Of a DNA stretch of 64,000 bases, positions 1-64,000 are shown one piece after another. Positions within the stretch are counted from its first letter, which is position 1, and every line of letters begins with the position of its first letter. Origin of the DNA: Acutalibacteraceae bacterium. GTDB taxonomy: Bacteria > Bacillota > Clostridia > Oscillospirales > Acutalibacteraceae. Location: NCBI GenBank assembly GCA_045536305.1, contig JAZSNH010000029.1:56225-120224 (forward strand), in the 5' to 3' direction. The notes beneath the pieces were generated by a model. The model did not search any database. It was given only the letters and a program-made list of their open reading frames with translations, and was not told the DNA's origin. Both the position numbers and the translations under genes were made by a program.

Positions 1-119
1 TCACGTTTGTATACATTGACAAAACCGCCCTGCAGCAAAGGGGAGAAAATGGGAAGTTTTGCAGTCGCAGGGGTATTATACACCATAAATACAGCTTTTT
101 CAATGCGTATGCATAATTC

Positions 120-148
120 TTGACGCTGACACAAAGACAGTGTATAAT
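120..148 (+). promoter_or_regulatory. sigma-A type promoter candidate
   Basis: TTGACG (120-125), 17-nt spacer, TATAAT (143-148), about 30 nt upstream of the ATG at 181. Pattern match only. Confidence 0.5.
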
Positions 149-180
149 TAGTTCCAATATGCATCTGAAAGGTGATAAAT

Positions 181-1434
181 ATGAATTGTACACATTGCAA
201 TGCTGCTTTGCCTGAGGGAGCAAAGGTATGTGAATACTGTGACTGCCCGATCGAAGCAAAAAAATCGGGGAATAGAAAACGCAGGGTTATCGGTATTCTG
301 TATGCGGCTGCCGCCTTTCTGCTGATTTTACTGCCCTTTCTCGGAAGTGACATTATGGGAGATAAGGGAGTTCTACTTACGCGGCTTATTCAAAGCGAGT
401 ACGGAGCCATGGACGATACTGCTGCCGCCTTTTCTATAATTTTAAGTGCAGTTGATTCTCTCGATTATACGGTGTTTTCTGCCGCAGGGCTTATGATGGC
501 AGTGGCGGCATTGGCTCTGCTGCTCAATAAAAAGGGTGCTTACAAGGCCGCTGTGACAAGCGGCATTGCAGGGCTTGCGGCAGTTTGCTATGCGTCATTT
601 ATGATAATTGTGATGTCCGCATTTCCTCAGCTTCTGGTCTCGGCGTACACACCCGAGGAGCAGATTGTTGAGATAGCTGCAAAAATTATACGAAGTGAGC
701 CTGTATTCATTGCACGCTGTATCGTTGCCGCTCTTTGCACAGCGGCACTGATAATACCGACCTTTATTCTGACCGTAAAAGCAAGAAAGAGCGGAACTGA
801 TGAGCCGGCTTTCTGCAAAAAGATGGAGAGAAGCACAGCTTCTCTTATGACCCTGCTTCCTCTGCTGAGTATTGTACTGAGGCTCAAGGATATGATGAAA
901 AATCTATTTGCCGTAAGGATGGGGGCAGATGCATTGGCAGCAAGCGGCATTGCAGACGCGGCAGTTGCAAACTTTATCGGAGTTTCTGCTGTTATGCTGC
1001 TTATTATTACCGTTTACTGTGTACTGATGAAGAAGTTCAGATATCCGCTGTTTATATTCCCCGGACTCGGTGCGCTGATGGTTTACGGAATTTATGGCCT
1101 TTTGCGTTGTTTTTCGCAAAAAGATATGTATACTATCTATGGCCGCGAAGATGTATACGGTATGGTAGGTCAGGCGGTTATTCCCAAGGCGTTTGGTGTG
1201 ATATTGCTGCTTGTCGCCGTTTATTTCTGGATAGCCGCCACCGCCAGAGGCGGTATGCGTGCATGGGGGCAGATAATTTTTGCGGTGAGCTTTATAATCC
1301 TTGTTTTTATGCTTGAGACTATAATGGTGACTGTATTAAAAATGGGATTTTCATTCCCCCTTGCTGAAATAGTTATCGGCAGCGGCATGCTCGCCGCGGC
1401 GATTCCGCTGAGCATAAGAAAAAGGGAAAATTGA
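181..1434 (+). CDS. zinc-ribbon domain multi-pass membrane protein (function unknown)
   Basis: ORF track 172..1434. The ATG at 181 follows a GAAAGGTGA RBS-like run. The N-terminus MNCTHC...CEYC has two CxxC pairs (zinc ribbon), and the rest is a series of hydrophobic helices. Confidence 0.6.
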   Translation: MNCTHCNAALPEGAKVCEYCDCPIEAKKSGNRKRRVIGILYAAAAFLLILLPFLGSDIMGDKGVLLTRLIQSEYGAMDDTAAAFSIILSAVDSLDYTVFSAAGLMMAVAALALLLNKKGAYKAAVTSGIAGLAAVCYASFMIIVMSAFPQLLVSAYTPEEQIVEIAAKIIRSEPVFIARCIVAALCTAALIIPTFILTVKARKSGTDEPAFCKKMERSTASLMTLLPLLSIVLRLKDMMKNLFAVRMGADALAASGIADAAVANFIGVSAVMLLIITVYCVLMKKFRYPLFIFPGLGALMVYGIYGLLRCFSQKDMYTIYGREDVYGMVGQAVIPKAFGVILLLVAVYFWIAATARGGMRAWGQIIFAVSFIILVFMLETIMVTVLKMGFSFPLAEIVIGSGMLAAAIPLSIRKREN

Positions 1435-1477
1435 TCTGTCGGCAAAATGCCCGCGCTTTGTCCCTTTTCTGCTTTCC

Positions 1478-1745
1478 CTGTCTTTCTTTATATCTCTTTT
1501 TATATCTCTCCCTCCAAGAAAAAGGCTCAGCGAAAACGGGAAGAAAACAGGCTCCCTCTGATGAGGGAGCTGTCACGCAGTGACTGAGGGAGAGAAACAA
1601 CACTGACGAGGTAAGCTTTATTGACAGCTTACAACAAGGCAAATATTCCTCTTGAAAAAGCTCTCTGTTTCCTGCGCTCTCTCTGTCTTTCTTTATATCA
1701 TATCTCTCCCTCCAAGAAAAAGGCTCAGCGAAAACGAGAGGCAAG
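1478..1745. repeat. mosaic intergenic repeat cluster (CTCCCTC/GAGGGAG hairpin module plus dispersed ~110-170-nt repeat)
   Basis: Internal direct repeat 1478-1538 vs 1683-1736 (CTGTCTTTCTTTATATC...TCTCCCTCCAAGAAAAAGGCTCAGCGAAAACG). Hairpin GCTCCCTC-TGAT-GAGGGAGC at 1551-1570. Segment 1572-1682 aligns without gaps to 7992-8102, roughly 85 percent identical by eye. Confidence 0.8.
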
Positions 1746-1794
1746 AAAAAGCTCGGCGAAAATGGGAGGCGTTAGGGAGGTTATCCGAAGTTCT

Positions 1795-1831
1795 AAAAAA
1801 ACAGACTCCTTTATCGGGAGTCTGTTTTTTT
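1795..1831. terminator. bidirectional intrinsic terminator
   Basis: A7-CAGACTCC-loop-GGAGTCTG-T7. The dus stop codon (1811-1813) lies in the loop, and there are T-runs on both strands. Confidence 0.7.
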
Positions 1832-2803
1832 CTTTTCTGCGTCCTTGATAAGCACCGCTTCTGTCAGCGCCGCCATATCGGAGAGCTTTTCAAGAGTTCC
1901 GCACATTCTGCGAAGAGAAGCGGCACCTGCAAGACCTGTCATATACCATGCGGTGTGCTTTCGTGCTTCTCTCATGCCTACCCTCTCGCCCTTGTACTCG
2001 CAGAGCTTGATGATGTGATTGTTCATCACCCTCAGCCGTTCCATAAGGGGCGGAGTATCGACAACACGGCAGTCATTAAGCCATGCGTTTATCTGCATAA
2101 ATATCCACGGATTTCCCAATGCGCCTCTGCCCACCATGACCGCATCACAGCCTGTTTCCTCCAGCATGTGAACCGCATCCATGGCTCCGTTTATGTCTCC
2201 GTTGCCGATAACGGGAATACTGACTGTATTTTTTACTTCCTTTATTACATTAAGATCTACGGGAGGAGCGTACATCTGCGCTCTTGTTCTGCCGTGAACG
2301 GTTATGGCGGCGGCACCTGCGGCCTCTGCCCTCTTTGCAACCTCAACAGCGGTAAGGCAGTTTTCGTCCCAACCTTTGCGGATTTTGACTGTTACCGGTA
2401 CATTGCCTGCGGCTCTGACCACCTCTGCGACCATTCTGCCGCACAGCTCGGGGTTTTTCATCAGCGCACTGCCGCCGCCGTTGCCGCTTATCTTCGGCGC
2501 AGGACAGCCCATATTTATATCTATCGCCTCGGGATTGCTTTCAAGCGCCTTTTCAACCGATGCAGCGACGATAAGCGGGTCATCGCCGAAAAGCTGTATC
2601 GCCATGGGGCGCTCCTTTTCAGATATCTGCATAAGTGCGGCGGATTTTCTGTCGTGCATGGTTATTCCCTTGCCCGATACCATTTCGCTGACGCACCACG
2701 CCGCACCGTAGCCGACGCACAGCTCTCTGAAGGCGCGGTCGGCAACCCCTGCCATGGGAGCCAGTATAACCTTGCCCGAAAGCTCGGTATTTCCAATCTT
2801 CAT
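1811..2803 (-). CDS. dusB: tRNA-dihydrouridine synthase
   Basis: 330 aa. LAPMAGVADRAFR near the N-terminus and the DINMGCPAPK active-site Cys motif are typical of Dus-family FMN TIM-barrel enzymes. Confidence 0.9.
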   Translation of the reverse strand: MKIGNTELSGKVILAPMAGVADRAFRELCVGYGAAWCVSEMVSGKGITMHDRKSAALMQISEKERPMAIQLFGDDPLIVAASVEKALESNPEAIDINMGCPAPKISGNGGGSALMKNPELCGRMVAEVVRAAGNVPVTVKIRKGWDENCLTAVEVAKRAEAAGAAAITVHGRTRAQMYAPPVDLNVIKEVKNTVSIPVIGNGDINGAMDAVHMLEETGCDAVMVGRGALGNPWIFMQINAWLNDCRVVDTPPLMERLRVMNNHIIKLCEYKGERVGMREARKHTAWYMTGLAGAASLRRMCGTLEKLSDMAALTEAVLIKDAEKKKTDSR

Positions 2804-2925
2804 AGTATATCTCTCCGTTTCGAAGCTTTTGATATTTTAGCATAAAGTGACCGATGTATCAAGCGTCAAAAGTCAAGTGCCGCCGCAGCGGAGATTCCGT
2901 CACGGCGGCACATATCATCAAAATT

Positions 2926-3570
2926 TCAAGGATTCTTTTTAAGCACAAGCTCTGCCCTGTCGCCTGTCAGCTCGTCGGTGTAATAAATCGTCAGCGTATC
3001 GCCCGAAAGACTGCACTTTGCGGCCTCGTCGGAGGATGCGCCCTCTGCGAAAAGTACAAGCTCTTCGCCTGTAAATGAAAAGCTGTCAAGGTCGCGGTAA
3101 TCGGAGAGCGAGCAGTCACTGTTCAGAGTAAAGAACAGGGTGTCGCCATCGTACCATGAGCCGAAGATACCTTCATCTGACGTGCCCTTTTCGGGAAGTC
3201 CCGTACCGCCTGCAATGCCTTCGGCAGAACGGCAGTAATATTTTCTCGAGGTAAAATATCCGCCGATATCGGAGGATAGCCTGAGGATGTTGCCGTCTGT
3301 GTAAAATTCGAGCGAGGCGGTGCTGCCGGGGAGCATAGTATCCCATGTGATGGTGCTGCCCTCTATCTTGTAGAGGGAGCTGTAATTATTTGTGCCTGTG
3401 ACGGTGCCGTCTGAGTGAATGCTTCTGTATGGAGCGCCGCTGTAGGTGTACCAGTCGCCGAGAATAAGCTCGGTGACTGTTTTTTCGGAAACAGCTTTAC
3501 CGCACCCGATAAAGGTGAGCAGGCAGACAATTGTCAGAACAGCAAGAAAAACAGATAGCAGTTTTTTCAT
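2926..3570 (-). CDS. putative lipoprotein (function unknown)
   Basis: ORF track 2926..3633. The internal ATG at 3570 gives MKKLLSVFLAVLTIVCLLTFIGCGK, a signal peptide with a lipobox-like Cys. No catalytic motif recognised. Confidence 0.55.
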   Translation of the reverse strand: MKKLLSVFLAVLTIVCLLTFIGCGKAVSEKTVTELILGDWYTYSGAPYRSIHSDGTVTGTNNYSSLYKIEGSTITWDTMLPGSTASLEFYTDGNILRLSSDIGGYFTSRKYYCRSAEGIAGGTGLPEKGTSDEGIFGSWYDGDTLFFTLNSDCSLSDYRDLDSFSFTGEELVLFAEGASSDEAAKCSLSGDTLTIYYTDELTGDRAELVLKKNP

Positions 3571-3622
3571 TTTTGTATTCTCCGAATCGTAGAATAAAAT
3601 AGAGTTATCAAAAAACATAAAT

Positions 3623-4132
3623 CTATGATTCAAATAACCGGACCTTCCTGAGTGAGAGGAACAGAAGAGTTCCGAGAACAGACACTGTGATAAGCTCGCC
3701 CAGCCCTACTGCCGCAGCACAGTAAAGAAAAGTACCTGCACCAAAGAACAGTGTCAGCTCACCGCCGACGATAAGAGCATTGAAAATAACGGGAGACAGC
3801 AGGGACAGCACGGGAACAGAGCCAATTACAGCCGTATTTCTCAGAAGCCTTGTGCATAAAGCGGCAAGCAGGGTCGCAAGGGTTCCGAAAAGGATGTCCA
3901 CAGGAAGGGTGACTCCCATGCTCATGCCGATTACATTCGAAATAAGACAGCCCAACGCAAGTCCGGGCACTGCCGCAGGAGTGAGTAAAGGCGTAACGGT
4001 CAGAGCTTCGGAAACGCGAAGCTGTACGGGACCGAAGGAAAGGGGCGCAAAGCACAGCGTCAGGATCGCATAAAGCGCGGCTATTATCGCGCCCTCTGCC
4101 ATCGAGCGGACGGTAGTGGTTGTTTTTTTCAT
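3623..4132 (-). CDS. queT: QueT-family queuosine-precursor transporter
   Basis: 169 aa, multi-TM. The N-terminal AEGAIIAALYAILTL...SFGPVQLRVSEAL matches my recollection of the QueT family. Confidence 0.7.
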   Translation of the reverse strand: MKKTTTTVRSMAEGAIIAALYAILTLCFAPLSFGPVQLRVSEALTVTPLLTPAAVPGLALGCLISNVIGMSMGVTLPVDILFGTLATLLAALCTRLLRNTAVIGSVPVLSLLSPVIFNALIVGGELTLFFGAGTFLYCAAAVGLGELITVSVLGTLLFLSLRKVRLFES

Positions 4133-4139
4133 TTTTAAT

Positions 4140-4195
4140 TCTTCTTTCGTAGTTTTATTTATTTATACAGTCAGGATTTTGCGAACTGGCTGTTT
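4140..4195 (-). promoter_or_regulatory. candidate preQ1-I riboswitch in the queT leader
   Basis: The minus strand reads CAGCCAG-UUCGCAAAAUC-CUGACUG-UAUAAAUAAAUAAAACUA. It has a short stem with one C.A mismatch, a UUCGC-containing loop and an A-rich tail ending AAAACUA, which resembles the preQ1-I consensus. queT is a classic preQ1-riboswitch target. Confidence 0.4.
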
Positions 4196-4203
4196 TTATA
4201 TAA

Positions 4204-6330
4204 TTATTCCTTCATTGCAGCCCTTGCACGGGAGATAAGCTCCTCCTGAGCGTTTACGATGCCGTTCGGGCGCTCTGAATAGGGAACCTCTTCTTCCAGG
4301 CCGAAATCAAAGATCCCATATTCGGAAGGCCTTTTGGGAATATAGTCTGAAAGGGTTTTGTATTTTCCACCCTCAGCGAGAATGCGTGCTTTTACCGTGT
4401 CTGTCCAGTAAAGCTCCGTTTCTTCTATGACACGATCACGGACTTCTTCGTTGAGCAGGGGGAAAAGCAGCTCCACACGCTTTGAAAGGTTGCGCGTCAT
4501 AAGATCGGCACTGCCGAGATAGACCTTTCGCTCTTTTCCAGTGCCGAAAATATAGACCCTTGTATGCTCAAGATGTCTGCCCACAACGGAACGAACCTCG
4601 ATATTGCCTGCGGCGTCGCGACTTGTTGGGTCGAGGCTGCATATACCGCGAACCAGCAGGCGGATCTTGACTCCTGACTGAGCGGCGAGATATAGACGGT
4701 CGATCATGTCGGGGTCTGAGAGAGAATTCATTTTGCCGTAAAATTCTCCCTGACCGCCGTTTGCGGCCTTTTCTGACTCCTTCTCAAGAAGCTCGTAAAC
4801 GGTGCTTCTCATAGAGTGAGGTGCCATTACAAGGTGCAAAAGCTCAGGCTTGCGGAAGAAGCCCGTTATGCTGTTGAAAAATGCGGTGGCATCGCTGCCG
4901 AGGGTCTCTTCGCAGGTCAGAAGACCGTAGTCGGTATACATTTTCGCTGTGGAATCGTTATAGTTTCCTGTTCCGAGGTGCAGATACTGGCGCACTCCGT
5001 CGTCCTCGCGGCGGACAACAAGGGTTATCTTGCTGTGTGTTTTGAGATCCTCGACGCCGTAGACGACATTTACACCCTTTTTCTTCAGCTCTTCGCCGTA
5101 GGTGATATTGTTTTCCTCGTCAAAGCGCGCCTTAAGTTCGACAAGAGCCGTTACCTGCTTGCCGTTTTCTGCGGCGGCCTCGAGAGCCTTTATTATGGGG
5201 CTGTTGTTGGAAACTCGGTACAGGGTCTGCTTTATGGCTATTACATTGGGGTCATCGGCAGCCTGATTTAAGAATCTGACAACAGGATCGAAGGAGTCAA
5301 AGGGATGGTGAAGCAGAATGTCGCCCTTTCTTATTTCTTCGAATATATCTGCCTCGGCGTCTCTGAGACGAAGCGGCATATTGGGGACATAGCGCTCGTA
5401 TTTGAGAGCGTCGAAGCCGCCGAGACCGTACAGCTCCTTCATAAGGAAGGTAAGGGAAATAGGTCCGCAGGATTCGTAGACATCCTTTTTCTCAAGGCCG
5501 AATGCCTTTGTAAAGAATTTAATAAGCTTGTTGTCGCAGCCGCGCTCCATTTCAAGACGGATGACTGCGCCCTTTTTACGTTTTTTAAGGGATTTCTTGA
5601 TCTCTGCAAGCAGATCCTCCGCCTCTTCCTCGTTTATATCGAGATCACCGTTTCTGGTGATGCGGTAGGGGGTGCAGGAGATAACACGGAAGCCGCCGAA
5701 CAGCTTGCCGATATTAAGCTTTATTACATCCTCAACAGGGACATAGGTGTGCTGGCGTATACGGAAAAGACGGGGGAAATTGGAGGGCACCTGCACGGTG
5801 GCAAAGGCTGCTTCTTCCTCGGAATCCTCAACCATTACGGCGAGATTCAGCGCGCGGTTGGCTATAAAAGGGAAGGGATGACTTTTGTCTATGGCAAGGG
5901 GAGTCAGAACAGGATAAAGAGAACTGTCAAAAAAGCCCTCGCAGTATGCCTTCTGCTCGTCCGAGAGCTGATGGGCACGAAGTATCCTTATATCGTGCGT
6001 CTCAAGCTCGGGAAGGATATCCTCGACATAGGTGTCGTAAAGATCCACGGTCATTTTCTTTACGCGCTTTGCAATAGAGGAAAGCTGCTGCTTTGCCGAC
6101 ATTCCGCCCGGGTCGGTGGAATTGCCCTTGGCGTTCAGCTGGTCTCTGAGAGAAGCCACACGCACCATGAAAAATTCATCAAGGTTCGAGCATACTATAC
6201 TCATAAAGTTCATTCGCTCAAAAAGCGGATTGCCCATATCCCTTGCCTGCATCAGAACTCTCTGGTTAAATTCAAGCCATGACAGCTCACGATTTATAAA
6301 ATTGGATTCAGAAAAGACGGTAGTGCCCAT
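4204..6330 (-). CDS. ppk1: polyphosphate kinase 1
   Basis: 708 aa. N-terminal FINRELSWLEFNQRVL signature and two C-terminal PLD-like modules (HSKITLV, GSADLMTRN). Confidence 0.95.
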   Translation of the reverse strand: MGTTVFSESNFINRELSWLEFNQRVLMQARDMGNPLFERMNFMSIVCSNLDEFFMVRVASLRDQLNAKGNSTDPGGMSAKQQLSSIAKRVKKMTVDLYDTYVEDILPELETHDIRILRAHQLSDEQKAYCEGFFDSSLYPVLTPLAIDKSHPFPFIANRALNLAVMVEDSEEEAAFATVQVPSNFPRLFRIRQHTYVPVEDVIKLNIGKLFGGFRVISCTPYRITRNGDLDINEEEAEDLLAEIKKSLKKRKKGAVIRLEMERGCDNKLIKFFTKAFGLEKKDVYESCGPISLTFLMKELYGLGGFDALKYERYVPNMPLRLRDAEADIFEEIRKGDILLHHPFDSFDPVVRFLNQAADDPNVIAIKQTLYRVSNNSPIIKALEAAAENGKQVTALVELKARFDEENNITYGEELKKKGVNVVYGVEDLKTHSKITLVVRREDDGVRQYLHLGTGNYNDSTAKMYTDYGLLTCEETLGSDATAFFNSITGFFRKPELLHLVMAPHSMRSTVYELLEKESEKAANGGQGEFYGKMNSLSDPDMIDRLYLAAQSGVKIRLLVRGICSLDPTSRDAAGNIEVRSVVGRHLEHTRVYIFGTGKERKVYLGSADLMTRNLSKRVELLFPLLNEEVRDRVIEETELYWTDTVKARILAEGGKYKTLSDYIPKRPSEYGIFDFGLEEEVPYSERPNGIVNAQEELISRARAAMKE

Positions 6331-6431
6331 ACAATTCCCTCCGGAGTGTTTTTGTTAAGTTTGATTATACCAAAATATATAAGCTTTGTTAAGGGCTTTT
6401 CCGAAATTTTTACGGCAGTTGTGTGACACAT

Positions 6432-6460
6432 TTGACAAAAACGCATATATTTGATATACT
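6432..6460 (+). promoter_or_regulatory. sigma-A promoter with extended -10
   Basis: TTGACA (6432-6437), 17-nt spacer, TGaTATACT (6452-6460). It would give a ~125-nt leader ahead of the CNNM/CorC gene. Confidence 0.55.
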
Positions 6461-6589
6461 TTGCTCTACGGTGCATAAAATAAAATTTTCGTGCATTGCT
6501 GAAAGGAGAAAATGTAAAATGACCGGTGACGCGGACAGTAGCCGCCTCAATTTCAATGCAGCCGCAGTGCGTACATTCCAAAGGAAGGA

Positions 6590-7927
6590 GTGTTCATCGC
6601 TGTGGATATAGTTCTCAGTATCGGTATTCTTATAATACTTACGCTGATAAATGCGTTTTTTGCCATGAGTGAAATAGCGATAATTACGCTTAATGACGCT
6701 AAAATGGAAGCCATGGCGGAAAAAAAGCATAAGGGAGCAAGGAGCATTCTGAAGCTGACAAAGGACTCAAGCGGATTTCTTGCCACCATTCAGGTCGGCG
6801 TGACTCTGGCAGGCTTTTTGTCGTCTGCATCTGCCGCAAACGCATTTACCGCAAGGCTCAGCGGAGTGCTTGACAATATCGGGTTCATTTCCGAAAGCGT
6901 TGCTACCACACTTTCTACAATTATTATAACGGTTATATTGTCGTTTTTCAGCCTTGTTTTCGGCGAGCTTGTGCCGAAGAAAATAGGTATGGCAAAGGCG
7001 GAGGTCATATCCTTCAAGGTTGTAAGTGTACTGCTCTTTTTTAAAGCTGCCGCAAAGCCTTTTGTGTGGCTGCTTACAAAATCCACAAACGCTGTATCCC
7101 GTATGTTCGGCATCGATCCCAATTACGATGAGCGGACCGTTACCGCCGAAGAGATACTTATGATGGTGGATGTCGGTGGAGAAAAGGGCGTTATAGAGGA
7201 AAACGAGCGCGATATGATCGCCAATATTTTTGATTTCGGCGATACTACCGCCAGTGAAGTCATGACTCACCGTACCGAAGTGGTGGCTGTTGAAAACACC
7301 GCTTCCATAGATGAGCTTGTTTCTCTTACCGTTGAAACGGGTCGTTCGAGAATACCTCTCTTCGAGGAAGATATTGACACTATCCTTGGTATTATTTACG
7401 TAAAGGATCTGCTTCAGTACGTGGGCAAGGAGGAGGTCGCAGACCTTAAGCTCACAGACTTTATGCGTGATGCTTACTATATTCCCGAGGGAAAGAATCT
7501 GTCAGAGCTCTTTGAGGAAATGACCTCTAAGAAGATACAGATGGCTGTTGTTGTCGATGAATACGGCGGAACGGCAGGTATCGTCACAATGGAGGATATC
7601 CTCGAATCCATCGTCGGCAATATTCAGGACGAGTACGATAACGAGGAGGAGGAATACGCTCAGGTGGGCGATAATACCTACACCGTTGACGGAACCATGC
7701 CCATTGACGAGGTTTCCGACCTTATCGACATCGAGCTGCCCGAGGGCGATTACGATACCCTTGCAGGCCTGCTTGTCAGCGAGCTTGGATATATCCCAAA
7801 GAAGAACGATCACCCGACAATCACGCTCGGCAGAGTCAGCATGACAGTCGAGCAGGTTGAGGAGAGAAGGATCTCACGTGTGCTTATCGTGATAACTCCC
7901 GAGGAGCCTGAGGCGGAGGAAGAATAA
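6590..7927 (+). CDS. CNNM/CorC-type divalent-cation transporter (DUF21 - CBS pair - CorC_HlyC; 'hemolysin family protein')
   Basis: 445 aa. It has an N-terminal 4-TM DUF21-like region ending NAFFAMSEIA, CBS-pair motifs (VMTHRTEV, GIVTMEDILE) and a C-terminal CorC_HlyC-like domain. The start is uncertain: GTG 6590 abuts the AAGGAAGGAG RBS, while in-frame GTG 6602 is better spaced. Confidence 0.85.
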   Translation: MFIAVDIVLSIGILIILTLINAFFAMSEIAIITLNDAKMEAMAEKKHKGARSILKLTKDSSGFLATIQVGVTLAGFLSSASAANAFTARLSGVLDNIGFISESVATTLSTIIITVILSFFSLVFGELVPKKIGMAKAEVISFKVVSVLLFFKAAAKPFVWLLTKSTNAVSRMFGIDPNYDERTVTAEEILMMVDVGGEKGVIEENERDMIANIFDFGDTTASEVMTHRTEVVAVENTASIDELVSLTVETGRSRIPLFEEDIDTILGIIYVKDLLQYVGKEEVADLKLTDFMRDAYYIPEGKNLSELFEEMTSKKIQMAVVVDEYGGTAGIVTMEDILESIVGNIQDEYDNEEEEYAQVGDNTYTVDGTMPIDEVSDLIDIELPEGDYDTLAGLLVSELGYIPKKNDHPTITLGRVSMTVEQVEERRISRVLIVITPEEPEAEEE

Positions 7928-7991
7928 AATATTAAAAAGCCGATGCAAAGCATCGGTTTTTTCTTAGCTTGTCAAAGAACCTGAATCCTTG

Positions 7992-8310
7992 GTCACGCAG
8001 TGACTGAGGGAGAGAAACAACATCGGTGATGTAAGCCTTATTGATAACCTGCAACAAAGCAAATAGCCTTCTTGCAAAAGCTCTCCGTTTTCTGCGCTCT
8101 CTACGGTCTCTTCTTATGTCTCTCCCTCTAAGAAAAGGCTTCATCGCAGATGGGAAAAAATCTCTTTTTATATCTCTCCTTCCGTCTTCGCCTTACGGCA
8201 AATCCACCTCCCTCATCAGAGGGAGGCAAGTAAAGACTTCTCGGTAGATGGGAGGAAAATAAAAGAACACTCTCCCTCCACTCCCATCGTCAGAGGGAGG
8301 CATTAGAGAG
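7992..8310. repeat. mosaic intergenic repeat cluster (second copy of the 1572-1736 repeat plus two CTCCCTC/GAGGGAGG hairpin modules)
   Basis: 7992-8102 is a gapless match to 1572-1682. 8161-8179 is identical to 1494-1512. 8173-8226 matches 15087-15140 (48/54). 8277-8302 matches 19031-19057. Hairpin CCTCCCTC-ATCA-GAGGGAGG at 8207-8226. Confidence 0.8.
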
Positions 8311-8357
8311 ATTTTCCGGCAGTCTGAAAGCCCGGGGCACCGCCCCGTGCTTTACTT

Positions 8358-8858
8358 TTATAGTTTTATTTCCATTTCAAACGCCTTCCAATTCTCTTTT
8401 GCTATCTCTGCTTCATAAGTGCCATTGGGAACAGGAGAAAAGCCTGCTTTTTCGTAGCATCTTATGGCGGAAGGGTTATTTTCAAAGACCCCGAGAGATA
8501 TGCGGTTCACCTTCAGATAGTCACGGCAGAAGGAAATGGCAAGCTTTAACATTTCGCCGCCCAGATTCTGTCCTCTTCGTGCGGAATCAACAGCGATAAA
8601 GCCGAGACGGGCATCGGTCATTTCTTCATCGGTAAAGCGTATGATAAAATGACCTGCCGCACCCTGCTCATCATACGCTGTAAATGGCATAGCACCACCG
8701 TTTTGCTCATCGTCGGAGTAGTAGGCGCAGAGTCTTTCGGCGGTAAGAGGAAAGGCGCCGAATCTGCCTGCGCTCCACCTATAGAACGATAGACTGTTAT
8801 CAAACCATAAAACTATTTTCTCTGCGTCGCTTCGTATAAAAGGGCGTAGTCTGAGCAT
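8358..8858 (-). CDS. GNAT family N-acetyltransferase
   Basis: 166 aa. GFIAVDSARRGQNLGGEMLK contains the R/Q-x-x-G-x-G/A acetyl-CoA motif, and the length and layout are typical of GNAT proteins. Confidence 0.75.
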   Translation of the reverse strand: MLRLRPFIRSDAEKIVLWFDNSLSFYRWSAGRFGAFPLTAERLCAYYSDDEQNGGAMPFTAYDEQGAAGHFIIRFTDEEMTDARLGFIAVDSARRGQNLGGEMLKLAISFCRDYLKVNRISLGVFENNPSAIRCYEKAGFSPVPNGTYEAEIAKENWKAFEMEIKL

Positions 8859-8861
8859 AGC

Positions 8862-9521
8862 TTAGTCTCCTTTTATAGCTTTTTTAACCGCCTTGACGGA
8901 TTCCATGCCTGAAAGCACCACTACCTTGTCCCCTTCGAGTATCTGAGTGCCGCCTCGGGGGATAATTGTCTCTCTGCCTCGCACTATTGACACGATAAGA
9001 GAGGAACGGGGAAGCTCGACATTGACAATTGCCTTGCCGCAGACGGGAGCGCCGCTGTCTATGACATATTCATATATTCCTGCATCGCCGTGGTTGAGGG
9101 TCGCAACAAGATATGCACTTGCGGAATCTGCTTCCTGTTCTATAACTCGGGTAATAATTTCGGAGTCGCAGAGCACGAAATCAACGCCGAGACGCTTGAG
9201 CACCTCCACGTTGCCCGGATTGTTCGAGCGTGCAATGGTTTTTGGAACATTGAAGGTTCGCTTTGCAAACTGACAGGCGATCAAATTGTCTTCATCCCTG
9301 CCTGTTACGGCGATAAATACCTGTGCTTCTTCGGTTCTTGCATGTTTTAAGCTTTTTATTTCCGTAGCGTTGCCGAAAATAACAGGCTCGTCAAGACGGG
9401 TGCTGATGTCTGTTGCACGATCCATGGATATTTCGATAAGGCTTACCTCATGACCTCTTGAAAGCATGGTTTTTGCAAGATAGTAGCCTAAATCTCCGCC
9501 GCCTGCGATTACTATTTTCAT
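8862..9521 (-). CDS. TrkA/KtrA-type potassium-uptake regulatory protein (RCK: TrkA_N + TrkA_C)
   Basis: ORF track 8862..9581. The ATG at 9521 gives MKIVIAGGGDLGYYLAK (Rossmann GxGxxG), with a C-terminal TrkA_C-like fold (GKAIVNVELP...ILEGDKVVVL). Confidence 0.85.
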   Translation of the reverse strand: MKIVIAGGGDLGYYLAKTMLSRGHEVSLIEISMDRATDISTRLDEPVIFGNATEIKSLKHARTEEAQVFIAVTGRDEDNLIACQFAKRTFNVPKTIARSNNPGNVEVLKRLGVDFVLCDSEIITRVIEQEADSASAYLVATLNHGDAGIYEYVIDSGAPVCGKAIVNVELPRSSLIVSIVRGRETIIPRGGTQILEGDKVVVLSGMESVKAVKKAIKGD

Positions 9522-9796
9522 ATCGGACCATCTCCGCTCATTTTTTATATACATTATATACTGCAAAGGTAAGATAGTCAAATGGGCGAGGCGGCACGCT
9601 TTTTAAGAGACAGCCTCTTATAAAGTATAAAATTGCGCTTTTTCTGCGGCGGTGTGTAATTTTTATTTAAAATTTCGGAAGAGGACAAGGAACAGAAATA
9701 AAAGAAAAAACGCATAAAATCAAGCCTTTTTTCTGTATTGCCCTATGTATATTCAAGTAAAGTTTTTCAGTTCACGAATTATTTAAACTCAACATA

Positions 9797-9825
9797 TTGA
9801 CAATAATGTAAAAAGGTGGTAACCT
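9797..9825 (+). promoter_or_regulatory. hrcA operon promoter candidate
   Basis: TTGACA (9797-9802), 17-nt spacer, TGgTAACCT (9817-9825), immediately upstream of the CIRCE operators. The -10 is weak. Confidence 0.35.
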
Positions 9826-9835
9826 AATATTGAAA

Positions 9836-9862
9836 TTAGCACTCGGATACAGAGAGTGCTAA
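9836..9862 (+). promoter_or_regulatory. CIRCE operator 1 (HrcA binding site)
   Basis: TTAGCACTC-GGATACAGA-GAGTGCTAA is a perfect match to the TTAGCACTC-N9-GAGTGCTAA consensus. Confidence 0.95.
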
Positions 9863-9864
9863 TT

Positions 9865-9891
9865 ATAGCACTCAAAAGAATTGAGTGCTAA
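9865..9891 (+). promoter_or_regulatory. CIRCE operator 2 (HrcA binding site)
   Basis: ATAGCACTC-AAAAGAATT-GAGTGCTAA has one mismatch to the consensus and starts 2 nt after operator 1. Confidence 0.85.
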
Positions 9892-9933
9892 ACCGATACA
9901 GTCAGAATTGCCCGACAAAAGAAGGTGGTATCA

Positions 9934-10968
9934 GTGAAACAGGGACAGAGAAAGTATAAAATACTTGAGGCCATCGTAGATTCTTATGTAATAACAGGTG
10001 AGCCGATAGGCTCAAAGACCCTTGCGCAGATACTGCCGATAGATGTATCAAGTGCCACGATACGAAACGATATGGCAGATCTGACAAGCAGCGGTTATCT
10101 CGAACAGCCTCATACATCGGCAGGCAGAATACCATCACAGAGGGGCTACAGATTATATGTAGATCAGCTTATGTGGAAGCGCAACCTTGCAGAGGAAGCG
10201 CAGCAGCATATAATCCGTGATCTTGCTGCCAGCGGCTGCAATCCCGAAAGATTTATCGAATCCACAGCTTCGATGCTGGCAGAACAGACAGGCATGGCGG
10301 CAATAATAACCTCCCCTGCCGACAGCAGTGCCTGCGTCGCAGGCGTGGAGGTAATGGCAACGGGGCGCCACTCCATTGTTCTTATCATGATGATAACGCC
10401 CTCTGTCATGACAAGCCGTATATGCCGACTGTCATTTGACGTTGACAATGTGGCGGTTGCACTGATAAGGCATCTGATGCAGAAGCATGTGCTCGGCATG
10501 AAGCTTTCGGAGCTGACAGACGAGTATATGAAAAGAATAAGCGCAGAAGCCGGAGAAGCCGGAGAAGCTCTTTCGCCGGTTTACGAAGCAGTGACCGATA
10601 TCGCCGCCGAATCGCAGAGAGTCAAGCTTACCGTGGCAGGGCTGACAAACCTCATAGATCGTGACGACTTGCCCTTTGACGAGGCAAAAGAGGTGCTGGC
10701 CTTCCTTAAAAACAGCGATGAGCTGATAGCTCTGCTGACCTCGACAGGCTCTTCGACAACAAAGGTGCTTATAGGCAGAGAGATCAAAAAGCCCGCTCTT
10801 TCACAGATAAGCATCATTACCTCGCGATATTATTCGGGAGTGGGTGCCGCAGGCTGGGCAGGTGTTATAGGGCCTACAAGAATGAACTATGCAAGCCTTA
10901 TTCCCCATGTGGAGTATTTTGCCGGAATAGTCGGACGTGTAATGCGCGAAGCGCTTTGCATAAACTAA
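9934..10968 (+). CDS. hrcA: heat-inducible transcription repressor HrcA
   Basis: ORF track 9925..10968. GTG 9934 is 5 nt after the GAAGGTGG RBS. The N-terminal RKYKILEAIVDSYVITGEPIGSKTLA winged helix is typical of HrcA, and the gene heads the grpE-dnaK-dnaJ operon behind CIRCE. Confidence 0.9.
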   Translation: MKQGQRKYKILEAIVDSYVITGEPIGSKTLAQILPIDVSSATIRNDMADLTSSGYLEQPHTSAGRIPSQRGYRLYVDQLMWKRNLAEEAQQHIIRDLAASGCNPERFIESTASMLAEQTGMAAIITSPADSSACVAGVEVMATGRHSIVLIMMITPSVMTSRICRLSFDVDNVAVALIRHLMQKHVLGMKLSELTDEYMKRISAEAGEAGEALSPVYEAVTDIAAESQRVKLTVAGLTNLIDRDDLPFDEAKEVLAFLKNSDELIALLTSTGSSTTKVLIGREIKKPALSQISIITSRYYSGVGAAGWAGVIGPTRMNYASLIPHVEYFAGIVGRVMREALCIN

Positions 10969-11009
10969 GTTTAAATTTCCAAATTTAATATAATGAAAGG
11001 AGCATTATA

Positions 11010-11540
11010 ATGGCGGAAAACGAAAAGGACCTCTTCGAGGAACAGTTTGATGAGATCGAAGAGGAAACTGTACAGGAGGCAATTGAGGAGGAATGTGAAG
11101 AAGAACCCTCAGAGCTTGAAATTGAGCTTGCAGAAGCAAAGGACAGATACCTGCGTGTTGTTGCAGAGTACGAAAACTACCGCAAGCGCACCGCTCGCGA
11201 GAAGGACGCGCTCTATGTCGATGTCACGGCAGGCAGCGTAAAGACCCTTCTCCCCATTATCGACAACATCGAGCGCGCTCTTGCCGCTGAGAATGTTTCT
11301 GTCGATGACATGAGAAAAGGCTTTGAAATGATCCTTAACGGCGCAGGCGACTGCTTCGGAAAGCTCGGCGTTACCTCATTCGGTGCTGTCGGCGATGTAT
11401 TTGATGCAAATATTCACGACTGTATCGGTATGAGCGAAGAGGGCGATGTCGAGTCAGGACAGATATGCATGGTCCTTCAGAAGGGCTATGCTATGGGTCA
11501 GAAAATTATAAGAACCGCTATGGTCCAAGTTAAAGCGTAG
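11010..11540 (+). CDS. grpE: nucleotide exchange factor GrpE
   Basis: 176 aa. Acidic N-terminus, then DRYLRVVAEYENYRKR, the GrpE signature. The operon context agrees. Confidence 0.95.
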   Translation: MAENEKDLFEEQFDEIEEETVQEAIEEECEEEPSELEIELAEAKDRYLRVVAEYENYRKRTAREKDALYVDVTAGSVKTLLPIIDNIERALAAENVSVDDMRKGFEMILNGAGDCFGKLGVTSFGAVGDVFDANIHDCIGMSEEGDVESGQICMVLQKGYAMGQKIIRTAMVQVKA

Positions 11541-11597
11541 CTTTTACTTGGAGTTAAAACGAAAATTTATTTTTACCATATAAAGGAGTAATGACAA

Positions 11598-13388
11598 ATG
11601 AGCAAAATTATCGGTATTGACCTTGGTACCACCAATTCCTGCGTAGCTGTTGTAGAAGGCGGCGAGCCTGTTGTTATCACAAACAGCGAAGGCACAAGAA
11701 CCACACCCTCTGTTGTAGCATTTTCAAGAGACGGCGAGAGAATGGTCGGCGCAGTTGCAAAGCGTCAGGCTATCACCAACCCCGACAGAACCATTTCCTC
11801 CATCAAGAGAGATATGGGTACTGACAGAAAGGTTACCATCGACAATAAGGGCTACACCCCGCAGGAGATTTCCGCAATGATCCTCCAGAAGCTGAAGAAG
11901 GACGCTGAGGCATACCTCGGAGAGTCCGTTTCCGCTGCTGTTATCACCGTTCCCGCATACTTCACCGACGCACAGCGTCAGGCAACCAAGGATGCAGGCA
12001 AGATCGCAGGTCTCGATGTTAAGAGAATCATCAACGAGCCTACCGCTGCAGCCCTCTCCTATGCTATCGATAAGGAAAATGAGCAGACCGTTATGGTTTA
12101 CGACCTTGGCGGAGGTACATTCGACGTATCCATCATCGAGATGGGCGACGGTGTTCAGGAAGTTAAGGCTACCGCCGGTAACAACCGTCTCGGCGGCGAT
12201 GACTTCGACCAGAGAATTATTGATTACATCTGCGACGATTTCAAGAAGAACAACGGCGTAGACCTCAAGAATGACAAGATGGCTATGCAGAGACTCAAGG
12301 ATGCTGCTGAGAAGGCAAAGTGTGAGCTTTCCACTGTTACCACCACTCAGATCAACCTCCCCTTCATTGCTGCTACCACCTCCGGCCAGCTCCACCTCGA
12401 TATGACCCTGACCCGCGCTAAGTTCAATGAACTCACCAGTGACCTCGTAGAGAAGACCATGGGTCCTGTTCGTCAGGCACTTTCCGATTCCGGTCTGTCT
12501 GTCGGCGATATCGACAAGGTTCTCCTCGTCGGCGGTTCCACCAGAATCCCCGCTGTTCAGGAGGCAGTTTATAAGTTCACAGGCAAGGAACCTTTCAAGG
12601 GCATCAACCCCGATGAGTGCGTAGCTCTCGGTGCTGCAATTCAGGGCGGCGTTCTCGGCGGCGACGTTCAGAACGGTCTCCTCCTTCTCGACGTAACTCC
12701 CCTCTCCCTCGGTATCGAGACTATGGGCGAGGTTTGCACCAAGATCATCGAGAGAAATACCACCATCCCCACCAAGAAGTCTCAGGTATTTACCACCGCT
12801 GCCGACAACCAGACCTCTGTTGAGGTTAAGGTTCTCCAGGGCGAGCGTGAGTTCTCAAGAGACAACAAGCTCCTCGGTGTTTTCCACCTCGACGGCATCA
12901 TGCCTGCACGCCGCGGTGTTCCTCAGATCGAGGTAACATTTGATATCGACGCAAACGGTATCGTAAATGTTTCCGCACGCGATAAGGGCACAGGCAAGGA
13001 GCAGCATGTCACCATCACAAGCTCCACCTCCATGGACAAGAAGGATATCGAGGCTGCTGTTGCCGATGCAGAGCGTTATGCTGCTGAGGACTCCAAGAGA
13101 CGTGAGCTCGTTGATGCAAAGAACAATGCAGATCAGGTCATCTATCAGACCGAGAAGATGCTCGAAGAGATCGGCGATAAGGTTACTTCCAATGAGAAGT
13201 CCGACATCGAGGCAAAGATCGCAGCACTGCGTACCGCTAAGGACGGCGACAACGCAGAGGTCATCAAGTCCAAGCTCAACGATCTCCAGCAGGATCTTTA
13301 CATGCTCAGCGAGCGTATGTACAAGGCTGCAGGCGATGCAGGCGCAGCTCCCGGCGGAAATGATATCCCCGATGTTGACGAAAACTAA
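11598..13388 (+). CDS. dnaK: molecular chaperone DnaK (Hsp70)
   Basis: 596 aa. [24 protein letters not shown] and [13 protein letters not shown] are Hsp70 signatures. Confidence 0.98.
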
Positions 13389-13404
13389 GGTATAATTAAA
13401 TAAA

Positions 13405-13441
13405 GCACTGCCGTACACAGTGCCACTGTGTACGGCAGTGC
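13405..13441 (+). terminator. strong stem-loop after dnaK (attenuating terminator or processing site candidate)
   Basis: GCACTGCCGTACACAGT-gcc-ACTGTGTACGGCAGTGC forms a 17-bp perfect stem 17 nt after the dnaK stop. There is no downstream T-run on the + strand. Confidence 0.5.
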
Positions 13442-13449
13442 TGTGAAAC

Positions 13450-13790
13450 AAGCAAAAACGCGAGGATTTGCAATTTCGAGAACGTGACGGGAAACCGCGA
13501 GGGGTTCCCCTACGAAAAACGCGAAAATCATAGGACGAAAAACACGAGAAATCGTAAAAAATAATTCTACATTTCAAAACAAACAAGGTTTAGGTCAAGC
13601 CTTTTTCCAAAGGCTTGCAGGGTTTTCAGGGACAGAGTCCCTGAATCGTCCTCCGCAGAGGACGAAAGCCTTCTGCGAAAAAACCGCAGGAAGGGAGCAA
13701 AAACAGTCCGGTGGACTGTTTTTGTGTGGGAAACCCTCGGCGGGGGTTTCCCGTATCGTTCGCCTGTGCGAACGATTTTATACTACAACA
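13450..13790. repeat. array of short GC-rich stem-loops and AAAAC(G/A)CGA(G/A) direct motifs in the dnaK-dnaJ spacer
   Basis: Hairpins at about 13596-13617 (9 bp), 13627-13643 (7 bp), 13647-13664 (7 bp), 13669-13694 (9 bp with a bulge), 13704-13718 (6 bp), 13728-13752 (9 bp, GGGAAACCC/GGGTTTCCC; degenerate copy 13489-13510) and 13755-13776 (9 bp). Confidence 0.7.
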
Positions 13791-13821
13791 CCGCACATTT
13801 CCACCAATGGGGGTACGACCT

Positions 13822-14928
13822 TTGGCAGACAACAAAAGAGATTACTATGAAGTGCTTGAATTACAGAAGGGCGCTTCTGACAACGACATAAAAAAATCAT
13901 ACCGCAACCTGGCACGTAAATACCACCCTGATATGAACCCCGGCAACAAGGAAGCCGAGGATAAGTTCAAGGAAATAAACGAGGCTTATGAGGTTCTTTC
14001 CGACCCCGAAAAGAAGTCGCGCTACGATCAGTTTGGCCATGCAGGTGTCGATCCCAACTTCGGCGCAGGAGCAGGCGGCTACGGCGGCGGATTCGGCGAC
14101 TTTGGCTTCGGAGATCTGGGAGATATTCTGGGCAGCTTCTTCGGCGGCGGATTCGGCGGCGGAACACGTTCTTCTCAGGCGAACGGCCCGAGAAGAGGTG
14201 AAGACATACAGAAAACTATAATTCTATCCTTCGAGGAAGCCGCAAAGGGTTGTACCAAGGAGATAGACTTTAAGCGTATCGAAACGTGTACAGACTGCAA
14301 GGGCACGGGTGCAAAGGACGGTACCAGCACCAGCCGATGCCCCGAATGCGGCGGCAGCGGCTATGTACGCATAAATCAGCGTACACCCTTTGGCACTATG
14401 CAGACACAGCGTACCTGTGACAAGTGCCGCGGAAAGGGCACCATTATAGAACAGCCCTGTGCAAAATGCGGCGGCGCAGGCAGATGCAGAGTGGGACGCA
14501 CAAAAACCATCGATATACCTGCAGGTATTGACGACGGACAGACACTTACCGTTCGCGGTGAGGGCTGTGCAGGTGCAAATAACGGTCCCTCCGGCGATCT
14601 GCTGCTTACCGTCACCATTCGTCCTCACCACATTCTCGAGCGCGACGGATACGATGTTTACTGTACCGTACAGCTTTCCTTCTGGCAGGCCGCACTGGGT
14701 GATGAGATAAGCGTATTTACGCTTGACGGGCAGCAGAAGATAAAAGTGCCGTCAGGCACTCAGCCCGGTGATTCCATGACATTAAAGGGCAAGGGCATTG
14801 CAAGACTCCACGGCAGAGGCCGCGGAGATCAAATAGTCCGCTTTACCGTTAATGTTCCGAAAAAGCTCTCTTCCGAGCAGAAGAAAGAGCTTGAAAGAAT
14901 GAAGAGCCTTTTTGAAAGCAAGAAATAA
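13822..14928 (+). CDS. dnaJ: molecular chaperone DnaJ
   Basis: ORF track 13711..14928. TTG 13822 sits 7 nt after GGGGGT and gives (M)[11 protein letters not shown]; ATG 13807 is the alternative. It has a J-domain with KYHPD, a G/F-rich region and four CxxCxGxG zinc-finger repeats. Confidence 0.95.
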
Positions 14929-14932
14929 AGAT

Positions 14933-14967
14933 AAAAGCGTGCGGTGTTACCGCACGCTTTTGCTTTT
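14933..14967 (+). terminator. intrinsic terminator of the dnaK operon
   Basis: AGCGTGCGG-tgtta-CCGCACGCT followed by TTTTGCTTTT, 5 nt after the dnaJ stop. Confidence 0.8.
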
Positions 14968-15086
14968 CCAAAAGTCCACTCGAGGATTTTCTTGTCATGA
15001 GAAATGTGCAGGCACGTATCTTGGGGAGCTGTCAGCAAGGCCGACCTGGGTATAGTCTAAAACCGCATAAACATACTGTTTTTAAT

Positions 15087-15140
15087 TCTCTCCCTCCGTC
15101 TTTGCCTTGCGGCAAAGCCACCTCCCTCGTTAGAGGGAGG
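15087..15140. repeat. intergenic repeat module (double hairpin; copy of 8173-8226)
   Basis: TCTCTCCCTCCGTCTTTGCCTTGCGGCAAAGCCACCTCCCTCGTTAGAGGGAGG. Hairpins CTTTGCC-ttgc-GGCAAAG and CCTCCCTC-gtta-GAGGGAGG. 48/54 identical to 8173-8226. Confidence 0.8.
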
Positions 15141-15247
15141 TCTTAAAGAGGAACTTTGACGATACTCACAGTATAAAACAAACGAAATATAACGATAAGT
15201 ATTGCAGATTCGAGGCGCAGGACGAAAAAACTGTGGACCCTTTAAGG

Positions 15248-15277
15248 TTGACAGTCTTTGCCGTCCTGTGCTATACT
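15248..15277 (+). promoter_or_regulatory. sigma-A promoter with extended -10
   Basis: TTGACA (15248-15253), then TGcTATACT (15269-15277) with an 18-nt spacer, upstream of the ATG at 15305. Confidence 0.5.
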
Positions 15278-15304
15278 TTTCCTTACAAAAGATTAAAAGG
15301 AGAT

Positions 15305-15685
15305 ATGAGGCATGGAGTCATTGCCGTCTTTATTGTAATTGTAGTGATATGGGCAAAGAAAACTAATCAGAAGCAGGCAGAGCGTATGAAGCTGCTTTCT
15401 CAGGAGCAGTTTGATTTTATAAAGGATTCCGGCTATACGCCCTACGGCGACAAAAAGAATCTTTTCGAAACAGTTGCCGTTCTGACAAACATCAAGGAAA
15501 CAACGAGCAAAAGCGTTCCCATTGATTTTATTTTCTGGAATTGCTGTACACAGAGATATGAAATAGGCGAGAAAAACATCTCTGCTGATTTAATAGCAAG
15601 CAAGCCTCTTAAGGTCGGCGATTATGTTCGTGTCGTGTTTAAGTTTAAGAACGGCATAATTGATTCACTCAAGGACGTTTTCTGA
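15305..15685 (+). CDS. hypothetical membrane-anchored protein
   Basis: ORF track 15233..15685. ATG 15305 follows an AAAAGGAG RBS and gives MRHGVIAVFIVIVVIWAKK (one N-terminal TM helix). No recognisable domain. Confidence 0.5.
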   Translation: MRHGVIAVFIVIVVIWAKKTNQKQAERMKLLSQEQFDFIKDSGYTPYGDKKNLFETVAVLTNIKETTSKSVPIDFIFWNCCTQRYEIGEKNISADLIASKPLKVGDYVRVVFKFKNGIIDSLKDVF

Positions 15686-15728
15686 TATTGCAGCCTATCT
15701 CAGCGCAGAGCCCTGTGCTGAGAAATAT

Positions 15729-15813
15729 GCGGGTATGATGGAATTGGCAGACATGCAAGATTTAGGATCTTGTGTCGCAAGACGTGCAGGTTCGACCCCT
15801 GTTACCCGCACCA
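15729..15813 (+). tRNA. tRNA-Leu (anticodon UAG), CCA encoded
   Basis: 85-nt cloverleaf. Acceptor GCGGGTA/TACCCGC; anticodon stem CAAGA/TCTTG with loop TTTAGGA; long variable arm TGTCGCAAGACGT; T-arm GCAGG-TTCGACC-CCTGT; then A-CCA. Confidence 0.9.
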
Positions 15814-15819
15814 AGCACG

Positions 15820-15872
15820 ACAAATCCGAACCCTGTACCGATTGGTGATGGGTTCGGATTTGTTGTTTATTT
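15820..15872. terminator. bidirectional terminator (tRNA-Leu / convergent XRE-PAP2 gene)
   Basis: ACAAATCCGAACCC...GGGTTCGGATTTGT is a 14-bp stem followed by TGTTTATTT. It overlaps the stop codon (15867-15869) of the minus-strand gene. Confidence 0.7.
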
Positions 15873-16628
15873 CCAAGTTTTTCTGATAGGCAAAACGGGA
15901 GTTGACAAGCACTGCTTTTTCCTTAAGCCACAGACGCAGCGGTACATCAGCACAAGTCCTGCGCTGAGTAAAGCGCCGCCGACAATATCAGTAAACCAAT
16001 GCACACCCGAAATAAGTCTGCCAATTACCATAAAAACAATAAAAGCGATAATTGCGGAAGAAACGATTCGTTTGAGGACAGCATTCCTGATACGGGCATC
16101 AAACTGCATTATCGCAGTTGGCATCACACACATTACGAGCATAGTTGTTGATGATGGATAAGACGCTTCCAAAAAACCCTCAATCAAAACAGGTCTGTAA
16201 TTTGCGACAAACATTTCAAAGAGAATATATACTGCAATTACAACAACAAAATAAACCGTTTTCAAATATGGTGCAATTTCGGTAAGGGACAGAAGGGACA
16301 CGCCATGTATTGCTGCATTTACCTCCTGCCCAAAGAACGGCAGGAAAAAGAACATTGCAATACTGCAATCGAGCATCCCGAATACCAAATCACGAATATG
16401 TTTTTCTTTTTGCTTTGTATCTTCTTCTGCTATGGTCAGCAGTTCGTCTCCCGATAGCAGTTCATCAATCGTTACCCCAAAAAACCCGGCTATTGCTTTC
16501 AGGGAGTCTATACTGGGATATCCTCTGCCTGACTCCCATTTTGAAATTGCCGTTCGGGACACAAAAAGCGACTGGGCAAGTTCTTCTTGGGTAAGCCCCT
16601 TTTTTTCGGAGTCCTTGTAATTTTTCAT
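15867..16628 (-). CDS. XRE-family HTH domain fused to a PAP2-like integral membrane domain
   Basis: ORF track 15867..16724; ATG at 16628. The N-terminus LTQEELAQSLFVSRTAISKWESGRGYPSIDSLKAIAGFFGVTIDELL is a Cro/C1 HTH. The C-terminal multi-TM part has PAP2 motifs ANYRP, a degenerate YPSSTT in place of PSGH, and GRLISGVHWFTDIVGG. Confidence 0.7.
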   Translation of the reverse strand: MKNYKDSEKKGLTQEELAQSLFVSRTAISKWESGRGYPSIDSLKAIAGFFGVTIDELLSGDELLTIAEEDTKQKEKHIRDLVFGMLDCSIAMFFFLPFFGQEVNAAIHGVSLLSLTEIAPYLKTVYFVVVIAVYILFEMFVANYRPVLIEGFLEASYPSSTTMLVMCVMPTAIMQFDARIRNAVLKRIVSSAIIAFIVFMVIGRLISGVHWFTDIVGGALLSAGLVLMYRCVCGLRKKQCLSTPVLPIRKTWK

Positions 16629-16970
16629 AAAATTCCATAATAATTGCTCTTTCTGAAAATAGTCGATATAGGGCAAATTCCGATTTATCGATATTATAGC
16701 AGGGCAGGCATGAGAATACAACATGTTCGTGTTCGGCCTTGCTTTTGTTCAGAGACTCTTCTGACAGGCAAAATTGAGGTGTGTATATCAGTCCCCCTCA
16801 TCAGAGGTCGGCAATTTCAAAGCCGAGAGCGGCAGAGAATTTGCTTATTGCACTGCGTAAATGCAGGTGATATAATAAAGGTGACAAGCTGCGAAGGATG
16901 AATTTATCGGCATATATTTGATGATAACGGAAAACGCCGATTTAAGTTTATTTTAAAGGGAGAAATCAAT

Positions 16971-17537
16971 ATGGAAAAGGAAATGATGGTAAAGGTATGC
17001 AATAAGTGCGGAATCGTAAATTCCGAACGAGCACAGGAATGCGAAGCCTGTGCGGCCAAGCTCGACGAACCGGTCACAAGCCGTGAGGCAAAGAAGCTTA
17101 CAAAGCAGATAGAAAAGAGGAATAAAAAGATAAAGGATGCCATTACCGCCGAGAAGTTCGGCGGAATGGAGGAGGATATTCCCTATATACCCGTGACCCC
17201 TGCGCACATTGTTATAGGTGTGATAGGCTGTCTTACTGCATTGTGCATAGTGGGTATATCGATAGTGCTCGGCATAATGCGCCCCTTCGATGAAACGACT
17301 TCTCTGCTATTGGGTAATTTCGGTGTTCTTCTGATGCTTGTCATTCCCATTTGCATTTGTTTCTTTCCGAGCAAAATGTGGGCATTCAGACACGGATGGT
17401 ATCAGCTGCGCTACAAGGAAATGCCGCAGCCTTCCGATATAAATTCTGTTTTCGACCTTATCGCCTGTGCAGTTATTATTCTTGTGGGAGCTGCCGCCTT
17501 TGTTGTGCAGCTTCTGCTGATCTGCGGCGTTCTGTAA
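16971..17537 (+). CDS. zinc-ribbon domain membrane protein (function unknown)
   Basis: 188 aa. VCNKCG...CEAC zinc ribbon, a Lys-rich linker and three predicted TM helices. RBS AAAGGGAG upstream. Confidence 0.6.
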   Translation: MEKEMMVKVCNKCGIVNSERAQECEACAAKLDEPVTSREAKKLTKQIEKRNKKIKDAITAEKFGGMEEDIPYIPVTPAHIVIGVIGCLTALCIVGISIVLGIMRPFDETTSLLLGNFGVLLMLVIPICICFFPSKMWAFRHGWYQLRYKEMPQPSDINSVFDLIACAVIILVGAAAFVVQLLLICGVL

Positions 17538-17700
17538 CCGCGCTTAGGTTTAGTTTTATGACAAAAGGCCTGCAGGCACCGATGTACCTGCGGGTCTTTA
17601 TATTATATAAAACAGGCGCTGTCTGGTTTGATTTTTCGGGCGAACGGTGACGAAAAGCGTCGGATGAATGAAGTTTTTTTCACATATTCGCTTTTTTGTC

Positions 17701-17729
17701 TTGTCATACGGTCGATTCTACATTACAAT
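17701..17729 (+). promoter_or_regulatory. sigma-A promoter candidate for cysK
   Basis: TTGTCA (17701-17706), 17-nt spacer, TACAAT (17724-17729). Confidence 0.5.
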
Positions 17730-17765
17730 ACATTAGTATGTGTTTTATAAGAAGGGGTGTATTTT

Positions 17766-18698
17766 ATGATATATCAGAACGTACTGGACGCTGTCGGGCA
17801 CACTCCGATAGTTCAGTTAAATCGCATGGTCCCCGAAAACGCCGCGCGTGTTCTTGTCAAATACGAGGGACTGAATGTAGGCGGTTCGATAAAGACCCGA
17901 GTTGCCCTTAATATGATAGCCGCCGCTGAGCGCGAAGGAAAGCTGACGTCTGAATCCATCATCGTTGAGCCGACCTCGGGAAATCAGGGAATCGGCCTTG
18001 CGCTGATAGGCGCTGTCAGGGGATACCGCGTCAGGATAATCATGCCCGATTCCGTCAGCGTAGAGCGCAGAAAGCTTATGAGCCACTACGGCGCGGAGGT
18101 CGTGCTTGTGCACGATGCGGGAAATATCGGCGATGCCATACAGGAATGTCTTGAGCTTGCGCTTAAAATGCAGCGCGAGGATCCGAATGTTTATGTTCCC
18201 CAGCAGTTTACAAACCCTGCAAACCCGATGATCCACCGTCATCAAACGGGTCTTGAGATACTTGAGCAGGTGGGCGGACCTATTGACGGCTTCTGCTCGG
18301 GCATAGGTACGGGCGGTACACTCACAGGCATAGGCGAAACGCTGAAGGCACTCAATCCCGATATGCTTATATGGGCCGTTGAGCCCGAGAATGCCGCTAT
18401 TCTTGCAGGCGGAACGGTGGGCACACATCTCCAGATGGGCATAGGAGACGGACTTATTCCCGAGATACTCAATCAGAACATATACGAGGATATATACATC
18501 GTATCGGACGAAGAGGCGATATCCACAGCACGTGACCTTGCAAAAAAGGAAGGGCTTATGTGCGGCATTTCCTCAGGAACGAACGTTGCTGCAGCCATTC
18601 AGATGGCAAAAAAGCTCGGCCCCGGCAAGACTGTTGTAACGGTACTTCCCGACACCGCAGAGCGTTACTTCTCTACCCCGTTGTTTGACGGCGAATAA
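17766..18698 (+). CDS. cysK: cysteine synthase A (O-acetylserine sulfhydrylase)
   Basis: ORF track 17757..18698. ATG 17766 is 8 nt after GAAGGGG. PLP-Lys motif GGSIKTRVA, plus TSGNQGIGLA and GISSG, are typical of CysK/CysM. Confidence 0.9.
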   Translation: MIYQNVLDAVGHTPIVQLNRMVPENAARVLVKYEGLNVGGSIKTRVALNMIAAAEREGKLTSESIIVEPTSGNQGIGLALIGAVRGYRVRIIMPDSVSVERRKLMSHYGAEVVLVHDAGNIGDAIQECLELALKMQREDPNVYVPQQFTNPANPMIHRHQTGLEILEQVGGPIDGFCSGIGTGGTLTGIGETLKALNPDMLIWAVEPENAAILAGGTVGTHLQMGIGDGLIPEILNQNIYEDIYIVSDEEAISTARDLAKKEGLMCGISSGTNVAAAIQMAKKLGPGKTVVTVLPDTAERYFSTPLFDGE

Positions 18699-18733
18699 GC
18701 TGACAGGCTTTTAGCCGATTAAAATACAGCTTT

Positions 18734-18770
18734 GCACCGAGGCGCCCGTTATCGGCGGCTCGGTGCTTTT
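18734..18770 (+). terminator. intrinsic terminator after cysK
   Basis: GCACCGAGgCGCC-loop-GGCGgCTCGGTGC (12 bp plus one mismatch) followed by TTTTGT. Confidence 0.75.
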
Positions 18771-18948
18771 GTCTGCATGCGGCCGAAAAATTCAAATTTA
18801 TCTGTTTGCTGTATGTATTATATCATAATTTACGAATGAATTATAATGCTCGTTCTGAACCGATAGGGGGTGTGTCAGTTCGGGCTTGTCTTTTATTTAC
18901 GAGTTTTTCTGTTTTGCAAAACGGGATTTGATTTATTGAGGTATATAT

Positions 18949-19066
18949 CAGGCTCCCTCTGATGAGGGAGCTGTCGAAATCGCTTGCGATTTTGACTGAG
19001 GGAGAGATTATTTAAAATATATTTTTCTCTCTCCACTCCCCTCATCAGAGGGAGGCAATTAAAGCG
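18949..19066. repeat. composite intergenic repeat (head module as at 1548-1594, tail module as at 8277-8302)
   Basis: CAGGCTCCCTCTGATGAGGGAGCTGTC...GACTGAGGGAGAG (18949-19006) shares both ends with 1548-1594 but has a different inner hairpin (GTCGAAATCGC-tt-GCGATTTTGAC). CTCCACTCCCCTCATCAGAGGGAGGCA (19031-19057) matches 8277-8302. Confidence 0.8.
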
Positions 19067-19290
19067 GCAACGTTTATTTAATCAATAAATGGAAATTTTC
19101 ATCTGCATTATAAATATATTTTGGCGTAAAATTTTGGCTGTTCATACAATTTACAGCGTGCATGGCTTATCGCTGTTGCTTATTTTTGAAAATTGGTGTA
19201 TAGTAAAATCAGGGAAATTTCTGTATTCTTAAATCAGTTATATTTCATAATGCTGTTATCGATAAAAATTCATGAAAAGAAGGGAAAAAT

Positions 19291-20223
19291 ATGAAAAATG
19301 ATCTTGCTGTAAGGCTTGTTGACAGTGTGTCCTCCGCACTGGTCGGAAAACGTGATGCCGCCGAGCTGGCTGTCATAACTCTGCTTGCCGGAGGTCATCT
19401 GCTTGTAGAGGACGTGCCCGGTGTGGGAAAAACCACCCTTTCTCTCGCTGTCGCCGCGGCAAGCGGCTGCTCCTTCGGCAGAATACAGTTTACGCCCGAT
19501 ACCATGCCGTCGGATGTTTTCGGCGTGAGTATATATGACAGTGCGAGCGGCGATTTCAAATACAAGCCGGGCGTTATTATGAAAAATATCATACTTGCCG
19601 ACGAGATAAACCGCACTCCGCCGAAAACGCAGTCTGCACTGCTCGAAGCGATGGAGGAGCATCAGGTGACGGTTGACGGAATATCCTACAGCCTCCCCGA
19701 ACCGTTTTTTGTCGTCGCAACACAGAATCCCATCGAGCATACAGGTACATATCCGCTGCCCGAGGCTCAGCTTGACCGCTTTATGATGAGGATATCAATT
19801 GGATATCCCGAGCCGTCCGACGAGGAGGCGCTTATAGCCAGAGCTATCGCAGGGGAAGGAAAGATCATTCCCGAGGCGGTCATTGACCCTCGGACCCTGC
19901 GAGATATGCAGAGGGAAGTAAGAAAAGTGACCGTTTGTCAGGAGGTTATCTCCTACATAATTTCGCTCGTATCCCTCACTCGCGAAAGCGATGATCTTGT
20001 GCTCGGCGCAAGTCCGCGCTCGTCGATCGCACTGACAAATGCCGCGCAGGCGGCTGCGTATGTAAGCGGCAGAGATTATGTTACACCGGGCGATGTTAAA
20101 AGGGTTTGGGAGCCTGTTATGATACACAGGATCTCAGCTTCGGCAAAGGCACGTGCCGTCGGTCATGATGCAGCATGGGTCGTAAGGCATATCCGCAGCA
20201 ATACGAAAGTGCCGATGCTCTGA
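19291..20223 (+). CDS. MoxR-family AAA+ ATPase
   Basis: 310 aa. Walker A GVPGVGKT, Walker B ILADEINR and the TPPKTQSALLEAMEE sensor region are typical of MoxR/AAA_3. Confidence 0.9.
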   Translation: MKNDLAVRLVDSVSSALVGKRDAAELAVITLLAGGHLLVEDVPGVGKTTLSLAVAAASGCSFGRIQFTPDTMPSDVFGVSIYDSASGDFKYKPGVIMKNIILADEINRTPPKTQSALLEAMEEHQVTVDGISYSLPEPFFVVATQNPIEHTGTYPLPEAQLDRFMMRISIGYPEPSDEEALIARAIAGEGKIIPEAVIDPRTLRDMQREVRKVTVCQEVISYIISLVSLTRESDDLVLGASPRSSIALTNAAQAAAYVSGRDYVTPGDVKRVWEPVMIHRISASAKARAVGHDAAWVVRHIRSNTKVPML

Positions 20224-20242
20224 TATTAACGGAGGTAAAGGC

Positions 20243-21370
20243 ATGAAAACACGCAGATTTCTGGTAATAGCCTTTTTCGTGCTGGCGGTGTTTCTTGCCA
20301 GCATCCGTTCGGGCACGTTGGTCTATGCATTGCTTTATATATCGGTGCTCTTGCCTGTGCTTTCGATACTTTATACGCTTGTCGTGTATGAGCGCATGAA
20401 AATACATCAGAGCATCGAATCGCGCAGCACCGTCAAAAATAAGCCTGTGCCCTATGTGTGCAGAATAATGAACGAAACAAAATTTGTTTCGTTCACTCAG
20501 ATAGAGCTTAAATTTCACAAGGATCTTTCCGAGATAACAAACACAAAGGAAAAGCAGGTCTTCACGCTGCCTGCGGGATCGACGGAAGAAATCAGAGCCG
20601 ATGTTATATGCAGAAGAAGAGGCAGGTATACTATCGGTGTTGAGAAAATACTGATAAGCGACGTGCTCGGACTTTTCAGGCCGTCCTTTAATCCCCCTGT
20701 CGAATATCCCGTTACGGTTTATCCTCGGGTAGTGCAGCTCGACAGCTTAAGTATTTTCAGCTTTGAAGGGATCAGGTCGGCAAGCTCCTACGGTTCGCAC
20801 GAGACAATGGCAGGAGATACAGTGCACGAATATGTTGCAGGCGACGATCCGCGCATGATACACTGGAAGGCAAGCGCGCGCACAGGCGTGCTTCAGGTGC
20901 GTCAGATAAGCGGTGTTGAACGGCCGAGGATGGTCATAGTCGTCGATATGCGAAAATTTTCCGAGGGTGAAGCTGCGATAGTGCGCGAGGACAATCTCCT
21001 TGAGGCACTGCTCGCTATATGTGACTACGGTGTTTCGCGCGGCATTGATGTTGATGTCTATGCAGGCGATAACCATTTCTTCCTGAGAGATAACAACGAT
21101 TTTAATGAATTGTACGAATGGAGCGGTACGATGGAGTTTTCAAGGACCGCACCGCCTGTGCAGGTTCCTGATGTAAACCTTACATGCTGTGCTGTGCTTT
21201 CCTCGGGACAGATCGGGGATGCAGCGGCAGGCCTTATAAATGCCGCCGAGGCAGGTGCGGAATGTGTTCTGATGGAGTTCGGCAGCGGATCGGAAGTATA
21301 CGAGGCGCCAAGGCTGAAATACATCTGTGTACCTGACGACTGTGACATAATTGAGATTTTGAGCAAATAA
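20243..21370 (+). CDS. DUF58 domain protein (MoxR partner, vWA-like)
   Basis: 375 aa. Two N-terminal TM helices and the DUF58 signature HEYVAGDDPRMIHWKASAR. GGAGG RBS. Confidence 0.85.
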   Translation: MKTRRFLVIAFFVLAVFLASIRSGTLVYALLYISVLLPVLSILYTLVVYERMKIHQSIESRSTVKNKPVPYVCRIMNETKFVSFTQIELKFHKDLSEITNTKEKQVFTLPAGSTEEIRADVICRRRGRYTIGVEKILISDVLGLFRPSFNPPVEYPVTVYPRVVQLDSLSIFSFEGIRSASSYGSHETMAGDTVHEYVAGDDPRMIHWKASARTGVLQVRQISGVERPRMVIVVDMRKFSEGEAAIVREDNLLEALLAICDYGVSRGIDVDVYAGDNHFFLRDNNDFNELYEWSGTMEFSRTAPPVQVPDVNLTCCAVLSSGQIGDAAAGLINAAEAGAECVLMEFGSGSEVYEAPRLKYICVPDDCDIIEILSK

Positions 21371-23484
21371 TGAAAAAGATTACATTTTCAAAGATCAATT
21401 TTAAGAAAATACTCAACGCCATTCCTCGCGGAGCTGCTGCGGCAATATTGTCGTCGGCGCTGGCCGCTTTGATAATCGCGACTCTGCTGCCTGAGAGTGC
21501 GGATAATTTTTTCCTCTCCGCGCTGATGATAATGTGCGCGGTGTTCTCCCTGCTTATGGAGCTTGTGCGTTTGCCCAAGGCGGTAAATATCCTTATTCCG
21601 TCACTTTGCGCCGCAGGCGGTGCCGCTGCACTGCTCATACCGCGAGGAGAGGAAAGAAAAAGCCTTCTTTTCATGCTCATAAATGAAAAAGGCGCTGCGG
21701 CAGAAGAAATAATTCTGCCCTGCGTATGCTTTTGCGTAGTGCTGTGCGCGCTCGTCTGCACAGTCAACCGAAGCTTTGTGCTTCGATGCATAACAGCAGG
21801 CGGCACGGCAGTGTCCTTCATCATGCTTATTATGATGAAGATGAGCCTGATGCCGATAATTATGATATTGCTTCTTGCATATACGCTGATAGTTGTCTGT
21901 CAGGTGTTTGCCCCGAAAAGCAGGGAAGAAGGAAAAAAGAGGCAGGAGCCGTGGTATGTTTTTATCTGTGCTGCCGCTGTGGTTATCGCGGTTATGCTTC
22001 CAATGCCTGAAACGCGCATACCGTGGGAAAAGCTGATACATCTTAATAATACGGACGGGCTCGTTCAGCTCGGCGAGGTGCTGGATATAGACAAGCTGGA
22101 GGAAGAGCCCGAACCGGAAAACAAAACAGGCTATGACGAGGATGTTTCGAGCATGGGAGGCTGGATAGAGGTCTCGGAGGGTCTCCCTGTCGAGGTCTCC
22201 TTCAGTGACGGCGCTTTTGCCGACCGTCTGACAGGCAGTATTTATGATTCCTACACGGGAAAGGGCTGGCTCAGCACGATATCGCTGACAGATACGGGCT
22301 ATATGTCAGCGGCAGATAATGCATCCTCTTCGGAGAATAATATCCTTGATACCGATGGTTACTCAAGAGCGACTGTCAGGAAAATCAGTACAGTCGGCGA
22401 GACTGTGTTCAGTCCACCATACACTGTTGCAGTAACTACAAAAGAGGGCATCGGAACGGAGCGAAGCGGAAGCAGACTTGTTTTCAGCAAACCGCGCAGC
22501 GGCCGTTATACGGTGTATTTTGCAGACAGTCTGCCCGACTGCCTGATAACAGATGATGAACGAAAGGCATATCTCGCGCTTCCCGACACTCTGCCGCCGA
22601 GAGTTGCAGATTTTGCACACAGCGTCACCGACGGAATATCGGGAGATGCGGCAAAGGCAGATGCGCTTATGAAGGCTTTGTCTCGGTATAAATATGAGAC
22701 AAAGGTGAGCAGTGTGCCGAAGAAAAGCGATTTTGTCGATTACTTCCTCTTTTCCTCGCGCGAAGGCTACTGCGAATATTTTGCAAGCGCAATGGCGGTG
22801 CTGGCGCGCTGTGAGGGCATACCGTCGCGCTTTGTTATAGGATATGCTGTTCCAAACAGCAAAGAGGAGATAGTAAGGATAAGCAACGCTAACGCTCATG
22901 CATGGGCAGAGCTTTATATCGAAGACAGCGGATGGGTGATATATGACCCTGCCGCCGAAAATGCCGCGGTCTATGCCGAAAATGCCGCGGCCGAAGAAAA
23001 AGAGGAGCAGAAGGACGACGGAATATTCAACAAGGAAAATATGGCCGCACTCAGAAAGACCCTTCTTTATGCATACGCTGCAATAGCAGGCTTTGTTGTG
23101 CTGTTTTTCATTTTCCGTCCCTTTGTTATCCGAATTATAAAAAACATACAGCTTGCAGGCAAATACAGAAAAAAGGCAGGCTATAAGACCCTGCGCCGCT
23201 GCAGCAGATTGCTTTGGACATTGTCGGCATGCGGCATAAGGCGTATTCAGAGCGAAACAGCCGACGAGTTCGGAGAGCGTGTGACATCGCAGTTTACATG
23301 GCTCAGCGCATCGGCATCGGAAAAGCTTAAAAAGCTGCTTGAGCAGACAGGCAGGATACTTTATTCTGCCGAGGAATTTAATGAAAAAGGTGTTTTGGGT
23401 GCAGCGCGTGCAGTGCGCCGCTCATACATCGGCAAGTACGGCATTTTCCGTTATATTCGAGGCTGGTGGCGCGCTGATATATAG
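21370..23484 (+). CDS. transglutaminase-like domain membrane protein
   Basis: 704 aa, starting in a TAATG overlap with the DUF58 stop. It has a multi-TM N-terminus and a Cys-His-Asp core (GYCEYFASAMAVLARCEGIPSRFVIGY, HAWAELY, VIYDP). Confidence 0.85.
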   Translation: MKKITFSKINFKKILNAIPRGAAAAILSSALAALIIATLLPESADNFFLSALMIMCAVFSLLMELVRLPKAVNILIPSLCAAGGAAALLIPRGEERKSLLFMLINEKGAAAEEIILPCVCFCVVLCALVCTVNRSFVLRCITAGGTAVSFIMLIMMKMSLMPIIMILLLAYTLIVVCQVFAPKSREEGKKRQEPWYVFICAAAVVIAVMLPMPETRIPWEKLIHLNNTDGLVQLGEVLDIDKLEEEPEPENKTGYDEDVSSMGGWIEVSEGLPVEVSFSDGAFADRLTGSIYDSYTGKGWLSTISLTDTGYMSAADNASSSENNILDTDGYSRATVRKISTVGETVFSPPYTVAVTTKEGIGTERSGSRLVFSKPRSGRYTVYFADSLPDCLITDDERKAYLALPDTLPPRVADFAHSVTDGISGDAAKADALMKALSRYKYETKVSSVPKKSDFVDYFLFSSREGYCEYFASAMAVLARCEGIPSRFVIGYAVPNSKEEIVRISNANAHAWAELYIEDSGWVIYDPAAENAAVYAENAAAEEKEEQKDDGIFNKENMAALRKTLLYAYAAIAGFVVLFFIFRPFVIRIIKNIQLAGKYRKKAGYKTLRRCSRLLWTLSACGIRRIQSETADEFGERVTSQFTWLSASASEKLKKLLEQTGRILYSAEEFNEKGVLGAARAVRRSYIGKYGIFRYIRGWWRADI

Positions 23485-23492
23485 ATAGAACA

Positions 23493-23523
23493 AGCACCCG
23501 ACCATAAAAAGGTCGGGTGCTTT
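23493..23523. terminator. bidirectional terminator between convergent genes
   Basis: AGCACCCGACC-ataaaaa-GGTCGGGTGCT followed by TT. It lies between the stops at 23484 (+) and 23553 (-). Confidence 0.7.
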
Positions 23524-23552
23524 ATACATATTTGCGAAAAACGGAAAAAGCC

Positions 23553-26474
23553 TTAATCTGAGAGCTTTTTATTTTGCTCTGTTTTAAGCTGTTCTGCTGC
23601 GGCTTTATAGTCCTCAAGCTGTTCATCGCTGAGCTTGAACGCGCTTTTTAGCTGAGAATATGCCATGTCGGGTTTAAATGAGAGGAAGCTTCTTATGTTC
23701 TTCCATTGCTGGTTGAGTGTTTTCGGACCCGGGAAGCCAAGCGCCTTGTATTGCCGTGTCAGCTCAGGCTGTATGTATGCGGTCAGCTCATCGAGGATAG
23801 CGGTTGTGCGCTCGGTGTTGAAGGTGTGTTTGATGTGGTAGCAGTACAGGGTTATGAATCGGTCGCGAAACTGCTTGTTTTTAAGCAGATTACGCATGAT
23901 TTTGTTGTTTTGGATATACGGCAGCTGCTTTGTTGTCAGCAGCTTGCTTTCTATCATATTCGTGTCCCATGTAGTGTGCCACATCGCCCAGTCCATGTCG
24001 TATATCATCCATCTCCACTTGCCTGTGTCGCGCACGCGGAAGCATTTGATGTTTCCTATGTCGAGGTTGCAGAAATAGGTTTCGACTATCCAGAAGTTTA
24101 TCAGAGAATCTATATCTATCTGCTCGGCGGCAATGGCATATTCGCTGTCCTTTTTCATATCGTGTGAATCGATATAATCGACCATTGCAAGATATTGCGA
24201 TGCACTTCCCGTAACGACCTGACGATTACCCTTGACAATGTCGAGGGTGTCTTTGTCATAACCGTACTTGTATTTGGCGTAATTTGCATCAAGCCGTTCG
24301 CGCACAAAGTAAAGTCCCCAGTAAGTGCCGTTGACATAGAGTGCGGCAGGCTGTGATTCCTGATAATCAAGGTCCATTCCCCTGATTACAAGAGGGATAA
24401 AGTCGTCACGAATCTTCGAGGTGACCTGATCCTCACCGCCCGGTCTCAGCAGAAGGCTCGAAAAGGAATCGACGCTGTGCTCTCCGAAGAAGGGGTAATT
24501 TACTTCGTTTTCGCCGTATTTTTCGCGCAGACGCAGGCGAAGACCCTTTTGGGTGTATTCGCGTGAGCTGTAGCCGAATAATGCGGCGCCTGCGTCAAAC
24601 TCAACGGCCTTAAGTCCGTGTTTGTCGTAATATTCTATGTGGCAGGCGTATTCCTCCCTGCAGGAGGAATCGTACATAAGGCCTGTTTTTTCGTTCGATA
24701 TTTTGCCTGGGTCTCCCGAAAGGCTGACAACGGGGATATTATGCTCATCTGCGACAAAATAGGTTTCCGTTACGACATCGCTTTGAAGATGACTTTCGGA
24801 AAACGCGGCAAACCGAAGAACGGTTGTCTTGTTTATTGTAAGAGCGGTGCTGTATTCCTTCGAGGAGGCAGTGGGCACTGAGCCGTCGGTGGTGTATCTT
24901 ATGACAGCGCCCTCCTCTGCAGACAGGGAGATCTTTGTGCCCTTGCTTACAAATCCGCCGCAGATCGATGCGGTCGGCTGCTCGGTATAGCCGCGGTAGC
25001 CCGTCGCATTTTCAGAACCCGGAGTCGGTGTGGTAAAGAACCAACGTATCGAGGTGTCTGCATTCAGCCTTCCGCTGGTGACCGAATTTCGCTGTTTGCC
25101 GGATTCAAAGAAGTCACACACATTGCCCTGCGGATCGGTAAGGTAAAGCTTTTCGCCTCCCGAGCTGAGCTTGGTGTTTGCATGGAGGGCGCTTTTGGGG
25201 TTTACGGCATTTATGCCGTCACAGTATACAAGGATATAGGAATCAGGCTGAAGGGAAACATCGGGGAAGGTGAAAAACGGCACTCCTATATCGTTTCCAA
25301 GAGTGTAGCCAATGAGGGACACTGCCTTGTCCGAATAATTGTAAAGCTCTATATAATCCGATGAGTTTGCGGAATCCTCATCGGAGACGGCGCAGACCTC
25401 GTTTATTATAACGTCGCGCGAAAGCACGGCAGAAAGGGAATGGGAATCTCCGAGGACAAGAATATGGTTTTCGCCCTGCGGTGTGGGCTGTGAAGAAAAC
25501 TGATAGCTTCCCGATGTATCGATACAGACCGAAATGTTTTCGCCGCCGTATTTAAGCTCAAGCTCCTGTGCGAGAATGTTTTCATTTGTCCAAAGGGCGA
25601 AATAATTGGAATTTCTGCCCAGAGTAAAGTTTGTGTGAAGCTCTCCGTTTACTGACTTGTCCTTTCCCGAGCAGTAGACGATAAGATATTTGCCCGCACC
25701 GAGGATTGTGCCCTCGGGGAAGCACCACTTTTTTGAATCGGAGAGGCTGTCGGTAAGCGAGAAGCCGTCGAGAAGAAGATCTTCACTGCCGAAATTGTGC
25801 AGCTCTATCCAATTGCTGTATTCAAGGTCGCAGTCTCTTATGCCCATGGAGTTTTTAAGCATATATTCGCTTATTTCGACAGAACACATCGTATAGGCAA
25901 GGGCGTTTGCGGATTCGGCACAGCTTCCGCTGTTGGGAGCATTGAAGGAAGGGCTGAGCCAGAACATGAGCTTGTTAGAATCGCCGCGTCCGTAGGAAAT
26001 ATTTTCTCTCAGCGCAGGCACTTCCATTCTGTCTATCTCCACACCGGATTGAGCATAAAGCACAAGGGTCTCGCCGTCTGAGGACAGGCCGAAGGGTGCG
26101 GTGGGATGGGAGTCCGAATCGGAGAGCGCGGACGAAAGATAAATGGTCTTATAGCTGTAGGGTTCAACAGTAATGCCGTCGAGAGAATATCTGAACGGTC
26201 GGGCTTCGTCATCGGTCAGCCAGCAGCCGTCGAGCTTTGCGGGTGTATTGCTGTCATTGTACAATTCTACCCAGTCGGTGTACTTGCCGCTCGGGTGAGG
26301 CGCATATTTTGAATTGCTGCTCATTACCTCGTTTATATATACGTTATAGGTCGTTTCCTTCGGTGTCTTCTCTGAGGAAAGGGAAATAAGCAGAAAAACG
26401 ACCGATGCCGCAAGAGTGCATACAAGAATGATAACAGCATTTTTTATTTTATTCAGATCAAATTTTTGAGACAT
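23553..26474 (-). CDS. CotH kinase-family protein with three lamin-tail domains (LTD)
   Basis: ORF track 23553..26492. ATG 26474 is 8 nt after AAGGA and precedes an N-terminal TM anchor. Three LTD motifs are present (INEVM...DWVELYN, ISEYM...NWIELHN, INEVC...DYIELYN). The C-terminal half has CotH-like segments (YPFFGEHSVDSFSSLLLRPGGED, GLYFVRERLD, WRWMIYDMDWA). Confidence 0.8.
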   Translation of the reverse strand: MSQKFDLNKIKNAVIILVCTLAASVVFLLISLSSEKTPKETTYNVYINEVMSSNSKYAPHPSGKYTDWVELYNDSNTPAKLDGCWLTDDEARPFRYSLDGITVEPYSYKTIYLSSALSDSDSHPTAPFGLSSDGETLVLYAQSGVEIDRMEVPALRENISYGRGDSNKLMFWLSPSFNAPNSGSCAESANALAYTMCSVEISEYMLKNSMGIRDCDLEYSNWIELHNFGSEDLLLDGFSLTDSLSDSKKWCFPEGTILGAGKYLIVYCSGKDKSVNGELHTNFTLGRNSNYFALWTNENILAQELELKYGGENISVCIDTSGSYQFSSQPTPQGENHILVLGDSHSLSAVLSRDVIINEVCAVSDEDSANSSDYIELYNYSDKAVSLIGYTLGNDIGVPFFTFPDVSLQPDSYILVYCDGINAVNPKSALHANTKLSSGGEKLYLTDPQGNVCDFFESGKQRNSVTSGRLNADTSIRWFFTTPTPGSENATGYRGYTEQPTASICGGFVSKGTKISLSAEEGAVIRYTTDGSVPTASSKEYSTALTINKTTVLRFAAFSESHLQSDVVTETYFVADEHNIPVVSLSGDPGKISNEKTGLMYDSSCREEYACHIEYYDKHGLKAVEFDAGAALFGYSSREYTQKGLRLRLREKYGENEVNYPFFGEHSVDSFSSLLLRPGGEDQVTSKIRDDFIPLVIRGMDLDYQESQPAALYVNGTYWGLYFVRERLDANYAKYKYGYDKDTLDIVKGNRQVVTGSASQYLAMVDYIDSHDMKKDSEYAIAAEQIDIDSLINFWIVETYFCNLDIGNIKCFRVRDTGKWRWMIYDMDWAMWHTTWDTNMIESKLLTTKQLPYIQNNKIMRNLLKNKQFRDRFITLYCYHIKHTFNTERTTAILDELTAYIQPELTRQYKALGFPGPKTLNQQWKNIRSFLSFKPDMAYSQLKSAFKLSDEQLEDYKAAAEQLKTEQNKKLSD

Positions 26475-26488
26475 AATATTCATCCTTA

Positions 26489-27508
26489 TCAATATGCGGA
26501 GGTGTTGTTTATCCTTCCCGGAGTGGGCATGGAGCAGCGCAGATAAGTGCCGTCGGCGGCAAGGACTGCGGACACGTTTTTGTCGAGCTCCGGCACGAAT
26601 GAATAAGAGTTTTTGTATCCGAGCGGAGTCAGCAGTGCGATCATGTCATCCGAAGTACTGAGTCTGAAGGAGGTGTGAAGAAAGCCCTTGGAATCGAGCT
26701 TGTCCTTGCCCGAGCAGAATATGAGCAGATATCCCTTGGAGGGAATGACGGTGCCCTCGGGGAAGTACCATTTTCCGTCCAGAGCAGAGCTGTCGCACAG
26801 AGAATAGCCGTCAAGAGACAGATCGTTTTCCGTGCGGTTATAAAGCTCTATCCAGTCGCTGTAATCGCCGTCGGCATCGTACAGTATCTTGGTGTTGTTT
26901 ATCATATATTCGTTTATGACCACATCGATCCTGCCAATGTTAAGACCCTCGATAGTGTCGGAGAAAGCACCCGAATTAGGCTGCATAGGAGTAGGCTGTG
27001 CATACCAGCCGCAGCCTGTCCCCTCTTCGCTCAGTCCGTATGAGAGGTTTTCCTCGGAGGGCGGAATGCAGAGCCTTGCAAGCTCGGTAAGCTCGGGGGA
27101 ATACAGCATGACGGTTTCACCGTCGGAGGAGAGCTTGAACGAGGCGTGAAGCTCGTCCTTTTCAAGGCAGTCTCTGTCGGACATATATATGAGCGCATAT
27201 CCGTAGGCTTCGATAGAAAGGCTTGGAATAAGCCACTTTGCAGGGACGTTCTCATCGTCGGAAAGGTAGCAGTTTGTAAGAATTATTTTGGAAGAGCTCG
27301 TGTTGTGCAGCTCTATCCAGTCGTAATGCTTGCCGTCCGAGCATTTGGCGTAATCGGTATTATCGGTCATTGCCTCGTTTATAACCACCGTGCCGGGATA
27401 AAGCGCCTCTGTGTGGGTGAGCTGGTCGAGCGCGGCATTTTTAATGCCGCTGCAGCCGGTTAGGAGTAGAAGCGCGGATAATATAAATACAACGAAATGT
27501 CGTTTCAT
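26489..27508 (-). CDS. lamin-tail-domain lipoprotein (two LTDs)
   Basis: ORF track 26489..27565. ATG 27508 follows a GGAGGT RBS and gives MKRHFVVFILSALLLLTGCSG (lipobox). There are two INE.M...DWIEL(H/Y)N LTD motifs. Confidence 0.75.
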   Translation of the reverse strand: MKRHFVVFILSALLLLTGCSGIKNAALDQLTHTEALYPGTVVINEAMTDNTDYAKCSDGKHYDWIELHNTSSSKIILTNCYLSDDENVPAKWLIPSLSIEAYGYALIYMSDRDCLEKDELHASFKLSSDGETVMLYSPELTELARLCIPPSEENLSYGLSEEGTGCGWYAQPTPMQPNSGAFSDTIEGLNIGRIDVVINEYMINNTKILYDADGDYSDWIELYNRTENDLSLDGYSLCDSSALDGKWYFPEGTVIPSKGYLLIFCSGKDKLDSKGFLHTSFRLSTSDDMIALLTPLGYKNSYSFVPELDKNVSAVLAADGTYLRCSMPTPGRINNTSAY

Positions 27509-27638
27509 AGAATACCTCCGAAAAGCTGTGCCGAAAACAGACGATAACCGCTGTAAAAACAGCATTGTGACAAATAAAATTTATCATAGGAGATATTAAA
27601 TGTCAACCAAAGAGGAGGTAATGCCTCAGGTTGATTTA

Positions 27639-27670
27639 AGAACGCGGCGTTCTGTAAAACGCCGCGTTCT
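27639..27670 (-). terminator. stem-loop downstream of the Cys-rich membrane protein gene
   Basis: AGAACGCGGCGTT-ctgtaa-AACGCCGCGTTCT forms a 13-bp perfect stem. The flanking T-runs are poor on both strands. Confidence 0.4.
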
Positions 27671-27696
27671 GTTTGCAGAAACCGAAGACAGGGGTA

Positions 27697-28107
27697 TCAG
27701 CCCTCGCAGCCGAAAAGACTTCTGACAAGGCATGCGGTGCCCGCTATCGCCAGCGTAAAGAAGAACATAAGCACTCCCACAAGAATTGCGCTGAGTATGC
27801 TTGTTGCAACAACACCGACGGCAAGAAGAACTATCGAGAACAATACGGTTCCCAGAATGCCTGCCAGAAGAGTGTTGACCGAAGAGCAGAGGCAGAGCTC
27901 CCGTTCCTTGCATTTCCTGAGTGCGGCCGCAAGAAGGGTGATGCCGAGATATACTGCGGCAATGCCGAGCACTACCCAAAGGAATGCCGGAGTAGCGGTA
28001 ACCACCGCAGTGACATGGAGAAATGCTGTGACAACGCCGATGATAATGGCTGAGACAACAGCGGCGATGGTGCAGCTGCATTTGCAGGTACAATTGAACA
28101 TGGTCAT
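27697..28107 (-). CDS. small Cys-rich four-TM membrane protein (function unknown)
   Basis: ORF track 27697..28128. ATG 28107 follows a GGGAGGTG RBS and gives MTMFNCTCKCSCTIAAVV... There are four hydrophobic helices and further Cys at KCKERELCLC and near the C-terminus (GTACLV, FGCEG). Confidence 0.6.
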   Translation of the reverse strand: MTMFNCTCKCSCTIAAVVSAIIIGVVTAFLHVTAVVTATPAFLWVVLGIAAVYLGITLLAAALRKCKERELCLCSSVNTLLAGILGTVLFSIVLLAVGVVATSILSAILVGVLMFFFTLAIAGTACLVRSLFGCEG

Positions 28108-28391
28108 GATTTTTTCACCTCCCATCACCAGAATATGCAGAGGGCAAAGGCTTGGTGAAGGAAGAGATGAGTAAAAATGAGAGGGAAAGCGGGAGTGAAG
28201 ATAAGCTTAAAAAGCCTGCTGCTGCACGCTTTTTTCACAATTTCAGAGGGCTTTTGCAATTATGGAAAAATTTTGCAGTTTTTCTTTTAGAAATTTAAAA
28301 TTTCTATTGTACAGCTCGAATTTCATTGATATAATTGTAACAAAGGGAACTGCTTAAGGAAAGCAGAATAAGAGTAAAGGAGATACAGACA

Positions 28392-28874
28392 ATGGAATTT
28401 GATGCAAGTAAGGTAACAGCTACCGCCGATTTTGAACAGCTTGAGGAGGATCCTATAATTCTCCCCATTCCTTATGAGGATGAAGCGGCAGAAGAAGCAA
28501 GAGCACGCGCTGCCGCTGCAAAAGCTGAGCTTGAGCGTATCGAAGAGCTTAAGAACAATGCAGCGGAGATAGTTCCGCTGCCCGATGCAAGCGTAGACCT
28601 TGAGGCAAACCGCAAGGCTGTTGAGGCTGAGGAAGCGCGCAAGGCGGCAGAGGCTGCACTGGCCGCGGCTCAGGAGGCAAAAAGGGCGGCAGAGGCCGCT
28701 GTTGCAGAGGCACAGCTTGCTCTTGACAAAAAGCGCGGAATCGAAGCAGCCGCAGAAGCTGTAAAAACAGCGGAGATTTCTGTGGACGTCGAAGGCAACA
28801 GCATAGTAAAGATCAAGGTGCCGAAGGATTATGATATTGAGTTCTTCTTCCGTCCGAAGGCAAGCAGAAAGTAA
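28392..28874 (+). CDS. hypothetical Ala/Glu-rich coiled-coil protein
   Basis: 160 aa. RBS AAAGGAG. The centre is a long AEEARARAAAAKAELERIEELK...AEAALAAAQEAKRAAEAAVAEAQ helix. No known domain recognised. Confidence 0.5.
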   Translation: MEFDASKVTATADFEQLEEDPIILPIPYEDEAAEEARARAAAAKAELERIEELKNNAAEIVPLPDASVDLEANRKAVEAEEARKAAEAALAAAQEAKRAAEAAVAEAQLALDKKRGIEAAAEAVKTAEISVDVEGNSIVKIKVPKDYDIEFFFRPKASRK

Positions 28875-28880
28875 ATAACG

Positions 28881-28917
28881 AAAAAAACTCCCTGTGCAGA
28901 GCACAGGGAGTTTTTTT
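28881..28917. terminator. bidirectional intrinsic terminator
   Basis: A7-CTCCCTGTGC-aga-GCACAGGGAG-T7 between convergent genes. Confidence 0.85.
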
Positions 28918-28921
28918 CGTA

Positions 28922-29158
28922 TTATTCAAATAAATCTCCGATCTCGACTCCGAGAATCTTGGCAAGACCGTAAAGCTCGATATCGGTGACAGTTCGCTGT
29001 TTGTCTTCGATCCTCGATATCGATCCGCGGCAGATATAGATAGCCATGGTTTCAAGCTTGTCAGACAGCTCCTGTTGACTCATTTTTTTCTTTGTACGCA
29101 GGGCCTTTATCCTATGCCCCACTATATTCATTTCATTACCGTCAATTATACGTGCCAT
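28922..29158 (-). CDS. XRE-family HTH transcriptional regulator
   Basis: ORF track 28922..29191. ATG 29158 follows an AGGAGGAA RBS. VGHRIKALRTKKKMSQQELSDKLETMAIYICRGSISRIE is a Cro/C1 HTH. Confidence 0.8.
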   Translation of the reverse strand: MARIIDGNEMNIVGHRIKALRTKKKMSQQELSDKLETMAIYICRGSISRIEDKQRTVTDIELYGLAKILGVEIGDLFE

Positions 29159-29358
29159 ATTATTTCCTCCTGTTGTCTTGACATAGGACAAAATTTAATG
29201 TACACTAAATATCGAAAAATATTGTCCTGTCATAAGACAAAGAGAGAAATAAAAAAAGACAGTGAGTTATTTAATTTGGTATGCGGCTTTGAAAAATATT
29301 GACTTTTCATGGCAGGCGCAGTAAAGTGAAAGTAATAAAGTTATTAGGAGGAGAAAAA

Positions 29359-30027
29359 ATGAACGCTATACCTGAAGAAGTAAAGGCAGAAGAAACAACA
29401 GAAGCGGTTCTCGAGACAGAGTCTGCTGTAGGAAGACAGCTTTTTGCATACGACAAAGATTATGCAAAAAAGAAAAAGACCTACACAATGGCGGTCTGGA
29501 AGGGTGTCTCAATTGTTCTGACTCTTGCGGTGGATGCTTTGGCGATAGTCGGTGCTGTGATGGTACTGCCTGAGGACAGTCCGCTTATAATGGTCATATT
29601 GGGCGTTGGGCTGTTAGCGGCGCTGTTTGCGCTTTTTGTAATGCCCTCTTTTTTCAATTATAAGATCAAGGCTCCGTTTAAGTCGTTTCTTACCGATGAT
29701 GATAAGCTCTGGGCGTTGGAATTTACACCTTATACCGCAAATTCCAAGCAAGCAGGAGCAGCAGGCATAAATAAGGTGTTCTGCGAAGAATGCTTCAAGG
29801 TTTGCAAAAGCAAGGAAGCGGTTGCTGAGATTGTTGAAAAGGCAAAGAATAATGAGAATCTAAACAAGGGCAAGAGCTACAAGAAGGTCAAGGTTGTCTG
29901 TATGAATAATCCCAAGATGGTAAAATCCGGAAAAAATGCTAAAGTATCCTATACTGACAAAAAGGGCAGAACAAAAAATACAAAGATCGCTGACTGCTAC
30001 CCCGGATTGTTTGAGTATATAGGCTGA
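29359..30027 (+). CDS. hypothetical membrane protein
   Basis: ORF track 29299..30027. ATG 29359 follows an AGGAGGAG RBS. It has an acidic N-terminus, two TM helices and a Lys-rich C-terminal domain, and is divergent from the XRE gene. Confidence 0.5.
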   Translation: MNAIPEEVKAEETTEAVLETESAVGRQLFAYDKDYAKKKKTYTMAVWKGVSIVLTLAVDALAIVGAVMVLPEDSPLIMVILGVGLLAALFALFVMPSFFNYKIKAPFKSFLTDDDKLWALEFTPYTANSKQAGAAGINKVFCEECFKVCKSKEAVAEIVEKAKNNENLNKGKSYKKVKVVCMNNPKMVKSGKNAKVSYTDKKGRTKNTKIADCYPGLFEYIG

Positions 30028-30141
30028 AAATGCAAATAAAACCGCACTGCTTCTCTTGGCAGGGTGTTACAAGGGATTTACCATTGGTAAATCGATGATA
30101 AGGCTTTTGTAGTAATTAAAATTTAAAGGCTTAATAGTGTG

Positions 30142-30169
30142 AAAACGCCCACCGTCAGGTGGGCGTTTT
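30142..30169. terminator. bidirectional terminator (secA / upstream + gene)
   Basis: AAAACGCCCACC-gtca-GGTGGGCGTTTT, 7 nt beyond the secA stop. Confidence 0.8.
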
Positions 30170-30175
30170 AATGTT

Positions 30176-32998
30176 TTATTCGGCGCCTGCAGGCTTGCCG
30201 CAGCATTTTTTGTATTTTTTGCCGCTTCCGCAGGGGCAGGGAGCGTTGGGACCGATCTTTTTGCCGCCGCGTACGGTTTTCGACTGCGGATCGCTTCCGT
30301 CGCCTTCCGTCTCGGTGGGCTTGATAAGCTGGGTTCTCTGAGCCGCTTCGGCCTCGCTTCTGGGTCTGACGGTGAGCATGAGCTTTGTGGTGTTTTCCTT
30401 GATAAGCGCTATCATCTCGTCAAACATATCGAAGCCTTCCATGGTGTAGACCACAACGGGATCCTTCTGTCCGTAGGCACGAAGATTGATGCCGCGCTTT
30501 AAGTCGTCCATGGCATCGATATGATCCATCCACAGCCTGTCGACCACCTGGAGCAGTATTTTGCGCTCGATCTTACGCATGAGTCCTTCTCCGAAGGTAT
30601 CGTCAAATTCCTTTTCGCGTTGTGAATAGAGCTCACGGGCGCGTGCTGTAAGCTCGGCGGTTATCTGCTCGGGCTCGATATCAAACAGCTCTTCCTCGGT
30701 GAAGGTGAAATCCTCCGGTCGGGTCAGCCAGCCGAGATAATGTCCGCGCAAGGATTCAAAATTCCAGTTATATTTTGCATCGCCGCTGAGCCAGCGTGTG
30801 ACGTTTGCTTCGATGGAATCGTCCATCATCTTAAGTATCTTTTCGTGGAGATCTTCGCCTGCCAGCACCTGATCACGCTCTTTGTAGATGATCTCTCTCT
30901 GACGGTTCATCACGTCATCATACTGCAGAACGTGCTTTCTTATTCCGAAGTTGCGGCTTTCTATGTTCTTCTGGGCGTTTTCTATGGATTTTGAGACAAG
31001 GCCTGCCTGAATGGGCATATCTTCCTCGACGTTCATAACGGACATGATGCTCTTTATTCTGTCACCGCCGAAAAGGCGCATGAGATCGTCATCGAGAGCT
31101 ACAAAGAACTGGCTTTCGCCGGGGTCGCCCTGACGGCCTGAACGTCCGCGAAGCTGATTGTCGATTCGGCGTGATTCATGGCGTTCGGTGCCGATTATCA
31201 ACAGACCGCCTGCTTCTCTTACCCTCTCGGCCTCTGCCTTTATGCTTTTTTCGTACTGCTCGACCAGCTCGGCAAAGCGGCTGCGTACTGCGAGGATCTC
31301 CTCATCGTCTGTTTCGCTGAAGGATTCGCACTCGCTCAGGAGCATTTCCTCATGCTCCCAATCGGGTTCCTTAGCGCTCATTTCGGCTGCACGCTTTTCG
31401 TTGAAATCGCGGCGGATCTGCTGCTTTGCCATAAACTCTGCGTTGCCGCCAAGCTTGATATCGGTACCGCGGCCTGCCATATTGGTCGCAATTGTTACCG
31501 CGCCGAATCTGCCTGCCTGTGCTACGATCTCAGCCTCTCTTGCGTGCTGCTTTGCGTTGAGAACCTCGTGGCGTATACCCGCTCTTGCAAGGAGCTTTGA
31601 AAGAACTTCTGATTTTTCAATAGATATAGTACCTACAAGCACAGGCTGACCCTTTGCATGAGCCTGTGCAATTTTTTCAATTACAGCGCGGAATTTTGCC
31701 TTCTCGGTGACATAAACAACATCGGGAAGGTCGTTTCTTATCATGGGCTTGTTGGTGGGTACCTCTACGCAGTCGAGCTTGTAGATCTCGCGGAACTCTT
31801 CCTCTTCGGTAAGAGCGGTACCGGTCATGCCCGAAAGCTTTCTGTAAAGGCGGAAATAGTTCTGGAAGGTTATTGTGGCGAGGGTTTTTGATTCGTTGGC
31901 TATTTTTACGCCTTCCTTTGCTTCTATCGCCTGATGAAGTCCCTCGTTATAGCGGCGTCCGTACATAAGACGGCCTGTAAATTCGTCAACTATTATGACC
32001 TCGCCGTTCTGAACGACATAGTCGATGTCGCGTATCATTATGCCGTGGGCGCGGATAGCCTGATTTATATGGTGAGATATACGCTGAGAACGCTCATCGT
32101 CGTCGGTGAGGTTTTCAAGTCCGAAGGTCTCCTCTGCCTTGGCAATGCCGCGCGCAGTGAGAGTACAGGTGCGCGCCTTTTCATCGACCACGTAATCTGC
32201 ATCGGCTACATCGTCGCGCTCTTCCATCTCTTCCTTTTCGTTCTCGGCAACTATTCTCGCCTGTTTGAGTCTTCGCGCAAAGCGGTCTGCCTGGGTATAA
32301 AGCTCGCTTGAGGCCTCGCCTCTGCCCGAAATGATAAGCGGTGTACGGGCTTCATCTATGAGAATGGAGTCAACCTCGTCAACGATGGCAAAGGAATGTC
32401 CGCGCTGTACCTTCAGCTCTGCGTAAGGCACCATATTGTCGCGCAGATAATCAAAGCCGAACTCGTTGTTTGTGCCGTAGGTGATGTCTGCAAGATAAGC
32501 CTCGCGGCGCTCATCGGGCTCCATGCCGGTCACGATAAGACCTACGCTCAGGCCGAGCCAGCGGTGCACCTTACCCATCCATTCGCTGTCGCGGCGGGCA
32601 AGATATTCGTTTACGGTTACAACGTGCACACCGTTGCCCGAAAGTGCATTAAGATAGGAAGGCAGAGTCGCAACAAGAGTTTTGCCTTCACCTGTTTTCA
32701 TTTCGGAAATTCTGCCCTGATGAAGAATAATACCGCCAAGAATCTGGACAGGGAAATGCTTCATGCCGAGAACACGCCAGCTTGCCTCGCGGCAGACGGC
32801 AAATGCATCGCACAGAATATCGTCGAGAGTCTCGCCCTGAGCCAGTCTGCCCTTGAGAATGGCGGTCTGTGACTGGAGCTGTTCATCGCTCATAGCCTGA
32901 TAGATAGGCTCAAGCTCAAGAACACGCTGCTTGAGAGGTTCTATCCTCTTTAATTCTCTTTTTGAGTAATTGCCGAAAAAGGCAGCAAGTATATTCAT
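30176..32998 (-). CDS. secA: preprotein translocase ATPase SecA
   Basis: 940 aa. MKTGEGKTLVATLP Walker A, DEVDSILIDEARTPLIISG, and the C-terminal zinc-binding tail CPCGSGKKYKKCCG. Confidence 0.98.
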   Translation of the reverse strand: MNILAAFFGNYSKRELKRIEPLKQRVLELEPIYQAMSDEQLQSQTAILKGRLAQGETLDDILCDAFAVCREASWRVLGMKHFPVQILGGIILHQGRISEMKTGEGKTLVATLPSYLNALSGNGVHVVTVNEYLARRDSEWMGKVHRWLGLSVGLIVTGMEPDERREAYLADITYGTNNEFGFDYLRDNMVPYAELKVQRGHSFAIVDEVDSILIDEARTPLIISGRGEASSELYTQADRFARRLKQARIVAENEKEEMEERDDVADADYVVDEKARTCTLTARGIAKAEETFGLENLTDDDERSQRISHHINQAIRAHGIMIRDIDYVVQNGEVIIVDEFTGRLMYGRRYNEGLHQAIEAKEGVKIANESKTLATITFQNYFRLYRKLSGMTGTALTEEEEFREIYKLDCVEVPTNKPMIRNDLPDVVYVTEKAKFRAVIEKIAQAHAKGQPVLVGTISIEKSEVLSKLLARAGIRHEVLNAKQHAREAEIVAQAGRFGAVTIATNMAGRGTDIKLGGNAEFMAKQQIRRDFNEKRAAEMSAKEPDWEHEEMLLSECESFSETDDEEILAVRSRFAELVEQYEKSIKAEAERVREAGGLLIIGTERHESRRIDNQLRGRSGRQGDPGESQFFVALDDDLMRLFGGDRIKSIMSVMNVEEDMPIQAGLVSKSIENAQKNIESRNFGIRKHVLQYDDVMNRQREIIYKERDQVLAGEDLHEKILKMMDDSIEANVTRWLSGDAKYNWNFESLRGHYLGWLTRPEDFTFTEEELFDIEPEQITAELTARARELYSQREKEFDDTFGEGLMRKIERKILLQVVDRLWMDHIDAMDDLKRGINLRAYGQKDPVVVYTMEGFDMFDEMIALIKENTTKLMLTVRPRSEAEAAQRTQLIKPTETEGDGSDPQSKTVRGGKKIGPNAPCPCGSGKKYKKCCGKPAGAE

Positions 32999-33349
32999 AT
33001 AGTCTTTCGCGGTGATCCGCGAATGCCTCCTTTACTTTTTTTCCAATATACATAATTATTGTATCATATATATGCAGTGGAAACAATCGTTTTTTGCGGA
33101 AGATGTTGTGTAGTATTTCTTTTGTAACGATAATTAACAATTTGTTATCGAATTTCGATAAATTCAGTGTTGACTTTCGATGTCCTCTGTGATAGACTTT
33201 GCTTGCAAAACATAAACAAATTGCCGTTTGTCGGTAAATTTATCATGTCTTCCGTGACTGCGGACTGAAAATTTGCATTTTTGGCTTGCTTTTTCAGGGC
33301 GGCTGTGTTATAGTGGTCTGCGGATTTCGGAAAAAAAGGAGGATTACGC

Positions 33350-33694
33350 ATGTCTGTTATATTTTCAGCGGTACTGCTCGGGCTCGGTTCGGTAGCGGCT
33401 ACTGTTATGTCTGTTGCTGAACGTGCTGTTCCCCTTTCGATAGAATTTGACCTCAGCAACGATGGCGAAACTCTTTGGCAGGGCGATAAGGTCTATGATT
33501 TCGTCGGATTTGAAAGCTATAATTTTGCACCTGCCGTTGATCGTGAGCTTGATGCTTCCCTCGGAAGAAGGATAGGCTATGTCAAGGACGATGAGGCAAG
33601 GGTCTGGCAGATCAATACTTTGATGGACGAGTATGTTCTTGTCAAAGCTCAGGGCGCTCAGGGCGAGATATATAAGCTCAGAGAAGAATTCTGA
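33350..33694 (+). CDS. hypothetical small secreted or membrane-anchored protein
   Basis: 114 aa. RBS AAAGGAGG. N-terminal hydrophobic segment MSVIFSAVLLGLGSVAATVM. No known domain recognised. Confidence 0.5.
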   Translation: MSVIFSAVLLGLGSVAATVMSVAERAVPLSIEFDLSNDGETLWQGDKVYDFVGFESYNFAPAVDRELDASLGRRIGYVKDDEARVWQINTLMDEYVLVKAQGAQGEIYKLREEF

Positions 33695-33705
33695 TAAAAA
33701 ATGAT

Positions 33706-33738
33706 GCACCGCGGAGGATATCTTCCGCGGTGCTTTTT
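33706..33738 (+). terminator. intrinsic terminator
   Basis: GCACCGCGGAgga-ta-tcTTCCGCGGTGC followed by TTTTTGCTTTT. Confidence 0.8.
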
Positions 33739-33960
33739 GCTTTTGCAAACCTCTTTCCTGCGATATAACGCTTCGAGCCATAATAAAAACATTACAAGCG
33801 CAATAACAGCGTAAGGGAAATTCCAAAAGGGGACTGCGGCGAGGGAGGAATCACGATGGAGGTAATACCTGCCGCCTGCAGAGAGGTTATATGCGGTGTA
33901 TAAGCAGAGAGGCGGTGCGGCAGGCATGGTGGCCCGTTTGGTCGTTTAGGGAGGAGGATT

Positions 33961-33997
33961 GCCAAGGAGGAGGGGGATCGAAACCCCTCCTCCTTGG
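33961..33997. other. orphan 15-bp perfect GC-rich stem-loop in an ORF-free region
   Basis: GCCAAGGAGGAGGGG-atcgaaa-CCCCTCCTCCTTGGC followed by TGTGTTCTTTGGTT. No flanking gene explains it. Confidence 0.6.
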
Positions 33998-34129
33998 CTG
34001 TGTTCTTTGGTTCGTTTCTTGCACAAGCAAGAAATGAACATGTATGCAATTGAACAGACTTAAAAAACGCCGCACTTGTTGCCTTGGGAAAACCTATTTA
34101 AATAGGAAGAAAAAGCCACTCTTCCCTAT

Positions 34130-34354
34130 TTACTTTAAAGGGTACGGCAAATCGGGCAGGCCAAGAAGATAATCGGCAGATACATTAAAAAAGCTGCAGT
34201 ATGCAATTATATCATCATCCTGAAGATGGGATTCCCCCGTTTCAAGACGAGATACGGCTCTTTGGCTCATGTGCAATTTTTCACCCAGCTGTGCCTGAGT
34301 TAAGGGTGTTTCGTATTCTTCCCTCAGCATTCGTAATCGTTCACATATAGTCAA
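34130..34354 (-). CDS. XRE-family HTH transcriptional regulator
   Basis: ORF track 34130..34363 (GTG). TTG 34354 is 6 nt after GAGGTG. LTQAQLGEKLHMSQRAVSRLETGES is a Cro/C1 HTH. Confidence 0.75.
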   Translation of the reverse strand: MTICERLRMLREEYETPLTQAQLGEKLHMSQRAVSRLETGESHLQDDDIIAYCSFFNVSADYLLGLPDLPYPLK

Positions 34355-34456
34355 CTGAATCACCTCACAGCAATTTTATCATAGACGAAAAATGTCTATA
34401 GATTTTTAGACGGAAATCGACTAAAATAAACCCATAAAACAAAACGGAGGGATAAA

Positions 34457-34738
34457 ATGTCTGTACTTGAGGAGTTGTTCCATGGAAATATCAGTCCATA
34501 GGAATCGAATGTGAAAAAATACAGTGAATTTCATAGGGTAAGCGTTCAGCTTGTTAAGGATATTGACGACCTCATGGCGTTGATGAACGACAAGGAAAAG
34601 AAAATTTATAAAGATATAGAAAGCTGTAATTTTAAGTTAAACAGCATCAGCGAAACAGAAAAATTTATTGAGGGGTTTCGTCTCGGAGTGCAGATCATGT
34701 GTGAAGTAATATATCGTAAAAGTGAAAATTTTTGTTGA
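34457..34738 (+). pseudogene. small helical protein gene paired with the XRE regulator, interrupted by an in-frame TAG
   Basis: ATG 34457 (RBS ACGGAGGG) encodes MSVLEELFHGNISP, then TAG at 34499-34501, then ESNVKKYSEFHR... continues in the same frame as ORF 34511..34738. Confidence 0.55.
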
Positions 34739-34774
34739 ATAAAAGAGGAGAAACAGAGCGTTTCTCCTCTTTCG

Positions 34775-36007
34775 TTACACTGTCTCATACTTTTTAAGCG
34801 GTGCGGCAATGGGCATTTCCGCAGAGAAATCAAGACGCAGACCATCGGCTGTGTATTCCTCACTGTAGATCGTTCCGCGTTCGCGGATCGGTGCGGCTTC
34901 GCCAAGCTTGTCGAAGGGCAGCAAAATATTGAGCCGCAGTCTTTTTACGGGCATGGCTTCATCTATCGCTTCCAGCAGAGAGGGAAGTCCTTCGCCTGTT
35001 ACGGCGGATATCCTGACTCCCTTGAGCCCTGCCTGCACAATACCCTTGTCGCACTTGTTGAGAATTGTTATGGTGGGGGTATTGCCTGCGCCGAGCTCGG
35101 ACAGAAGAGCCGTTGTTACCTCAAGCTGTTCAAGGCATACGGGCGAGGATGCATCGCAGACGTTTAAAATGATATCTGCCTGTGCAGCCTCTGCAAGTGT
35201 GGAGCGAAATGCCTTTATCAGGTGGTGAGGCAGGTTTCTTATAAAGCCTACCGTATCGACAAGCATAACAGACGCTCCGCTCGGAAGCTCCAAGGAACGT
35301 GCTGTTGCATCGAGAGTGGCAAAAAGCATATCCTCGGCAAGCACGCCTGCCTGTGTCAATGTGTTGAGCAGGGTGCTTTTTCCGGCGTTGGTATAGCCAA
35401 CGATAGCTGCAGTGACGATCTCGTCTTTTTTTCGGCGTGTACGCAGAAGCTCACGGTGCTTTTCCACCTGCTCAAGCTTTTCGGAAAGAGCCTCTATCCT
35501 TCTGCGTATATGCCTTTTATCGGTTTCGAGCTTGGTTTCGCCGGGGCCTCTGGTTCCGATACCGCCGCCGAGACGGCTCAGCTCGATGCCCTTGCCGGTC
35601 AGTCTGGGCAGCATATACCTGAGCTGTGCAAGCTCTACCTGCAGCTTGCCTTCGCTGGTTCTCGCACGCATGGCAAAGATATCGAGTATAAGCATGGTGC
35701 GGTCAATGGTGCGTATATCTGTCTCTCTTTCGATGTTTGCGACCTGCCTCGGAGTCAGCTCGCAGTCAAAAATAATAAGGTCTGCGTCGTTCTGAATGCA
35801 GAAATCCTTTATTTCATCAAGTCTGCCTGAACCGATACAGGTGGCGGTATCCTTTGACGGACGGTTCTGGGTAAATACACCTATTACCTCTGCCCCTGCT
35901 GTTTTTGCAAGCTCGCGAAGCTCCTCGAGAGATTCTTCTTCGCCCTTTTCGCCTAAAAATACGGCGGCAAGGACTGCTTTTGTAATACTTTCTGTATTTT
36001 CGTGCAT
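34775..36007 (-). CDS. hflX: GTPase HflX
   Basis: 410 aa. HflX N-domain (GSGRLDEIKDF, DCELTPRQVANIE), GTPase motifs GYTNAGKSTLLN and DTVGF, and NKCD. Confidence 0.92.
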   Translation of the reverse strand: MHENTESITKAVLAAVFLGEKGEEESLEELRELAKTAGAEVIGVFTQNRPSKDTATCIGSGRLDEIKDFCIQNDADLIIFDCELTPRQVANIERETDIRTIDRTMLILDIFAMRARTSEGKLQVELAQLRYMLPRLTGKGIELSRLGGGIGTRGPGETKLETDKRHIRRRIEALSEKLEQVEKHRELLRTRRKKDEIVTAAIVGYTNAGKSTLLNTLTQAGVLAEDMLFATLDATARSLELPSGASVMLVDTVGFIRNLPHHLIKAFRSTLAEAAQADIILNVCDASSPVCLEQLEVTTALLSELGAGNTPTITILNKCDKGIVQAGLKGVRISAVTGEGLPSLLEAIDEAMPVKRLRLNILLPFDKLGEAAPIRERGTIYSEEYTADGLRLDFSAEMPIAAPLKKYETV

Positions 36008-36138
36008 GTTAACTCCTTACAGTATTGAAAGTTCTGCAAAATAAGCTGTCTGTTTTAAACTTCCCCTCAAACAAAAGGGAATATTCCTAAAACAACAAAA
36101 CGCCCGTTATTATACGGGCGTTTTTGATATAGACTTTG

Positions 36139-37152
36139 TTATCTCTTCTGAACGTAGTTGTTGAGAGAATCGATAGCAAGAGCGATTCCCAGGAAGCAGC
36201 CGAGAACGCCGAGAGCCAAGCTGACGAGAAGCTCGGTGGAGCCGGCCTTGCTGATGGTGAAGACAACTACAACAGCGGCGATGGTAATTATCTCAGAAGC
36301 TGCGATAGAGGCAAGCGAGCCTGTCTTCTTATTCTTGACACCGCCGAATGCGATATAGCCGATAACGGCGAGAATGCCGCTGACTACGCAGAGTGCGGGA
36401 AGGGGGAAATTGAATACTACGCAGAGTGCGAAGGGGATAAGACCTGCAACAGCTCCGATAAAGGCACCCAGCACGCCCTTGCCGGCAGTACCCTCTTGGT
36501 CGTTTGCCTGGTAGGGAGGCGCTGCATCCCATTCGGGCATCGGAGCGTAGTCTGTATTTCTGCGAGGCTCCATGCCTGCATAGGTATCGTCGGTTTCCTC
36601 GTCGTAAACATTGGAGGAGCGGAGAGGCTCCTCATACTGAGGCCCGGGACGCGGTACCGGTGCAGGTGCAGGTGCAGGTGCAGGTGCAGGTGCAGGTGCA
36701 GGACGAGCAGAACCCTTGACTGCTGCGGAGCACTCAGCACACATAGGCTGAACCATATTGTTATAGAATGAGCGCTTGTTGGCGGGAGCGCCGCACTTTA
36801 CGCACACATTGGGTGCGCGGAAGCCCAGACCTCTGTAATTTGCGGAAACAAAGGAGAGCATTTCGTCGAGCAGATAATCGTCCATTTCGCCTGCGCTCTC
36901 ATCATAGAAAAGAGCGAGATAGCCTTCGACATCGCCGACCTGAAGGTCGGAAAGACCGGGCTGAGGACGGAGCATATCCTCCATACCGTCAAAGGAAGCA
37001 TCGGAAGAGCAAACGAGCATAAAGATAGCAAGCTTTCCGCCATCCTCTTCAACGACCGAAAAACCGACACCGCCGGCTACGCCGTAAACTGTGTCGCCAT
37101 CGATACGGTATTTTCTGCTTTGCTGCCATGAGCGTAAATTCTGAGAAATCAT
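36139..37152 (-). CDS. hypothetical membrane protein with internal zinc ribbon and (Pro-Ala)7 linker
   Basis: 337 aa. CVKCG...CAEC zinc ribbon, RPAPAPAPAPAPAPAPVPRPGP linker and a C-terminal block of 3-4 TM helices. Confidence 0.6.
   Translation of the reverse strand: MISQNLRSWQQSRKYRIDGDTVYGVAGGVGFSVVEEDGGKLAIFMLVCSSDASFDGMEDMLRPQPGLSDLQVGDVEGYLALFYDESAGEMDDYLLDEMLSFVSANYRGLGFRAPNVCVKCGAPANKRSFYNNMVQPMCAECSAAVKGSARPAPAPAPAPAPAPAPVPRPGPQYEEPLRSSNVYDEETDDTYAGMEPRRNTDYAPMPEWDAAPPYQANDQEGTAGKGVLGAFIGAVAGLIPFALCVVFNFPLPALCVVSGILAVIGYIAFGGVKNKKTGSLASIAASEIITIAAVVVVFTISKAGSTELLVSLALGVLGCFLGIALAIDSLNNYVQKR
36659..36700. repeat. (GGTGCA)7 hexanucleotide microsatellite inside a CDS
   Basis: Seven perfect tandem copies, preceded by the imperfect copy GGTACC. 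It encodes (Pro-Ala)7 on the minus strand. Confidence 0.95.
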
Positions 37153-37376
37153 ATATGAGCCTCCGAATCTGTAAAAATTAGCTTATATTCAATGTGCCAT
37201 ATTAAATGTGCATATACTATGATTATATCGAAAAATTAAGCTAAGTCAACTGTTAGATAAGAATAATAAGTAAATTTTCGCGGTTTTTGCACAGTGCAAA
37301 TGTAAACTTTTCTGAAACTTGACTCAAGAAAAAAGGGACCTGTGCAAAATTATCTCATGCACAGGTCCCGAATGTA

Positions 37377-39230
37377 TTATTCGGTGGCTTTGAACGACTG
37401 CATATAAGCAGAGAAGGAATCTGCCTTGAGCTTGAAAAGCATACCGCGGCGGCTTCTTCTTTTTACCTTGCGTCGTCTCATTTTTGAAAGCTTCCAGTGA
37501 GGTATCGAAGGAAGCTCGGGTTCCTTTACCGGGATCGGGTCGTCATCATCAAAGTGAGGAACATAAACGAAGCCTTCCTCATCATCGTCGCGTATATAAT
37601 CGGCTGCGCTTTTTGCGTTGTACTCAGGGTTGACGCGCATGGGATCCTGATAAATAGGCGTCGGTGAAAGGGGAGCCTCGGTTCTTATCGGCTCGGGATT
37701 GTATACGGGAGCGGCATAGCTCTTCTGAGCATAGGGTTCGCCCATCGGGGTAAAGCCTCTGGAGGTGGAGTAATCTACCTCCATATCCTCGAACACAGGA
37801 ACAACAACGGGGATATCCTCGGCTGCGTAGTCAGGTCTGTAATTGCCGACACCGCTTGCGTTATATTCATCGGCAGGGCGAATGGCACCTGCTGCCCCGG
37901 CAACAGCCGCGGCGGCAATGGGTGCTGAGGACGCGACAGAGGAGGGCTCGGAGAAATCGGCGCGTACACGAGGGGTGTAACGGTCGTCCGCATATTCAAA
38001 GTCCTCTTCCATGTGGACGACGATGGGGATGTAATCCTCGTCATAATACTGGGTTTTGCCGGAGGTCTGAGTTGCCTCAAGAGCGGCCAGTGCATCAGCC
38101 GCAGAAGCAGCCATAGGCTCGGACGGTATCTGCGGAACAGGTGCAGCGCTCTGATCGGCGGCAGGTGTCGCTGCAGCAGATGGTGCAGGTCTGCGGCGCT
38201 GATTCTGCGGAGGTCTTGCTCCCGCGGGGTGAGGTCTTCCGGGCGGTGCATATATGGGTCTGCCGTACTGGTCATAGCCGACAGGTGTGCGCGACTTCCT
38301 CTGAGGAGGCGGATAAATAGGTCTGCCATTCTGGTCAAAGCCTATAGGATGCGGTTTTCTCTGAGGAGGACGCTGGGGATATATGGGCCTGCCGTACTGG
38401 TCATAGCCGATAGGCTGTGCCGGAGCAGGACGTGCAGGTACGGCAATAGGATTGCCGTACTGATCGTAGTATATGGGTTGACGTTTCTTAGGTCTGTTGT
38501 CCATATTCTTGCCTCCCTTGCTTCGCTTGCCCCTTGGGCGCTGCTCCTCGGGCAATTCAGCGTTGTCTGCCGTATCTTCTGTTATGATAGTGCCTGCCGC
38601 GCCGAGCGACGCTGCGGCAACGAGATCTGCTATTTCGTCGGCAGAGGATTCGGCCTCATCTGCGGTCTCTGTTTTTTCAGGTTCGGCTTCTGCTTCGGCC
38701 TTGCGTGCGGCCGCACGTTCTTCTGAAATCGGGCTGAAGGCCTTGCTGTCGCCCTCATAGTCGTCCTTGTCGGGGAAGATTATCAGCGGTCTGTCATCGT
38801 CCTCCTCGGCTGCGGCAGAAGAAGGCGGTACACTGTCCTCTGCAGAGGGCTCGGACTGCTGAGCCGATGATTCGGAAGAGTCAGGTGCCATCTTTGTGGC
38901 ACTGCCTGCGAGAAATGCGAGCGATCTTTCGCGGCGTTTTTCTTCCTTATCGATTATTTCAAATATTTTGTCGATTTCATTCTTATCGACCTTGCCGTAG
39001 GGTGATTTCGCACGTTCTCTGTCCTGCTCTATGATCTTGCGCCTCGAAGAGACTGTACTCGAAAGCAGGAAGATAAGGCAGATGAGAACAAAGCCCTGTG
39101 CGCCCAATATCACGGGGGAGAATTTCTGAATGATACCCACCAGTATGAGCAGGGCCATGGCGATTATACCTGTAACAAAAACAAGTATAAAAAATGCCGA
39201 TCGCCTTGACGCTTTGTTTTTCAAATTCAC
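37377..39230 (-). CDS. hypothetical membrane-anchored Pro-rich protein with four GYDQYGRPIY-type repeats
   Basis: 617 aa. GTG start after a GAGGGGG RBS. It has two N-terminal TM helices, an acidic/Ala-rich region, four copies of (Y/G/F)(Y/D)DQ(Y/N)G(N/R)PI(Y/A), and a basic C-terminal tail RRRKVKRRSRR. Confidence 0.6.
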   Translation of the reverse strand: MNLKNKASRRSAFFILVFVTGIIAMALLILVGIIQKFSPVILGAQGFVLICLIFLLSSTVSSRRKIIEQDRERAKSPYGKVDKNEIDKIFEIIDKEEKRRERSLAFLAGSATKMAPDSSESSAQQSEPSAEDSVPPSSAAAEEDDDRPLIIFPDKDDYEGDSKAFSPISEERAAARKAEAEAEPEKTETADEAESSADEIADLVAAASLGAAGTIITEDTADNAELPEEQRPRGKRSKGGKNMDNRPKKRQPIYYDQYGNPIAVPARPAPAQPIGYDQYGRPIYPQRPPQRKPHPIGFDQNGRPIYPPPQRKSRTPVGYDQYGRPIYAPPGRPHPAGARPPQNQRRRPAPSAAATPAADQSAAPVPQIPSEPMAASAADALAALEATQTSGKTQYYDEDYIPIVVHMEEDFEYADDRYTPRVRADFSEPSSVASSAPIAAAAVAGAAGAIRPADEYNASGVGNYRPDYAAEDIPVVVPVFEDMEVDYSTSRGFTPMGEPYAQKSYAAPVYNPEPIRTEAPLSPTPIYQDPMRVNPEYNAKSAADYIRDDDEEGFVYVPHFDDDDPIPVKEPELPSIPHWKLSKMRRRKVKRRSRRGMLFKLKADSFSAYMQSFKATE

Positions 39231-39294
39231 TGCCCCCTCTCTTTCAAATTAAATCGTCTATTGATACATAGTAAATATTACTATATTTTAAATC

Positions 39295-40161
39295 TTATGT
39301 CAATATAAAATCGGCGCAGCGGGATAAGACGGAAAGCTTTTCAAAGGAAAGCTCCTCGATGCGTGTGTTTGGCGGTATGGAGGCGGCCTCCAGAACGGCA
39401 GAGGCCTGCTCACGGGTAAGAAAGCCGCCTGAGCAAAGTGAGTTGAGAAGGGTCTTTCTGCGCTGTGAAAAGCCTGCCCGAACAAGCTTAAAAAATATCT
39501 CGGGACGACCCACGGGGTAAGGAGGCTTGTCGCGCAGGTCAAGCGAAATTACCGCAGAATCCACATTCGGAGCAGGCATGAAGCTTCCGCGAGAAACATT
39601 GAACAGCTTCTTTGCATCGGCATAATATGCAACAGAAACCGTCACAGCACCCGCGTCTCTCGAACCGACGGGAGCGCACAGTCTTTGGGCGGCTTCCTTT
39701 TGCACCATTACGGTTATGCTCGAAAAGGGAAGCTTATCCTCAAGCAGCTTCATTATAAGCGGTGATGTGATATAATATGGAAGATTGGCGCATACGCTGA
39801 CGCTTTCGCAGTCGGAAAACTTTTCTTTTATAAGCGCGGCAAGGTCGAAGGTCAGCGCGTCTGCATTGATCACCTCAACGTTTGAACAGTCAGAAAGGGT
39901 TTCGTCAAGCACAGGCAGAAGACGCTCGTCAAGCTCGATGGCGACAACCTTTTTTGCAAGCCTTGACAGCTCGCGCGTGAGCACGCCGATTCCGGGGCCT
40001 ATTTCTATAACTCCCGTGTTTTCGTTTTTCACAGCAGCCTCTGCCATTCTGGGACAGACGGTGGGGTTGATAAGAAAATTCTGTCCCAGACTTTTTGAAA
40101 AGGTAAAGCCATGTCCGCTGAGAAGCTCTCTTATTGCCGATACATCGGTAAGACGCTCCAT
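39295..40161 (-). CDS. rsmA: 16S rRNA (adenine1518/1519-N6)-dimethyltransferase RsmA/KsgA
   Basis: 288 aa. FSKSLGQNFL at the N-terminus, VIEIGPGIGVLT SAM motif and NLPYYITSP. Confidence 0.93.
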   Translation of the reverse strand: MERLTDVSAIRELLSGHGFTFSKSLGQNFLINPTVCPRMAEAAVKNENTGVIEIGPGIGVLTRELSRLAKKVVAIELDERLLPVLDETLSDCSNVEVINADALTFDLAALIKEKFSDCESVSVCANLPYYITSPLIMKLLEDKLPFSSITVMVQKEAAQRLCAPVGSRDAGAVTVSVAYYADAKKLFNVSRGSFMPAPNVDSAVISLDLRDKPPYPVGRPEIFFKLVRAGFSQRRKTLLNSLCSGGFLTREQASAVLEAASIPPNTRIEELSFEKLSVLSRCADFILT

Positions 40162-40329
40162 GTCAAACCGCTCCTTTCACTTTGCCGTATGTATTTTCAA
40201 TTACATATAATAACATATTTTTCGTCGGGATAAAAGACAGGATTTGATTTTTGTTAAATAATGCCTATTGTCAAATCGTGCCGCAATTGATATCATTATA
40301 ACAGCAATTGTATGAAGGGACGAATTTAC

Positions 40330-40818
40330 ATGGCAAGAAGAGATAAGGAAAATTATTACCTTGACATAGCACAGACCGTTTCCGAGCGCAGTACATGTCT
40401 GCGACGTCATTACGGAGCGATAATCGTTTCAAACGATGAAATTGTATCCTCGGGCTACAATGGTGCGCCCAGAGGCAGAAAAAACTGCGTGGATATAAAC
40501 TTCTGCGTAAGAGAAAAGCTCGGGATCGCACGCGGCGAGCGGTATGAGCTGTGCAGAGCCGTCCATGCCGAAGCAAACGCCATCATTTCCGCAAGTCGTG
40601 CATCCATGCTGGGTGCAACGCTTTATCTTGCGGGAACCGACGGAAAAACGGGAGAGCTGCTCAATAATTCCTGCTCCTGTGCAATGTGCAAAAGGCTTGT
40701 GATAAACGCAGGTATTGCAAAGGTGGTTATACGCAACACGCCCGAGGAGTATACCGTTGTAAATGTTGAGGATTGGGTAGCAAACGATGAGTCTGTCGAG
40801 GGCTCGTTCGGGTACTGA
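40330..40818 (+). CDS. comEB: dCMP deaminase (ComEB type)
   Basis: ORF track 40312..40818. ATG 40330 gives MARRDKENYYLDIAQTVSERSTC. Zinc motifs HAEANAI and SCAMCKRLVINAGI. Confidence 0.88.
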   Translation: MARRDKENYYLDIAQTVSERSTCLRRHYGAIIVSNDEIVSSGYNGAPRGRKNCVDINFCVREKLGIARGERYELCRAVHAEANAIISASRASMLGATLYLAGTDGKTGELLNNSCSCAMCKRLVINAGIAKVVIRNTPEEYTVVNVEDWVANDESVEGSFGY

Positions 40819-40844
40819 TATAAGAATATTAAATATGGGAATGG

Positions 40845-40879
40845 AAAAAACCTCCGCTGAAAATCAGCGGAGGTTTTTT
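40845..40879. terminator. bidirectional intrinsic terminator (comEB / rnfB)
   Basis: A6-CCTCCGCTG-aaaat-CAGCGGAGG-T6 between convergent stops. Confidence 0.85.
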
Positions 40880-40882
40880 CCA

Positions 40883-41689
40883 TCAGAATTCGACTGTGCT
40901 TGTCAGCAATGTGACGCAGCCCCTTGGGCAGGCGGCGGCACATTCGCCGCAGCCGGTGCATTTGTCGGGGTCAACGTGAGCTACGAAATTTTCGATGGTG
41001 ATAGCCTGCACGGAACAGACCTTGGTACACTTCATACAGCCGATGCAGCCGCTCTTGCAGACCTTGTTCGTAAGGTTGCCTTTGTCGCAGTTTCTGCATC
41101 TTACAACAGCAATGGGCTTAAGAGGCTCAAAGGTTATAAGTCCCTTGGGACATGCCTTTACACACTTGGAGCAGCCTTTGCAGAGGGTCGGGTCGATGTG
41201 AGCTACACCGTTGCAGATGGTGATCGCACCATAATCACAGGAAGCTACGCAGTCGCCTATGCCCATGCAGCCGTAAAGACAGCTGCCTACTCCGCCGAAC
41301 AGCTGATTGGCAGCGGCACATGACTCAACGCCCAGATACTCCATTTTGTTATGGGTATTGTCATAGGTTCCGATACAGTGGACCAGTGCGGTTTTGCGCT
41401 GAACCTCCCCTGCCTCCTGACCGAGCAGCTCGGCGATCTCTTTGACCGCCTTCGCGCCGCCCGGAGAGCAAAGTCCGTTTTCAGCTTCGCCCTTGGCAAG
41501 TGCCGCGGCATAGCCTGAGCAGCCGGAATAGCCGCAGGCACCGCAGTTTGCACCGGGAAGCTTTTCGAGGATAGCCTCTGCCTTTTCATCCTTCGGCACT
41601 GCCATGAGCACGGAAGCGATGGAAAGACCCACGCCTGCCACAAGACCTATGGCGGCAACAATAATTACAGCAAGTAATATAGGATTCAT
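40883..41689 (-). CDS. rnfB: Rnf electron-transport complex subunit B
   Basis: 268 aa. N-terminal TM helix, LPGANCGACGYSGCSGYA Cys cluster and multiple CxxCxxCxxxCP ferredoxin motifs. Confidence 0.92.
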   Translation of the reverse strand: MNPILLAVIIVAAIGLVAGVGLSIASVLMAVPKDEKAEAILEKLPGANCGACGYSGCSGYAAALAKGEAENGLCSPGGAKAVKEIAELLGQEAGEVQRKTALVHCIGTYDNTHNKMEYLGVESCAAANQLFGGVGSCLYGCMGIGDCVASCDYGAITICNGVAHIDPTLCKGCSKCVKACPKGLITFEPLKPIAVVRCRNCDKGNLTNKVCKSGCIGCMKCTKVCSVQAITIENFVAHVDPDKCTGCGECAAACPRGCVTLLTSTVEF

Positions 41690-41704
41690 ATATTACACCT
41701 CCAT

Positions 41705-42337
41705 TTAAGCAAGTCCGAGGCCGTCAACGATGCCGGCAAAGCCGGTAAAGCTGAGTGCAACGATAGAGGCGGCAACGAGAGTGATGGGAAGTCCCTTGAG
41801 AGATTCGGGGATATCTGCCGATTCGAGCTTGCCGCGGACTCCTGCGAAGAGAACCATCGCCACGAGGAAGCCAACGCCTGCTCCGACTGCATTGACAAGA
41901 GCCGCGATATAGCCTCCGCCGAAGGTGTAGGCCATGCCCGATTCTGCGCCAAACTTGCCGATAACAAGAGTTGCAACGCCCAGAACAGCACAGTTTGTGG
42001 TGATAAGGGGCAGATAAACGCCGAGGGAATTATAAAGCGAGGGGATATATTTTTTGAGGAAGATCTCAAAAAGCTGAACGAGAGCCGCGATTATCAGAAT
42101 AAAGACGATAGTCTGGAGATAATCGAGACCGTTCGGCAGAAGGAAAAGCTCATAGATAGGATATGTTACCGCTGTTGCAACAGCCATAACGAATATAACT
42201 GCCGCACTCATGCCCACGGCGGTATTGAGCTTTTTGGAAACGCCCAGGAAGGGGCAGATTCCGAGGAACTTTGAAAGGACAAAGTTTTCTGTAAGAACGG
42301 CGGCAACAAAGACGCCTAAGATAAGCTTAAAGGTCAT
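41705..42337 (-). CDS. rnfA: Rnf complex subunit A
   Basis: ORF track 41705..42388. ATG 42337 follows GGAAGGAGG and overlaps the rnfE stop (ATGA). ENFVLSKFLGICPFLGVS is the RnfA/NqrE signature. Confidence 0.92.
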   Translation of the reverse strand: MTFKLILGVFVAAVLTENFVLSKFLGICPFLGVSKKLNTAVGMSAAVIFVMAVATAVTYPIYELFLLPNGLDYLQTIVFILIIAALVQLFEIFLKKYIPSLYNSLGVYLPLITTNCAVLGVATLVIGKFGAESGMAYTFGGGYIAALVNAVGAGVGFLVAMVLFAGVRGKLESADIPESLKGLPITLVAASIVALSFTGFAGIVDGLGLA

Positions 42338-43290
42338 TTGGAACAGCCTCCTTCCAGACGCTTTGAGCAGGTCATTGCAGCAGGACATGAGCCGCAGGGA
42401 TCATTGACAATGGGAAGTCCCTTCTTGCGGCTGATTCGGTTTGCCAGTGCAATGAGCATGCCGAACACGAAGAAACCGCCTGCGGGGAGTATGAAGATAA
42501 GTATCGGACTTTCGCTGAGGATGGGTATGGACAGTCCGAGGAAGGAGCCGTTTCCGAATATTTCGCGGATAGCACCCATACAGAACAGTGCGGCAGTAAA
42601 GCCTATACCCATTGTGATGCCGTCAACTATAGAGGGTATCACCTTGTTTTTTGATGCGAACATCTCAGCTCTGCCGAGGATTATGCAGTTAACGACTATA
42701 AGGGGCAGGAACAGTCCGAGCGATTCGTCCAAGGCAGGTGCGAAAGCCTTGACAATCATCTGTACGACAGAAACAAAACCTGCGATAACGGTGATGAATG
42801 CAGGTATTCTGACCTTGTCGGGAATGATCTTACGCAATGCGGAAATAACCGCATTTGAACAGATAAGAACGATGGTCGCTGCCGCGCCCATGCCGAGAGC
42901 ACTCTCGACAGAGGTGGTAACAGCAAGGGTCGGACAGGTGCCCAGCACCAGTCTTAAAACGGGGTTTTCGGTTAGCAGACCGTTTTTCAGAGCGGCAAGG
43001 AAGCCTTTCTTTTCTTCCTCAGGCTCGTCTATGACCTCGGGAGGCATTTTGGGACGCTCGGGAGGCGGAAGGGTCGGCTTCTGCACGGGTGCGGCCTTGG
43101 GAGCCTCAGGCTTCTTCGGCTCTGCTGCGGCAGGTATGGGAGGAAGATTTTCCTCGGCTGCCTTGCGTGTTTTTATTTCTGCTGCGGTTTCGGCAGGCGT
43201 TTCTTTTTTAACGGCTTCTTCCGCAGCGATTTTGGCTTCGGTCACTTCCGAGGTGCCGCCTAAGCCCACAGATACGGATCTTCTGCTCAT
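42334..43290 (-). CDS. rnfE: Rnf complex subunit E with ~100-aa low-complexity N-terminal extension
   Basis: 318 aa. Its ATG overlaps the rnfG stop (ATGA). The core NPVLRLVLGTCPTLAVTT...LPLIVVNCIILGRAE is the RnfE/NqrD signature. The first ~100 aa are Ala/Pro/Glu/Lys-rich. Confidence 0.9.
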   Translation of the reverse strand: MSRRSVSVGLGGTSEVTEAKIAAEEAVKKETPAETAAEIKTRKAAEENLPPIPAAAEPKKPEAPKAAPVQKPTLPPPERPKMPPEVIDEPEEEKKGFLAALKNGLLTENPVLRLVLGTCPTLAVTTSVESALGMGAAATIVLICSNAVISALRKIIPDKVRIPAFITVIAGFVSVVQMIVKAFAPALDESLGLFLPLIVVNCIILGRAEMFASKNKVIPSIVDGITMGIGFTAALFCMGAIREIFGNGSFLGLSIPILSESPILIFILPAGGFFVFGMLIALANRISRKKGLPIVNDPCGSCPAAMTCSKRLEGGCSK

Positions 43291-44057
43291 TGTGCCTGCC
43301 TCCTTTCTATTTCGCTAACCTGTGCAAGAGCCTTGTTTACGGCACTTGTAACAGCGCGGCTGGTAATGGTAGATGCGGTGATGGCGTCTATCTCACCGCC
43401 GTCCTTGCTTACTGCCAGAGTTCCGCTCTTACCTACAAACTGGGAGAGCCATTCGGGATTCTCACAGTTTGCGCCAAGGCCTGCGGTTTCGCTCTGTTCG
43501 AGTATCTCAATGCCTGTGATCTTAAGATTGAGATCAATGCCTATCATTATCTGAACATCTCCGCCGTAGCCTTTTGAGGCACTTGTTGCAACGTAGCCGA
43601 TAAGATACTTATCGGTTTTTGGAGTGTCGGTTGCGGAAATATCGGTATTTGTAACGTCTGTGCCGCTAATGTCGGTATTGCTGATATCAGTGGCAGTGAC
43701 CTCGGTCTTTACTCCCGTCCAGGGTCTGCGAAGGAGAACGCCTGAGAGGATATCGGTTGCGGAGAGGTCGGATATGGATATATCGGCAGGAGAAACAATA
43801 GGCAAATTCGGTTCACTGCCGGGGATTCCATTGACCAGAACGGCATAAACGGATACGCCGTTTTCTTCGGAAACCAGCTCATATTCCTCGCCTGCGAGAA
43901 CCGACTGGCGCGCCTCAATCTCGCTTTGCAGTGCGTTTTCGGCAATTATGCCTGAGGTCAGGGAGTTTGTAAGAGCCAGAGCGAGTGCTACGATAATGCA
44001 TATTGAGAAAAGTATGATAGTGGGTATTCCCACTTCCTTGAAATTCATCTTTTTCAT
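43287..44057 (-). CDS. rnfG: Rnf complex subunit G (FMN-binding) with repeat-containing insertion
   Basis: 256 aa. N-terminal TM helix, GYGGDVQIMIGID...ETAGLG and the FMN-attachment region IDAITASTITSRAV. An insertion of ~70 aa includes ATDIS-NTDIS-GTDVT-NTDIS-ATDTP. Confidence 0.88.
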   Translation of the reverse strand: MKKMNFKEVGIPTIILFSICIIVALALALTNSLTSGIIAENALQSEIEARQSVLAGEEYELVSEENGVSVYAVLVNGIPGSEPNLPIVSPADISISDLSATDILSGVLLRRPWTGVKTEVTATDISNTDISGTDVTNTDISATDTPKTDKYLIGYVATSASKGYGGDVQIMIGIDLNLKITGIEILEQSETAGLGANCENPEWLSQFVGKSGTLAVSKDGGEIDAITASTITSRAVTSAVNKALAQVSEIERRQAQ

Positions 44058-45073
44058 GCTGCAGCCCCCTTCTCCTCGCCAAAGGCCTTCGGTGTGGTGA
44101 GCTTTTCGATGTGAGGTACGAGAATATTCATCAGAAGGATAGCATAGGATACGCCCTCAGGCATGTTGCACAGCAGGCGCATTGCCATGGTCAGCACACC
44201 GCAGCAGACAGCGAATACTATCTTGCCGCCGTGGGTTATCGGAGAGGTCGTATAGTCGGTAGCCATAAATATCGCACCGAGCATCAGACCGCCCGAAAGC
44301 AGGTGTGATAGCATGTAAAGGGTGCTGCCCTCGAGGTCGTAGCCCTTGCCGAAGCCCACGAAAAATGCGATAACGGCTACTGTGCCGATAAAGTAAACGG
44401 GGATGGTGGGCTTGATAACTTTGCGGAAAATAAGGAACAGTCCGCCGAGAATGAGCGCTGCGGCACAGGTCTCACCGAGACAGCCGGGAGTGTTGCCGAA
44501 GAGCAGTGACATGACCGACGGTGTTTCCTCAAGCTTTGAGGCGAGCGGTGTTGCGGCGGTCATTGCGTCAAGTGCGCCCTTTTCAAGATAGAAGAAGGGC
44601 TTTACATAGGTGCTCATTGCACCGGGGAAGCTGAGCATAAGTACTATTCTGGCGGTTGCGGCAGGATTTGCAAAGTTCATGCCGATGCCGCCGAACATCT
44701 GCTTTACGACCACGATTGCAACCACAGAGCCGAAGGCGGCGTAGATGGGGTTGATTGTAGGAGGCAGACAGAATGCGAGGATAAGACCTGTTACGACTGC
44801 GGAGAAATCTCCGATAGTCTGTCTGCGCTTCATTATCCTGCGGCAGAGAAACTCAGACAGCACGCAGGTGATTATACACACAGCGATGGTCAGAGCACTG
44901 CGCCAGCCGAAATAGACACAGGAGACGATAGCCGCAGGGATAAGGGCTATTACAACGTCCTGCATTATTTCGGGCGTTGTGGAGGGGCTTTTGAAATGGG
45001 GCGAGGGAGTGACAAGCAGCTTGTGAGCGGCGCTTACTTCCTCGCTGACGCGGTTGTCAACATTGTTGTTCAT
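44054..45073 (-). CDS. rnfD: Rnf complex subunit D
   Basis: 339 aa, polytopic. FMATDYTTSP (FMN-binding Thr region) is typical of RnfD/NqrB. Its stop overlaps the rnfG start. Confidence 0.92.
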   Translation of the reverse strand: MNNNVDNRVSEEVSAAHKLLVTPSPHFKSPSTTPEIMQDVVIALIPAAIVSCVYFGWRSALTIAVCIITCVLSEFLCRRIMKRRQTIGDFSAVVTGLILAFCLPPTINPIYAAFGSVVAIVVVKQMFGGIGMNFANPAATARIVLMLSFPGAMSTYVKPFFYLEKGALDAMTAATPLASKLEETPSVMSLLFGNTPGCLGETCAAALILGGLFLIFRKVIKPTIPVYFIGTVAVIAFFVGFGKGYDLEGSTLYMLSHLLSGGLMLGAIFMATDYTTSPITHGGKIVFAVCCGVLTMAMRLLCNMPEGVSYAILLMNILVPHIEKLTTPKAFGEEKGAAA

Positions 45074-45091
45074 GCTTTGTCTCTCCTTCCT

Positions 45092-46453
45092 TTATTTTTT
45101 GGGCTGATTTCTCAGCAGGGTCTTGCCGAGGCGCATATACTGGACCAGCGGACGCTTTGCAGGGCATGAGAACGCGCAGGAGCCGCACTCCATGCAGGTG
45201 TTTACGCTCAGACGCTCAAGCTCGGCACAGTCCTGTATCTTGACAGCGCGCTCGATGCTGGTTGCCTGCAGACGCATGGGACAGGCAGAAACACATCTGC
45301 CGCAGCGGATGCATTCGGTCTCTTCCCTTTCATCTACATCCTTCGGTGCCATTGCAAGCAGACCGTTTGTCTGCTTGATGATGGGCATGTTGGTGTCGTA
45401 AAGCGCATTGCCCATCATGGGGCCTCCCATGAGTATCTTTCTGGGGGCTTCCTTATAGCCGCCGCAGAATTTAAGCAGATCTCCTATAGGGGTGCCTATG
45501 GGAGCCTGAACGTTCTTCGGGGTCAGTACGGATGAGCCGTCAACTGTCACGCGCTTTGAAATAAGAGGTATACCTGTTTTTATATATCGTGCAATGAAAG
45601 CGACAGAGGTAATATTCATTACGATACAGCCAACGTCCAGCGGAAGCTTGCCTTTGGGAACTCTTCTGCCTGTGCATGCCTGGATAAGCACCTTTTCGGC
45701 GCCTTGAGGGTAGCTTGCTTTCAGCTTGAGAACACGGACCACGTCGTCGGGGTCCTTTTCCTCGGCGATTCGTGACAGGCACTCTATTGCGGTGGGTTTA
45801 TTGGACTCTACGCCGATAATGACGCGTTTTACATCAAACATCTTGCGGAGGATCTCGATGCCGTCGATAACATCGCGGGTGTTTTCGAGCATCTCACGCA
45901 TATCGGCGGTGAGATAAGGCTCACATTCTGCGCCGTTTATAACGATAGTGTCAACCTTTTTTTCGCCTATGGAAAGCTTTACGCTGACAGGGAAGCCTGC
46001 GCCGCCGAGACCTACAAGCCCCGATGCGCGCACCGCGTCAACAAGCTCCTTCTGGGTCGTGACAACGGGAGGTCTTATCCCCTCCCACATTATCTGCTCT
46101 TCACCCTCGGTGACTATCTCCACCGTCTTGCAGCGAACGCCGTTGGGCATGAGAATATCGCCGATTGCTTTTACGGTACCTGCAACGGACGCGTGGATGG
46201 GAGCAGAGACAAAAGCACTGCTTTCACCTATGGGCTGACCGATGCGGACCTTGTCGCCAACCTTGACACAAGGCTCGCAGGGCGCACCGATATGCATCTG
46301 CATGGGGATGATCACCTTTTCGGGTGTGGGCAGCGTTTCGGTTTCAAAAAATGCGGTGTTTTTGCGGTGAGGAACGTGAACTCCGCCGAAGGTTTTGAAC
46401 GGACGCTTCGGGAAGCTCAGTTTTTCCGCAGCCGCCTGCGGTTTATTTGACAT
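45092..46453 (-). CDS. rnfC: Rnf complex subunit C
   Basis: 453 aa. GLVGLGGAGFP NADH/FMN motif and two 4Fe-4S motifs, CIRCGRCVSACP and CMECGSCAFSCP. Confidence 0.93.
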   Translation of the reverse strand: MSNKPQAAAEKLSFPKRPFKTFGGVHVPHRKNTAFFETETLPTPEKVIIPMQMHIGAPCEPCVKVGDKVRIGQPIGESSAFVSAPIHASVAGTVKAIGDILMPNGVRCKTVEIVTEGEEQIMWEGIRPPVVTTQKELVDAVRASGLVGLGGAGFPVSVKLSIGEKKVDTIVINGAECEPYLTADMREMLENTRDVIDGIEILRKMFDVKRVIIGVESNKPTAIECLSRIAEEKDPDDVVRVLKLKASYPQGAEKVLIQACTGRRVPKGKLPLDVGCIVMNITSVAFIARYIKTGIPLISKRVTVDGSSVLTPKNVQAPIGTPIGDLLKFCGGYKEAPRKILMGGPMMGNALYDTNMPIIKQTNGLLAMAPKDVDEREETECIRCGRCVSACPMRLQATSIERAVKIQDCAELERLSVNTCMECGSCAFSCPAKRPLVQYMRLGKTLLRNQPKK

Positions 46454-46707
46454 ACGCTTCTTCCTCTCTTAAAAGAGTGCACAAAAGTTAATGCTTTCCA
46501 TATATATTAACTTCTGCACATGTATAGTCATTTTACTACATCAAAAACACTCTTGCAATACAAAAACGGACATTTTAATGGCTTTTACAGAAATTTATTA
46601 TAAATTTTTTCTTTATTTGCCATCGGTTTTGTTATATTTTTAACAAAGAGCAGCCTGCCCGAGAAGGAATCGGAAAAGAATATATCGGGAAAACGCACAC
46701 TGCAAAA

Positions 46708-46748
46708 GAAAGCAACAGCCTTTGCAGAGCGCAAAGGCTGTTGCTTTA
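46708..46748 (-). terminator. intrinsic terminator of the TIR gene
   Basis: GCAACAGCCTTTGC-agagc-GCAAAGGCTGTTGC is a 14-bp stem. On the minus strand it is followed by TTTCTTTTGC, about 10 nt after the stop at 46758. Confidence 0.75.
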
Positions 46749-46757
46749 AATGATAGA

Positions 46758-48224
46758 TCACTGCTTTGGGGTATAGCTGTAGAGCAATCGGGTATTTACC
46801 TTCCTCGTGTCTGAGGCCGTATATACTGTGTCGCTCCAGCTGCTGAAGGAAGTCCACTTGCTGTAGCTATAGCTGTAGGAACTGACAGAACGTGTACGGT
46901 AATAATATTTTGTGTATGCAGGTGTCACTGTAGTTTTGTTTTCGGTAACATGATAATAATATCTTCCTGTGCTGCTGTCGCGATATTTTGTTCCTGAGCC
47001 GGCGTGTCCGCAGCTCCAGGAGCCCGCTGTGGGCAGCTTGCTGTCTCTGGTGATCTTGATCTCACTCCATGAACGGGAGGGATACTGGGCTTTTGCACAG
47101 GTCAGACAGTAATGAAAATGGGCTGTAGCTCCGCTTTTTGTGCCTCTGTAGCCTCTGTATGTATAGGTCGTCTTATAGGTTGCGGCAATATTTTCGGTTT
47201 TATCAATTTTCAGAGTCTCCGATTCCGTTACCGCACTGTTGCTGGTTTGCTGATCGCTCCAGGCCGAATAGTTCGGTGTTTTTGAAACTTGAGTCCAGCC
47301 GGTGAGGCTGCTGTTGGGAGATACCGTGGTGACTTTATCGGAATACTGATATTGCTTTTTGCTTTTGATTGTAGCGTTCTCAGAGCTTATTCCGGAGGGA
47401 AGCTCGTCCTTGGTCATCCAGGGAGAGGACGTTGCTTTTGTTGTGGTAGTGGTTTTCTTTGCGGTCGTAGTAGTAGATCTTCTTGTGGTAGTAGTGGTTT
47501 TCTTTGTGGTTGTGGTCGTGGTCGTGGCAGCAGAGGTTTCCTTTGCTGCAGTAGTGGTCGTTGTATTGTTTTTTGATTCCTGCGTGGTGGTAGTAGTGAT
47601 GACAGGCGGTTCTGGAGGGCCGGGCTGTGGCTGCGGATCAAAAACACCGAGTGCTTTGGCGGCAAAAGCGCATGCGGCAACAATGAGAACGAGAGATGCT
47701 GCGATGATTATTTTGCGAATTGCCGGGCTCGAAGACTTCTTTATGGGAACATCTTGCGGCACTGTGTCATTGGATGTCCCGTTTAATGCCGAGTAGATAC
47801 GGTTTGCGGTTTCGTCGGGGGACTCACCTTTGACATAAGGAACGCCGTGAAGATGGGTAAGATCGACATAAAAGCCTATGCTGTAGGTAGGTACTTTTGA
47901 AGGATCTATCTCATCAAGAAATACAGGAATAATGCGTTTATTATAGAGCAATGCCTCGGAATATTCTTTTCTGACATAGCTTTTTTCTTTTTTGAACAGG
48001 TGCTTTGTTACAAAGAGAATGACAACATCGCACTTTGAAATATGCTCTGCTATCTGTGTTTCCCATTCAAGTCCGTATTCAAGTCCGTAATCATACCATA
48101 TCGGAACACCTTTGGAATCGAGCGCCTGCGCTACCTTGCTTATACGATTTGTGTCTTCGTTGTTGTAGCTTATAAAGTTGAATTTATCGGTATAATGAGG
48201 AATAAAGCCAAAATCAGTTGCCAT
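46758..48224 (-). CDS. TIR-domain transmembrane protein (N-terminal TIR, TM helix, poly-Thr stalk, Trp/Tyr-rich C-terminal domain)
   Basis: ORF track 46758..48317; ATG at 48224. FNFISYNNED...ISKVAQALDSKGVPIWYDY...IAEHISKCDVVILFVTKHLFKKEKSYVRKEYSEAL fits the TIR_2 pattern, including S-x4-E. TM helix IIIAASLVLIVAACAFAAKALGV. Hinge PQPQPGPPEPP. Thr-rich stalk of ~55 aa. C-terminal domain of ~220 aa. Confidence 0.7.
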   Translation of the reverse strand: MATDFGFIPHYTDKFNFISYNNEDTNRISKVAQALDSKGVPIWYDYGLEYGLEWETQIAEHISKCDVVILFVTKHLFKKEKSYVRKEYSEALLYNKRIIPVFLDEIDPSKVPTYSIGFYVDLTHLHGVPYVKGESPDETANRIYSALNGTSNDTVPQDVPIKKSSSPAIRKIIIAASLVLIVAACAFAAKALGVFDPQPQPGPPEPPVITTTTTQESKNNTTTTTAAKETSAATTTTTTTKKTTTTTRRSTTTTAKKTTTTTKATSSPWMTKDELPSGISSENATIKSKKQYQYSDKVTTVSPNSSLTGWTQVSKTPNYSAWSDQQTSNSAVTESETLKIDKTENIAATYKTTYTYRGYRGTKSGATAHFHYCLTCAKAQYPSRSWSEIKITRDSKLPTAGSWSCGHAGSGTKYRDSSTGRYYYHVTENKTTVTPAYTKYYYRTRSVSSYSYSYSKWTSFSSWSDTVYTASDTRKVNTRLLYSYTPKQ

Positions 48225-48342
48225 TTTTTTCACGCCTTTTAAAATATTAACAGAATAATCATAGTTGATATTTCTTAATAATTCAATAGGAAAAATTTTT
48301 TTGTGGAATACAAACAAATAATGTGGGTTTTATTGGTATAAC

Positions 48343-48377
48343 AAAACCTCTGAAAGATTATCTCTTTCAGAGGTTTT
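48343..48377 (-). terminator. intrinsic terminator (probably the original ychF terminator, now downstream of the RAYT insertion)
   Basis: AAAACCTCTGAAAG-attatct-CTTTCAGAGGTTTT is a 14-bp stem with a minus-strand T-run after it. It lies 10 nt beyond the duplicated ychF 3' end (48388-48412). Confidence 0.8.
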
Positions 48378-48387
48378 GAGAGTTTAT

Positions 48388-48412
48388 TCAGACATTGAAC
48401 AGGAAATGCAAG
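48388..48412. repeat. direct repeat, copy 1 (displaced duplicate of the ychF 3' end)
   Basis: TCAGACATTGAACAGGAAATGCAAG vs 48916-48940 TCAGACATTAAACAGGAAATGCACG (23/25). On the minus strand both encode H-F-L-F-N-V-stop. Confidence 0.85.
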
Positions 48413-48413
48413 G

Positions 48414-48923
48414 CTAATTGCCTGAGTACATTTTATCGAATTCCCAACGGGAGGGGTTTTCAAGAATATATGCGGCAATTTCATCATAATCATGCTGATT
48501 GCGAATTATATGCTCATAAAAGGATGTCTGGAATAATTTATTTATCGGCTTTACCCTGTTGCATTCTCTTGCGGTCAACGATTTATACGCACAGATTACA
48601 TCTGTAACCGTAGGGCGGGGGCTTGCTCCCGCAGTTTCACTCATGGTCAGAATAAAGTGTATATGATTGGGCATAATAACGTATTCGCGTATCTGCACAA
48701 AGGAATATCGTTTTTTAAGGAGCATCAGCTGCTCTTCTGCAATACTGCCGTATCGGGTAAGGTCGATTTTGGCGGGAGCAAGCCCCCGCCCTACGATATG
48801 TGACAGTATGCATTGGCGGTTTTGAGTACATATTGTAATAAAATAAGCACCCGAAGAACTGTAATCAAAATTATTCAATCGAGGGTGTTTTCTTTTTGGG
48901 TAATCATAAACAGACTCAGACAT
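48414..48923 (-). CDS. REP-associated tyrosine transposase-like (IS200/Y1_Tnp superfamily) protein
   Basis: ORF track 48414..49124, whose 5' part overlaps ychF. The ATG at 48923 gives a 169-aa protein starting MSESVYDYPKRKHPRLNNFDYSSSGAYFITICT. HUH motif MPNHIHFIL and Tyr motif SFYEHIIRN. Stop codon TAG. Confidence 0.75.
   Translation of the reverse strand: MSESVYDYPKRKHPRLNNFDYSSSGAYFITICTQNRQCILSHIVGRGLAPAKIDLTRYGSIAEEQLMLLKKRYSFVQIREYVIMPNHIHFILTMSETAGASPRPTVTDVICAYKSLTARECNRVKPINKLFQTSFYEHIIRNQHDYDEIAAYILENPSRWEFDKMYSGN
48609..48795. repeat. 24-bp perfect inverted repeat pair inside the RAYT-like CDS
   Basis: 48609-48632 CGTAGGGCGGGGGCTTGCTCCCGC is the exact reverse complement of 48772-48795, with a 139-bp spacer. 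Each arm is itself a near-palindrome (GCGGGaGC-AA-GCcCCCGC). Confidence 0.9.
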
Positions 48924-50013
48924 TAAACAGGAAATGCACGACATCGCCGTCCTGCATGATATATTCCTTGCCCTCAGAGCGGATAAGGCCCTTTTCTTTT
49001 GCCGCGGCAAGAGAGCCGCCAAGCTCGGTGAGCTTATCGTAGGCAATGACCTCTGCGCGGATAAAGCCGCGTTCGATATCGGAATGTATCTTGCCTGCCG
49101 CCTTCTGGGCTGTGGTGCCGTCAACTATCGTCCATGCGCGGACCTCGGGCTGACCTGCGGTAAGGAAGCTTATATAGCCGAGCAGGTGGTAGCCTGCTCT
49201 GATAAGGCGGTCAAGTCCGCTCTCCTCGAGGCCGAGCTCTGAGAGGAACATCATCTTTTCCTCTTCCTCCATGTCAACAAGCTGGGATTCGAGCTCTGCA
49301 CAGATGGGAAGCACCTCACTGCCCTCTGCCTCGGCAATGGCGCATACAGCCTTGTAATTTTCGTTGCTCTCGATTCCTGCGGAGAAATCCTCCTCGCTGA
49401 AGTTTGCGGCGTAGATCACCTTTTTTGAGGTGAGCAGAGAAACGGTGGAGAGTATCGCGTCCTCGTCCTCGGTGCGTTCAACAGCACGCGCAGGCTTGCC
49501 TGCATCGAGGGTCTCCTTGACTCGAAGCAGGAAATCAAGCTCGCTCTGCAGCGAGCGGTCGCCCTTGAGCTGTTTTCTGGTGCGGTCGATTCTTCGCTCC
49601 AGCACCTCTATATCGGAAAGAACGAGCTCAATATTTATGGTCTCGATATCCCTTGCAGGGTCAATGCTTCCGTCAACGTGGACGATATCGTCGTTTTCAA
49701 AGCACCTTACAACATGGACAACGGCGTCGCATTCGCGAATATTGGAAAGGAACTTGTTGCCGAGGCCTTCGCCGTGGCTCGCACCCTTTACAAGACCTGC
49801 GATATCAACAAATTCAAGTGCTGCATGAGTGACCTTGAGAGGGTTGTACACCTTTGCAAGCTCATCAAGTCTCCTGTCGGGAACATCGACAACGCCGATG
49901 TTCGGCTCGATGGTGCAGAAGGGGTAGTTTGCGCTGGGAGCGCCTGCATTGGTTATCGCGTTGAACAGTGTGGACTTTCCTACGTTGGGAAGTCCCACAA
50001 TACCGAGTTTCAT
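48916..50013 (-). CDS. ychF: ribosome-binding ATPase YchF
   Basis: ORF track 48916..50043. ATG 50013 follows a GGAGGAAA RBS. MKLGIVGLPNVGKSTLFNA P-loop, DIAGLVKGAS and the C-terminal TGS-like DGDVVHFLFNV. Confidence 0.95.
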   Translation of the reverse strand: MKLGIVGLPNVGKSTLFNAITNAGAPSANYPFCTIEPNIGVVDVPDRRLDELAKVYNPLKVTHAALEFVDIAGLVKGASHGEGLGNKFLSNIRECDAVVHVVRCFENDDIVHVDGSIDPARDIETINIELVLSDIEVLERRIDRTRKQLKGDRSLQSELDFLLRVKETLDAGKPARAVERTEDEDAILSTVSLLTSKKVIYAANFSEEDFSAGIESNENYKAVCAIAEAEGSEVLPICAELESQLVDMEEEEKMMFLSELGLEESGLDRLIRAGYHLLGYISFLTAGQPEVRAWTIVDGTTAQKAAGKIHSDIERGFIRAEVIAYDKLTELGGSLAAAKEKGLIRSEGKEYIMQDGDVVHFLFNV

Positions 50014-50089
50014 AAAATTTCCTCCGTATTCATGCAAATACACAAATCAAGATTCATGTATTTGCGGTAAAATTCATAATATTTCCAAA

Positions 50090-51811
50090 TTACTCTGCGC
50101 TCTGTTCAAGACTTTCCATGTGCTCGGGAACAGTGATCTTGAGCATTTCCAAAACATTTGCGATACAAATCCTTGCGGCCTCGCAGAGGGTAAGACGTGC
50201 AGAGGTCATATCGGGATTTTCCTTGTCCACACAATAGCAGGCATTGTAGAATTTGTGGAACTTTGATGCAAGATCGATGCAGTAGCGGGTAAGCCTGGAA
50301 GGAGCATACTCCTTTGCTGCGTCGATTATTTCATCGGTGAGAGATGCGAGGTGGCGGATAAGCTCGATCTCCTCGGGGGCGGTGAGAAGTGCGAGCTGCT
50401 CGGAAGAGGCGCGCTCAAATTCAATTCCCTGTTCCTCGGCCTTGCGGAAGATGGAGCAGATTCGCGCGTGAGCATACTGGCAGTAATAAACAGGGTTCTG
50501 GGAATCCTCACGTACTGCGATGCCAAGATCAAAATCCATCTGAGAGGATGCATCGCGCATGTTAAAAAGAAAACGCGCTGCATCGGGAGAGACTTCGTAA
50601 AGCAGGTCGGCAAGCTGGATAGCCTTGCCTGTACGCTTGCTCATTCTTACAGGCTCGCCGTTGAGCAGCAGTTTTACAAGCTGCATGAGAACGATGTCGA
50701 GCTTTGAGCCGTCAAGACCTACCGCATCCATTGCACCCTTGAGACGTGCGACATGTCCGTGGTGGTCAGCACCCCAGATGTTTATACAGGTGTCAAAATT
50801 ACGGGTGGAGAATTTATTTCTGTGATATGCGATATCGGCTGCAAAATAGGTGGGGATGCCGTTGTTGCGGACGAGCACTTCGTCCTTTTCGCCGCCGAAT
50901 TCGGTGGCCTTATACCAAAGAGCACCGTCCTTTTCGTAGGTCAGACCCTTGTCGGTGAGAAGTCTGATGGTGTCTTTTACCTCACCGCTGTTGTGAAGAA
51001 TGCTCTCTAAGAACCAGGTGTCGTACTCAATGCGGTACATACCGATATCGTGCTTCATCTGCTCGATGTTTTTCGGAAGGGCAAACTCTACAAGAGCCTT
51101 CCTGCGCTCGGCCTCGGGCTTTTCCAGATAGCTGTCACCGTGTATTTCTGCAAAAGCCTTTGCATGGTCTGTGATATCGCCGCCGTGGTAGCTGTCTTCG
51201 GGCAGCGGAACGGCCTCTTCACCGAGAAAGATCTGGCGGTAGCGCACATCAAGCGACAGGCCGAACTTTTCTATCTGATTGCCTGCGTCGTTTACGTAGA
51301 ATTCACGCTCGACATAATAGCCTGCGGCCTGCATTACGGCGGCGAGACAATCGCCTATCGCACCGCCTCGGGCGTTGCCGAGATGCATGGGGCCTGTGGG
51401 ATTTGCGGAAACAAATTCGACAAGCACTCTCTTCCCTGCTCCGAAGTCGGATCTTCCGTATTGCTCCTTTTTCTCGCAGACATCGGAAACAACGTCCTCA
51501 AAAAGCCTGTGGCTTACAAAGAAGTTGATAAAGCCGGGGCCTGCTGTTTCGCAGCGGTCAATATAGGTGCCGTCGAAATTCATGTGAGAAACAAGGGCGG
51601 AGGCGATTTTGGCAGGAGCCTGACGAAAAGCTCTCGCGCCCAGCATGGCGGCGTTTGTGGCATAGTCGCCGTGGCTTACATCGCCGGGAGTTTCGATTAT
51701 GTAGGCAGGGAGCTCCGCCTCGGGAAGAGAGCCGTCGGCAAAGCATGCGGCAAATGCCGCTTTTATGGCGCTGTCGATCTGCTCGCGAACAGCTTTGATG
51801 TGCAGTGACAT
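50090..51811 (-). CDS. argS: arginine--tRNA ligase
   Basis: 573 aa. SANPTGPMHLGNARG (HIGH-type motif) and the class-I ArgRS layout with a C-terminal DALR-like anticodon-binding domain. Confidence 0.95.
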   Translation of the reverse strand: MSLHIKAVREQIDSAIKAAFAACFADGSLPEAELPAYIIETPGDVSHGDYATNAAMLGARAFRQAPAKIASALVSHMNFDGTYIDRCETAGPGFINFFVSHRLFEDVVSDVCEKKEQYGRSDFGAGKRVLVEFVSANPTGPMHLGNARGGAIGDCLAAVMQAAGYYVEREFYVNDAGNQIEKFGLSLDVRYRQIFLGEEAVPLPEDSYHGGDITDHAKAFAEIHGDSYLEKPEAERRKALVEFALPKNIEQMKHDIGMYRIEYDTWFLESILHNSGEVKDTIRLLTDKGLTYEKDGALWYKATEFGGEKDEVLVRNNGIPTYFAADIAYHRNKFSTRNFDTCINIWGADHHGHVARLKGAMDAVGLDGSKLDIVLMQLVKLLLNGEPVRMSKRTGKAIQLADLLYEVSPDAARFLFNMRDASSQMDFDLGIAVREDSQNPVYYCQYAHARICSIFRKAEEQGIEFERASSEQLALLTAPEEIELIRHLASLTDEIIDAAKEYAPSRLTRYCIDLASKFHKFYNACYCVDKENPDMTSARLTLCEAARICIANVLEMLKITVPEHMESLEQSAE

Positions 51812-51913
51812 ATTGATATCTGTCCTTTCAGAACTGAATTTACGTGTTTTTATGGGTCGGGTAAGAATATTAGATACCCTGCGGTGTGCAGAAAGAGAGG
51901 ATGCAGTCCTTCG

Positions 51914-52411
51914 TCAATCGCAGAGGGTGCAGCCCTCGCAGACTCCTGTGCATTTCGTGAAGTTAGTCTTTTCTGCGCCCTTTTTCTCGGCGGTTATCAT
52001 CATTCGGTACTGTACGGGTGCGCCGTCGCCGAAATCAAGGGAATATTTCAAGATGACCATTCCGCCGTCTTCGGATATATTATGCATTACCTTTTCGGTG
52101 GTGCATTGGAGCTTGAAGGTGCCTTCGTCGGTCGAATAGGGAAACTCGCTCTTTTCGCCCTGCTTGAAATTCATGCCCATTATCTGTCTGCCGCTTGAGG
52201 CTGCGGTGCGGACAAAGGTGACTGTACCGTCGCGGTGGACGGTAAGCCTTGTGAGAACGGCGTCACACTGCTCGTCGGCAGGCGGTTCTATATATTCGAG
52301 CGTGGTGTAGCGCTCGTCTATAAAAATCTCTGCCTCGGTGTCAAACTGCACTTTTTCGGACTGTTCGTCAATGGTATAAACAGTAAGTGAATTAAGACTT
52401 AAGCAGCTCAT
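51914..52411 (-). CDS. DUF1934 (YwiB-like) beta-barrel protein
   Basis: 165 aa. Its size, its position directly upstream of argS (as with B. subtilis ywiB) and its alternating beta-strand character support the call. This is from memory, not a search. Confidence 0.55.
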   Translation of the reverse strand: MSCLSLNSLTVYTIDEQSEKVQFDTEAEIFIDERYTTLEYIEPPADEQCDAVLTRLTVHRDGTVTFVRTAASSGRQIMGMNFKQGEKSEFPYSTDEGTFKLQCTTEKVMHNISEDGGMVILKYSLDFGDGAPVQYRMMITAEKKGAEKTNFTKCTGVCEGCTLCD

Positions 52412-53236
52412 TTAAAATCCTCCCTGAATGGATTCAATAGTCACATATTCTACTCTGGAGGATATATCCTCGCCCAGCAGAAGAGATGCTGTGGAGGTAA
52501 AGCCCTGTGGCGCATCGGTGACATAGAATTGGTATTTCGCCTCGTTGCTGTCGTAAGCGAGCATATCCTTTTCAAGAAGAAGCTTACGTACATATTTGCC
52601 TGTTGCCGCACCTGCATCAATAAGGGCAACGCTCCCGCCGAAGTAATTCCCGATAGCTTCTTTTAGGATCGGATAGTGAGTGCAGCCGAGGATCAGCGTA
52701 TCGATATTCCGGTTTTTCAGAGGCTCCAGATATCGCTTTACAGTCTCGGTGACCAATGGGTCGGAAGGGTCGATAAAGCCGTTTTCGACAAGCGGCACAA
52801 ACAGCGGACAAGCCTGTGCAAACACTTGAGCATTGGGATCTAATTTCGCTATTTCCTTAACGTAGGAGCCTGAGGCGACGGTGGCGGCCGTGCCGATAAC
52901 ACCGATACGTCCGCTGCGGCTTGCTTCTGCAGCAGCCTTTGCGGCAGGAACAACAACGCCTGTAAAGGGAACGGAGAGCCCATCTCCGGCATCCCCGGCA
53001 ACAGAGCTTACCGTTCCGCAGGCGGCGATCACCATCTTCACCCGTTTTCCGAGAAGAAAACGAACGTCTTCGAGGGCGTACTTGTGAATGGTGTCGGCGC
53101 TTCGATTGCCGTAGGGAACACGGCCTGTGTCGCCAAAGTAAATTATGCTCTCATTTGGAAGGATCTTTCGCAGTTCACGCACGCAGGTCAGTCCTCCGAG
53201 ACCTGAGTCAAAAACGCCTATTGCGTCATTTTTCAT
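52412..53236 (-). CDS. murI: glutamate racemase
   Basis: 274 aa. IGVFDSGLGGLT, the first catalytic Cys in IAACGTVSS and the second in LGCTHYP. Confidence 0.95.
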   Translation of the reverse strand: MKNDAIGVFDSGLGGLTCVRELRKILPNESIIYFGDTGRVPYGNRSADTIHKYALEDVRFLLGKRVKMVIAACGTVSSVAGDAGDGLSVPFTGVVVPAAKAAAEASRSGRIGVIGTAATVASGSYVKEIAKLDPNAQVFAQACPLFVPLVENGFIDPSDPLVTETVKRYLEPLKNRNIDTLILGCTHYPILKEAIGNYFGGSVALIDAGAATGKYVRKLLLEKDMLAYDSNEAKYQFYVTDAPQGFTSTASLLLGEDISSRVEYVTIESIQGGF

Positions 53237-53370
53237 GGCTTTACCACCTTTTGACGGATAGATGTATAAAATTAAATATGTCTATTATTTGCAATGAATG
53301 TGTATCTGAAGGCGAACAAAAACCGAGCATTGATGCGTATTGCCTGAAATCACATCAGGTGAAAGGTTCT

Positions 53371-54444
53371 TTAGCCGTTCATTCTTTCAATGGCAAGAGT
53401 GACAAGCCTGTCGATAAGCTGACCGTTGTCAACGCCGCATGCCTCCCAAAGCATGGGATACATTGATATGCTTGTAAAGCCGGGGAGAGTGTTCGGTTCG
53501 TTGAGCAGCACTGCGCCGTCGCTGTGGCGTACGAAAAAGTCCATTCTGGTAAGGCCTGAGCAGCCGAGGTGCTTATAGGCCTTGACCGCAAGGCGGCGAA
53601 CCTCTGCCTCGGCCTCCTTACTTATTCTTGCGGGAATAAGGGTTTCCGAGCCGATGCCGTTATATTTGCTTTCGAAATCGTACCAATCGTTGGCAGAAAC
53701 GACCTCGCCGACGACCGAGGCTTCGGCGTTGGTGCGGTTGCCAAGAACGGCACACTCGACCTCTGCGCCGAGTATTCCCTCTTCTATAACGATTTTCGGG
53801 TCGTGCTCAGCTGCAAGATTGACCGCATTGATAAGCTCGTTTCGGTCGGAGCATTTGCTGACGCCGACAGACGAGCCTGCGTTTGCAGGCTTTACAAAGC
53901 AGGGATATCCAAGCTTTTCTTCGATGGCTTCGCACCATTTTTCGGTGTTTTCTGTAAAATCGTCGGAATAGAACCATAAAAACGCTGCCTGAGCGATTCC
54001 GCCGTGCTCGAGCATGGAGTTGGTCAAAGCCTTATCCATGCAGATGGCACTGGAGGCGATATCGCAGCCGACATAAGGAATGCCGGCAAGCTCAAGAAGC
54101 CCCTGCATTGCGCCGTCCTCGCACAGTCTGCCGTGCATAACGGGATAGACTGCATCAAGGCGAATGGTTTTAACACCGTCGCCGGCCATAACAACAAGAC
54201 CGTGAACGGAGGTGTCGGGAGAAATAAAAGCAGGAGTGACTTTATCCTGCTCCCACGAGCTGTCGGCGAGCTTTGAAACATCGCCCTCATAAAGAAACCA
54301 GCGTCCGTCGCGGGTTATTCCGATCATGACCACATCATAAAGGTCGCGCGGGGTTTTATTTATTACGGTAGTGGCACTTCTCAGAGAAACCGCATGCTCC
54401 GAGGATTTGCCGCCGAAAATGATGCCGAGTGTTTTTTTGCTCAT
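53371..54444 (-). CDS. ddl: D-alanine--D-alanine ligase
   Basis: ORF track 53371..54459. ATG 54444 follows GGAG. GIIFGGKSSEHAVSLRSA, an ATP-grasp core (FVKPANAGSSVGVSK) and NEPNTLPGFT. Confidence 0.95.
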   Translation of the reverse strand: MSKKTLGIIFGGKSSEHAVSLRSATTVINKTPRDLYDVVMIGITRDGRWFLYEGDVSKLADSSWEQDKVTPAFISPDTSVHGLVVMAGDGVKTIRLDAVYPVMHGRLCEDGAMQGLLELAGIPYVGCDIASSAICMDKALTNSMLEHGGIAQAAFLWFYSDDFTENTEKWCEAIEEKLGYPCFVKPANAGSSVGVSKCSDRNELINAVNLAAEHDPKIVIEEGILGAEVECAVLGNRTNAEASVVGEVVSANDWYDFESKYNGIGSETLIPARISKEAEAEVRRLAVKAYKHLGCSGLTRMDFFVRHSDGAVLLNEPNTLPGFTSISMYPMLWEACGVDNGQLIDRLVTLAIERMNG

Positions 54445-54674
54445 TATTATCAGCTCCAATACGTGTTTCGAATCGCGTCATTACATTATAACACAATCGA
54501 AAAAGGTATGCAACTGTAAATAAAGGCTTTCGATGCATAAAGTTACGTCACTTAGATTTCTAACGTGTAAATTGAAAAGTGCGAAAATTTGTGCAATGTA
54601 TACATTGAATATTGACAAACTATCGTATATAATGTGTAATATAAATGATAATGAAGAAAGAGAGGAAATCTCAA

Positions 54675-55217
54675 ATGACGATAAATGAACTTGCGAATTT
54701 TGTTGCACCGTATTACGACAAAAAGGACATCCTTCACAACAACATACATACAAAAAGACTTGTAAAGATGGTCAACAAGATCATCGACAAGGGCGGCTAT
54801 AAGGACGAGGTCAGATATGACAATGTTATCTGTGCCGCATATCTTCACGTTATGGTAAAGAATGAAGCGGAAAAAGCGCTGAGCTGGCTTGTTTCCCAGG
54901 GTGTTTCAGAGCCTCAGGCACGCGATATAATAGACATCGCTCAGAGAGGTCAGAGAGAAGGCAGACCAAACTCGCTGGAAAGCAAAATACTGCATGACGC
55001 ATATATCCTCGAAGGCGGAAAGTCCTATGCCTATGCCCGTTACATAATATACGGCTACAAGAACAATCTCAGCATGAAAAAGACTCTGACATATATCGAG
55101 GATGTTATCCTTCCCTCATTGCGCTGCTATCTGCCGTGGACGCAGAAGGAACTTGAGGAATATAAGGATTTTGTAGAGGATAACGTCGAGAGAATGAGAG
55201 AAGAGCTTGATTCCTGA
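54675..55217 (+). CDS. hypothetical protein (possible HD-superfamily fold)
   Basis: ORF track 54645..55217. ATG 54675 is about 9 nt after AAGAGAGG. His/Asp-containing helices (HNNIH, AAYLH, ILHDAYILE) hint at an HD-type hydrolase, but the motif order is not secure. Confidence 0.35.
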   Translation: MTINELANFVAPYYDKKDILHNNIHTKRLVKMVNKIIDKGGYKDEVRYDNVICAAYLHVMVKNEAEKALSWLVSQGVSEPQARDIIDIAQRGQREGRPNSLESKILHDAYILEGGKSYAYARYIIYGYKNNLSMKKTLTYIEDVILPSLRCYLPWTQKELEEYKDFVEDNVERMREELDS

Positions 55218-55327
55218 TGTGTGCGCCTGCGCCCTGCACAAGGTTATTGTGCAGGGCGTTATTTTTTCGTTGCATAAAGCCTGATTATGTGTTAAAATAA
55301 AAAGAACGGAAAAAAGGAGGGGTCGCA

Positions 55328-56263
55328 ATGTTTGTAGATCTGGCAGACGGCGGAAGAAAGCTGAAAAAGCGCGAGGCTGACAGCGGAAGAGTAGTTGTCG
55401 GATATGTTACAATGCGCGAAATGGAGCGCTGCTGGGAGCTGCTCGGCATTTCCGAAAGCAAGCTTTCCGAGCTTATCGCGGACAGTGAAAGCTTCAGAAG
55501 CAGTATCGATGTGTACGATGATTACAGCTGCGGAACCCTTAATATCGTTGATGCGCGCGATGTTTTTGCAAAGCGCGACAGAGTGGGCTTTTTTATAAAG
55601 CGGAATCTTTTCCTTGTTGTCGATATCGACGATAACGACAGCAGTACCCTCCACGCGCTCGAGTATGTTATCAATCGATGTACGGTCCCTACCATTACGC
55701 TTGAGAAGGTGATCTATACCTTCTTTGACAGGCTGATGACCTCTGACAACCGCGTTCTTGAAAATATGGAATTTGAAATGAGCGAGATGGAAGAGCGCAT
55801 AACAGAGGAAGAAACGGATATGGACTTTGTGCGCGATATGCTTACCCTCAAGAAAAAGCTGCTTGTTCTGCGCAATTATTATGAGCAGCTGGTGGATATA
55901 GCCGAGGCTCTGGGCGAGAACGAAAACAAGCTCTTTGCAGAAGAGGATCTGCGTTATTTTGCGCTGCTTGAAAACAAAGCGCACAGATTGAGCGGCAATG
56001 TTCAGCTGCTGCGTGAAAATCTCGTGCAGCTTCGAGAGGCAAACGACACCCAGGCTGACCTGAATTTAAACCGCACCATGAAGCTTTTTACTGTCGTCAC
56101 GGCAATATTCCTTCCTCTGACACTGATAACAAGCTGGTACGGAATGAATTTTGACAATATGCCCGAGCTTCATTGGAGGGGCGGATACTGGTTTGTCATA
56201 GGACTTACCGCGGCAGTGGTTGCGGCTATACTTCTGTTTTTCAAAAGAAAGAAACTGCTCTGA
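55328..56263 (+). CDS. corA: CorA-family magnesium transporter
   Basis: 311 aa. RBS AAGGAGGGG. The C-terminal WYGMNFDNMPEL (GMN motif) sits between two TM helices. Confidence 0.92.
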   Translation: MFVDLADGGRKLKKREADSGRVVVGYVTMREMERCWELLGISESKLSELIADSESFRSSIDVYDDYSCGTLNIVDARDVFAKRDRVGFFIKRNLFLVVDIDDNDSSTLHALEYVINRCTVPTITLEKVIYTFFDRLMTSDNRVLENMEFEMSEMEERITEEETDMDFVRDMLTLKKKLLVLRNYYEQLVDIAEALGENENKLFAEEDLRYFALLENKAHRLSGNVQLLRENLVQLREANDTQADLNLNRTMKLFTVVTAIFLPLTLITSWYGMNFDNMPELHWRGGYWFVIGLTAAVVAAILLFFKRKKLL

Positions 56264-56342
56264 TTATAGAATTACAGATAAATATAAATCTATAAAGCTA
56301 ACAGCCTTGCAGAGCTGATACTGTAAGGGTTTAAGAAAAAAT

Positions 56343-56366
56343 AAAAAGCCCCGATGGGGGCTTTTT
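56343..56366. terminator. bidirectional intrinsic terminator
   Basis: AAAAAGCCCC-gatg-GGGGCTTTTT between corA (+) and the small minus-strand gene. Confidence 0.8.
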
Positions 56367-56547
56367 ATTTGAACATATAACCGATATTGTCGAGCAGGTC
56401 GGTGACGGAACCTGAAACAGAACGCATCTGTTTTTTCAGTCTGCGTTTATTGGTTTTTGCCATCATGCCGCCTGCGATCCCTGCGGCGGCACCTATCAGA
56501 AGCCCCACTCCGGCTCCTTTTATGGCGGCACTTGCGTTTCTTACCAT
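56365..56547 (-). CDS. small Gly-rich membrane protein (60 aa; YtxH/glycine-zipper-like)
   Basis: This is the distal part of ORF 56365..56937. ATG 56547 follows a GGGAGGA RBS and gives MVRNASAAIKGAGVGLLIGAAAGIAGGMMAK..., followed by a basic tail. Confidence 0.55.
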   Translation of the reverse strand: MVRNASAAIKGAGVGLLIGAAAGIAGGMMAKTNKRRLKKQMRSVSGSVTDLLDNIGYMFK

Positions 56548-56664
56548 ATTTACAGTCCTCCCTAATATTATCAAATATTTCACTGCGTTGCAAAGCATAG
56601 CATTCAGCTCCGTTTCGTTTGCAGAGATATTGTTTGCGAAAAACAAAGGAAAATACATAAAATT

Positions 56665-57189
56665 ATGAAAGAAGATCAAAAAATGTCCACACTGAACATA
56701 GTAATGGTAGAGCCTCAGATACCTCAGAACACCGGAAACGTTGCGCGGACATGCGCCGCAACGGGTGCAAGACTGCACCTTGTCGGGCCGATGGGCTTTA
56801 AGATCGATGATGCAAAGCTCAAGCGCGCAGGGCTTGATTACTGGCATCTGCTCGATATCACCTATTATGAAGATATAAATGAATTTTTCGAAAAAAACAG
56901 CGGAGAATACTTTTATTTTTCCACCAAGGCGCGCCATGTATACAGCGATATCAGATACCCCGACGGGGCATATCTTTTTTTCGGAAAGGAGACGGCAGGA
57001 CTTCCCGAGGAGCTTCTGGCGGCAAATCCCGACAGATGCGTGCGAATACCGATGATAAGCGAGGCAAGATCGCTGAATCTTTCAAATTCCATTGCGGTGG
57101 GAGTGTATGAAACGCTGAGACAGTGGGGGTTTCCTGAGCTTCAGAACTTCGGTCAGCTTACCAAGTACAATTGGGATGAAAATTTCTGA
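56665..57189 (+). CDS. trmL: tRNA (cytidine/uridine-2'-O)-methyltransferase TrmL (SpoU family)
   Basis: 174 aa. LNIVMVEPQIPQNTGNVARTCAATGARLHLV and the C-terminal knot motifs RIPM...SLNLSNSIAV. In-frame ATG 56683 is an alternative start. Confidence 0.9.
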   Translation: MKEDQKMSTLNIVMVEPQIPQNTGNVARTCAATGARLHLVGPMGFKIDDAKLKRAGLDYWHLLDITYYEDINEFFEKNSGEYFYFSTKARHVYSDIRYPDGAYLFFGKETAGLPEELLAANPDRCVRIPMISEARSLNLSNSIAVGVYETLRQWGFPELQNFGQLTKYNWDENF

Positions 57190-57209
57190 TTTTTTTGCTG
57201 TACATAACA

Positions 57210-57246
57210 AAAGGCACTTGCAAAAGTTTGTTGCAAGTGCCTTTTT
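57210..57246 (+). terminator. intrinsic terminator after trmL
   Basis: AAAGGCACTTGCAA-aagtttg-TTGCAAGTGCCTTT followed by TT. Confidence 0.85.
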
Positions 57247-57527
57247 ATGCGATTTTAATAGAGGAAGTTAAATGTTTTGCCTCAAGTTACAATATAAAAA
57301 ACACAAACTTTAAGCATAAATAAGAAATAAAAATATAAGCAATAAGCAACAAAGAAAAAGTTACGAAAATCAGTAAAATGCGGCTCTTGTGCCCTTTGGC
57401 AGAGCGACCACAAGATGTTGGGTGCCGTTTAAAAAATCGCATGAAATCAATAGGTTGACATTTTTTAGCTTAGTTAAATAAGTGCCTCAAAAACACGAAA
57501 AAAAGATGCGTTTTTTTGGTTTCGGCG

Positions 57528-57557
57528 TTGACATATATTGGAAAGAAATTGTAAAAT
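57528..57557 (+). promoter_or_regulatory. sigma-A promoter candidate for the giant adhesin gene
   Basis: TTGACA (57528-57533), 18-nt spacer, TAAAAT (57552-57557). It leaves a ~130-nt GC-rich structured leader before the ATG at 57694. Confidence 0.5.
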
Positions 57558-57693
57558 AGTGTATACCCTGTAAACGGGGGTAAATTGTGCCGTGCGGCAC
57601 GGTTATCTCCGCAAGGTTGGCATGCGCGTCTCACCAGCGCGAACGCCGTATAAGTACAGTCAAAATTTGATCTTTCGAAGGGGGATCTTAAAA

Positions 57694-60600
57694 ATGAAGG
57701 GTTATCATGAAGGAAGGCGAAAGAATAAGTTCTTTATGGGGCTTATTTCGATCGTCCTGTGCTTCTCCATCATCGGTGCAAGCACAATGACAGCCTTTGC
57801 TGCAACACCTGTTGAGGCGTCCAGGGATGTAACACCCATCCTGACATTCAACGGTATTGACAGCATCGCAGAAGATGAGCTTTGCCTCATCGTATTCAAC
57901 GACATGAAGCAGAACGGCGCAGACTCCGAAGGCCGAGCCATTATAGGCGGCGACCTGGAGATCGAAGGCGGTTGGTCGGCTTCGATCACCAGGAACGGAA
58001 CATCTGAGTACAAAGATGAGTATGTTCTCGCTGTTGGCGGCAATATCGTAAGCGGCCATGTAAATGCCGGCGGCTGCGTTGCTATTGCGGGCGGAAGCTA
58101 CAGCTCCGCAAGCATCAACGTATCCAGCTTCTGCACCCACGGAAACAATGATGCAGTCCACGTGGATAACTCCGGATGGATCGAGGACTACATCACCAAG
58201 GCGGAGCAGGCATTCACAGCAGCGTCCAGTCAGTATTCCGAGCTTGAAACAGCCGGTGAGATCACAAATCCTCACTGGGGACAGGCGAAGATTGATGCCG
58301 GCAAGGTTAAGGAAGGCGAGCCTATCGTATTCAACGTTGACGGCTCCAACGGCGTAATGCTTAACTTTGACCAGAACTTCCTCAATGCAATGGGTTCAAG
58401 TTCTGTTATCGTGAATGTTTCGGGCAAGAATATAAGACTCGAAAACATGAACTTCAACGGCAGCGAAGCAGACAAGAACGAATTCTGCAGCCGTGTTATC
58501 TGGAACTGCTACGAGGCAGAGAGTGTTGAAATCAGAGGCTCCGTTCAGGGTTCTCTCCTTGCTCCTTACGCAACCGTAAACGGTCTTCAGGGACACATCA
58601 ACGGTACCGCTGTTGTCAAGAACCTGAACGGTAACGGCGGCTTTGAGTACCACACCGGTAAATTCCTGAAGAACCCGTTCTCTGCGGATCTTCAGGTTAC
58701 CAAGCATGTCGAGGGAATTCCCGATGCTGCAGCTGAGAAAGAGTTTTCCTTCCAGCTTCTCAAGGCAGACGGTACACTTGTAGAAGAGTTTACACTTGCA
58801 GACGGAGATTCCTTCCGTTATTCCGATCTCGAAGAGAATGTAACCTATAAGGTAGTTGAGCTTGCTTCTTCCGAGCTCTATACATTCGACAGAGTCGAAA
58901 CTACCGGCAGTGTTGATTCCGTAAGCGGCAAGACTGTTACCTTCACCGCAACCGACGGCTCCAGCCGCCGTATCGATTACTATAATGATGCGGTTGAGGT
59001 TATAAAGGAAGGCTATATCACCATTAAGAAGGTACTTAATGATGATGTTGATCCCAACGCAGAGTTTGTATTCACCCTTGAATACTATGATAACGGCTGG
59101 CAGAATGTCAGCTCCGTCAAGCTCTCCGACGATCAGACCTATACTTTCGAGAAGCTTCCTCTCGGCACCTACCGTGTAGTCGAGAATGTTGATTCCGGCA
59201 AGTATACCACCTCTGTAGTAACAAGTGTCAAGGCTGACGCAGTTGTTGCAACCAGCCAGGAGTTCACTCTCAGCGAGCAGCTTCTTGACCAGTCCGCTAC
59301 ATTTACAAATACCCGCAACTATGGTGCTATCAGCGTTTCGAAGAACGTTAACGGCACCGATGCACAGGATTCCTTTACCTTCCGTCTTTATAAGGAAGAG
59401 AATGGCGCATGGGTTCCTGCAGGTAATCAGGATATTACTGTTATCGCAGGTTCGTCCGCATCCTTCAACGGACTCCCCTACGGCGTTTCTTATGCAGTAG
59501 CAGAGCTCAATTCCGCAAACTACAGCTTCGCGTCTGTAGTCGGCGGCACAAATGAGAGCCTTACCATAGACGGTAATCCTGCTGTTAAGGTAACTGTTGG
59601 CACCAATGCATCCATCGCATTCACCAACACACTCAAGACCGGTAACCTCAATGTTACCAAGGTCGTTAACGGCTCAGGCAATGCAAACGATACCTTCTCC
59701 TTCACCCTTCAGAAGAAGAACGGCAATTCGTGGACCACTGTTGAGACCTTCACACTCAAGGCCGGCCAGACAAAGGGCTTCACCGGTCTGAGCGCAAACA
59801 CCACCTACAGAATTTACGAGGCTTCTTTCGGCGAGATCTACGATCGCGGCGCTATCACAGGTGCAGACAGCGTTGAAGACGGCGTTTACGCTGTATTCAC
59901 ACTCAGCGCTGACGAAAGCCGCAATGTAGCTTTCACAAACGTTGTAAAGCCCGGTTCCATCACCGTTTCCAAGGTTGTAAACGACAGCTTTGACAACGCA
60001 CAGAAGTCCTTCGCATTCACCCTTTATGAGAGCGCAAACAACGGCACAGACTGGAATGCTGTCGAGACCTTCACCCTCGAGGCAGGCAAGAACAGAACCT
60101 TCTCCAATCTGGATACCGAAAAGCTCTATAAGGTAGTAGAAAGCGAATATGCAAACTACAGCACCACCGTTAAGGTCGGTTCCGCTTCTGTAAACGGCAC
60201 CGATACAGGCGCTTTTGAGATCGCTCCCAACGCTGATACCGCTGTTGTCTATACTAATAATAGAAAGACAGCAGACCTCACCGTCAAGAAGGCGATCAAC
60301 GGTACTCCCTTCAGCGCTAACGATTCCTTCACCTTCCGTCTCTTCAAGCAGAGCGGAGACAGCTGGGTTGCAGCAGGTGCAGCAGATATCACCGTCAAGG
60401 CAAACGCAACTGCAAAGTTCACAGGCCTTGCATACGGCGTTACCTATGCAGTAGCTGAGCTCAGCAATGCTGAGTACACCTTTACCTCCGTCGCAGGCGG
60501 CTCCGCTGTTACCGTTAACGGTATGTCCGGTGCTTCCGTAACAATTGACGGTGCAGAGGAACTCACCTTCACAAATACTCCGATACCGAAGATCGGCGGC

Positions 60601-63600
60601 TTTATCGTTACAAAGTCCGTTTCCGGCTACGGCATCGAAGGCGATAAGTTCACCTTTAAGGTAGAAAAGAAGAACGGCAGCTCCTGGACCGAGGTTGAGA
60701 CCTTCACCCTCACCGCAGGCGCAAGCAAGACCTTCTCCGATCTTACCGCAGGTGATGTTTACAGAATCAGCGAGACTTCGGCTCCCGACAGCTACAAGCT
60801 TATCAATGTAGCAGGCGCAGACAGCGTTATCAATGGCGCTGCAACCGTTACCATCGTAGATAAGGCTTGCCCGACTGTCGTATTTACAAACGAAGTCAAG
60901 ACCGGTTCCATCAAGGTCACAAAGACTCTCAATGACAAGTTCGACAATGCTGCAGCTTCCTTCAGCTTCACAGCTTATGAGAGCACCGACGGCAAGACCT
61001 GGACCGCAATTGAGACCTTCACACTCGCAGGCGGCGAATACAAGACCATTTCAGGCCTCGATGTTACCAAGCTCTATAAGGTAGTTGAGGCTGATTACAG
61101 CGCAACCTATGAGACCACCGTAAAGGTCGGCTCCAACGAGACAGCAGCTCTCGACAGCGGCAGCTTTACCCTCACCGCTGACAGCGCTGTAAGCGTTGCA
61201 TTCACCAACACCAGAAAGACCGCTTCCCTTACCGTCAACAAGGCAATGGACGGCAAGCCCTATGACGGCGACACATTTAAGTTCCGTCTTTACAAGCAGG
61301 TCGGCAGCAAGTGGGTCGAGGCAGGCGTTGACGATATCACCGTCAAGCCCAACGGCTCCGCAAAATTTGAAAACCTCGCATACGGCAACACCTATGCTGT
61401 TGTTGAGCTTGAGGCAGAGGAATACACCGTTGTTTCCGTAACAGGTGCAAATGTCACCGTTGACGGACTCTCCGGCTCCAAGTTCGTCATAAACGGTGAT
61501 GCAGAGGTAACCTTCACCAACAAGCCTATCCCCAGACTCGGCGGCTTCACTGTTACAAAGCAGCTCACCGGCGGAAACGCTGCTGACGAGTTCGGCTTCA
61601 CCGTACAGAAGAAGAACGGCTCATCCTGGGAAGACTTTGATACCTTCACTCTCAGAGCAGGCGACAGCAAGATCTACACTGACCTCGTAGAGGGTGAGAC
61701 CTACAGAATTTACGAGTCCGAAACAGGCGCTATCTATGAACTTGCAAGCATCACAGGCGCAAATTCCGTAGAAGGCGACAGATACGCTGTCATCAGCATT
61801 GCTGAGGGCAAGAATCCCACCATCGCATTCGTAAATAAGGTAAAGCAGGGCACCATCACAGTTTCCAAGACCCTCACAGATGAGGCTCTTTCCGGAACCT
61901 CCACATTCAAGTTCGAGCTTCAGAAGCTCGTAGGCTCTTCCTATGAGAAGGTAGAGGTCAAGGAGCTTACCGTCGGTCACGGCGCAACCGCTACCGTAAC
62001 CTTCGAGAATCTCCCCTACAACGAGACCTACCGCGTAGTAGAGCTCGGTGCTGAGAATTACGACACCACAGCAACCTTTGAGGGTGCTGCAACAGAGGGC
62101 AAGACCTCCGCAGGCATCGCTCTCGACGGTGACGAGAACGTAGCATTCAGCAACGTCAAGAAGGTCGTTCTTTCCGTAAAGAAGAGCATCGCTGACGGCG
62201 ATACCGACCTCGGAAAGACCTTCACATTCATCATCCAGAGAAAGATCGGCAACACCTGGAAGACCGTTGAGACCGCAACTCTTATGGCAAGCGATTCCGC
62301 TGCAGAGTTTGAGGTTGAAACCGGCACCTACAGAGTGCTTGAGGTCGGCGGCACAGAGGGCTACACCTATGTCGGAACAACAGTTACCGGCGGCGTTGCA
62401 GCTCTTACCGAGACCAATGCAAATCTCGACGGCAAAAACTGCAGCGGTGCTCAGTTCGTACTCTCCGCAAATGCAGCAGCAGTTGTCGAAAACCGCACTG
62501 TTAAGGGCAATATCGTTCTTTCCAAGATAGTATCCGACAACGTAACTCCCAACAAGGAGTTCACCTTCACCCTCCAGCAGCTCACAGACGGCGCATGGAA
62601 GGATGTTCTCAAGAATGACGGCGCTCCCGTAAGCGTAGTGCTCAAGCACGGCGAGGCTGTTGACCTTGATCAGGTCGCAACCCTCGAGTACGGCAGCGTT
62701 TACAGAGTTGTTGAGAAGGTTGACAATTCTATCTACGAAACAACCATCGTAACAAACGGCGTTCACTCCACAGGTGCAGCAAGCGGCGCTGTTACAATAG
62801 GAACAAGCGAAGCTTCCGTTGCATTCACCAACACACGCCGCAATGCACAGCTTAAGATAGTCAAGGCTCTCACAGCAGAGAGCAACGATCTCGGCGAAAG
62901 CTTTGAGATCTCCGTTTACAAGTACACCGAGGCTGACGGCTGGAAGCTCCTGTCCGCAGCAGAGGACGGCGTTGACGGTACCATGACTCTCAAGGCAGGT
63001 GCAAACAACGCTAAGTATATCAGCATTCCGGTCGGCGCAACCTATAAGATCGCAGAGACAAAGACCGGCAAGAGCTACAGCTTCGACAGCTTCTCCGACA
63101 ACATCGGAGCAAACAACACCATCACTCTCATGAGCGATGCAGAGGTTATAGTTTACAATGCTATCAAGACCGGTAAGATCGTCGTTGCAAAGACCCTTAA
63201 CGATGACATCACTCCCGATGCAGTATTTACATTCAATGTAACCGATGCAAACGGAAAGGTCGTTGCAAGCAGCACAATCTCCGGCAAGGAATCCTTTACC
63301 GTTGATAATCTCCCCTACGGCGAGACCTACACCGTAACAGAGGTCGTAAACAAGGAAGTTTACGAGACCACCGTTACCGTAGACGGTAAGACCGAGGATG
63401 CAGTAAGCGCAACCGTTACAATCGACAGCGCCGAAGCATCTGTCGCATTCGAAAATACTCGCCGCGAGGGCGAGGTCACCATTAAGAAGCTCCTCTCCGA
63501 GGGTAGCAATGAGTTTGATGAAGAGTTCAGCTTCACACTCTATCGCCTGACCGACAACGGTTGGACAGAGATCGAGAAGTTCAGCCTCGGATTCAATGAT

Positions 63601-64000
63601 ACTCATAAGGTATCCCTCCAGATCGGCGCTCAGTATGGTATCGTCGAGACAGCAACAGGCGCAAGCTATGAGTTTGACACCACTGTTGCAGGAACCACCT
63701 ACGGCCAGATCGTAGTTGGCGGCGTAAACAACACCGGCGTACTCTTCACTCTCGGAACCGAGGGTGAGCAGGTCAACGTATATAATAAGAACAAGACTGC
63801 TAAGATCTCTGTCAACAAGGCTGTAACAGGCGGCGAGATCAATGACGACGAATTCACCTTCGTCCTCCAGCAGAAGATCGGTACAACCTACGTTGACGTT
63901 TCCACCGCAACCGTAAAGGGCGGCGAGAACGCAGTATTCACCGAAAATTCCAAGTATCCGTTCTATCTCGGCAACGAGTACAGAATCGTAGAAAAGAACC
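57694..64000 (+). CDS. giant secreted surface adhesin: choice-of-anchor-A-like head plus at least 17 tandem Ig-like (CnaB/SpaA-type) modules; 3' end outside the window
   Basis: This ORF is absent from the ORF track because no stop is reached. The frame from ATG 57694 (RBS GAAGGGGG) stays open to 64000 (more than 2100 codons; I read through most of it, and the track lists no frame-1 ORF in this span). Signal peptide MKGYHEGRRKNKFFMGLISIVLCFSIIGASTMTAFA. The head has ...ADSEGRAIIGGDLEIEG... and ...GSLLAPYATVNGLQGHINGTAVVKNL...FEYH. After that come ~95-105-aa modules of the type (L/I)xVxKxV...F(T/S)FxL...Y(R/K)(I/V)xE...(F/Y)TN. Confidence 0.85.
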   Translation, partial: MKGYHEGRRKNKFFMGLISIVLCFSIIGASTMTAFAATPVEASRDVTPILTFNGIDSIAEDELCLIVFNDMKQNGADSEGRAIIGGDLEIEGGWSASITRNGTSEYKDEYVLAVGGNIVSGHVNAGGCVAIAGGSYSSASINVSSFCTHGNNDAVHVDNSGWIEDYITKAEQAFTAASSQYSELETAGEITNPHWGQAKIDAGKVKEGEPIVFNVDGSNGVMLNFDQNFLNAMGSSSVIVNVSGKNIRLENMNFNGSEADKNEFCSRVIWNCYEAESVEIRGSVQGSLLAPYATVNGLQGHINGTAVVKNLNGNGGFEYHTGKFLKNPFSADLQVTKHVEGIPDAAAEKEFSFQLLKADGTLVEEFTLADGDSFRYSDLEENVTYKVVELASSELYTFDRVETTGSVDSVSGKTVTFTATDGSSRRIDYYNDAVEVIKEGYITIKKVLNDDVDPNAEFVFTLEYYDNGWQNVSSVKLSDDQTYTFEKLPLGTYRVVENVDSGKYTTSVVTSVKADAVVATSQEFTLSEQLLDQSATFTNTRNYGAISVSKNVNGTDAQDSFTFRLYKEENGAWVPAGNQDITVIAGSSASFNGLPYGVSYAVAELNSANYSFASVVGGTNESLTIDGNPAVKVTVGTNASIAFTNTLKTGNLNVTKVVNGSGNANDTFSFTLQKKNGNSWTTVETFTLKAGQTKGFTGLSANTTYRIYEASFGEIYDRGAITGADSVEDGVYAVFTLSADESRNVAFTNVVKPGSITVSKVVNDSFDNAQKSFAFTLYESANNGTDWNAVETFTLEAGKNRTFSNLDTEKLYKVVESEYANYSTTVKVGSASVNGTDTGAFEIAPNADTAVVYTNNRKTADLTVKKAINGTPFSANDSFTFRLFKQSGDSWVAAGAADITVKANATAKFTGLAYGVTYAVAELSNAEYTFTSVAGGSAVTVNGMSGASVTIDGAEELTFTNTPIPKIGGFIVTKSVSGYGIEGDKFTFKVEKKNGSSWTEVETFTLTAGASKTFSDLTAGDVYRISETSAPDSYKLINVAGADSVINGAATVTIVDKACPTVVFTNEVKTGSIKVTKTLNDKFDNAAASFSFTAYESTDGKTWTAIETFTLAGGEYKTISGLDVTKLYKVVEADYSATYETTVKVGSNETAALDSGSFTLTADSAVSVAFTNTRKTASLTVNKAMDGKPYDGDTFKFRLYKQVGSKWVEAGVDDITVKPNGSAKFENLAYGNTYAVVELEAEEYTVVSVTGANVTVDGLSGSKFVINGDAEVTFTNKPIPRLGGFTVTKQLTGGNAADEFGFTVQKKNGSSWEDFDTFTLRAGDSKIYTDLVEGETYRIYESETGAIYELASITGANSVEGDRYAVISIAEGKNPTIAFVNKVKQGTITVSKTLTDEALSGTSTFKFELQKLVGSSYEKVEVKELTVGHGATATVTFENLPYNETYRVVELGAENYDTTATFEGAATEGKTSAGIALDGDENVAFSNVKKVVLSVKKSIADGDTDLGKTFTFIIQRKIGNTWKTVETATLMASDSAAEFEVETGTYRVLEVGGTEGYTYVGTTVTGGVAALTETNANLDGKNCSGAQFVLSANAAAVVENRTVKGNIVLSKIVSDNVTPNKEFTFTLQQLTDGAWKDVLKNDGAPVSVVLKHGEAVDLDQVATLEYGSVYRVVEKVDNSIYETTIVTNGVHSTGAASGAVTIGTSEASVAFTNTRRNAQLKIVKALTAESNDLGESFEISVYKYTEADGWKLLSAAEDGVDGTMTLKAGANNAKYISIPVGATYKIAETKTGKSYSFDSFSDNIGANNTITLMSDAEVIVYNAIKTGKIVVAKTLNDDITPDAVFTFNVTDANGKVVASSTISGKESFTVDNLPYGETYTVTEVVNKEVYETTVTVDGKTEDAVSATVTIDSAEASVAFENTRREGEVTIKKLLSEGSNEFDEEFSFTLYRLTDNGWTEIEKFSLGFNDTHKVSLQIGAQYGIVETATGASYEFDTTVAGTTYGQIVVGGVNNTGVLFTLGTEGEQVNVYNKNKTAKISVNKAVTGGEINDDEFTFVLQQKIGTTYVDVSTATVKGGENAVFTENSKYPFYLGNEYRIVEKN
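58690..64000 (+). repeat. coding tandem array of diverged ~290-330-bp Ig-like modules with a ~945-bp three-module super-repeat
   Basis: Module starts (xVxK strands) fall near 58690, 59015, 59330, 59645, 59960, 60275, 60600, 60910, 61225, 61545, 61855, 62170, 62510, 62850, 63180, 63480 and 63805. Module types A-B-C recur from about 59311, 60255 and 61205. Confidence 0.8.

Follow-up and report, generated by a model that had tools for sequence, protein, structure and literature searches.

The gene under study lies between ychF and the rnf operon on the minus strand of the window, as we call the whole 64,000-nucleotide stretch of Acutalibacteraceae DNA analyzed here, which comes from a gut Clostridia genome. 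It codes for a protein with a TIR region, a transmembrane (TM) helix, a stalk and a C-terminal domain referred to here as "Cdom." The gene and its surroundings contain the following features:

46709-46747, minus strand: intrinsic terminator of the TIR gene (inverted repeat I2, a hairpin whose 17-bp stem is perfectly paired around a 5-nt loop)
46758-48224, minus strand: complete coding sequence of the TIR-TM-stalk-Cdom protein (488 aa), an intact open reading frame with its stop codon at 46758-46760
48258-48286, minus strand: promoter-like site TTGAAT-17-TATGAT, 5' of the TIR gene, a consensus match only
46647-48341, no strand: variable slot from the ychF terminator to the conserved rnfC upstream region, with the TIR gene as its sole content
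48342-48938, minus strand: neighboring element outside the TIR unit (IS200-like Y1 transposase, repeats, hairpin)
48342-48378, minus strand: hairpin, the probable original ychF terminator
48388-48410 and 48916-48938: direct repeats (23 nt) that copy the ychF 3' end and bracket the transposase
48414-48923, minus strand: IS200-like Y1 transposase gene (Y1_Tnp, E = 2e-5)

A self-contained gene in a variable slot

An upstream TTG at 48317 is a possible alternative start that would give a longer TIR protein. Because relatives share the N terminus MA[TY]D[FL]GFxP at the ATG at 48224, we take this ATG, which AAGG precedes by 8 nt, to be the real start. The protein collection holds a sequence identical to the 488-aa product (P0001, NCBI source). 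Directly 3' of the terminator hairpin follows the T-run TTTCTTTTG, and the neighbors of the gene are the Y1 transposase, ychF and rnfC. With a promoter-like site and a terminator of its own and without a partner gene, the TIR gene is a self-contained cassette, and its sequence predicts a monocistronic transcript. These results agree with the initial annotation, made from the letters alone, which had described all of the domains, an own terminator and a gene standing alone.

DNA homology to the sister genomes (L002 to L006 and L018) stops at 46646-46649 and restarts at 48908-48920, and the TIR gene is absent from the ychF-rnfC interval in six sister genomes, whose RnfC proteins are 90 to 94% identical to that of the window. 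In L003, argS-ychF is followed by a 755-bp interval with a DUF7668 gene and then by rnfC, while the slot in L002 holds two genes for TM proteins. The insert has a GC content of 0.434 versus a mean of 0.515. Its TIR segment, with a GC of 0.41 and a GC3 of 0.41, lies about 3.8 standard deviations below the mean GC3 of the window's 28 long open reading frames (0.564 ± 0.04), whereas the Cdom segment has a GC3 of 0.545. An orthologous interval that is empty of the TIR gene in relatives and a deviant composition are the marks of a horizontally acquired islet, and the gene reads as a cassette that moves horizontally and here occupies a variable slot between genes. Such an islet, and a 5' half richer in AT than its neighbors, had been proposed at the outset. 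The placement between ychF and rnf was likewise correct, but the transposase is not inserted in ychF, which is undisrupted and complete and shares 97.6% identity with its orthologue.

We found no support for the idea that the IS200-like element carries the TIR gene with it, as the 23-nt repeats bracket the transposase gene alone; no further copies of the hairpin motif were found in the window. A phage origin was dropped after a tblastn search of 50,697 phage records, which gave no match for Cdom and one weak match for the TIR, and in IMG/VR we found TIRs at 24% identity only.

The TIR domain and its membrane anchor

The protein divides into the following parts, whose assignment to the two sides of the membrane is predicted:

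47730-48224, minus strand: cytoplasmic TIR region, aa 1-165 (Pfam TIR_2, AF2 model, subfamily profile)
47964-47966, minus strand: codon of the putative catalytic residue Glu87, within Y83-V-R-K-E87 (conservation and alignments)
47640-47711, minus strand: single TM helix, aa 172-195, IIIAASLVLIVAACAFAAKALGVF (Kyte-Doolittle mean 2.48 over 19 aa)
47604-47636, minus strand: Pro-rich hinge PQPQPGPPEPP, aa 197-207
47427-47603, minus strand: Thr-rich stalk, aa 208-266, 56% Thr
46761-47426, minus strand: extracellular C-terminal domain Cdom, aa 267-488, 222 aa (homologues, AF2 model)
47004-47120, minus strand: Cys/His cluster in Cdom (H369/H371, C373-x2-C376, C405-G-H407)

The Pfam model TIR_2 (PF13676) matched aa 17-123 (47856-48176) with an E value of 1.9e-17 and 64.3 bits, above the curated cut-off of 28 that defines membership in the TIR superfamily. 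The FISY beta-A strand (aa 17-20) and the S82-x4-E87 motif are both present, and the motif MATDFGFIP at the N-terminal extremity is conserved in the TIR subfamily. The AF2 model of the domain, built from 4 sequences and of moderate confidence (pLDDT 72), has five alternating strand/helix elements in a flavodoxin-like fold that superposes on solved TIR structures. A Foldseek search of the PDB with this model gave 96 matches with an E value of ≤1e-3, of which the best 50 listed are all TIR domains; at the top stand BtpA (E = 1.8e-7), PdTIR, RUN1, SARM1 and AbTir (TM score 0.76), each with a probability of 1.0. The profile of the TIR subfamily matched BtTir (2e-10), BtpA (3e-10) and AbTir (1e-9), and matched the TIRs of Toll-like receptors (TLRs) far more weakly (1e-6 to 1e-3) than these bacterial enzymatic TIRs.

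Glu87 is kept in all seven close subfamily members, and the TIR core motifs together with it are conserved among relatives that are 26 to 59% identical. The sequences W-x3-E208 of AbTir and W-x3-E642 of SARM1, whose Glu at the start of alpha-C is the catalytic one, have their like in Y83...E87 of the window protein, also an aromatic-x3-Glu at the start of alpha-C. E87 aligns with the Glu of PdTIR. BLASTP gave no alignment between the TIR and SARM1, for which hhalign was required; there E87 corresponds to the Glu of KDWVHKEIV. In an ungapped HMMER alignment to AbTir the E87 region is shifted by 2 residues, because the beta-C/alpha-C loop of the window TIR is 2 residues longer; once this difference is allowed for, E87 meets E208 and takes the place of the conserved Glu of the enzymatic TIR class, with some uncertainty of register. 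The proposals of a TIR domain and of this catalytic Glu thus have the backing of profile, structural and alignment evidence.

The TIR_2 match, the fold and the FISY strand are common to the window TIR and the enzymatic TIRs AbTir, BtTir, BtpA/TcpB, PdTIR and SARM1, although identity to them is only ∼20%. By class, the domain is of the enzymatic, NAD+-cleaving type, and it would be an active NADase. Unlike AbTir, BtTir, BtpA, PdTIR and SARM1, which are soluble and come with coiled-coil or ARM-SAM regions or with no partner, the window TIR is tethered to the membrane by the TM helix that follows it, and the same polypeptide continues into a large ectodomain.

The moderate confidence of the TIR model, and the difference in GC3 between TIR and Cdom, which suggests a recent fusion, would also fit a nonenzymatic or decayed TIR. 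The protein would then be a surface adhesin or wall protein with a passive TIR-like anchor, or a functionless chimera or pseudogene. We consider this very unlikely, given that the reading frame is intact and has its own expression signals, that core motifs and E87 persist in such divergent relatives and that an independent TIR lineage (P0037, see below) has come to the same three-part architecture.

The N-terminal flank of the TM helix contains four Lys/Arg and one Asp/Glu and the C-terminal flank no Lys/Arg and two Asp/Glu; by the positive-inside rule, this asymmetry indicates an N-in topology with a cytoplasmic TIR, in agreement with the consistently extracytoplasmic position of the ectodomain's homologues. 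The window protein is thus predicted to be a receptor-like TIR that crosses the membrane once, in type II orientation. The DNA of the stalk is a degenerate tandem repeat (repeat family D1), and an equivalent Thr/Ser-rich linker occurs in the relatives P0002 and P0083. Virulence-type mimicry of host TLR signaling, along the lines of the TcpB/TcpC idea, was rejected, as the TIR, instead of being secreted, sits behind a membrane anchor and faces the cytoplasm. The architecture first read from the sequence (cytoplasmic TIR, TM helix, Pro hinge, Thr-rich stalk) is therefore supported, and none of the outcomes named beforehand as speaking against it (no TIR match, a nonaligning Glu, an external TIR, a core gene of native composition) was found.

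Cdom, an ectodomain shared with receptor kinases

Cdom, an all-beta module, has a variable insert flanked by WSxWS-like and YRYR-like motifs. SxWSD occurs in it twice, at aa 320 and at aa 461, in both cases after YxY...W[TS], and there are exactly three Cys (373, 376 and 405), C-L-T-C among them, as had been noted from the sequence. The H..C.TC ... SCGH columns are kept in about half of alignment A1, and the Cys/His cluster may be a metal or disulfide site, judging by its residues. Searches of Cdom against Pfam, NCBIfam and PADLOC found no family. The AF2 model has a pLDDT of 96.3, and a Foldseek search with it against the PDB and BFVD gave no match with an E value of ≤1e-3; TM scores of ∼0.1 and very large root mean square deviations point to an elongated, unmatched model. 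Sequence and profile searches of the PDB yielded only the thrombospondin-1 repeats (TSRs), at nonsignificant E values of 1.9 and 7.7. Cdom resembles the TSR in that a WSxWSxW-type motif precedes strands in which Arg and Tyr alternate (YRYRTR), a likeness of motifs only, but lacks the six-Cys pattern and has no Foldseek match to it; the Pfam model TSP_1 touched 1 of 23 Cdom members, at an E value of 0.44.

An exhaustive HMMER search yielded at least 215 clusters of Cdom homologues with an E value of <1e-3, 34 of them below 1e-10, and most matches span residues ∼5 to 220. In the 149 listed homologues that we surveyed, Cdom always follows a signal peptide or a TM helix, and about 40 of them are Hanks-type Ser/Thr kinases with the order kinase-TM-(PASTA)-Cdom. 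Pfam scans of the top matches showed Pkinase-TM-Cdom, Pkinase-TM-PASTA-Cdom and Cdom-SLH proteins, and the closest homologue among the matches listed (P0004, 51% identity) is a Pkinase-TM-Cdom protein. Large secreted proteins and proteins with an SLH anchor often contain the domain as well. The window protein has both traits by which we provisionally define the family, namely homology over the full 222 aa and a place downstream of a signal peptide or TM helix. As far as sequence comparison goes, Cdom appears to be a previously undescribed family that in other Firmicutes forms the ectodomain of Hanks-type/PASTA kinases and occurs in SLH-anchored and secreted wall proteins.

The plan of the window protein is that of the Hanks-type PASTA kinases (PknB/PrkC/Stk1-like), with a cytoplasmic catalytic domain, a single TM helix, a linker and an extracellular module, and receptor kinases of Firmicutes carry the very same Cdom module. 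It differs from them in having a TIR in place of the kinase, no PASTA repeats and, as predicted, NAD+ chemistry instead of phosphorylation as its output. No Pkinase match was found in the protein or across the window, and the protein is not itself a receptor kinase. An ectodomain common to ∼40 receptor Ser/Thr kinases lends independent support to the reading of the protein as an outside-in sensor.

The occurrence of Cdom in many surface proteins that do not signal, among them SLH-anchored and large secreted proteins, is in keeping with a role in structure or anchoring, and Cdom could be a generic wall-spanning, wall-binding or spacer module instead of a ligand sensor. The protein might then be a tethered effector, in which the TIR or its N-terminal MAxD[FL]GFxP motif senses a cytoplasmic cue, e.g., a phage protein, and TM helix, stalk and ectodomain transmit nothing and serve only to place the protein at a certain site of the envelope, as PASTA and SLH modules do for theirs. 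The strict conservation of the N-terminal motif, whatever the C-terminal fusion, is consistent with this, and it is established that most characterized bacterial TIRs sense cytoplasmic events, as is described for ThsB and SpbK. However, Cdom stands at the position of a sensor ectodomain in the ∼40 kinases, and the TIR subfamily is found on at least three unrelated ectodomains as well as with FHA and Sel1 modules, which is what one would expect of interchangeable sensors and not of a single localization device. We regard a purely tethered effector as unlikely, though it is the strongest of the rivals to an outside-in receptor.

Recurring architecture and the proposed signaling

Close relatives of the window protein are rare, with only one among 5.8 billion clusters plus four metagenome loci. 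A word-index search with the full-length protein, the results of which were swamped by the poly-Thr stalk, gave P0002 as the sole true relative; searches by part gave one match for TIR plus TM helix and zero for Cdom alone. The TIR-TM-Cdom order is also found in the divergent P0083 (TIR_2, 1.6e-6) and in P0037 (TIR_2, 1.3e-25), whose TIR is only 20% identical. This recurrence with an independent TIR lineage suggests selection on the combination. P0002 and L083 are TIR-TM-stalk proteins with different ectodomains, and the TIR subfamily is fused to FHA in L086 and to Sel1 repeats in L084, a pattern in which one output domain seems to be combined with variable sensor modules. Given that Cdom is common to kinases and that the TIR is fused to other modules in turn, the TIR takes the place of a receptor kinase on the cytoplasmic, output side. 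Neither the window nor 79 rnfC-linked loci yielded a further gene for a Cdom, TIR, kinase or PASTA protein.

The genetic neighborhoods of the relatives hint at conflict systems. P0037 adjoins an Mrr endonuclease and a TIR-only paralogue, L086 directly follows open reading frames that resemble the R subunit of a type I restriction enzyme (read by eye from the translation, without a hidden Markov model), and L084 follows a Prok-JAB gene. The window gene, P0002 and L083 lie among housekeeping or wall hydrolase genes, outside defense islands, and P0002 stands beside two Big_2-Amidase_3 wall hydrolase genes. The latter neighborhood and the lack of a defense-island context in the window would suit a physiological envelope signaling parallel to that of the PASTA kinases, established regulators of growth and wall synthesis with which the ectodomain is shared. 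The protein would then serve wall homeostasis or sensing between cells, and the TIR would make a regulatory ADPR-derived nucleotide or act as a homotypic scaffold, without killing. Such a role is, in our view, somewhat less probable still than that of a tethered effector, because the gene is accessory, being missing in sister species where another gene fills the slot, because its foreign composition and extremely patchy distribution are unlike those of a housekeeping regulator and because relatives adjoin Mrr, restriction enzyme-like and JAB genes.

TIR proteins take part in bacterial conflict in Thoeris, CBASS, Pycsar and type III CRISPR systems, as is possibly the case here. PADLOC gave weak matches to SAVED_TIR (1.3e-7 over 66 aa, covering aa 13-78, the TIR part alone) and to ThsB (3e-4). 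We rejected Thoeris in view of this ThsB score, the lack of an adjoining gene for an effector such as ThsA (SIR2-SLOG), Macro-TM or another and the gene's own promoter-like site and terminator; in the published Thoeris types, TM helices are found on separate effectors and not on the TIR protein (PMC9122126; bioRxiv 10.64898/2025.12.03.692087). CBASS, Pycsar and type III CRISPR were rejected as well, as Pfam gave no SAVED, STING, CARF or cNMP-binding domain and no cyclase is encoded among the immediate neighbors.

The closest parallel in general logic is with the Toll-like and IL-1 receptors, which likewise cross the membrane once, with a recognition region outside the cell and a TIR in the cytoplasm, and in which ligands drive the TIRs together as we propose for the window protein. 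However, the TIR is C terminal in TLRs (type I) and N terminal here (type II), which bears out the reversal of domain order relative to animal TLRs remarked on in the initial annotation; moreover, the ectodomain is neither LRR nor Ig, and the TIR is closer to the enzymatic than to the scaffold class. With this order and no LRR or Ig match in the ectodomain, the window protein does not belong to the TLR/IL-1R family; it is an analogue, which would have arisen by convergence, with no sign of common descent of the whole architecture. A survey of bacterial TIR systems states that TLR-like features, i.e., a TM helix together with an ectodomain, seem to be absent from them (PMC11350192).

The receptor-like architecture is well supported, and the explanation that we prefer is a receptor-like TIR in which clustering from the outside leads to Glu87-dependent NAD+ cleavage; as a whole, we give it a probability of roughly 0.5. 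The stalk would carry the ectodomain through the wall, where a ligand that is extracellular or associated with the wall (wall fragments, a phage receptor-binding protein and other surface cues being candidates) would cluster the receptor and let the cytoplasmic TIR domains approach each other. In known TIR NADases, the active site forms only when the domains self-associate. Cleavage of NAD+ by way of Glu87 would then result in NAD+ depletion or an ADPR-derived signal, and the outcome could be growth arrest, abortive infection or an envelope stress response. Outside-in activation and NAD+ cleavage are inferred, and phage defense is likewise a presumed purpose.

More tentatively, and with the odds in our estimate against it, the protein could be the founding member of a class of transmembrane TIR receptors in bacteria, coupling a surface event, through an ectodomain shared with kinases and representing a new fold, to oligomerization-driven NAD+ chemistry. 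Candidate events are phage adsorption, a breach of the wall or another surface ligand. The TIR-FHA proteins would be a two-protein version of this class, in which a receptor kinase recruits the TIR via phospho-Thr.

To our knowledge, the known bacterial TIR systems detect infection inside the cell, and those that involve membranes have their TM helices on separate effectors. If the class exists, its members would respond ahead of genome entry or irrespective of it and would amount in function to a bacterial "Toll-like receptor" arisen by convergence. The analysis defines a widespread, hitherto unannotated domain that PASTA-type kinases and wall proteins of gut Clostridia carry outside the cell, with a confidently predicted structure that has no counterpart in the PDB. 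The window protein joins a cytoplasmic TIR of the enzymatic type to an ectodomain that is interchangeable with that of wall-sensing receptor kinases, which makes directly testable the idea that a single polypeptide may couple surface events to NAD+-based signaling or suicide.

Architecture, topology and TIR domain of the protein

The open reading frame at window 46758-48224 (reverse strand) is intact and encodes 488 amino acids from its ATG. A TTG 31 codons upstream is also in the open frame, and we took the ATG as the start because five relatives begin at an identical N terminus, MA[TY]D[FL]GFxP. Every protein element listed in the initial annotation was found:

FISY strand, in the TIR region
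S82-x4-E87 motif, in the TIR region
aa 172-195, one strongly hydrophobic helix
PQPQPGPPEPP hinge
Stalk of 59 aa, 56% Thr
aa 267-488, C-terminal domain of 222 aa (here called Cdom) with two YxY...W[TS]...SxWSD motifs and three Cys, including one CxxC

The 170-aa TIR region has no signal peptide, and the protein contains a single transmembrane (TM) helix, whose 15-residue flanks hold 4 K/R and 1 D/E on the N-terminal side and 0 K/R and 2 D/E on the C-terminal side. By the positive-inside rule, the TIR region is therefore predicted to be cytoplasmic. Homologues of Cdom are invariably extracytoplasmic, which independently supports the N-in topology proposed earlier, and we give the predicted architecture and topology a probability of about 0.9.

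Pfam TIR_2 matched aa 17-123 with an E value of 1.9e-17 (64 bits versus a cut-off of 28), bearing out the domain assignment; PADLOC matches to SAVED-TIR and ThsB models were weak, and a PDB search with the single TIR sequence was marginal. A profile of the TIR subfamily (close relatives of this TIR domain) matched BtTir (2e-10), BtpA (3e-10) and AbTir (1e-9), and matched the TLR and MyD88 TIRs far more weakly. An AF2 model built from 4 sequences (pLDDT 72, pTM 0.72) retrieved the TIRs of BtpA, PdTIR, RUN1, SARM1, AbTir and SPARTA with Foldseek, each at probability 1.0; all are TIRs of the enzymatic class.

All seven close subfamily members retain Glu87, which aligns with the Glu in PdTIR "WPQKEL" (pairwise alignment) and in SARM1 "KDWVHKEIV" (hhalign). 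The AbTir PDB sequence has W74-x3-E78 in chain numbering, E78 presumably being E208 given a 3-residue tag; our protein has Y83-x3-E87 after a loop 2 residues longer, which explains why the Glu register is off by two in the ungapped HMMER alignment to AbTir. With this small caveat on register, we regard Glu87 as the putative catalytic residue, as first proposed. A rival reading takes the TIR to be non-enzymatic or decayed; we consider catalytic competence likely.

The N-terminal motif MA[TY]D[FL]GFxP (window 48198-48224, aa 1-9) precedes the TIR core in every subfamily member. It is strictly kept in P0002, P0083 (both TIR relatives) and the loci L083-L086 regardless of the C-terminal fusion, was modelled at pLDDT <50, and may serve in docking or regulation.

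The ychF-rnfC interval

RnfC relatives assign the window to gut MAG lineages of the Acutalibacteraceae (Oscillospirales), and RnfC is 90-94% identical in six sister genomes. DNA homology to the sisters covers the rnf genes up to 46646-46649 and returns within the end of ychF, at 48908-48920. TIR and Cdom relatives were absent from all 79 loci compared. One sister locus (L003) reads argS, ychF, a 755-bp interval with a DUF7668 gene (L003 9303-9680) and rnfC, while the 1.77-kb interval of another (L002) holds two unrelated genes for uncharacterised TM proteins on the opposite strand (L002 215-1648). These differing contents indicate that the TIR gene is accessory and its slot a variable hotspot, in line with the islet first suggested, and base composition agrees.

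Base composition of the insert and of the window
46647-48907, whole insert: GC 0.434
TIR segment: GC 0.41, GC3 0.41
Cdom segment: GC 0.48, GC3 0.545, native-like
28 long ORFs of the window: mean GC 0.515, GC3 0.564 ± 0.04

The 5' half of the gene was noted initially as AT-rich; the mosaic composition hints at a recent fusion. Signals and the neighbouring element are as follows:

48286-48258, reverse strand, promoter-like site TTGAAT-17-TATGAT upstream of the TIR gene
8 nt 5' of the ATG, reverse strand, AAGG
46709-46747, reverse strand, terminator downstream of the TIR gene (17-bp perfect hairpin, then a T-run)
48414-48923, IS200-like Y1 transposase gene (Pfam 2e-5)

With its own promoter-like site and the terminator already recognised in the initial annotation, the TIR gene forms a monocistronic unit. 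A 145-aa poly-Val ORF at 47359-47796 (forward strand) was rejected as a gene, being no more than the poly-Thr stalk sequence read on the other strand.

The transposase gene is an event separate from the TIR gene. It was thought to be inserted in ychF; it does lie beside ychF, but ychF itself is intact. Direct repeats of 23 nt flank the element (48388-48410 and 48916-48938, 96% identical) and correspond to the last 23 nt of ychF, stop included; the distal copy has the TTC codon of the sister genomes, and beyond it a perfect 16-bp hairpin with a T-run (48342-48378) is probably the original ychF terminator. Within the transposase CDS, a perfect, GC-rich 24-nt inverted repeat (48609-48632 and 48772-48795, 139 nt apart) has both arms coding (…GRGLAPAK… and …AGASPRPT…).

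The Cdom family and the modularity of the TIR

No family in Pfam, NCBIfam or PADLOC matched Cdom, and neither its sequence nor its profile had a significant match in the PDB; the sole PDB matches were thrombospondin TSRs, which share the WSxWSxW motif (non-significant, E=1.9). The fold search proposed earlier used an AF2 model (alignment A1, 23 sequences) of pLDDT 96.3, all-beta with very long strands and a small insert bearing an H..CxxC...CGH cluster, and a Foldseek search of the PDB and BFVD gave no match at E≤1e-3. When 1.84 billion cluster representatives were searched exhaustively with HMMER, 215 homologues had E<1e-3 (34 at <1e-10), most spanning all 222 residues; clustered at 50% identity, the family (P0004-P0152) numbers 215 clusters or more. 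Its units, WSxWS...TRxVETRTxYRYR, often occur in tandem (e.g., P0037, P0008 and P0023).

By Pfam, the top matches were Pkinase-TM-Cdom, Pkinase-TM-PASTA(n)-Cdom, PASTA-Cdom, Cdom-SLH and zinc-ribbon-TM-Cdom proteins, and P0004, the closest homologue at 51% identity, has the order Pkinase-TM-linker-Cdom. Seed domains and a scan for hydrophobic segments were used to survey the 149 Cdom proteins listed: kinase-TM-(PASTA)-Cdom receptors account for ∼40 of them, ∼37 contain PASTA, at least 8 contain SLH, and many are large signal-peptide proteins; Cdom lies C terminal to any detectable TM helix or signal peptide. In many PASTA kinases and SLH proteins it makes up the distal ectodomain, and it is an extracellular module, hitherto undescribed, that is widespread among the receptor kinases and wall proteins of Firmicutes.

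Two further homologues are TIR-TM-linker-Cdom proteins: P0083 (513 aa, same TIR subfamily, TIR_2 1.6e-6) and P0037 (666 aa, TIR_2 1.3e-25), whose TIR is only 20% identical to ours and which has at least 5 Cdom repeat units. P0002 shares the TIR-TM-polyThr plan (TIR 59% identical) with a ∼100-aa ectodomain unrelated to Cdom, and the ectodomain of a relative at metagenome locus L083 is different again. In the same subfamily, L084 (167-589, 828-1968; a short contig with surroundings partly covered) encodes a TIR-Sel1-repeat protein preceded by a Prok-JAB (JAMM) gene, and L086 (3182-3946) a 254-aa TIR-FHA fusion (FHA 4.8e-14, TIR_2 4.9e-10), which suggests that TIRs of this type are controlled through phospho-Thr. 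One output domain with interchangeable sensor-like modules is a typical pattern of signalling and conflict proteins. In Rosetta-stone style only, the existence of both kinase-TM-Cdom and TIR-FHA proteins suggests that TIR-TM-Cdom may short-circuit a receptor kinase to phospho-Thr to FHA-TIR pathway.

Proposed working and relation to known TIR systems

Solved TIR NADases (SARM1, AbTir, TIR-STING, SPARTA) are active only on self-association. In a plausible mechanism, a ligand would cluster the ectodomain and bring the TIR domains together, and the assembled TIR would carry out Glu87-dependent NAD+ cleavage or produce an ADPR-derived signal, leading to growth arrest, abortive infection or an envelope-stress response. 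Such outside-in activation has about even odds; a rival reading is a membrane-tethered TIR whose trigger lies inside the cell.

Gene contexts of the relatives are mixed. At L082 (309-7605), an Mrr-type restriction endonuclease is followed by a TIR-only paralogue (166 aa, 68% identical to the P0037 TIR), P0037 and a 1058-aa surface protein with BspA-type LRR/Listeria-Bacteroides repeats, and the L086 fusion lies directly 3' of ORFs resembling, by eye, a type I restriction-enzyme R subunit. P0002 adjoins wall amidases and the L083 relative metabolic genes. An anti-phage purpose is proposed tentatively, beside the rival of physiological wall signalling.

Our searches of PMC and bioRxiv returned no description of a bacterial TIR with a TM helix and ectodomain as a receptor, an earlier computational mention being possible. 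TM helices sit in separate effectors in TIR systems (Rousset 2022, PMC9122126) and likewise in a Thoeris survey (bioRxiv 10.64898/2025.12.03.692087). In a survey of E. coli, a TM segment is one of the additional domains reported for four new TIR systems, and TLR-like features are described as seemingly missing from bacterial TIR systems (PMC11350192). The architectural interpretation first offered is borne out and strengthened by an ectodomain family common to this protein and Firmicute receptor kinases. TIR effector and signalling proteins are known; what is new is the receptor-like membrane architecture, together with the ectodomain family.

Follow-up and report, generated by a model that had tools for sequence, protein, structure and literature searches.

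The literature portrays RAYT/TnpA_REP genes as immobile, domesticated and patchily distributed. They are typically single-copy and mostly inherited vertically (PMC5581495); no case of a RAYT transposing as a unit is known, and their spread is attributed to ordinary gene transfer, followed by loss (PMC6006769). Here we ask how a gene of this kind came to lie directly behind ychF, between two copies of the ychF 3' end, in a 64-kb stretch of DNA from an Acutalibacteraceae bacterium (the window). The original prediction was that a minimal or domesticated 528-bp Y1 transposase cassette had been inserted at this site, duplicating 25 bp of its target and taking its start codon from the duplicated sequence. 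Closely related filled and empty sites, one left and three right junctions, and independent analogues at other host genes make the set of ychF loci one that can discriminate between a recombination scar and an element-encoded insertion mechanism.

The interval between the repeats is, as predicted, occupied by a single open reading frame (Table 1), and profile, motif and neighbourhood comparisons show it to be a resident RAYT/TnpA_REP-type gene for a putative HUH-Y1 endonuclease, situated between ychF and what looks like the former ychF terminator. A profile search for a Y1 transposase succeeded narrowly, with 25.1 bits for Pfam Y1_Tnp, just over the cutoff of 23. The best NCBIfam match was REP_Tyr_transpos, at 65.4 bits under its cutoff of 80, a model for which the RAYTs of L173, L177 and L153 also fell short (58-62 bits). 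The RAYT has 3645 homologues; in the PDB its only sequence relative was E. coli TnpA_REP (4ER8), and PADLOC returned no match for the gene. The residues H87, H89, Y152, N156 and P157 are invariant in the RAYT alignment (A1), so that the window gene carries both the HUH and the C-terminal Y---NP of the RAYT/TnpA_REP class. The HUH motif lies in PNHIHFIL, where it had been expected; the tyrosine of SFYEHII, which had been proposed as catalytic, corresponds to a Trp in the alignment with the E. coli protein. Y152 aligns with the first Y of the dYIYINP stretch of 4ER8, which we take to be its catalytic Y115. This alignment, together with the fit to the Y---NP signature of class-2 TnpA-Y1 proteins (PMC6006769), makes Y152 most likely the catalytic tyrosine, and not the tyrosine of SFYEH.

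Table 1. Features of the ychF-RAYT locus (coordinates of the window)
Feature	Position	Strand	Remarks
ychF (redox-regulated ATPase)	48916..50013	-	365 aa from ATG at 50013; TGA 48916-48918; TIGR00092 1e-144
Direct-repeat copy 1, functional ychF 3' end	48916..48940	-	overlaps RAYT start
RAYT/TnpA_REP-like Y1 HUH gene	48414..48923	-	169 aa; ATG at 48923 within last ychF codons (A-ATG-TC-TGA), ends with TAG at 48414
REP arm 1	48772..48795	-	GTAGGGCGGGGGCTTGCTCCCGC on coding strand; in-frame, encodes VGRGLAPA
HUH codons H87-I88-H89 in MPNHIHFIL	48657..48665	-	H87, H89 invariant
REP arm 2, reverse orientation	48609..48632	-	in-frame, encodes AGASPRPT, ten residues past HUH
Probable catalytic tyrosine Y152 in YILENP	48468..48470	-	Y---NP signature
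Direct-repeat copy 2, displaced non-coding ychF 3' end (HFLFNV-stop)	48388..48412	-	starts 1-3 nt past RAYT stop
Intrinsic terminator	48342..48378	-	16-bp stem and T-run; 10 nt beyond displaced stop codon
TIR-domain protein gene	46758..48227	-	Pfam TIR_2; weak PADLOC TIR matches
Segment absent from RAYT-less L174/L175 and L176	46649..48919	.	BLASTN breakpoints; RAYT, displaced ychF end, terminator, TIR-domain gene

The direct repeat itself is real: the two 25-mers agree at 23/25 positions (22/23 between 48388-48410 and 48916-48938) with a spacing of 528 nt, and no further copy was found in the 64-kb window, nor any in 100 shuffles. On the minus strand each reads CAT TTC CTG TT(T/C) AAT GTC TGA, that is, H-F-L-F-N-V-stop, and it is the copy at 48916 that terminates the real ychF (TIGR00092, 482 bits vs a cutoff of 279). 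Past the other copy stands the strong terminator that had been described there, with a DNA fold of -17 kcal/mol (z = -9.5). The comparison of ychF-downstream regions that had been proposed as a check turned up clean empty sites in five congeneric species (L012, L174/L175, L176, L178 and L179), in each of which the ychF stop is followed after 10-16 nt by a terminator; because RAYT-less relatives are arranged in this way, the hairpin in the window is probably the original ychF terminator, which would now end the ychF-RAYT transcript. No tyrosine or serine recombinase of the kind expected for an integrase-type island with attL/attR at a gene 3' end lies between the repeats, where the Y1 HUH frame is alone.

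A recent transposition of a minimal cassette would account for the presence of exactly one ORF between the repeats, for a GC content of 41% in the RAYT vs 54% in ychF, and for the lack of the gene in L012, which a search with the ychF protein places nearest among the genomes sampled. Even so, we consider it very improbable, since the insertion is not private to the window: the ychF|RAYT junction is common to two other species, L173 and L177, with BLASTN alignments continuous across it (85% and 81%, respectively), an identical junction motif, T(A/G)ATGGATAATCTTCCG, in both, and a nucleotide divergence of 15-26% from the window. The gene is single in the window, with no second RAYT copy found there, and a search of 5.8 billion clustered proteins yields no relative above ~73% identity (none from 73% to 99%); exact-sequence look-ups of the window RAYT and ychF hit no other contig. 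A fixed 25-bp target duplication is likewise contradicted, as the repeat is 25 nt long in the window and 46 nt in L177, and is absent from L173. The start codon does lie within the last ychF codons, where it is the sole in-frame start that retains the conserved PKRKHPR N-terminus, but the ATG of AATGTC took over this role only when indels of the lineage had shifted the ancestral ATG, the one of L173 and L177, out of frame, where it is still visible in the window. The size of the insertion was also misjudged, the window carrying ~2.27 kb, rather than 528 bp, in excess of its RAYT-less relatives.

Divergence and selection tell of a long residence. The ychF proteins of L012 and L173-L179 are 97-98% identical to that of the window, and between the window and L173 the dS of the RAYT (0.79) equals that of ychF (0.78). 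The corresponding dN/dS values, 0.15-0.26 for the RAYT and 0.03 for ychF, show, on the evidence of these substitution patterns, that the RAYT is under purifying selection. In a neighbour-joining tree of ychF each RAYT-positive species is paired with a RAYT-negative one: L173 with L179 (d = 0.036, bootstrap 100), the window with L176 (bootstrap 98.5) and, weakly, L177 with L012 (d = 0.076, bootstrap 51.5). The shared junction, the interleaved presence and absence, the equal dS and the low dN/dS together indicate that the RAYT behind ychF is an old accessory gene of some species only, selected and resident, and not a recently transposed cassette.

The three RAYT-positive loci share one left junction and differ in their right one. 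In L173 a REP (GTAG...) begins at the RAYT stop codon, where the window has its junction. In L177 the displaced ychF end comprises 46 nt (4747-4792) and lies ~94 nt past the RAYT stop, after a REP doublet; together with its spacer and terminator it is orthologous to the native sequences of L012 (84% over 69 nt). A boundary scan for microhomology and for CT/CA, the dinucleotides at which TnpA_REP cleaves (PMC8266576), found CT at or beside the right junction in the window (GCCT|TGCAT) and in L177 (CACTG|CATCAT); no matching site was present on the target sides of the junctions, and we read nothing into this pattern. The right edge of the repeat is precisely the ychF stop, and displaced and functional copies differ at only 2/25 positions in the window and 4/46 in L177, the mismatches being synonymous in the ychF frame (1/1 in the window; 3/3 plus TGA/TAA in L177). 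In a duplicate decaying neutrally only ~40% of the changes would be of this synonymous kind, and the observed pattern would arise with a chance of ~0.015, a rough estimate resting on five sites.

These features favour a recombination scar over a transposase-made target duplication, through the variation in repeat length and the restriction of the differences to synonymous ones; taken with everything that bears on it, we hold this reading of the 25-nt repeat at about even probability. A RAYT-less locus of ychF and its terminator would have received a block made up of the 3' part of ychF and the RAYT. The left join would have been made by homology within ychF and the right one illegitimately, at a point that chanced to lie 25 nt before the resident stop codon in the window and 46 nt before it in L177. 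In L173 the right join would have fallen far downstream, leaving no repeat. The two copies would then stem from two distinct functional alleles of ychF, the donor's and the recipient's, whose 3' ends now stand next to each other, and the edge of the repeat at the ychF stop fits, as the homology of donor and recipient must end there. The repeat could in turn mediate precise loss of the RAYT, in keeping with its patchy distribution. A history of the RAYT block independent of ychF is also indicated in L177, where synonymous divergence is far higher in the RAYT (dS ~2 or saturated) than in ychF (0.6-0.8). Homology-facilitated illegitimate recombination and Campbell-type single-crossover integration leave duplications or deletions of the recipient, of variable length, at the illegitimate join. 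The ychF locus resembles such events in having one homologous and one illegitimate side, with donor and recipient alleles adjacent, and differs from the known cases in that it concerns uncultured Clostridia, with neither a donor nor a clear donor tract in ychF found. Were this conservative reading true, the locus would be a polymorphic accessory gene of the ordinary sort, with a scar left by recombination.

Several observations pull against the scar. The search for a donor genome of the RAYT block found none, and scans of ychF for a donor-derived tract (sliding windows, gene thirds, mismatch positions) gave weak and ambiguous signals, with no clear tract ending at the RAYT. The equal dS of RAYT and ychF between the window and L173 also agrees with a single ancestral insertion that was simply inherited vertically. 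Both window copies end in GTC-TGA, where L173 and L177 have GTA-TAA and GTT-TGA, and this shared ending could mean duplication or gene conversion within the lineage. How ychF and the RAYT first came to adjoin is a question to which the scar model gives no answer, and we count this against it.

The equal dS is shared ground with another history, in which the RAYT and its downstream REPs entered ychF once, at least 46 nt before the stop, and duplicated a long stretch of the target. L177 would have kept the original state; in the window lineage the REP spacer would later have been deleted together with 21 nt of the displaced end, so that 25 nt remain; L173 would have lost the displaced copy by rearrangement, and in the RAYT-less species the repeats would have recombined and removed the gene, a deletion that would yield exactly the clean empty sites observed. 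We judge this unlikely, with perhaps half the weight given to the scar, although it explains well the left junction common to three species, the TTC of both displaced copies as opposed to the TTT of both functional copies in the window and L177, and the ychF end of L012, which resembles a hybrid of the two copies of L177. Against it, a neutral displaced copy dating from the species split (dS ~0.7-0.8) should be heavily decayed, unlike the copies seen; the spacer and terminator behind the copy cannot be aligned between the window and L177, whereas the coding remnant is 18/22 identical; the RAYT of L177 has diverged far beyond its ychF; and at least 3-5 independent losses would be required. We know of no Y1/HUH transposase, judging from IS200/IS605, that makes target duplications.

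Long direct repeats recur around distant RAYTs, and a family-specific insertion mechanism could make them; this, too, we count against the scar. The RAYT of L166 is flanked by a ~120-nt repeat, formed by the 3' end of an H+-PPase gene and a REP, and that of L153 by ~70 nt of the end of the upstream ORF, for which Pfam and NCBIfam gave no identification; none of 200 size-matched control ORFs has such flanking repeats. These analogues would suit an ancestral duplication, whose difficulty lies in the unequal lengths (25, 46, ~70 and ~120 nt). They would also suit a bolder and still less probable idea, namely that the repeats are functional att-like footprints of an undescribed self-movement of RAYTs. 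A RAYT cassette without a promoter would insert at the very 3' end of conserved host genes (ychF, the H+-PPase gene, the L153 ORF), with its start codon falling on the stop codon of the host gene, whose end would be duplicated over a long and variable length; precise excision through the repeat could follow, and the conserved gene end would serve as a landing pad between species. Other candidates for host-gene duplication were rejected: the repeat flanking the RAYT of L132 proved to be a tandem arrangement with a RAYT remnant, and many further flanking repeats were merely REPs in direct orientation.

The larger excess of DNA in the window raises the matter of what else arrived at this spot. 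In RAYT-less L174/L175 and L176 ychF is followed by the rnf operon, and the space between them holds DUF7668 in L176, a DZR gene in L179 and an inverted rnf in L178. The TIR-domain gene of the window, whose protein has no close homologue in the database, is probably a separate passenger of this variable spot. Conceivably, though we find it improbable, the displaced ychF end came with this downstream DNA and not with the RAYT: a donor strain would have carried the last 25 nt of ychF, the terminator and the TIR-domain gene as a block behind its own ychF, and the block would have recombined behind an already resident RAYT, its end towards rnf by homology and its other end illegitimately, directly past the RAYT stop codon. 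The inclusion of the TIR-domain gene in the 2.27 kb, the variability of the spot and the position of the REP in L173 would all suit this. So would GTCTGTTTATGATT after the functional ychF stop, which resembles the native spacers found in the relatives (GTTTATTTGG and the like), as the spacer that follows the displaced copy does not; this resemblance, however, is short and T-rich. The TIR-domain protein being without close relatives, no donor arrangement can be demonstrated, and in L177 the displaced copy stands without a TIR-domain gene and is followed by the terminator of its own lineage.

Whatever its origin, the RAYT appears to depend entirely on the housekeeping gene ychF for transcription, translation and termination. 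It has no promoter-like sequence of its own, no Shine-Dalgarno sequence is visible upstream, and its start, which overlaps the ychF stop, implies translational coupling. Stop/start overlaps of the same kind occur in L173 (TAATG), L177 (TGATG) and L153 (GTGA), and in 15/65 loci a co-directional upstream ORF ends -8 to +5 nt from the RAYT start; as far as gene arrangement can tell, coupling to an upstream gene is a trait of the RAYT family. The gene would be transcribed together with ychF, up to the hairpin at 48342-48378, and translated by termination-reinitiation. Its product would work in trans, with GTAG REP hairpins of single-stranded DNA as substrate, as E. coli TnpA_REP reportedly does, and would not mobilise its own gene. 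A RAYT that lived on ychF in this way would offer a concrete, testable picture of RAYT "domestication". The Rfam model His_leader also matched the RAYT 3' end and terminator, at 36.6 bits below its gathering score of 49, and is regarded as spurious.

Candidate substrates lie within the gene itself. REP arms 1 and 2 are both GTAG REPs and form a perfect 24-nt inverted repeat, 139 nt apart, whose long-range stem dominates the fold of the RAYT (z = -7.4); the arms vary between lineages yet remain complementary. No extragenic REP copy was found in the 64-kb window; the 23-mer of arm 1 recurs identically within homologues, extragenically beside homologues (L001 3534, L004 4288) and in a REP array in L032, so that the association with cognate GTAG REPs, extragenic ones included, is seen at homologue loci. 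We make no claim of novelty for in-frame REPs, which are known from TnpA_REP subclass 2.4, mostly between HUH and Y and with inserts of variable length (Quentin et al. 2018, PMC6006769), a subclass equivalent to RAYT group 4 of Bertels et al. 2017. Arm 2, the extra REPs between HUH and Y in L173 and the tandem repeats of P0002/P0004 agree with the published description of this subclass. The subclass was described mainly from Cyanobacteria and Bacteroidetes, whereas the window clade consists of Clostridia (Acutalibacteraceae/Oscillospiraceae metagenome-assembled genomes), and unlike its members the window gene has a second REP upstream of HUH, the pair making a REPIN-like 24-bp stem that encloses the HUH-coding segment.

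Among better-known systems, the closest is the E. coli TnpA_REP/REPtron (4ER8), which shares the HUH-Y1 fold family, the Y---NP signature, GTAG-headed cognate REPs and the single copy (here one per 64-kb window) not known to move as a unit. Sequence similarity amounts to only ~25 bits, the E. coli REPs flank the gene instead of lying in frame within it, and the window gene is fused to the end of ychF by the stop/start overlap. With IS200/IS605 the gene has in common the Y1_Tnp domain and presumably a hairpin-recognising single-strand DNA chemistry; it differs in its single copy in 64 kb, in a score of 19 bits against NCBIfam transpos_IS200 (NF033573; cutoff 55) and in the absence of left-end and right-end hairpins beyond the ORF, as ychF coding sequence adjoins one side and the displaced repeat the other. 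IS200/IS605 elements, to our knowledge, make no long flanking direct repeat such as the window RAYT has. A link also exists to the TIR-flanked RAYTs (TIRYT/TIRtron; Di Nocera et al. 2013, PMC3733652): unlike these, the window gene is without terminal inverted repeats or non-coding flanks, and yet a sister protein, P0034 (67% identical), is encoded in a unit of 1.55 kb that has such repeats at its ends and occurs at two sites, both inside a terminator hairpin.

The two 25-mers that bracket RAYT, a REP-associated transposase-like Y1 HUH gene behind ychF, are identical at 23/25 positions (core 22/23) and lie 528 nt apart, with no further copy elsewhere in the window or in shuffled sequence. Both translate on the minus strand as H-F-L-F-N-V-stop, and ychF is genuine (TIGR00092, 482 bits) and is terminated by the 48916 copy. 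What the original prediction had observed, namely a ychF end duplicated together with its stop codon, a strong terminator just beyond the 48388 copy and one ORF filling the interval, is confirmed; its interpretation is partly supported. The GC content of RAYT is 41%, two GC-rich REP arms notwithstanding, compared with 54% in ychF and 49% in the window as a whole, a difference in keeping with an accessory or foreign origin. Over the RAYT 3' end, displaced repeat and terminator, Rfam scores a His_leader match of 36.6 bits, short of the gathering score of 49; there is no run of His codons, and the terminator hairpin probably accounts for the match.

Features behind ychF and at same-genus loci. 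Positions are in the window unless a locus from a database genome (L-number) is named.
Feature	Position (strand)	Description
ychF end, functional copy	48916-48940	
Displaced ychF end	48388-48412	
Single ORF between repeats (RAYT)	48923 to 48414 (-)	ATG to TAG, 169 aa
In-gene inverted repeat	48609-48632 / 48772-48795	perfect, 24 nt
Terminator hairpin	48342-48378	16-bp stem and T-run, 10 nt past the 48388 copy; -17 kcal/mol, z = -9.5
His_leader match	48338-48498 (-)	sub-threshold
Alternative in-frame ATG	48942-48944 (-)	21 nt upstream of proposed RAYT start
TIR-domain protein gene	46758-48227 (-)	Pfam TIR_2; weak PADLOC SAVED_TIR/ThsB-like matches; Thr-rich linker
Extra segment	46649-48919	~2.27 kb; RAYT, displaced end, terminator, TIR-domain gene
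rnf operon homology	46648-43762	follows ychF in L174 and L176
RAYT-negative L012, L174/L175, L176, L178, L179		ychF stop, 10-16-nt spacer, terminator
RAYT-positive L173		stop/start overlap TAATG; REPs downstream; no displaced ychF end
RAYT-positive L177	4747-4792 (displaced end)	overlap TGATG; RAYT, REP doublet, 46-nt displaced ychF end, spacer and terminator

Scanning a single genome for each species yielded 80 ychF loci, none of which has RAYT within 4 kb. Same-genus loci, drawn from the window's 90%-identity ychF cluster and the P0122 cluster (ychF 97-98% identical to the window's in protein and 85-96% in DNA), include both empty and occupied sites, and an outgroup (ychF 87% protein identity) lacks RAYT. 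The rnf operon comes directly after ychF in two of the empty loci, so that the window carries an extra segment there. BLASTN of the window against either occupied locus, L173 or L177, gives an unbroken alignment from ychF through into RAYT, and the junction T(A/G)ATGGATAATCTTCCG is common to L173 and L177. Their ancestral ATG is still recognisable in the window (TATGATTACCCA), put out of frame by indels; the proposal that the ychF repeat supplies the start codon holds for the present in-frame ATG, inside the ychF AATGTC, but not for the ancestral one. The displaced end of L177 has 4 mismatches against its functional copy, and the spacer and terminator past it are orthologous to the native ones of L012.

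Between the window and L173, dS is 0.79 for RAYT and 0.78 for ychF; the corresponding values are ~2.0 and 0.60 for L173-L177, and saturated and 0.82 for window-L177. With dN/dS at 0.15-0.26 for RAYT and 0.03 for ychF, RAYT is, by these estimates, old at the ychF site and under purifying selection. The recent transposition of a 528-bp cassette originally proposed is contradicted by the RAYT dS against L173 and by the BLASTN-continuous junction. The synonymous divergence of the L177 RAYT far exceeds that of the L177 ychF, which argues that the RAYT block is not simply tracking species. Every RAYT-positive species is paired with a RAYT-negative one in the ychF NJ tree: L173 with L179 (d = 0.036, bootstrap 100), the window with L176 (bootstrap 98.5) and L177 with L012 (d = 0.076, support just 51.5%). 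The L173 and L179 loci agree at 96.6% of positions within ychF and likewise from the PhoU terminator on; in between, L173 has RAYT and REPs (~0.7 kb) and L179 a terminator and a DZR gene (~1.5 kb). The loci of these two near-identical species (ychF divergence 3.6%) are rearranged on both ychF flanks (L173 1-1657, 6184-6214; L179 2926-2957, 4365-5360): L173 lacks argS upstream and has 32 nt of the spacer between argS and ychF ~3 kb downstream, and the DZR-domain gene lies on the opposite side and in the opposite orientation.

There is one left junction, at the ychF-RAYT border, and there are three right junctions beyond RAYT (at -25 nt, at -46 nt and far downstream). On its right, the repeat extends precisely to the stop codon of ychF in the window and L177; past that codon a ychF-RAYT allele and a ychF-terminator allele can no longer be homologous. 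All differences within the repeat affect third codon positions of the ychF frame and are synonymous (TTT/TTC in the window; GTG/GTC, CAT/CAC and TTT/TTC in L177, plus TGA/TAA), and the variant states also occur in functional ychF alleles of other species. The copies differ by ~8%, comparable to inter-species ychF divergence (8-15%), and this is far below the expectation for a neutral remnant of dS ~0.7 age. Together, these comparisons lead us to favour a recombination scar: a block made up of the ychF 3' part and RAYT would have entered a locus without RAYT, its left join being homologous and its right join illegitimate, placing the 3' ends of two functional ychF alleles next to each other. 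The main rival is a single insertion in an ancestor that duplicated at least 46 nt, with later trimming in the window and loss via the repeat elsewhere. It accounts for the shared TTC/TTT difference and the matching dS of RAYT and ychF between the window and L173, and the repeat would readily mediate precise loss; it requires gene conversion or constraint for the displaced copies to be so well preserved. Another possibility is that the displaced ychF end arrived together with the TIR-gene block. Presence/absence polymorphism and the putative scar are the informative features here, and the scar may help to explain how RAYT/TnpA_REP genes become integrated.

The ychF-rnf spot is variable, being occupied by the TIR gene in the window, by a DUF7668 gene in L176 and by a DZR gene in L179, and is a possible hotspot of defence or accessory genes. 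Nothing among 5.8 billion clustered proteins is closely homologous to the TIR-domain protein.

The ORF is a RAYT/TnpA_REP gene with in-gene REPs, a known kind of gene. As a Y1 transposase it passed the Pfam Y1_Tnp model narrowly, and its top-scoring model, NCBIfam REP_Tyr_transpos, stayed below threshold (65 bits vs 80). Its sole relative of solved structure is E. coli TnpA_REP (4ER8); the 3645 database homologues, a few labelled "REP element-mobilizing transposase RayT", are mostly ~166 aa, ~70% identical and from Clostridia metagenome-assembled genomes. Y152 (YILENP) aligns with the first Y of the dYIYINP stretch of 4ER8, which we take to be the catalytic Y115. The HUH motif lies where it had been placed, but the assignment of SFYEH as the Tyr motif is not borne out, its tyrosine standing opposite a Trp in the E. 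coli protein. From this alignment Y152 is most likely the catalytic tyrosine, and its context fits the class-2 signature Y---NP (PMC6006769).

The in-gene inverted repeat has a unit, GTAGGGCGGGGGCTTGCTCCCGC, headed by the REP hallmark GTAG, and its arms are predicted to pair in single-stranded DNA as a 24-bp stem around the HUH-coding segment (z = -7.4). Depending on orientation, the arms encode VGRGLAPA or AGASPRPT, and each peptide is near-invariant in the RAYT protein alignment (A1). The same 23-mer is present in homologues just 67-70% identical in protein, in extragenic copies (L001 3534, L004 4288) and in a mixed REP array in the ychF-tRNA interval of L032. Arm sequences differ in distant relatives (31-64% identity) yet are still complementary and GTAGGG-headed, which makes this a true RAYT-REP pairing. 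The feature is not new: in-frame REP insertions within tnpA_REP genes are a hallmark of subclass 2.4 (Quentin et al. 2018, PMC6006769), which is Bertels' RAYT group 4 (PMC6006769). Within the 64-kb window RAYT occurs once and no REP lies outside a gene. The L032 array (5110-5275, a Candidatus Fimenecus metagenome-assembled genome) contains GTAG-headed REPs of three or more different families, with no RAYT within 4 kb. Four homologues (P0002, P0004, P0009, P0014; A1 columns ~135-205) carry 1-3 in-frame tandem repeats of a segment beginning at REP arm 2 (NEAAGASPRPTIMDIVCAYKSLTTRE), which suggests REP-associated slippage or duplication within the gene. The L177 in-gene REPs (4237-4265, 4413-4443) are oriented opposite to the window's, the first reversed and the second forward; their arms are only ~77% complementary, and the HUH-coding segment they enclose keeps its orientation.

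Flanking direct repeats scoring at least 20 occur at 16 of 86 RAYT loci with flanks and at 0/200 size-matched control ORFs; most contain REPs, matching the known REPtron architecture of REPs flanking RAYT. At L166 a near-perfect 120-nt repeat combines the final 60 nt of an H+-PPase gene with its REP/terminator, and at L153 (stop/start overlap GTGA) the terminal ~70 nt of the upstream ORF recur past RAYT, 5/8 codon differences being synonymous. Such recurrent host-end repeats keep live, as an unlikely reading, a family-specific integration mode that leaves long host-end duplications. Riding on host gene ends is a habit of the family, since a co-directional ORF ends -8 to +5 nt from the RAYT start at 15/65 loci. 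Elsewhere, a 1.55-kb unit is present at two different loci (L004 2909-4461, L005 2415-3968), in copies that share 98.8% identity and have imperfect terminal inverted repeats of 14 nt. The unit combines a RAYT (P0034, with 67% identity to that of the window), an ORF of 253 aa without a Pfam match and a REP, and it interrupts a terminator hairpin both times (AAAACCCGCC...GGCGGGTTTT and GCCCCTCTGCC...GGCAGAGGGGC); it looks like a mobile TIRYT-like element targeting hairpins. A truncated, internally deleted RAYT with expanded GGHGNPA repeats (L132 2199-3199) lies immediately upstream of an intact one, an identical 57-61-nt sequence following each copy; this is a tandem duplication of the RAYT unit.

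ychF and RAYT would be co-transcribed up to the former ychF terminator, with ribosomes that end at the ychF TGA re-initiating at ATG 48923, which is four nt upstream and lacks a Shine-Dalgarno sequence in front of it. By analogy with E. coli and other TnpA_REP enzymes, for which the activity has been shown (PMC8266576), the protein is predicted to nick and rejoin GTAG REP hairpins in single-stranded DNA. The alternative in-frame ATG at 48944, which arises from a synonymous GAC-to-GAT ychF change and has AGGA 5 nt ahead, could be a Shine-Dalgarno-driven start giving a 176-aa protein.
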